Shown here: in pieces, positions 1 to 64,000 of the stretch
Position numbering within the stretch: position 1 is the first letter of the stretch
Layout: the number at the start of each line of letters is the position of its first letter
From: Podarcis muralis
Taxonomy: Eukaryota
Direction: 5' to 3'
DNA length: 64,000 nucleotides
Assembly: GCF_964188315.1 (NCBI RefSeq)
Contig: NC_135663.1
Location: forward strand, 20,956,001-21,020,000
The notes under the pieces: generated by a model
The model's database searches: none
Told to the model about the DNA's origin: nothing
What the model saw: the letters and a program-made list of their open reading frames with translations, nothing else
Made by a program: the position numbers and the translations under genes

Positions 1-723
1 TAATGTGGAATAAAATTATACTGATTTGAGTGTATTTTACATCGTGACATTTTAGGATGCTGGTAAGTTCATATATTGCAACACAGTCATTGTGGAATCT
101 TTCTGACAGTAGCTGCAGCCTATTTTAAAATATTGCATCAGTATAGTTTGAGCTTCTGTTCCCTAAATGACCTCTAAAAATACTACAGCTTTAAAACAAA
201 ACATTTCATATCTTTAAATGGAAATAAATCTCTAGCAGAAAGTTACAGTAAATATTTACATACTGTGAGATTATTGCTGGACAAAGATTTTGCTTAAAAA
301 AACGGAAAGCCTTAATGGTTCTTACATAATGTTTCCTTATATAATTGAAACAGCAAGGCCCGAAATCAGTCACAAGAGTGTTGCTGCTGCAATGAGAGTA
401 GAAAACCAAGCACTTAAATGAGGGTTGGAGGAGGAATTGGTTTTACCTTTAAAATTTGTAGTTTCTACTCCAGGAGAGCTTGGCCTGCATTGGGTCGTCT
501 CTTGAACTGAAGACCTAATTATGTCTGAGGCCGTTATTCATTATGTGTGTGTGGAGAGGGGTTTGATTAAAAAAGAAAGTGCAAGTAAAACACTTCCTAG
601 TTCCCAGTATAAATGGGTCAAGTCTCATGTGGTAGTATATTTCCGCAACATAATCTTGTAAATATTAGTAAGTAACTATATTTATGCAGTTAATTCATTG
701 TTGTATACTTTAGGAAATGTATA

Positions 724-953
724 GAGTCGTACCTTGGAAGCCAAACAAAATCTGTTCCGGATGTCCATCGACTTCCAAGATGTTTGACTTCCAAGGCGCG
801 GCTTCCTGCAGCCAATCGGAAGCTGCGGAAGCCTCGCCGGACATTTGGCTTCCAAATGAACATTCGCAAACTTAAGCAGTCACTTCCAGGTTTGCAGCGC
901 TCGGGAGCCAAAACATTTGACTGCCAAGGCGTTCGTCAAACAAGTTATGACTG
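724..953. mobile_element. Tc1/mariner (Tigger-like) MITE
   Basis: Degenerate TIRs (GAGTCGTACCTTG ... CAAGTTATGACTG) flanked by TA on both sides; 230 bp, non-coding. Confidence 0.65.
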
Positions 954-1210
954 TACTTAAAACATAGAAGTATACCCTAAACTTCTGTGATTATGTACAC
1001 TCCTGTATATATCTGAGTACATATAATATTACAATATAATAATGAATATTATGTGCAATCATTTTTCATTTTTTGTAGAATTGTAAAAAACAAAACAAAA
1101 ACTCCCCCTAATTCTTTATTGAGATCAAGGATTAAGACAGAAACTGGAAGGAAATCTCTTTTGAGGATGAAAAGAGTACCCCATGCTCCTCAGCTAGTCC
1201 ACTGAGTGTG

Positions 1211-1778
1211 TGTGCTGGTCCAGGGGGGAGGTTACCGTGGGGCAAGGTCCAGGAGCTGAGTCAAGGGTCGGCAGACAGTCCTCCGTGGGTGAAGCGGGGT
1301 CCACAGCGAGGAGCCGGGCAAGGACAGGAACTCTGGGGGAACCGGACTGGGTGCTGGCCGAAACAGCTCTTCAACGACGTTGCTCCCGCAATCTGGGACC
1401 GGGCTGACTGGCCTTTATCTTCTCTGAGGCCAGGGGCGGTCCTGGCCCCCAGGAGACCCGCCTCTTCTGGCCGTGAGGCGAGCACTCCTCCTGGGAGAAA
1501 CCAGTTCCCTCCGCCTCTCTGCCCTGAGCCTCTGCAGTTCAGGAGAGGCTGAAGGGTTACTGGACCCAGGGGGAGACTCACCTGTAGGCACTGAGTCCTC
1601 AACCACCTCCGGAGCCAGAGTGGATTCACCTGGTGCCTACTCCTGAGGATCCGGCACAGGTGCAGGCGCTTCAGAATCAAGGTCCTGCCCCAGTTCAGCC
1701 GGCCCTGGAGGCGGGGACTCCTGTGCAGGCTGGGATTCCTCCGGTTCAGCCTCTGAATCGGATTCCCAGGCCATCACA
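1211..1778 (-). mobile_element. Solo LTR (LTR retroelement, family unassigned)
   Basis: TG...CA termini with short imperfect inverted ends (TGTGCTGG/CCATCACA); exact 5-bp TSD GTGTG at 1206-1210 and 1779-1783; GC-rich. Orientation inferred from the internal reading frame. Confidence 0.75.
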
Positions 1779-1844
1779 GTGTGTCTGTGAAGGGTGTGTG
1801 TGTTAAGGGTGTCTGTGTGTCATTGTATGTGCTTCTGTCTTAAG

Positions 1845-2609
1845 CAGGGGTCCGCAAACTATGGTATGCGGGCTGGATCTGGCCCACCAGGGTCCTGAAC
1901 CCTCCCCGCCCGCCTCTATCTTAATTTTTTTATAGCTGTAAAACTGACTCATCGGCTCAATGGGGCAGCCCTACATTGCAAGCACCCAACCAAAAATGGA
2001 GCTCTCTTTGAGGCGCGCAAACCAAACCAAATAATAAAATAAAAATAAAGATGCAACAGCAATGGCCTGAGATGCTGCGCCCACCGCCGGGAGAGGCGGG
2101 GCCTACAAGCCTTCTAGTTCTGACTCGGCGTGACTTTCCTCCTTCTAGTTCCGGCAAAAGGTGCGCTGCCCTGGATCCAGCTGCAGCTCCCTTAATTCCC
2201 ACTCCCAGGCGCAGCCAGCCTTGAGTCGCGTGCAATTAATGCTTCCCCATGTTCCTCTTAGACTGCGTTTCTCCCTGCCTTGTGAGTGCTGTGGAGGAGG
2301 CTCCTCAGAGGCAGCGTAAGAAACCTGGAACACTCTGTCACAAGAGACCAGGGCCCTGCGGGACTTGACATCTTTCCGCAGGGCCTGCAAGACAGAGCTG
2401 TTCCACCAGGCCTTTGGCCAGGGCACAGCCTGACTCCCTCCCTCGGCAATCTTCGCGGAGCTCTGGCCCAATGGCTGCCAATGGCTTGAATTAATTAATT
2501 TTATAATGAATGATTTTAGAGTGCTGTTTATGCTGTACTTTTGTACTGTTTTATTGTTGTTAGCCGCCCTGAGCCCGGCTTCGGCTGGGGAGGGCGGGAT
2601 ATAAATAAA

Positions 2610-2660
<51 letters not shown>

Positions 2661-2991
2661 CAGCACGCAGGTTTCTCCCTTTGCTGCCGCTCCCGGGGGT
2701 TTGTGTGGGAAGCAGCATGCACGGAAATCATTATGTAAAAAAAGAAAAGAAAAACTGACTCTGAGTGCAGGCCCATGCTTCCCATCGAAATACTTATAAG
2801 TTTATGTTGATAAAAATCGTTCTTCATTTTAAATATTGTATTGTTTTTCCTGTTTTTTGTGCACTACCAATAAAATATGTGCAGTATGCATAGGAATTCA
2901 TTCATATTTTTTTTCAAACTATAGTCCGGCTCCCAGGAGTGTCTGAGGGACAGTGAACTGGCCCCCTGTTTAAAAAGCTTGAGAGCCCCTG
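1845..2991. mobile_element. Non-autonomous hAT element with heterogeneous internal cargo
   Basis: TIRs CAGGGGTCCGCAAACT ... AGCTTGAGAGCCCCTG; exact 8-bp TSD GTCTTAAG (1837-1844, 2992-2999), the TSD length typical of hAT. Confidence 0.85.
2250..2660 (+). mobile_element. L2-type LINE 3' fragment with (TAT)n tail, nested in the hAT element
   Basis: Lizard L2-like 3' end (...TTGTTAGCCGCCCTGAGCCC...GGGCGGGATATAAATAAAAT) followed by (TAT)n at about 2614-2660. The 5' boundary is approximate. Confidence 0.6.
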
Positions 2992-3699
2992 GTCTTAAGG
3001 GTGTGTATGAAGAGTATGTGTTAAGGGTGTGTTTAGCCCCATCTAAGCTTGGGTTTGGCTCCACCCACTGCTGGAATGAGCCCCCCAAGAGCTTTCTATC
3101 CAGATAATCCAACACTTTGGTTGAAAAAATATTCCTCATGCCTGGTATAGGAGGTCCTCTTACATCAGGAGCTCAGTTGTGTTGTTGGCAATGGCATAGC
3201 ACCCAAAACTCTTCCATTTGGTGGAGGCAGTCAGAACCCCAGGCCTGAAGCCTAACATGCTACATTTGCCAGGAAGAGAAGGAGCAAATGCCCCATGAAG
3301 TGAGCCGGTGGTACTTGCTTCCTCAAGATGAGGAATTCGTGCCCATTAAGCTAGGTGCCAGTAGGAGGGTAAGAGTCAGTTGGGGTAGTCTCCATCCCAC
3401 CTCCTCCCTTCCTTGGTGCCATTCAGTGACAGATGCTGCCATCACACTAGATGACAGGTGAGGGTAGCCCATAACACAGCAAGCAAGCAGAGAACAGGTT
3501 TGCCTAGTGTGTTCCTTCATCCCTCTCTTACTCACCCAACAAACAAAATGGAAGAACGGACTGTGTATTGACAATAGCTGTGACAGGTGATAAAACATAT
3601 CCAGTGGGCTTGCCAATTAACCTTGAGCACATAAGTGTTATTGTGGGGTTTTTTTTGTCAGCTTCCCCTTATAATATGCCCACAGTAACAAACAAATTA

Positions 3700-4057
3700 G
3701 GGACGCGGGTGGCGCTGTGGGTAAAAGCCTCAGCGCCTACGGCTTGCCGATCGAAAGGTCAGCGGTTCGAATCCCCGCGGCAGGGTGTGCTCCTGTTGTT
3801 CGGTCCCAGCGCCTGCCAACCTAGCAGTTCGAAAGCACCCCCGGGTGCAAGTAGATAAATAGGGACCGCTTACTAGCGGGAAGGTAAACGGCGTTTCCGT
3901 GTGCGGCTCTGGCTCGCCAGAGCAGCTTTGTCACGCTGGCCACGTGACCCGGAAGTGTCTCCGGACAGCGCTGGCCCCCGGCCTCTTGAGTGAGATGGGC
4001 GCACAACCCTAGAGTCTGTCAAGACTGGCCCGTACGGGCAGGGGTACCTTTACCTTT
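3700..4057 (+). mobile_element. Sauria SINE (full length)
   Basis: tRNA-derived head GGGACGCGGGTGGCGCTGTGGG...GGTTCGAATCCC, (ACCTTT)n tail, TSD TAACAAACAAAT on both sides. Confidence 0.9.
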
Positions 4058-4919
4058 TAACAAACAAATGCCCAATGCTATAAGAATGAATTCCATTTTA
4101 TTTCTTGTCTGCTGCTGTTAAGCTGTTTTTCAATGTCAAAACATACGCACTGCAATGTCAGGAAGTAAGAACTTTCTGATTTCTTACAGAAAGGAAGTAA
4201 GAACTTTCTCATTTAGCTGTTGCAGTGGCAAAGTGCATAGAGTACATGGCAAGATTAGATCTTTCTCAGGAAAGCTAACAAGAACAGGCATGGTTCCTGT
4301 GTTTAAGAGAGGCTCAACTTCTATTGTTTGAGAAACGACAGGAAGGATAAGAGTTCACCAAGAATGGAATGTATCGCCTGTTAAGCATTAGAATCATAGA
4401 ATTGTGGAGTTGGAAGGGACCCCAGGGCCATCTAGTTCAACTCCCTGCAGTGTAGGAATCCTGTCCACAGCCTTCCCCAAGTGGCTCAAAACACCAACCT
4501 TCTAGCTAACAGTGATTGTTCAGGCGAAATAGCTAGGGCATCTTTTTCAGTTTTCCACTGAAATCTTCACCAGAGCCAGTGATTCTGTTTTTCTGAGGTT
4601 TGGCTGGCCATCTTCCCCAACTGTGTTGCACACCACCAAATTGCGGTAAGTTGTCTGGAGGTCATGTAGGAGCTTTGCTGCCCCACCCATCCAGGGAAGC
4701 AAGAGACATTACAGTGGTACCTCGGGTTAAGTACTTAATTTGTTCTGGAGGTCCATTCTTAACCTGAAACTGCTCTTAACCTGAAGCACCACTTTAGCTA
4801 ATGGGGCCTCCTGCTGCCGCCGCGCTGCCAGAGCACGATTTCTATTCTCATCCTGAAGAAAAGTTCTTAACCCGAGGTAATATGTCTGGGTTAGCAGAGT
4901 CTGTAACCTGAAGCGTATG

Positions 4920-5700
4920 TGTCAGAGGCTGCCCTAGGTCCCAGCTCACAAAGGACCAACGCCAGGTCGTTGTTATATGAAATAGTCTTTATTTAAGTTC
5001 TGTTTCTTTCTTACATTCTCAGCGTGCAGCTCTACGTCTCGAACTCTAGACCGCCGAAGCTCCGTCTGAGTCTCCTCCCCCCAGGCACCAGTTTAAGACC
5101 CTAGTCTTGCTCCACCTCTTCCTTTGTTCTTTCCTCCTCTGGGTCCTCTTGCCCGCCGAGGACTCGCCTTTCCTAGACACTTCAGAAGCTGAGTCTCCCG
5201 AGTCCTCCCCCAGCCTTCGGCGGGCTTTAGGACCTGGTTCCCACTCCGGGCTGTCAGCAGTCCCGCGCGCCTGTACATTTGAACTTGGCGCGCGCGCGCA
5301 GCCCGACACCTTCCTCCTCACTGCTACACAGCTCCTGTCGCTACTCTCTTCCCCAGGGGTGCTGCCTGGCTCTGACTTCCCCTCCATTCCCTCACTCTCC
5401 GACGGGGGCGTGGCCAGACCTGACTCCTCTTCCCCCCCACTGCGCTCCGGTGGGGAAACTGGTCCTGATCTCCAGCTACTACTTTGGGAGTCTCCGCTGG
5501 CCCCTTGCTTCTGGTGTGTCCCCTCTGGGACCCCCTTCTCCCTGGCCGTCGGCGCCCCCTTCTGGGAGTCTTCTGATTCACTGGAGAGGCTTATGGAATC
5601 TCTCGAGTCACTGTCATTCTGTTCTCCGCTACCCTCAGATTCCTCCCCCTCGCTCTCCATTTCCTCTCTCCCCTGTGGCTCAGTCCCTGAGCCCCTGACA
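4920..5700 (-). mobile_element. Solo LTR (781 bp) with long internal ORF
   Basis: TGTCAG...CTGACA termini; exact 5-bp TSD GTATG (4915-4919, 5701-5705); AATAAA near the 3' end on the minus strand; homologous to 7994-8773. Confidence 0.9.
5046..5699 (-). other. Putative LTR-encoded ORF (217 codons, acidic N-half and basic C-half, ending LNWCLGGGDSDGASAV*)
   Basis: Frame open from LTR base 2 to TAG. The last 92 aa align without gaps to the 7994-8773 copy at 56/92 identity, with third-position-biased differences. Confidence 0.55.
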
Positions 5701-5849
5701 GTATGTAACCTGAAGCGTATGTAACCCGAGGTACCACTGTATCATAATTCAAAGACGCAGCCTAGTGAAACACTCAAGGAGAATGCAAAGCAGGACTGGT
5801 GAGCGGTGTGCCCTGTGTCAGCAGCAGGCAGCATGGTGGGGCAGCAGAG

Positions 5850-6060
5850 CTCCCCTGATCTCCAGACAACTGTGTCACTGCTTACTGGGGTATGGTGGAG
5901 GGGAGAGCAGCATAGTGCAAGCTCACTGGTGGAGCCAATCTGACATTCCTGCTGGTGTGTTTGCACCACACTGACTTCCCCACCACCTTGCCCCTTCACC
6001 TCTCCTCCCTGTCAGGTCAGGTGACCACTATTATCCTACCACACTGCCAGCTACTCATCT
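5850..6060. repeat. Unclassified old interspersed repeat (related copies near 10600-10775, 26590-26766, 42700-42910)
   Basis: Shared core (TGCAAATGCACCAG...GATTGGCTC...GGTG...TTTGCACCACACTGAC) recurs in these intervals. Boundaries are approximate. Confidence 0.45.
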
Positions 6061-7993
6061 GGGAAGAGGGTATGTGACTGAGGAGGGTGGTTTTTAAAGG
6101 TGGGTCCTTAGGGCCACATAAAGAGGTGGGGGCACATTTGGCCCCTGAACCTGAGTTTCCTCATTCCCATACTGCTACCCGTCTGAATGTATGTTCTCAT
6201 TTTCCTAAATGAACTTTACTTTTGCTTAATACTTCATTTGTTTTTATCCTGGGTTATTCGGGAGCTCTGAAATTCACCAGTGCCTCCTCCCTCTTGAAAA
6301 TACATTATTTTTAAATATAATACAGAACAGAGCTAAAAGCAGGGTGACTGGAACACCACCCCAAATTTAAAAAGGCACTCGTGGATCTATATCACCTTTA
6401 ATCCTGGTGGTTTTAAAACCCCTTTCAATGGTGGCAGCCACCCTATGATTAGTGTTGGCATGACAGCTAGTTGGCCTTCATTAACTTGTAACTGTCAAAG
6501 GTCACACCAAACAGGCTCTATGAGAGGCAAATATGCAAAGATGACTTAAAGTACCCGGTGAGATTATGCTAACCCATTTTCACAATTGCGGAGCTTGAAG
6601 TACTGATACATTTCCATTCATTAGCTGACTTTTATGCCTGAAATCCGTGGATCATATTTAATTAAAAGCTTTAAACTCCCAAACAGTGGCTGTTTTACTT
6701 GCCTCTTAAAAGAGTATTTGAAAAATATCTGGCTATGGATAATATTATGTTTCAGGGCTGAATATATCCTGATATATTCTACATTCTATAGCTATTCTAT
6801 AGCTACAGAGTAAATAATATCCACAGGCCAGTGACGTAAACTAAAAATCAGCCATACAGCTGGCTTATAGTTAGTGAAGATCAAGTTTCAGCTCTGAGCT
6901 TGTTAACAAGTTACACAGCTAAATATATACCCAAGCCACTAAAGGAGACATCAGAAATGGGTGGTTGTAAAGGTCTGTTTATTCAGCTATATATGTCCTT
7001 TTTTGGCTATTAAAGCCAGTTAGTAAAGTCAGTAACAAAAAGGAAATAGTTTCCATAGTGGAAGTAGCTATACCCTCCAGATTAGGGATGGGGAAGAAAT
7101 CTGGTTTGCATTTCAATGAGAAGTTGCTTCCTTCATACTTTTTGAATTAACACACAAATCACAAGACAATTATCCTTTGAAATTCTCACGTCTCTGAATT
7201 TTGCGATGTAGTTCTCCAACCAAGCAATGTGCACTAAAATGCATATATTAGGAGAATATGCTTGAAGAAATGCATGTATTAGTAAAAAACTATTTACAAA
7301 AATGAGTATATTAGGAGGAACACACAATAAAATGCTAATGAATTTTCACCAGTACTTTTTATAAAATGACGTATTGCTGCAGAGATGTGTGGAATCCAAT
7401 TTAAGAGTGAGTTTCTCTTTTGAGTTTTTCCCTTTTTCCAAACTGACAGCTTCAGCCACATCTTCTCCAGATGTTGTTGGACTATGACTCCCATCATCCT
7501 TGACCCCTGGCCACGCTAGGAATAGGCACCTAACAACATCTGGAAGGCACTGCATGCCCCACCCCGCTCTTCACTAGCAAGTGCTGTTACTGCTGTTGCT
7601 AATAGTTCTAAAAGAAAAAGCACATTACACGATTAGCAGATCATGTATGTGATGCAAAGAAGGAATTTACATGCAAGCAAGTTTCATCTGGAGTTTCTTT
7701 TGAGCCTCTACTCGATTTACAAACTGGCCTTTCTCCTCAAGAGTGGGAGCCACTGCACAGAAAGTTGCAGTCAGTGCCAATGGAGAGGCCTTGCTCTTTT
7801 GGCTTGCAAGCGACGGACTCTCTACAGCTAAACTATTGCTGCTTGTTTGCTTTCTGTTGAGCTCCTGGGGAATGTTTTAAAAGACTGCTCTGGGGCACCC
7901 ATATATCCTAAGATGTCTGAGGAAATGAGCGTGCGATTGGGTGCTGCCTACAGAGTTCCTATAGGCCTTGCTGGAAAAAACAAGGATAGTACC

Positions 7994-8773
7994 TGTCAGG
8001 GGTTCAGGGAGAGAGGCACAGATGAGGGAGGAGACTGAGAGCGAGGGGGAAGAATCCAGGAACGAGGAGGAGGAGGATGACAATGACTTGAGGGCTTCCA
8101 TGAGTCTCTCAAGTGAATCGGAGGATTCCCAAAAGGGGGCGCCCCTGGTCAGGCCAAGGGGAGCCACAGGGGGGACTCGTCAGGAGCAGGGGAGCAGCAG
8201 GGAAACCCCGAGTGGGAGTGGGAGATCGGGGCCGGCTTCCCAGCTGGAACGGAGTGAAGAGGGTGGAGTTCCCAGTGTGACACAAGGAGCAGAGCAGGAA
8301 GCAGAGAGGGGAAGGAGGGGCAAGACGTCCTGCCGGAAGGGGTGGAGAGTAGTACAGAGAGTAGTATAACTGTCAAGAGGAAGGTCAGGGGTAGCGAACG
8401 CGCGCCAAGTTCAAATGTGGAGGCGCGCGGAAATGCGGAGAGCCCGGAGGAGGAGCCTGGTCCCAAAGCACGGAGGAGGGGGGAGCAGGCGTCTGGGGAC
8501 TCAGCGTCAGGGGAAAGCAGGAGGGAAGGAACCCAGGGGGGCAGAAAGACCCTGCGGAAAAGGAAGGACAGGAAGAGGTGGACTAGCACAAGCCTCTTAA
8601 ACTGGTGTAGAGGCGGGACTGATTCAGAGGGGACTTCAGCGGTCTAAGCGTAACAGACGTGGGGCTGCGCGCCTCGGCTGTGGAACAAACAATGTACTTC
8701 AATAAAGACTTTTGTAAATAAAGTGGACTTGGCGTTGGTCTCTTGTGAGCTGGGACCTGAGGCGGCCCTGACA
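7994..8773 (+). mobile_element. Solo LTR (780 bp), same family as 4920-5700
   Basis: TGTCAG...CTGACA termini; exact 5-bp TSD GTACC (7989-7993, 8774-8778); AATAAA near 8701; internal frame 7995-8647 carries a net 1-nt frameshift. Confidence 0.9.
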
Positions 8774-9050
8774 GTACCTATCAGCTGTTCAGGAAAGGAA
8801 CAATGTTGTTCTTCTTGCTCTCCAAGTCAGCTAATAGTGCTATCACCACTCATGCATACCTAGCCTGCCCCAGATGTAATGAGTCCCACTGAGATGAGAA
8901 AGAAGCATTGTCAGTTGTGCCAAGGAAATGTCTTGTCAAAGGATCACATTGTAAGAACGACCCACCCGCAGGGACAAAAGGTCCAAGTATGATAAACATA
9001 AGAATCTAGGATCAGATCCCTGTTGGATCAGACCGAGGGTCCATCTATTT

Positions 9051-9188
9051 CAGCAGTTCTCAACTTGTGGGTCCACAGATGTTGTTGGACTACAACTCCC
9101 ATCATCCCTGAGCTCTGGCCTTGCTAGCTAGGGGTGATGGGAGTTGTAGTTCAGCAACATATGGGGACCCACTGGTTGAGAAAGGCTG
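9051..9188. mobile_element. hAT-type palindromic MITE inserted in an LF-SINE-like fragment
   Basis: CAGCAGTTCTCAAC...GTTGAGAAAGGCTG ends, internal ACTACAACTCCCATCATCCC/GGGAGTTGTAGT palindrome, degenerate 8-bp TSD (ATCTATTT/ATCTAGTC). Confidence 0.6.
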
Positions 9189-9846
9189 ATCTAGTCCAAT
9201 GTCCTGTTTCACACAATAGCTAACCAGATGCTTCTGGGAGATGCACAAGCAGCTCATGAAGGCAATGGGCCTCTCCTGTTGGAGCTCCCCATCAATTATG
9301 GTATTGATCTGATATAGGCTGTATTCAGGGGTGGGTTATATTTGGAGCGATATGGTGGTATTCTTAGGGATATACTCCCCCTAAATCTGGAGGTTTCATT
9401 TAGTTATTATCCCCCGTAGCCCTAGTCAGAGAATTTGTTAGTCCAGCACTGAGTGAAAGTCTAAAGGGTATTGTAAGTGCATAGGCTGCTGTGAATGGGA
9501 ACCCTGATCATGCAGAAAGGGTCAAGGTCACAAGCAAACTGTATATTTAAAACATACACAAAGCACATTGTTTCTCCCCCAAAAATCCTGGGAACTCTAG
9601 TTTGTTAAGGGGTCTTGGAATTGTAGCTCTGTGAGTCGTGATTGTTAAAGTGGTGTGATAGCGTTTTAAATGTGTAGTGTGTTCACAATGGCTCATTGCA
9701 ACAGGTGATGGTGAACTGGTTGGAAAGTTCCTATCTGGACACCAGAGGGCTCCAGCAACATCTTAAAAGCACCCGCACCCTGCATTTGCAGGGCTACAAT
9801 AACGGATATAAGGGTTACATGTTTCCCCTACATTTGCTTCTCAACT

Positions 9847-9852
9847 TTTATT
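9847..9852 (-). terminator. Candidate polyadenylation signal (AATAAA) of ADH gene A
   Basis: First minus-strand AATAAA, about 120 nt downstream of the stop codon. Confidence 0.45.
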
Positions 9853-9973
9853 GGTTGTAAACCCTCAACCATTTCAATAAAAGCTCAGTTGAATTTGGGG
9901 AGGGATGCAAATGATCTGCAGGATGGCAAGCTGTATTCAGCTGTGGCCCCTCTTGCTAGATGCTTCTGGAGGT

Positions 9974-21902
<11,929 letters not shown>

Positions 21903-22093
21903 GTGTCTGGATCGTGACTTTCAGTCTTCCCACAAGTTTACTTCTTTACAAAGGACTTCTCTTCTTGCTTATCACTCCTTGCCTAATGCAAGAACATACA
22001 CACAGAGTAGTATTTCCACCACACACACATACACAATGTATTATCTATGATAGGCCATCTGGGAAAGGGGAGGGGCCATTTCCAGCTGGCATT

Positions 22094-22123
22094 CAAAGTT
22101 CTTTCCTTCTTGGCAAATATTTA
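22094..22123 (-). promoter_or_regulatory. Candidate HNF4-like + FOXA-like composite site upstream of gene A
   Basis: CAAAGTTCT followed by GCAAATATTTA about 190-220 nt upstream of the ATG; same order upstream of gene B (35372-35400) and the class I gene (60315-60337). Confidence 0.4.
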
Positions 22124-22895
22124 GTTTAAATCAAATCCCCCTGGATCTGCCATCTAAAGTTAACTATTAAGAGCTAGCACAATACTGGATCCAAAAAGAA
22201 AAAGGTCAGCTCAGTTACAGATTTTTTGACTAAGAACTTGTACATACTAGTAAAAATCATTCTGGTCCGTGTTCGCTTTCTCAAATTATTTATATAAAAT
22301 AGAGCATAATCACAGACAGTGCGTTTACTCAGATGCTAAAAACCCTTAGGGTCAAAACTGGGAGAGAGAAATTCCATTACAAGTTTTTGAAGAATATCTG
22401 TTAGTTTTGTTCTCATGCCAGCTCTCTCATGCCATTTCCTGGTTTGAATCTCTCTCCCCCCCCCCCCCATCTATTTCCCATGGCTGTGTGGATACACAGT
22501 GAATCACATTTAAGTGGAGGGGATGCCTGTACTGAATGCAGTTCTTGCACTTCATTTGCAATGCTTCCTCCTACTTGCGTAGTTCCCCCCTTTTCTGACT
22601 GGTCTCCAGCTAAAATTTCTAGTGTAGATATAGCCCCTGCCCCTGCCTGGGCACCTGGACAGAAGCAACTCCTTCCAAATCCCTTTAACAGGATACCCCT
22701 GAACTCTGGAGAGGCAAGCAGAGGTCTAAGCTGCCAAAGTTGTGACAATTGCTATGAGGTAGGCAAAACCATCAGAGAAGGCCAATTAGACCGATGGACA
22801 AATTCCTGCCTGGCAACCTGCAAAGTCCATCGCAAGGTCAAGCACAGCACACAAAGCATAACAGATAGGGAGGATGAGTAGATTTGACCAGAAAC

Positions 22896-23611
22896 TGTGT
22901 GGGGTGGTGGAGGCTGGCGGTAATTTATACCCGGAGGGTGGACCAGAGAAAACCTGCTGGCTCAGTCTGTTGTAAACAAAATCTGCCCTTTTTCCCTTAT
23001 GGGGTATCCAAGAGCCCGTATAGAGTCCTTACGTGGGTTCCCTATTGGTAGGAGAAAATAACAGAGGCCAAACAGAGAATACTGAGAAGCAAAGCGGCTA
23101 GTAAGCCTGATCTTTATTGATCTGTTGCAACAGGGTGCTCCCCTCACACGTAGGAAAGGAGGAGGACCCAGAACAAAGGTGTGCCTGCCCTTATATAGAC
23201 ATTTTAAATTCCCTGCCCTGGAGCCCAAGACCACCCCTCCATACATCATACATACATCACAGAAGGGGTGTAACCCAAGACCACCCCCCACAAACATCAT
23301 ACCTACATTACAGAAAAGGTGGTCCACAAAATTTGAATGTTGTTGCTTTTCCTGTCTGCCAGGTTGTCTGATAATGCCTTATCTGATTGCCTTTCCTGGT
23401 AGTCTGTCACCCTTTGAAATGGCGATTACTCAATTCCTGAGACAATGGGAAGGCTCCCTGACCCCCTCCCTTCTTGCAGAGAAAACATTTGGTCAGCTTG
23501 GGAGTCAAAATGGTTTCAGGTTGGTCTTCCTGTGTTGATCTATGTACGTGCTTGGTTGGTACATTTATGAGCATTTATTATATATATAAGACCTTAAATT
23601 TTATTATTACA
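22896..23611 (-). mobile_element. Probable ERV-type solo LTR between genes B and A
   Basis: TG...CA ends, minus-strand TATATAA (23191-23197) about 80 nt before AATAAA (23113-23118), and an internal ~30-bp direct repeat typical of U3 enhancers. No clean TSD found, so the ends are uncertain. Confidence 0.5.
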
Positions 23612-24208
23612 AGTTGGGCCCACCCCTCAGGAGGAGCCAGCCTTGCACCCTGCCCGTGATTGGCCAGTTTGTGGGCAGGCTACAAATCTGACTTCCTGAC
23701 TGGTGCGAGAACCCTTTTTGAGGTCACGGTGGCCAGGAAAATCTCCAGAGCAGACATTACCTGTTGGGTCATGGCAGGGGTGGGGAATAAGCATCACTCC
23801 ACAATGCTGCCTGACGAAAGAGGGTGAGCAAATTTGTGTCAAGGAGATGTCTTGTAGAAGGGTCACATTGTAAGAACAACAGGGGGTCAAGGTCACATGC
23901 ACACTGTATATCAAAAGCATACGTAAAGCATATTGTTTCTTCCAAGAAATCTAGGGAACTGTAGTTTGTTGAGGTGTCTTAGAATTCTAGTGTTGTGAGT
24001 GGAAAGTCATGACTGTTAAAGTGGTGTGATAACATTTTAAATGTATGGTATGTTTGGAATGGTGAACAAGTGATGGTCTTAGAAACATCTTAGAAGTAGC
24101 TGCACCTTGTATTGTATGCAAGTTACAATAATGTATATAAGGGTTAAATGTTTTCCCTGCATTTGCTTCTCTTGTTGGCTGTAAACCCTCAACCATTTCA
24201 ATAAAAGC

Positions 24209-24317
24209 TCAGTTGAATTTTGGAATGGATGCAAATGATTTGCAGGATGGCAAGCTGTATTCAGCTGATGCCCCTCTTACTAGATGCTTGTGGAAGTTTA
24301 AAACAACATGGTGAATA
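24209..24317 (-). pseudogene. Degenerate duplicate of ADH terminal exon 9 (5-nt deletion, frameshifted to a 35-aa tail)
   Basis: Intact acceptor (ttctcag) then T ATT CAC CAT GTT GTT TTA AAC...TGA, versus the intact T ATC CGC TGC GTT TTG TTG TTT TAA. Flanks match intron 8 and the 3' UTR. Confidence 0.8.
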
Positions 24318-24499
24318 CTGAGAACGAAATGGGAAAACATTAATGTAAATATAAGAAAGCACCCTAGGAACATTCAATAGACATCAGGAGAGATCATAGC
24401 AACAACCTTGACTCTGCTTGAAGACTTTTAAAATAATAATAATAATAATAATAATAATCAGGAATCAGGCCTTTATTTATGAAACTGCACAGATAAAAT

Positions 24500-25297
24500 A
24501 ATCACCTTGATAGACAGTAAAGTATTTTCTGTTGTATGACTCCCCCCGTTGTATTTTAATAAATTTTCAAAAATTTCACATATACATTCCAATACATAAA
24601 ACAAAAGAAATAATTATTATCGACTTCTCATCCCATTTTTCATGGTGTTTTTTATTTCACCCCTTAACTCCTAGCTCTTATACAATAACAATAATACAAT
24701 AATCTCTAATTCCTTCTATTGCTCGTAGTTCAAATCCTGTTCGCAAATGCATCATACTATAATATTTCTTTAAATAGTCCAAAAAAGGCTTCAGTTCTTC
24801 CACAAAACAATACTCATTCTCTTTTTTTTTAGCTGTTTGCTTTGCTGATTCTGCATAGTCCATCGCTTATCCATTCTTTTTTGGTGAGAACCTCTTCCTC
24901 CTTCCATTTTTTTGCACAAAGAATCCTAGCTGCTCTCGTTACATACATAAACAGCTTAATCATCTTTTTCTAACTTCTGCCCCTATAATCCCTAAGAGAA
25001 AAGCATCAGGTTTTTTTTTTGTATGATCACTTTAAACATCTCGCCGTATATCATTTCCCAAAATATCCTCACTTTCTTACAAGTCCACCCTATAAAAAAG
25101 ATCCATCTACTTGAGGAACCTTCTTATACATTTTAGACAATTTGTTAGGTTTTAGATACCATCTATGCATCATTTTCATATAATTCTCTTTTAAAGCATA
25201 TCAAGCAGTAAATTTCATGTCAACTTTCCACAGCTTTCCCCATGTATTCATTTATATATTATGTCCTAAATCTTTAGTCTACTGTATCATTGCTGAC
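24500..25297 (-). mobile_element. Degenerate L1-clade LINE 3' fragment
   Basis: Minus-strand remnants of a reptile L1 ORF2 C-terminus (MDYAESAKQT...ELKPFLDYL, KMMHRWYL, DAFLLGI), AT-rich; an AATAAA and (ATT)n tract follow at about 24477-24430. Confidence 0.65.
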
Positions 25298-25385
25298 TTA
25301 ACCCTCAACCATTTCTGTTGAATTTGGGGAGGGATGCAAAGGTACGTACCCAGCTGAAACCCCTTTACTAGTTGCTTCTGGAAGT

Positions 25386-35194
<9,809 letters not shown>

Positions 35195-37169
35195 GTGTCC
35201 AGATCTGGCTTTCAGTTTTGCCACAAGCTTGCTCCGTTACAAAGGACTTCTCTTCTTGTTTCTCACTCCTTGCCTAAAGCAAGAATGTAGAGATACACAA
35301 ACAACTATTTCTTCCACCACACACATAATGTATAATCTATGATAGGCCAGGGTCCATTTCTAGCTGGGATTCAAAGTTCTTTTGTTCCTGGCAAGTATTT
35401 AGCTGAAATTAATTCCCCCTGGAGCTACCATCTAAAGTAAACTAACATTACGAGCTAGGACAATATTGGATCTAAAAAGAAAAAGGTCAGTTCAGGTACA
35501 GACATTCTGACTAAAAACTTGTACATACAAGTGAAAATCATTCTGGACCATGCTCAAATTATTTAGAATAGAGCATAATCACACACAATGCTTTTTACTC
35601 AGATGCCAGAGGCACACACTTTTTACTAATGCATAAAGGAGGGAGTGCAGAAGCCGTTAGGGTTGAAAACTGGGAAAGAAATTCTATTACAGGTTATTGA
35701 AGAACAGGCAAATCCTCACTTTTGCGTGATCGCGCATACACACAGCACCAGGAAATAATTAAACAATTTATTTCGTAGCCAGAAATGTCGTGAGACACCT
35801 AGAGAGTCCTTATGGTTTTCTGCGTGCCCTCCAGCCTCCTGCAGGCTCCAGAGCTCCCAATTCCTGTTGTGGGATTTACCAGAAGGAAACTAGTGTATTT
35901 TCTTTTGTGTGTTCTTCTCCTACCCAGTGCAGGTGCCTGAGGGTTATTTGAAGAGCTTAATAAACAGTTGAAGTTCACATTTCAAGTGGTTTTTACAAGG
36001 GAAGCCAAAAACTTGAAGATAAGCCTTGATCTGGTTTCTGCCCTATAGGAGAATATGGACTTCCAGATTGCAAAGATCACTGCATTTGGCAGAACTGATG
36101 TTTGCCATATAACCACCGAAATTGCTGTTATATGTTTATCACATCCACCCTCCAGGGATTCAGGCAGTAAATTGCCTCTCTCCCATGTTATCTTCACAAC
36201 CTTGTCCTGTAAGGATATTAGGCTGAATGGCAGGGCAGAGTGTAGTGATTGCCTCAGGTGGCATATGTTGAGGGATAGGGAGCTGACAGTGCAGAGAGAG
36301 TCGTGAGCCCTACCCTTTGATCTTTAAACTAGCTGCTCTCAGGTGTGGTGAACTCAGTCCCATTGTCAATGTTGAAGTAAGGATCAACCAGCCTGGTTGG
36401 CTTTTGTATCAAGAACCAATCTGCTATCACTGGTCAAACTCTTGTCTTAGACTCCTCTTTAGCTCTGTGGCCTATGGAAACAACCTTAAATCCCAAGGTC
36501 AAAACAAAACATTAGTATGGTTGTCATTAGTGGCTGCGAGAATGAGAGTGGCTCGGCTTTGGAAATCTTCTACTCCCCTTTTGCAAACAGTTTGGCTCTA
36601 GTACTCTCAGAGTAGCTCAGCCACCACTGAGGAGTGCTTTGGGTATGGTATCAATTCATCTACTTATATAAATAAAATTGTGGGAGTGCTCCACCCTCCT
36701 GTCACTCACATGTCAATGTGGAGATTTTATCTTGGTGTAGATTAACAAAATTAAATTGTGCTTATGATGTGCTTATATTGATCTGTTTTGTGCTGCAAGT
36801 CTGTGTCAGCTCTGCAAACTGCACCAATGCTTTGGAAAGCGGTTATTTGCTTTTATCCTTTTGTATGTTTTGAGATAAATAAATTTAAAAAGAGAACCAA
36901 TTTGGACTTAAGGATAGTCCCCCCCCCCCCCAGGACATTCTGGCAACAGATTTTCTGCAGAGCTTTCATTTATCGCTAGCAAAAGACAAATCAACATAAC
37001 ATTCAAATGAAGCGAATGAAGTCCGTTTTGAAAAACAATTCCAATTTGGACTTCAAACCGCCTTTGGGCTTCCAAGCATGAATTAACATTTTTCATTGTG
37101 TATTCTGCACAATTTCCTCTGAAGTTTATCACTCATAGATCTTTCATGCTCTTCCACTCAAGAATTCCA

Positions 37170-37519
37170 AGTGGTGCTGTGGGTTAAACCACAGAGCCTA
37201 GGGCTTGCCGATCAGAAGGTCGGCAGTTCGAATCCCCGCAACGGGGTGAGCTCCTGCTGCTCGGTCCCTGCTCCTGCCAACCTAGCAGTTCGAAAGCATG
37301 TCAAAGTGCAAGTAGATAAATAGGTACCACTCCGGCGGGAAGGTAAACAGCGTTTCTGTGCGCTGCTCTGGTTCGCCAGAAGCGGCTTAGTCATGCTGGC
37401 CACACGACCCGGAAGCTGTACGCCGGCTCCCTCGGCCAATAAAGTGAGATGAGTGCCACAACCCCAGAGTTGTCTGCGACTGGACCTAATGGTCAGGGGT
37501 CCCTTTACCTTTACCTTTA
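37170..37519 (+). mobile_element. Sauria SINE (different subfamily)
   Basis: GTGGTGCTGTGGGTTAAACC head remnant, conserved core, (ACCTTT)n tail. Confidence 0.85.
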
Positions 37520-37955
37520 GTGGCCCAAACAAACAAGAACTATATCTTTATTCCTTGATCAGCTGTCCTCAAGCAGTGCTTGAAGTGTGAGAAACAAGGA
37601 AGTGGGTAGATTTCTTTCAGATCAGATCAAACAAAAGCCTTTGTCAGATGTTTCCACCACCTTTCCATTACCTTCTTGTGAGGAAGGGCAGCAGCGGTAA
37701 GCTCCCAGGTCTCACCACCTTCCATCAGTTACCACTCTTGCAGATTTCCACATGTTGAAGGCTGAACTTCTGCCGTGAGAAAACCTGCTCTACCAGGTTT
37801 AGAAACCATCAGGGTTTTATACTGCAAAAGGAGTCTATGAGAGTATGTGAAGGGAATGCTTGTCTTTTGCCTGATTCTCCTTGTGCTTCTCCCTGTCTTT
37901 GCTCCCCTCAAGATCCCCCCAAAATCCTTAGATCAGTTTAACATATGGAAAATAA

Positions 37956-38055
37956 TCTAGCCCAAACCCCTGCAATGCAGGAATATGCAGTTGTCTCATA
38001 CAGGGATCGAACTAATGGTGCATTATCAGCACAATGTTCTAACCAACTGAGCTAA
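37956..38055 (-). mobile_element. Degenerate tRNA-derived SINE with CR1-like tail
   Basis: Minus strand TTAGCTCAGTTGGTTAGAAC...GTTCGATCCCTG (A/B boxes) followed by ...CCTGCATTGCAGGGGTTTGGGCTAG. Confidence 0.55.
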
Positions 38056-38557
38056 ATTGTATTGAATCAGAATGAACTGTGGAAACCTCCTGCACAGGAC
38101 AAAGTCCGATGCTGTTTACACTTGTACTATTTATAATTGAGATTGCTGGCTGAACTTGGCAGTATATCATGCACCGGTCCTGTGGTGGGCAAAGAGTTGT
38201 TGATTTAGTCATAAAATATTGTGCTCTTACACAGCAGAGACCCGGCAGGGGCTAATGTATCAATAAGATAAGGAATATGAGCAGCAATAAAGTATATTAA
38301 TATTAATTTAGATAAAATTGATACACACCTATACTTAATGACTTTGACGCATTTGCTAATGTTTACTAATTATTTACTAATTGTAAGAACTGTATAACAG
38401 ACTTGGGAGATTTCTCTGTTCAGGTTTTGGGTTTTGACCTGGGGGTACTGTCCTGCTGCAGGAGAATAAATAATTTCCAGGGTACCTCCTGGAAGCCTTG
38501 CTGGTTTACTTGTGGTCTTGCCTGCCTGATTATTTAAGATAGCTAAAATCCTGCCTG

Positions 38558-38914
38558 GGGACACGGGTGGCGCTGTGGGTAAAACCTCAGTGCCTAGGAC
38601 TTGCCGATCGAAAGGTCGGCGGTTCGAATCCCCGCAGCGGGGTGCGCTCCCATCATTCGGTCCCAGCGCCTGCCAACCTAGCAGTTCAAAAGCACCCCCG
38701 GGTGCAAGTAGATAAATAGGGACCGCTTACCAGCGGGAAGGTAAACGGCGTTTCCGTGTGCTGCACTGGCTCTCCAGATGCAGCTTGTCACGCTGGCCAC
38801 GTGACCCGGAAGTGTCTTCGGACAGCGCTGGCTCCCGGCCTATAGAGTGAGATGAGCGCACAACCCTAGAGTCTGGCAAGACTGGCCCGTACGGGCAGGC
38901 GTACCTTTACCTTT
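38558..38914 (+). mobile_element. Sauria SINE (full length)
   Basis: Full head, core and tail; TSD TAAAATCCTGCCT. Confidence 0.9.
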
Positions 38915-39389
38915 AAAATCCTGCCTAGGATGAGCTGAATTTGCGTTGTTGTTGTTTTAAAGTTGCAGAATGATGCAGGAACAGGATAGGAGAGTTATGA
39001 ACAAACTCATAAGAAACAGATCTAGACTGATCTTTCCATCCCTAGATAACAGCTTTCTGTTGGCTAATTTAAATCAGCTCTGGGTGCTCAGAAATTGTAT
39101 GTTTTGTTTTCTGTGTATGGTTTAGATTTGAGAGCATGATTTGGGATCTCTAAGCATCCAGAGGGAAGTGAAACCAGATCACTGTCATGAACCATGTTAT
39201 GTTTGTTTGTATAATTTCCACTCCCATAATAAAATGTATGAAAGGCACTTCATGTCATTTGCCAGCAATTTTTATAGTGTATTTGTTTTTGTTGGTTTTT
39301 TTAAAAAGCAACCATATTTGGAAGAGAGAGAATTCTTTCTGAGACGTTCCAGACTGAAGGCATTTGGGAAGCTTCAGCAAGCCAGCAAC

Positions 39390-48139
<8,750 letters not shown>

Positions 48140-48510
48140 GCTCGCGCGCTCCTTTGCGCACAGAAATCTGCTCGCCTCTTTTGCACAGCTCCTCCGATTC
48201 CGAGTTTGGAAAGCGGAAACAACGACTAACCCCGATCTCTACTTGGGTGCGTGTTTCTCGTGGGAACCTTGAGATTCCTTTAGAACAAAAACGTAGCGGA
48301 ATGGGGCCACGTCTCTTAAACTGGCCTCTCTGTCTGCCGTAGACCTACCGCCAGGGACTCTGGGGGATGTAGTCTATAGCTTAGCCAGTAGACGCAGATC
48401 CAGCGCTTTTCCTAAAATGCCTCAAACTTCCCTGAATAGGGAAGCGTATTTGAGAAGATGCGCGCCAATGGTGAGAGGTAACAGGCAGAAGGCGGGGACG
48501 AATATTTGCG
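48140..48510 (-). promoter_or_regulatory. CpG-enriched promoter/5' UTR of gene C
   Basis: Elevated CpG; GC box (48491-48499), CCAAT (48465-48469), ZNF143-like ACTACATCCCCCAGAG (about 48358-48373) upstream of the ATG. Confidence 0.5.
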
Positions 48511-49028
48511 CAGGTTTGCACTCCTGGTCTTTGTTTTGCCAGACACGTGTTATTTTAACCTCTGCACGGTTTTATTATTTTATTGGGAAAGATCCCTCTG
48601 TTTGCATGCTTCATATATTATCTGTTTCATCCTGTGTTCCAAGGATAGGTGCTAAAGGAGTTATAAATATAAACGATGTTTAAAGATAGTATCTGCAATA
48701 TGACGCTGTTTGGTGGTGAATAAAATTTGATGATGGTTTTGTTCACACACTACACTGAAAACAAGTACAAGCTGTCTCTACATAGCCACAAGCCTTTGTG
48801 TGAAAAAAGTGTCCTCTTGTCTGACGTTGCATGGGATGGAAACAAGAACAAATGCAGGCTGTGCCCTCTTTGCTAGATCCACATTGAAAACTTGGGGAGT
48901 AGGGAATCAGGGTGGAATTAGCCCCAAAGCCTCAGCCCCATGATCATTGCAGCAGTGGGATGCAAATTAGCTTCCTGGGTGGGGGGAATGCAAACTATAC
49001 ATAAACTCTGCTAGCATAAGAAGTGCAG

Positions 49029-49368
49029 GTAAAGGTACGGGCCAGTCTTGACAGACTCTAGGGTTGTGCGCTCATCTCACTCTATAGGCCTGGAGCCAGC
49101 GCTGTCCGCAGACACTTCCGGGTCACGTGGCCAGTGTGACGAAGCTACTCTGGCGAGCCAGAGCCGCACACGGAAACGCCGTTTACCTTCCCGCTAATAA
49201 GTGGTCCCTATTTATCTACTTCCACCCGGGGGTGCTTTCGAACTGCTAGGTTGGCAGGCGCTGGGACCGAACTACGGGAGCGCACCCCGCCGTGGGGATT
49301 CGAACCGCCGACCATGTGATCGGCAAGTCCTAGGTGCTGAGGTTTTACCCACAGCGCCACCCACGTCC
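49029..49368 (-). mobile_element. Sauria SINE (full length)
   Basis: Reverse-complement copy with 14-bp TSD CATAAGAAGTGCAG. Confidence 0.9.
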
Positions 49369-50629
49369 CATAAGAAGTGCAGATCACACCAAATACATGC
49401 CTAGCCTGACATCCTCTTCCCCAAAGCATCCCAGATGCTTATGGGAATCCCAGCAGCAACACATTAGGGCAATAGACCTCTGCCTTGGTTGTTCCCCAGT
49501 GATGGGAGTTCAGAAGCCTCCTTTCTCTGATCCTGAATTTAGCATGCAGCCATTCTGACAAGTAGCCACTGAGTCTAAATCTTCCATAAATTTGTCTAAT
49601 CCCTTTTCAAAGCAGTCTATAACCATCTATATAGAAATGAATGCACAGGAGGCAAACATTTTTTGACAAGGTGTAGCAAGAGGTGGCAGCCTCACTTGGG
49701 TAGGTTCTCGTTCTATTTATTATTATTTTTCTTGGCAATGAGAGAAGTTTGGTGGGCAAGGCATGGTCTTTAGTTGGCTCGCTGATACTTCTTTGCGTGT
49801 GCGAGGCAGGGGGATTATTGGGTCAGTGCATTTCGCCATCACTTTCCTAATCGCAAAAAAAGGCCATTTAAAAATAAAATAAAGTTGATTTGTTGCACTA
49901 GGGTGACAGAGGGATTTCATTCATGGGACAAACAAACTGATGCTGATAATCAGCCCTAGGAAATGAGTGGCAATGCCAAGTATATTTGGTGACTCCATCT
50001 TGCTCCATCTATAGGAAAACTTGCAGCTGCAAGGCACCAGGGAATGGGATTGTATTTCTATGCAAATTGTGGGAGCATGGATATGAATTGGGGCCATAGT
50101 AGAGAGCAAAGGGTTATTGCCCCCTTGGCCACATATTAGGGTCCCAAACCAGATTTGGTATCCCTAGAAGAGCAACTTGAATAGAAAAAAAATCCAGTTC
50201 TTTATCGAGTATGAATTATTGCCAAGTTCGGCCCTCAGAGTATTACACAATTTTTGCAAATTCTCAGAATGCTTAAAATACAACACACACAGAGAGAAAC
50301 ATATGTTTCTGATCAACCCCTGAGTTCTCTTGCCCCTTTTCGGGGTGGAGGGCGCTGTGAGGAGAAAGATGGTTCTCCAGAAGAAACATACTTTTCCTCA
50401 GAAACAGAAAGAAAAACACACCATTTTGGTCACAAATGATTATGGGGTTAAGTATCTTGATTACTTTCACCTTGAGGGAAGGAGCTGCATATATTCTTAT
50501 GGATTCGGTTCACAATGGCACCCAATCCATAAGAAGTGCCCTCCTGCTAACATTCACTAACTCTAGCCATTATAAGTGCTCTTGAACCCCCTAAACTCGA
50601 TTACCCCAGACTTGCAATATGCATTTCTT

Positions 50630-50920
50630 TTTTTTCTTTTTTTGCATTTTAAAATTTTATTGAGTTCCAACTATTTAACAATTTATCCATATTACAAACA
50701 AATCATAAACATTTTGGACTTCCTTCAACGTCATTGGCTCTCATTCGTAGTAGTATCTTTAATACACATTCCATTCTTTCCTATTGCCATTTGTTCTTCC
50801 ATTCCTGTAGATTTCAAATAAGCAATACTTACTGATTATTTACAGTGCCTCTTTAAACCCCACTAGCGTTGTGTTTACATCACAATTATTTTCCAGATAC
50901 CCCACAAATTTCTTCCAGCC
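50630..50920 (-). mobile_element. 5'-truncated L1-clade LINE insertion
   Basis: A-rich tail on the minus strand, ORF2-like remnant WKKFVGYLENNC, 17-bp TSD TGCAATATGCATTTCTT (50613-50629, 50921-50937). Confidence 0.75.
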
Positions 50921-51513
50921 TGCAATATGCATTTCTTATGGATTGCAATATGCACTTCTTATGGATTGGGTGCCATTGTGAACCGACAAGCTGGAATGAT
51001 AACATCAACATTGCAAAATGGTATTGTATTTTTCTTGTTAGTTAGGAAGTTGAACCGCCTCAAAAGAGCAAATATTAATGCAAACAAAGCAAGGCCATTT
51101 GTATGAATCCTGGCAAGAACAAATATGACTAGAGGGTGAGGCTTATTCCAAACTGAGCAAGAGGTGTAATAACTGTAGGAAGGCTAAGTCAAACTTCATG
51201 TGAACTGTTCCTTAAGCCAGAGATGGGGAACAAATGACCCCTCAGATGTTGTGGGAACACAACTCCTATCATTCTTCACAAGGGCTGGGGGAGAAATTTT
51301 AAGTTCATATTTAAAGCCAAGTGTATCAATTTGATATATTTTGAAATTCACATTTACCCAAATTTTGTGATAAGCTCTACAACCTACCAATGCCTGCAAG
51401 AATGCATATTGCAAGTCTGGGGTAATCGAGTTTAGGGGGTGCAAGAGCACTTATAATGGCTAGAGTTAGTGAATGTTAGCAATTGCTAAATGGTAGAATT
51501 TAGATGACCCTAA

Positions 51514-51710
51514 AGACCCTGATGCTGGGAAAGATAGAGGGCACAAGGAGAAGGGGACGACAGAGGACGAGATGGCTGGACAGTGTTCTCGAAGCTACCA
51601 GCATGAGTTTGACCAAACTGCGGGAGGCAGTGGAAGACGGGAGTGCCTGGCGTGTTCTGGTCCAGGGGGTCACGAAGAGTCGCACACGACTAAACGACTA
51701 AACGACAACA
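51514..51710 (+). mobile_element. Bov-B (RTE) LINE 3' fragment
   Basis: LMLGKIEGTRRRGRQRTRWLDSV...GVTKSRTRLND* followed by a CGACTAAA/CAA tail. Confidence 0.9.
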
Positions 51711-53036
51711 GATTTTAGATAATATTGGGAGTATTGAAGAGAAGATGTCAGGCCAGTGGAAAAAATACAAGCTAAACTCCCTTTCCAAGCCAGGGCCTCA
51801 CCCAGGATAAAAACAACACAGGGGCACACATTCCCAACATCCCCAGCCGTGCTTGGCCCTGCCTTCTTCACCCTGGACCTTTGTGTGTTCATCATGAAGG
51901 TCTGAAAGAAGATTCTAAGGACATTCAGCTAAATACCCTTAAAAACATTCCTATGATCAGCATGCCTGACAATGTGAGACTCCAGAACATGTGGGGAAAA
52001 TGCTAAGGGCATTTAGCTGAATGTGCTTACTCTCCTTTCAGAATGCCGGGGTATAGAAGTTATGCCCTTACGCATTTGGGTAGGTGTCTGAAGAGACTCT
52101 ATACAATAGGGTTTGAAATAGTTACATTTCCTAACCAATGAAGCACATCTCATGAGACTTTCGGGTATAGGGCGGTATAGAAAATAAATAAATAACATAA
52201 ATAAATAATATAGGCCTCACTAAAGTTTTTTAAAAAAACCTTTTGATAGGTTTTAGGATTATCTCAGTTATTTCTTACTGTTTATACTTTTATTTAAATA
52301 TGCAAAGATGACAATCAGCGTCCCTTCCAACTCTGTGATTCTGTGAAAGGTGCCTGGAGAAACAGAAATATTAGTGATGGAAGTCCACTGGAATTCATAA
52401 CTATTTTTATCAGGTGTTTATGATATAGTCCATACAGTTTACCACTCCTTGCGATATAAGGCACAAAGCACACCCACCCTGGAATTTAAGCAGCAAAAAA
52501 CTTGTGTTATTTTGCCATTGCCAGAATTTCATATCAGAACATACAAAAATTACAGCAATTTTCCTTAAGGAGTTCTCAGGAAATTGATATCATTTGTGCA
52601 TGATATCCTATATTTATATCCTATATTTATAAACAATGTAAAACGGTACCAAATTTATTTCTGTAAAGAGATTTCAAGCATGTATACTCCACTGGGTTGA
52701 GTGTGACTTTCTCCCAAATATATATAAGACAGCTGCCTAAACTACCCAACCTCTCACCTTTGAAATACATGATAATAATTATTTGTGTTGTTGCTTGATT
52801 AAACAGGATATTGATAGTTTGAACCACAACCTAAGATTGTGTTTATGGTAAATTTCTTCTGTTGTATTTGGAGGAAAAATGTGACGGTCTTGGGATAGAC
52901 CTACGTGTTGAAAAAGGAGCATTGCCAGTGGTGACATTGCAGAGTCCAGTCATTTTCACATAAGTCCTACTTGGCAATGTGGCAATCTGAGCTTGCAAAG
53001 GTCATTGTCTTGTATTCTTCCTCCTCACCTTGGACT

Positions 53037-60237
<7,201 letters not shown>

Positions 60238-60314
60238 GATGTTGAGCTTTGTAATCGACCGTATCTGCTTCCTCTGTGTCGTTTCAGAACTTCTAGTCTG
60301 TTCTCCTAGAAGTA

Positions 60315-60434
60315 CAAAGTTCTGCTTCAAATATTTGGCTTATCTTTCAAATAAACTCAATCATTCCCTAGTTCAATGCCAAGAAATGTGGCCACTCCTC
60401 TACGTTCAGTTTGACTCCACCTGCAATTTCACAA
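60315..60434 (-). promoter_or_regulatory. Proximal promoter of class I ADH with candidate HNF4-, FOXA- and C/EBP-like sites
   Basis: CAAAGTTCT 60315-60323, AAATATTTG 60329-60337, TTGTGAAAT (minus) 60426-60434. Mammalian class I ADH promoters are known C/EBP targets. Confidence 0.45.
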
Positions 60435-60799
60435 CTTTGAAGGAAGTAGGTTAAGAGTCCTCAGCTGCAGTACAATACACCGTACATTTAGATTGCACTC
60501 AAGGAAATAAGTCTGTGAAGGGTGGGAATTGTAGAGAGGCATTGTGTGACCCACATGCTCCCATCACCCATGGCCATCTTGACATAAACACACGGGACAC
60601 GTTGCTTGGGTCAAATATTGGCACAACTTTATTGATTACAGATGAAGTGTTTGGTCAGGCATTGGGAAAACCAGTTTAAGTGCCAGCCCGCCTGTATATC
60701 GGTGAGCTCAGCTCAAGGCAAAGAGGCTCCTAATGACACACAACAAGTACGAACCTGCCTGGGCTTCAGAATAGAAGCCACTCCTTCCAGATCCCTTTG

Positions 60800-60936
60800 C
60801 AGGGTTTCCCAAACTTGGGTCTCTAGCTGTTTTAGGACTACAATTCCCATCATCCCTGACCACTAGTTCCTACTAGCTAGGGATGGTGGAAGCTATAGTC
60901 AAACAACAGCTGGAGGCTCAAGTTTGGGAAACACTG
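60800..60936. mobile_element. hAT-type MITE (same family as 26132-26267)
   Basis: CAGGGTTTCCCAAACT...AGTTTGGGAAACACTG; TSD not evident. Confidence 0.7.
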
Positions 60937-61789
60937 CTTTAATGGAATATCCGTTTGTACTTGAGAGACAAGCAGAGGGTACAACCTCCCCTCCACCAAA
61001 AACTAATGCCTTAACTGCCACCCAAGCCAATAGGGTTTGCCATCACACCATTACATCTGCAACCAAGCCTTGAAGCCTTCTGAGATGTCAGTGAGCCATG
61101 CATTATTGCCAGATTCAGATAGATGCACCTCATCATGCCTAAACAGTGGCTCCTTCTCAAATGTGATGTTCAGGTGCTAAATTACCCTTCCGCCCATAGC
61201 CTCTACTTTGCGCCTGACTGCGTGCTTCGCCTTTTTCTAGCCTTGTCAATTTTTGCAGGACCTGGAATATTCCACCACTAATATTCCAAGAAGTTCCAAC
61301 CAGCAAATAGCCATTAGTGGGTGCAGGAATTTAAGGGAACCCTGGTCATCACATATGACCCAAATAAGATCTGTGCCCTTTAACATCAGGGGGAATGACT
61401 TTTCCTGCCTAGCCTTGTCCCTGAAATTCCGGTTTTCCAAGTGCAGGGAATATTTTGTGCGGAGGAAGATTCAAGCAAGCCGCAACCTGCAACCTGTGAA
61501 GTGGTGCTGCCTGGAAACAAACTTCACCTGTGGCGTTTGAGAGGTAGAAGTGGGCTCAACCTTAGGAATCATTTCCACGATTACCCACACATAGCAAAAA
61601 GTATCCAGGTACCTTTCTTCATTTCATGGGTTGTAAATGGCACAACTTAAAATAGGATTGTGGATTCAGAAGGGCCCCAAAGCACCATCTGGTCTATGTA
61701 AAACCTGTCAGATGAAAGACAAAATTGAGTGTGGGCCTTCATTAATGGCATTTTATGATGGCATTGATATCAAGTATTATTTTCTGTTG

Positions 61790-62218
61790 GTGATGTATGG
61801 AAGTGAGAGCTGGACCATAAAGAAGGCTGATCGCCGAAGAATTGATGCTTTTGAATTATGGTGCTGGAGGAGACTGTTGAGAGTCCCATGGACTGCAAGA
61901 AGATCAAACGCATCCATTCTTAAGGAAATCAGACCTGAGTGCTCACTGGAAGGACAGATCGTGAAGTTGAGGCTCCAATACTTTGGCCACCTCATGAGAA
62001 GAGAAGACTCCCTGGAAAAGACCCAGATGTTGGGAAAGATGGAGGGCACTAGGAGAAGGGGACGACAGAGGATGAGATGGTTGGATAGTGTTCTCGAAGC
62101 TACAAACATGAGCCTGACCAAACTGCGGGAGGCAGTAGAAGACAGGAGTGCCTGGCGTGCTCTGGTCCATGGGGTCACGAAGAGTCGGACACGACTAAAC
62201 GACTAAACAACAACAACA
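61790..62218 (+). mobile_element. 5'-truncated Bov-B (RTE) LINE encoding the RT C-terminus
   Basis: MYGSESWTIKKADRRRIDAFELWCWRRLLRVPWTARRSN...GVTKSRTRLND*, (CAA)n tail, 12-bp TSD ATTATTTTCTGT. Confidence 0.93.
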
Positions 62219-64000
62219 TTATTTTCTGTGCCTGCTAAAAACATTCTTGTTTAAACAAGCCTACCCAGATGCTTAGAAAGTTGATGTGGATTTTAACCGT
62301 CCTTAGTAGGTTAACTTTTTGCATATTTTAAACCACTGTTTTATCTTTGAGGTTTTGTTTCATTTTATCAAGCAATGTATAAATTTGTTTTCAAGTAGTA
62401 TATAAATTTAATGGAAATGATATTAGTAATTTTGCTATATTAACTGCAGGCTGCAGCAAAGATTCAGAAGAAGCTGCTTTCAGAGAAAGACAGCTCTGAA
62501 GAGCTGTGTTTCAAACTTTTATGTTAGCTCGTATCACAATAACCATGCAAGAAATCAGTTTATTGTGAATTGCACACACATTTTTGTGTACGCTGGAGTT
62601 TCATGACAGGGCAGTCCTCTGTAACATCCAGATTCTCTTTTTGGTGATGCTGTATCTAACTAAGTCATACTCTGAGTAGCCCTAATCACCTTAATTGACC
62701 AGCCTCAACTGGATAAAGATTCTTACTATCATATGTGATATCATTATATCCCATTGTTGAAAGCTTCCAGAATTGAGTGTTTATTGAGATTTCAGCACCA
62801 ATGACAGAGTAAACATGAAGACAGAACCCAGTAGGGATGTCAGGTAATTTTGTCAGAAACAGAATCAGAAATTGCAACTGTTTGCATTTTTGTCCCATGT
62901 CCAGAAAAGAAATCAATCTAGCGAATATGGTCAGTACCAATCCAACAGATGTGATTGATATTCAGTCAACCTTTGTTGTTTTCAAACCCCCACAACAGAT
63001 ATGTAATTAAAGACTCTTTTAAAATATTGTTTTGCTATTTCCTTACAACTGAAATAGTGGGATAATTGTGTAAGTTAAATGTTATGTAAATTACATAAAT
63101 TACGTTAAATAGCCAACAGTGACACAATTCATGCAGTATGGGGAAAACAAAACTGTAGCAGATTATAATGAAGACAAGTTTGGATAGAAATTGCTGCTTT
63201 CTGACATCTTTGGTTTCTTTGTTGGAGTCTTTGTACTTCGCAGAACTGATTTCACACCAGCAGTTGGTAGCAGATGGAGTAGCAATAGCTACGCAATGGA
63301 AATCCTACAGTGAACGGTAACTAGACTTCTGGTATAAAGAACTGTGGTCAGGAGCTAACACGCCCAGTATCTCTTGCAAGAGGACACCAATGGAGCCTGG
63401 CATGTTGTATAGGGGGATGGGAAATTCACTAACAAGAATAGCTGTGGAAGGACACCTCCATAATCCCATTGACAAATCTGGAAAGGATGGTGTTTCCTTT
63501 GTACCACAATGGCAGCTAAATTCTTTGTAGTTTGTCTTATCTGCTAGTCTCACTTTTTTGTTTGCAGTTTTGAGTGATGCGCATTTTTGCAAGCAATATA
63601 ATATAACAACACAAGGCATCTCTGTATGTTCTTTTCACTAATATTGTTGTTTTCAATGCACACTCTTGCGGCGCAAGATTGTGTGAGATTGTGGTGCCCA
63701 AAACGCCCACTGTGCTCTAATACAAAGAAAGAGTTAAGGACTATGAGATACTACAATACTTTTTTTTGGTGATACCTTATTTAATGCATTCCTTTTTTGG
63801 GAGGAAGGGGGCTTGGGGGGGGGTATTGCACCAAGGCCCCCAACCACCTTAATCTGGACAAACTAATGAGCATTCAGCCTGATTTGTTTGTGGAGAGATT
63901 AGATAACATTGCATCAAGCATGTGTTAATCTGCAGTCTCTGTTGCATTTCTCCATCACCTTCCTTACTGCAAAAAGTTGGATCCACAGCCAGGATATTCC

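What the first reader, a model, noticed from the sequence alone, without database searches (positions are those of the whole stretch)
4920..8773. Protein-coding signature inside solo LTRs: a ~217-codon U3 ORF conserved between two divergent copies
Two ~780-bp solo LTRs (TG...CA, own 5-bp TSDs, opposite orientation) each have a frame opening at base 2 (VRGSGTEPQGREEMESEGEES vs VRGSGREAQMREETESEGEES) and ending at the same place (SAV*). The spans are 654 nt (intact, 5699-5046) and 653 nt (7995-8647, one net frameshift). The last 92 residues align with no gaps at 56/92 identity, and many substitutions are conservative (R/K, D/E, V/L, S/T). In the last 23 codons I count differences at codon positions 1:2:3 = 4:4:14, with 8 purely synonymous changes including TAG/TAA. 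That is the pattern of purifying selection on a protein, not of neutral LTR drift. The protein has an S/E/D-rich N-half, an NLS-like basic patch (KRTQRRKEQRKRW / RKTLRKRKDRKRW) and a conserved LNWC. ORFs overlapping LTR U3 are established for accessory genes such as MMTV sag, HIV nef and foamy-virus bel2; by analogy this may be an undescribed accessory or transactivator gene of a squamate LTR retroelement (inference). Caveat: GA-rich strands are stop-poor, so openness alone is not evidence; the codon bias is.
Basis: partly seen in the sequence, partly recalled or inferred. Interest (0 to 1): 0.82.

Follow-up and report, generated by a model that had tools for sequence, protein, structure and literature searches.

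The report
Integrase tail running into retrotransposon LTR
The reading frame inside these two lizard solo LTRs is real and under protein-level selection, but it is the last ~217 codons of a Gypsy retrotransposon's Pol protein, which reads through into the 3' LTR, rather than a separate viral-type accessory gene; this long tail likely stays on the integrase and is predicted to help it reach the nucleus and chromatin.

Summary
In detail: two solo LTRs with 5-bp TSDs, the same open frame, 56/92 identity and 4:4:14 codon bias. The accessory-gene reading does not. In full-length copies, Pol (PR-RT-RH-IN-chromodomain) reads through the polypurine tract into the 3' LTR and stops at the same SAV*. Across 18 LTR clusters pN/pS is 0.40 (0.35-0.47) in this frame, like the tail upstream of the LTR (0.42) and above the enzyme core (0.07-0.13). 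An 11-nt self-priming site co-varies with the PBS and puts the inferred transcription start in the last codons, so a solo LTR's own promoter would miss the frame; 'LNW' overlaps the TATA-like box. A second family (58% Pol identity) has the same layout. Plant CRM chromoviruses are the precedent; my searches found no vertebrate report, though UniRef gene models already contain the tail. New lead outside the LTR: a conserved helix-linker-FxGF motif after the chromodomain that resembles LEDGF/HRP2-binding motifs; binding is unproven. Against: one cluster has only 6 of 27 LTRs in frame.

The parts
4920..5700 (-). Solo LTR, copy A (cluster 13 of family I), 781 nt, TGTCA...TGACA, TSD GTATG at 4915-4919 and 5701-5705
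5046..5699 (-). Last 217 codons plus stop of the Pol tail, intact, no start codon of its own; S/E/G-rich, net charge -18 in the first 120 aa and +10 in the last 97
5112..5150 (-). Basic patch KRTQRRKEQRKRW (NLS-like; function inferred)
   Evidence: counterpart in family II
5091..5096 (-). TATA-like TTAAAC, the L-N codons of 'LNWC', 29 nt before the self-priming site
   Evidence: promoter role inferred
5057..5067 (-). 11-nt self-priming site (inferred 5' end of the RNA, start of R); the same sequence is complementary to the PBS in full-length elements of sister cluster 18
4988..4993 (-). AATAAA polyadenylation signal, downstream of the stop codon
4712..5739 (.). Short TA-flanked inverted-repeat element (MITE-like; label is mine) into which copy A inserted
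7994..8773 (+). Solo LTR, copy B (cluster 6 of family I), 780 nt, TSD GTACC at 7989-7993 and 8774-8778
7995..8647 (+). Same Pol-tail frame, broken by one frameshift near 8316; 51 of 61 copies of this cluster are open to the stop
8597..8602 (+). TATA-like TTAAAC (L-N codons)
8626..8636 (+). 11-nt self-priming site, complementary to the PBS of full-length cluster 6 elements
8701..8706 (+). AATAAA polyadenylation signal

Best explanation
The frame is the C-terminal ~217 codons of the Pol protein of a Gypsy (Tf1/Sushi-type chromovirus) retrotransposon, whose Pol reads through the polypurine tract into the 3' LTR; it likely remains as a disordered tail on the integrase and is predicted to serve nuclear import and chromatin tethering. 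Shown: full-length elements are LTR - gag (capsid, CCHC) - pol (PR, RT, RNase H, IN, SH3, degenerate chromodomain, ~360-aa tail) - LTR, with no stop between integrase and the LTR frame and no room for env. The tail is under purifying selection in the pol frame only. Inferred: the full-length RNA starts at the self-priming site at the end of U3, is translated to Gag-Pol by a -1 frameshift at the conserved GGGAAAC, and still contains U3 of the 3' LTR before the poly(A) signal, so the ribosome reads U3 as protein. Reverse transcription then copies U3 to both ends, and LTR-LTR recombination leaves solo LTRs that carry the coding remnant with no start codon and upstream of their own transcription start. 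Selection acted on the replicating master elements, not on these two solos. Predicted, untested: the terminal basic patch is an NLS, and the helix-linker-FxGF motif behind the cage-less chromodomain binds a host TND domain (LEDGF or HRP2).
For: In-frame continuity: L062 has one 1508-aa frame from protease to SAV*. Nine of 26 elements examined have such a single frame (the 20 fetched were chosen partly for long open frames). UniRef P0001, P0003 and P0004 cross the junction in frame for three other clusters. Domains. Selection: pN/pS 0.41 in frame versus 0.87-1.40 in four other frames; bootstrap 0.40, 0.35-0.47; IQ-TREE omega 0.35 with kappa fixed at 1. The tail upstream of the LTR gives 0.42 and the core 0.07-0.13. 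U3 length varies by whole codons (209-232 aa) while the part after the stop varies in single bases (mostly 125-127 nt, open copies only). Self-priming: 39 of 41 LTR-PBS junctions have a perfect complement of 10 nt or more at the same LTR place, in 6 sequence variants (five of the rows are duplicates of one insertion). Replication in family II: Pol of 1374 aa runs ~104 codons into a 408-nt LTR, with pN/pS 0.51 for the LTR part and 0.23 for its last 35 codons, against 1.1-1.6 in other frames. GGGAAAC is present in 7 of 7 elements checked and is PEG10's slippery heptamer (PMC2800197, passages).
Against: Cluster 10 has only 6 of 27 LTRs in frame; the break is a long G-run of variable length. Either assembly error or slippage is high there, or that lineage spread with a shortened tail. 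At the PPT junction 39 of 63 measurable copies are in frame (71 examined), but only 9 of 21 outside the B groups, and the B set was picked by protein similarity. By eye 22 of the 24 breaks lie in G-runs, at different places in different copies. No full-length element of copy A's own cluster was collected; its link to Pol rests on sister clusters (L122). dN/dS used one open copy per cluster, which leaves out broken copies. There is no protein-level evidence that the tail is made. The functions given to the tail are inference from sequence pattern only.
Confidence: 0.88

Rival explanations
1. The tail is made as part of Pol but is cut off by the element's protease and works as a separate small nuclear protein (for example a regulator of the LTR), which would partly rescue the first reader's idea.
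For: The tail is long (~360 aa), low in hydrophobic residues (22 of 217 in the LTR part) and ends in a conserved basic/LLxW motif in both families. Cleavage sites cannot be read from sequence here.
Against: In known chromoviruses the chromodomain or CR motif is described as the integrase C-terminus, including where it lies in the 3' LTR (PMC3059260 and PMC3605345, passages). No sequence or feature match to any known regulator was found.
Confidence: 0.15
2. An independent accessory gene expressed from its own start, either the ATG two codons before the LTR or a spliced RNA using the GTAAG just behind the 5' LTR.
For: Family I has ATG in frame in the PPT and GTAAG after the 5' LTR in most copies. 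RNA reads cover U3.
Against: Family II has Val at that position and GCAG behind the LTR. The GTAAG bases adjoin and overlap the self-priming PBS. Solo LTRs lack the ATG. No GT-AG joint and no start peak in two bulk RNA runs (about 12% of each read), though depth was low. U3 reads lie on both strands with loose ends at the LTR start, as expected from host read-through. Selection continues unchanged upstream of the ATG (0.42).
Confidence: 0.05
3. The selected product is on the antisense strand, in the frame that shares third codon positions with the sense frame.
For: That frame has only 0-2 stops and pN/pS 0.48.
Against: Third-position transversions follow sense degeneracy (0.04-0.05 at 2-fold, 0.11-0.13 at 4-fold sites) and hardly follow antisense degeneracy. 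The frame is interrupted in the B clusters. Its openness follows largely from the open sense frame.
Confidence: 0.02
4. No protein constraint: a GA-rich, stop-poor promoter region with DNA-level conservation mimics coding.
For: The TATA-like box and self-priming site lie within the last 25 codons.
Against: pN/pS stays 0.42 (0.35-0.49) without the first 5 and last 25 columns. The other two sense frames carry 3-16 stops. 18 of 19 clusters have open copies in the same frame despite up to 36% divergence.
Confidence: 0.01

Closest known systems
Tf1/Sushi group chromoviruses (V-clade: Sushi-ichi, Amn), Ty3/Gypsy
   Same: Ty3-type capsid, PR-RT-RH-IN order, Tf2-like SH3, chromodomain, self-priming PBS, PEG10-type GGGAAAC heptamer. 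Self-priming as a group feature: PMC6317226 and PMC4600332, passages.
   Different: A ~360-aa selected tail follows the chromodomain and fills U3 up to the transcription start. I found no report of this for vertebrate members. No tree against named references could be built.
Plant CRM group A chromoviruses (CR motif in the 3' LTR) and the beet Bingo elements
   Same: The gag-pol frame extends into the 3' LTR (PMC3059260 Fig. 4 legend; PMC3605345; passages).
   Different: CRM group A has the CR motif in place of the chromodomain and primes on tRNA-Met. Here the chromodomain is kept upstream of the PPT, priming is self-priming, and the host is a reptile. Likely convergent.
Retroviral ORFs overlapping U3 (MMTV sag, HIV nef, foamy bel2; recalled, not from a call)
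   Same: Protein coding within U3 of the LTR.
   Different: Those are separate genes behind env with their own mRNAs. This one is fused to pol, has no env before it and shows no sequence match.
TND-interacting motifs (TIM/IBM) of IWS1, MLL1, JPO2, JIL-1 that bind LEDGF/HRP2
   Same: Hydrophobic anchor, 8-9-residue linker and FxGF, conserved at one offset behind the chromodomain in both families and tandem in family II. Definition: PMC9987994 and bioRxiv 10.1101/624023, passages.
   Different: The family I linker is S/T-rich, not acidic. No binding data exist. The motif lies upstream of the LTR, outside the window's copies.

Membership tests
Tf1/Sushi chromovirus (Ty3/Gypsy) | LTRs with TG...CA ends and 5-bp target duplication | tested here: met
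Tf1/Sushi chromovirus (Ty3/Gypsy) | Ty3-type gag; pol order PR-RT-RH-IN | tested here: met
   Pfam; best PDB match Ty3 Gag-Pol, E 6e-133
Tf1/Sushi chromovirus (Ty3/Gypsy) | Chromodomain behind the integrase | tested here: met
   Weak in family I: Pfam E 0.011-0.047, below the curated cut-off; HP1 match E 0.0026, with HP1's W and Y in WKGY replaced by R and T. Clear in family II (E 2.5e-6).
Tf1/Sushi chromovirus (Ty3/Gypsy) | Self-priming PBS complementary to the element's own LTR | tested here: met
   39 of 41 junctions, 6 co-varying variants; family II by eye
Tf1/Sushi chromovirus (Ty3/Gypsy) | RT/IN phylogeny grouping with Sushi-ichi or Amn elements | not tested
Retroviral U3 accessory gene (sag/nef/bel type) | ORF separate from pol, with its own start | tested here: not met
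   Continuous with pol; the upstream Met is not kept in family II
Retroviral U3 accessory gene (sag/nef/bel type) | Spliced or internally started mRNA | tested here: inconclusive
   No GT-AG joint or start peak in the bulk runs, at low depth
Retroviral U3 accessory gene (sag/nef/bel type) | Retroviral context (env gene, tRNA primer) | tested here: not met
   Pol runs to the LTR with no env frame; the PBS pairs with the LTR
CRM group A | [quoted passage not shown] | tested here: met
CRM group A | CR motif in place of a chromodomain; tRNA-Met priming | tested here: not met
   Chromodomain retained upstream of the PPT; self-priming. The tail was not scanned with a CR-motif model.
CRM group A | Centromeric localisation | not tested
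   Centromere positions are not known here; solo LTRs are spread along chromosomes
TND-interacting motif (TIM/IBM) | FxGF motif, conserved as protein | tested here: met
   Family I, 59 distinct copies: F 57, G 58, F 56, with TTT/TTC variation. Family II, 35 copies: G 35, F 35, first position F 16, L 17, M 2. Chance of one FxGF in shuffled tails is 1-3%, of two 0.04%.
TND-interacting motif (TIM/IBM) | Acidic or S/T-rich linker of 8-16 residues after a hydrophobic helix | tested here: inconclusive
   The pattern fits: acidic 8-9 residues in family II, S/T-rich 8 residues in family I. The helix is not shown; the structure model was uninformative.
TND-interacting motif (TIM/IBM) | Binds a TND (LEDGF or HRP2 IBD) | not testable with these tools
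   Needs a binding assay

The most novel reading that the evidence does not exclude
These lizard chromoviruses have lost the methyl-lysine cage of their chromodomain and instead carry a cellular-type TND-interacting motif (helix-linker-FxGF) plus a long LTR-encoded tail, so their integrase docks on LEDGF/HRP2 by direct mimicry of host partners such as IWS1 and MLL1. That would be a retrotransposon reaching the same host tether as HIV by a different, motif-based route.
Probability: 0.3. Interest if true: 0.78.

Novelty: new variant of a known kind. Interest (0 to 1): 0.46.

Why it matters
It explains why thousands of candidate solo-LTR copies in this genome look like genes, and why gene predictors call them (hypothetical proteins labelled Podarcis lilfordi). 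It shows an LTR whose U3 is promoter and protein code at once, with the TATA-like box and the self-priming site inside the last codons, a layout I found described only for plant chromoviruses. If the FxGF motif binds LEDGF or HRP2, it gives a direct handle on how vertebrate chromoviruses choose integration sites, and a natural second solution to LEDGF tethering.

Tried and rejected
Complex prediction of lizard PSIP1 IBD (P0035, residues 401-492) with the family I FxGF peptide: no answer, score 0.01, alignments not used, peptides untested by that tool; it is not evidence either way. AlphaFold of chromodomain plus tail from a 7-row alignment: mean pLDDT 42 and even the chromodomain did not fold, so it says nothing about disorder. 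Run search: no RNA holder listed; only the raw-read lays were used. Splice-donor idea for GTAAG behind the 5' LTR: no GT-AG joint; 4 reads cross LTR to PBS unspliced; the one other joint (121 nt, ends AG..GA, single-cell runs) is non-canonical and more likely a deleted copy. PDB search with the family II FxGF stretch: 0 hits. Pfam, Rfam and ESM Atlas on the LTR frame or region: nothing; the Atlas on chromodomain plus motif gave only chromodomain clusters under 0.9. Profile search of 1.84 billion representatives: 5 hits, three labelled Podarcis and two unnamed, so the range beyond wall lizards is open. Family I versus family II tails align only at the terminal basic/LLxW motif, probability 7%, E 0.005: homology of the LTR parts is weak evidence. 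Antisense frame rejected. Earlier scan findings: none returned. A kappa-free codon model and a likelihood test against omega = 1 were scripted but never ran, because those scripts failed earlier; the bootstrap stands in.
Full report
Observation. The two elements are as described. Copy A (4920-5700, minus) and copy B (7994-8773, plus) are solo LTRs with their own 5-bp duplications, about 70% identical. The frame from LTR base 2 is open for 217 codons in A and broken once in B, near 8316. The last 92 residues are 56/92 identical, and the last 23 codons differ 4:4:14. Only 18 of 3000 dinucleotide shuffles gave any open sense frame. The host is likely a Podarcis wall lizard: its PSIP1 exon is identical to a record labelled P. 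muralis.

What the LTRs belong to. Genome searches gave 4009 and 2431 first-look candidates, of which 40 each were scored. Most top hits are solos, but several come in pairs about 5.7 kb apart. These full-length elements have gag (Ty3 capsid, CCHC) and pol (protease, RT, RNase H, integrase, Tf2-like SH3, weak chromodomain); the best solved relative is Ty3. In L062 a single 1508-aa frame runs from protease through the polypurine tract into the 3' LTR and ends at the same SAV*. Nine of 26 elements examined show this (chosen partly for long frames). UniRef gene models labelled P. muralis cross the junction in frame in three further clusters, and P0001 is complete. The LTR frame is therefore the end of Pol.

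Selection. The 190 distinct LTRs collected fall into 19 clusters up to 36% apart; 132 are open to the homologous stop and 18 clusters have open copies. With one open copy per cluster, pN/pS is 0.41 in the pol frame, 1.39 and 0.87 in the other sense frames, and 1.40, 0.48 and 1.07 antisense. The bootstrap interval is 0.35-0.47, and 0.35-0.49 without the first 5 and last 25 columns. IQ-TREE gave omega 0.35 with kappa fixed at 1. The antisense frame at 0.48 shares third positions with the sense frame; transversions follow sense degeneracy, which rejects it. In eight elements the enzyme domains and chromodomain give 0.07-0.13 and the tail upstream of the LTR gives 0.42. The LTR part thus evolves like the rest of the tail.

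Results against. Cluster 10 has 6 of 27 LTRs in frame, the break being a long G-run of variable length. At the junction, 39 of 63 measurable copies are in frame (71 examined), but only 9 of 21 outside the B groups. Most breaks sit in G-runs at differing places, as expected from sequencing error or slippage, but I could not prove that. No full-length element of copy A's own cluster was collected.

Promoter and priming. The PBS is complementary to an 11-nt site in the last codons of the frame. Of 41 junctions (those starting G-T/G-A-A), 39 have a perfect match of 10 nt or more, and PBS and LTR change together across six variants. This is the self-priming described for Tf1/Sushi elements, where the PBS pairs with the 5' end of the RNA (PMC4600332 and PMC6317226, passages). 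The inferred start site therefore lies about seven codons before the stop. TTAAAC, the L-N of 'LNWC', lies 29 nt upstream, and AATAAA follows the stop. A solo LTR's promoter would transcribe away from the frame, while the full-length RNA carries it at its 3' end. The gag/pol overlap is a -1 shift with GGGAAAC in 7 of 7 elements, the heptamer of PEG10 (PMC2800197, passages).

RNA. Raw reads from two bulk and two single-cell runs under the same species label give thin coverage of the internal region, mostly with the first mate on the minus strand in the bulk runs (sense RNA if the libraries are stranded in the usual way). U3 is covered on both strands with loose ends at the LTR start. There was no GT-AG joint and no start peak in the bulk runs. 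Depth is too low to exclude a rare spliced RNA.

A second family. A neighbour in locus L184 has 58% Pol identity and 408-nt LTRs. Its Pol (1374 aa in 3 of 4 loci fetched) also enters the LTR at D-V-R and ends about 104 codons later in a basic run plus LLCW, with the self-priming site in the last codons. pN/pS over 11 copies is 0.51 in the LTR part and 0.23 in the last 35 codons. It has Val where family I has Met before the LTR, which argues against a separate start. The two tails align only weakly, at the terminal motif.

A lead outside the window. Sixty-nine residues behind the chromodomain's ILDSR, both families keep FxGF with a Phe 9-10 residues before it; family II has a second copy. The residues are conserved with synonymous variation. 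This fits the TND-interacting motif: helix, linker of 8-16 acidic or S/T residues, and FxGF, with FxGF required by all known LEDGF and HRP2 partners (PMC9987994, passages; bioRxiv 10.1101/624023, passages). Family I's chromodomain has R and T where HP1 has W and Y; that these are cage residues is recalled. Binding is not established. A search for retrotransposon, integrase, LEDGF and FxGF together listed one paper, on fly JIL-1.

Comparison. It meets the tested features of Tf1/Sushi chromoviruses; a tree with named references was not possible. It works like plant CRM group A in reading into the 3' LTR (PMC3059260 and PMC3605345, passages; the latter reports the same for several Bingo elements) but fails CRM membership. 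It fails the defining test for a retroviral U3 accessory gene. Searches for a vertebrate precedent listed none. The library lacks most subscription papers and Repbase, and I read passages only, no supplements, so an earlier description may exist. PMC4340606 (passages) added only background. The tail was found only in records labelled Podarcis or unnamed.

Verdict. A real coding feature with a different explanation from the one proposed: the selected C-terminal tail of a chromovirus Pol, carried passively in solo LTRs. New variant of a known kind; interest 0.46, raised by the FxGF lead (probability 0.3, interest 0.78 if true).

Noticed in passing
G000-wide; positions, tallied: Family I copies that keep internal sequence are concentrated at chromosome ends (65 of 90 within 2 Mb, about 5% expected) and on contig C20 (58 of 148; 2% of the genome; possibly the W chromosome, a guess). 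Solo LTRs are not (3 of 46), and family II only mildly (10 of the first 72 non-C20 hits). Two hits on unplaced contigs were left out, and some end copies are segmental duplicates. Retention or targeting is unexplained, and it does not obviously fit gene-body tethering.
   Followed up: partly
L184, L197-L200, L208-L235: A second chromovirus family with 408-nt LTRs, including a very young burst (LTR pair 100% identical in L199; many hits with identical scores) and tandem FxGF motifs.
   Followed up: partly
window 4712-5739; L048; L115: Three independent insertions from three LTR clusters sit in the same repeated motif of the same MITE family; TSDs favour C/G at both ends and T/A in the middle (65 TSDs).
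   Followed up: partly
L068 (G000:C1:136971500-136978618); L119: Elements with LTRs of two different clusters (72-73% identical) and non-matching flanks, likely recombinants between elements near chromosome ends.
   Followed up: no
L067 and L046 (C20:28.10 Mb): Two LTRs of different clusters lie side by side within CCCTAA telomere-type repeats, at an internal position of C20.
   Followed up: no
cluster 10 LTRs, e.g. L136-L153, LTR position about 232: A G-run of variable length inside the coding U3 leaves most copies out of frame; assembly error or natural slippage is not resolved.
   Followed up: partly
window about 10800-57300: Tandem cluster of alcohol dehydrogenase-like genes: repeated exons seen in ORF translations and self-alignment; the name is from recalled motifs.
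   Followed up: no
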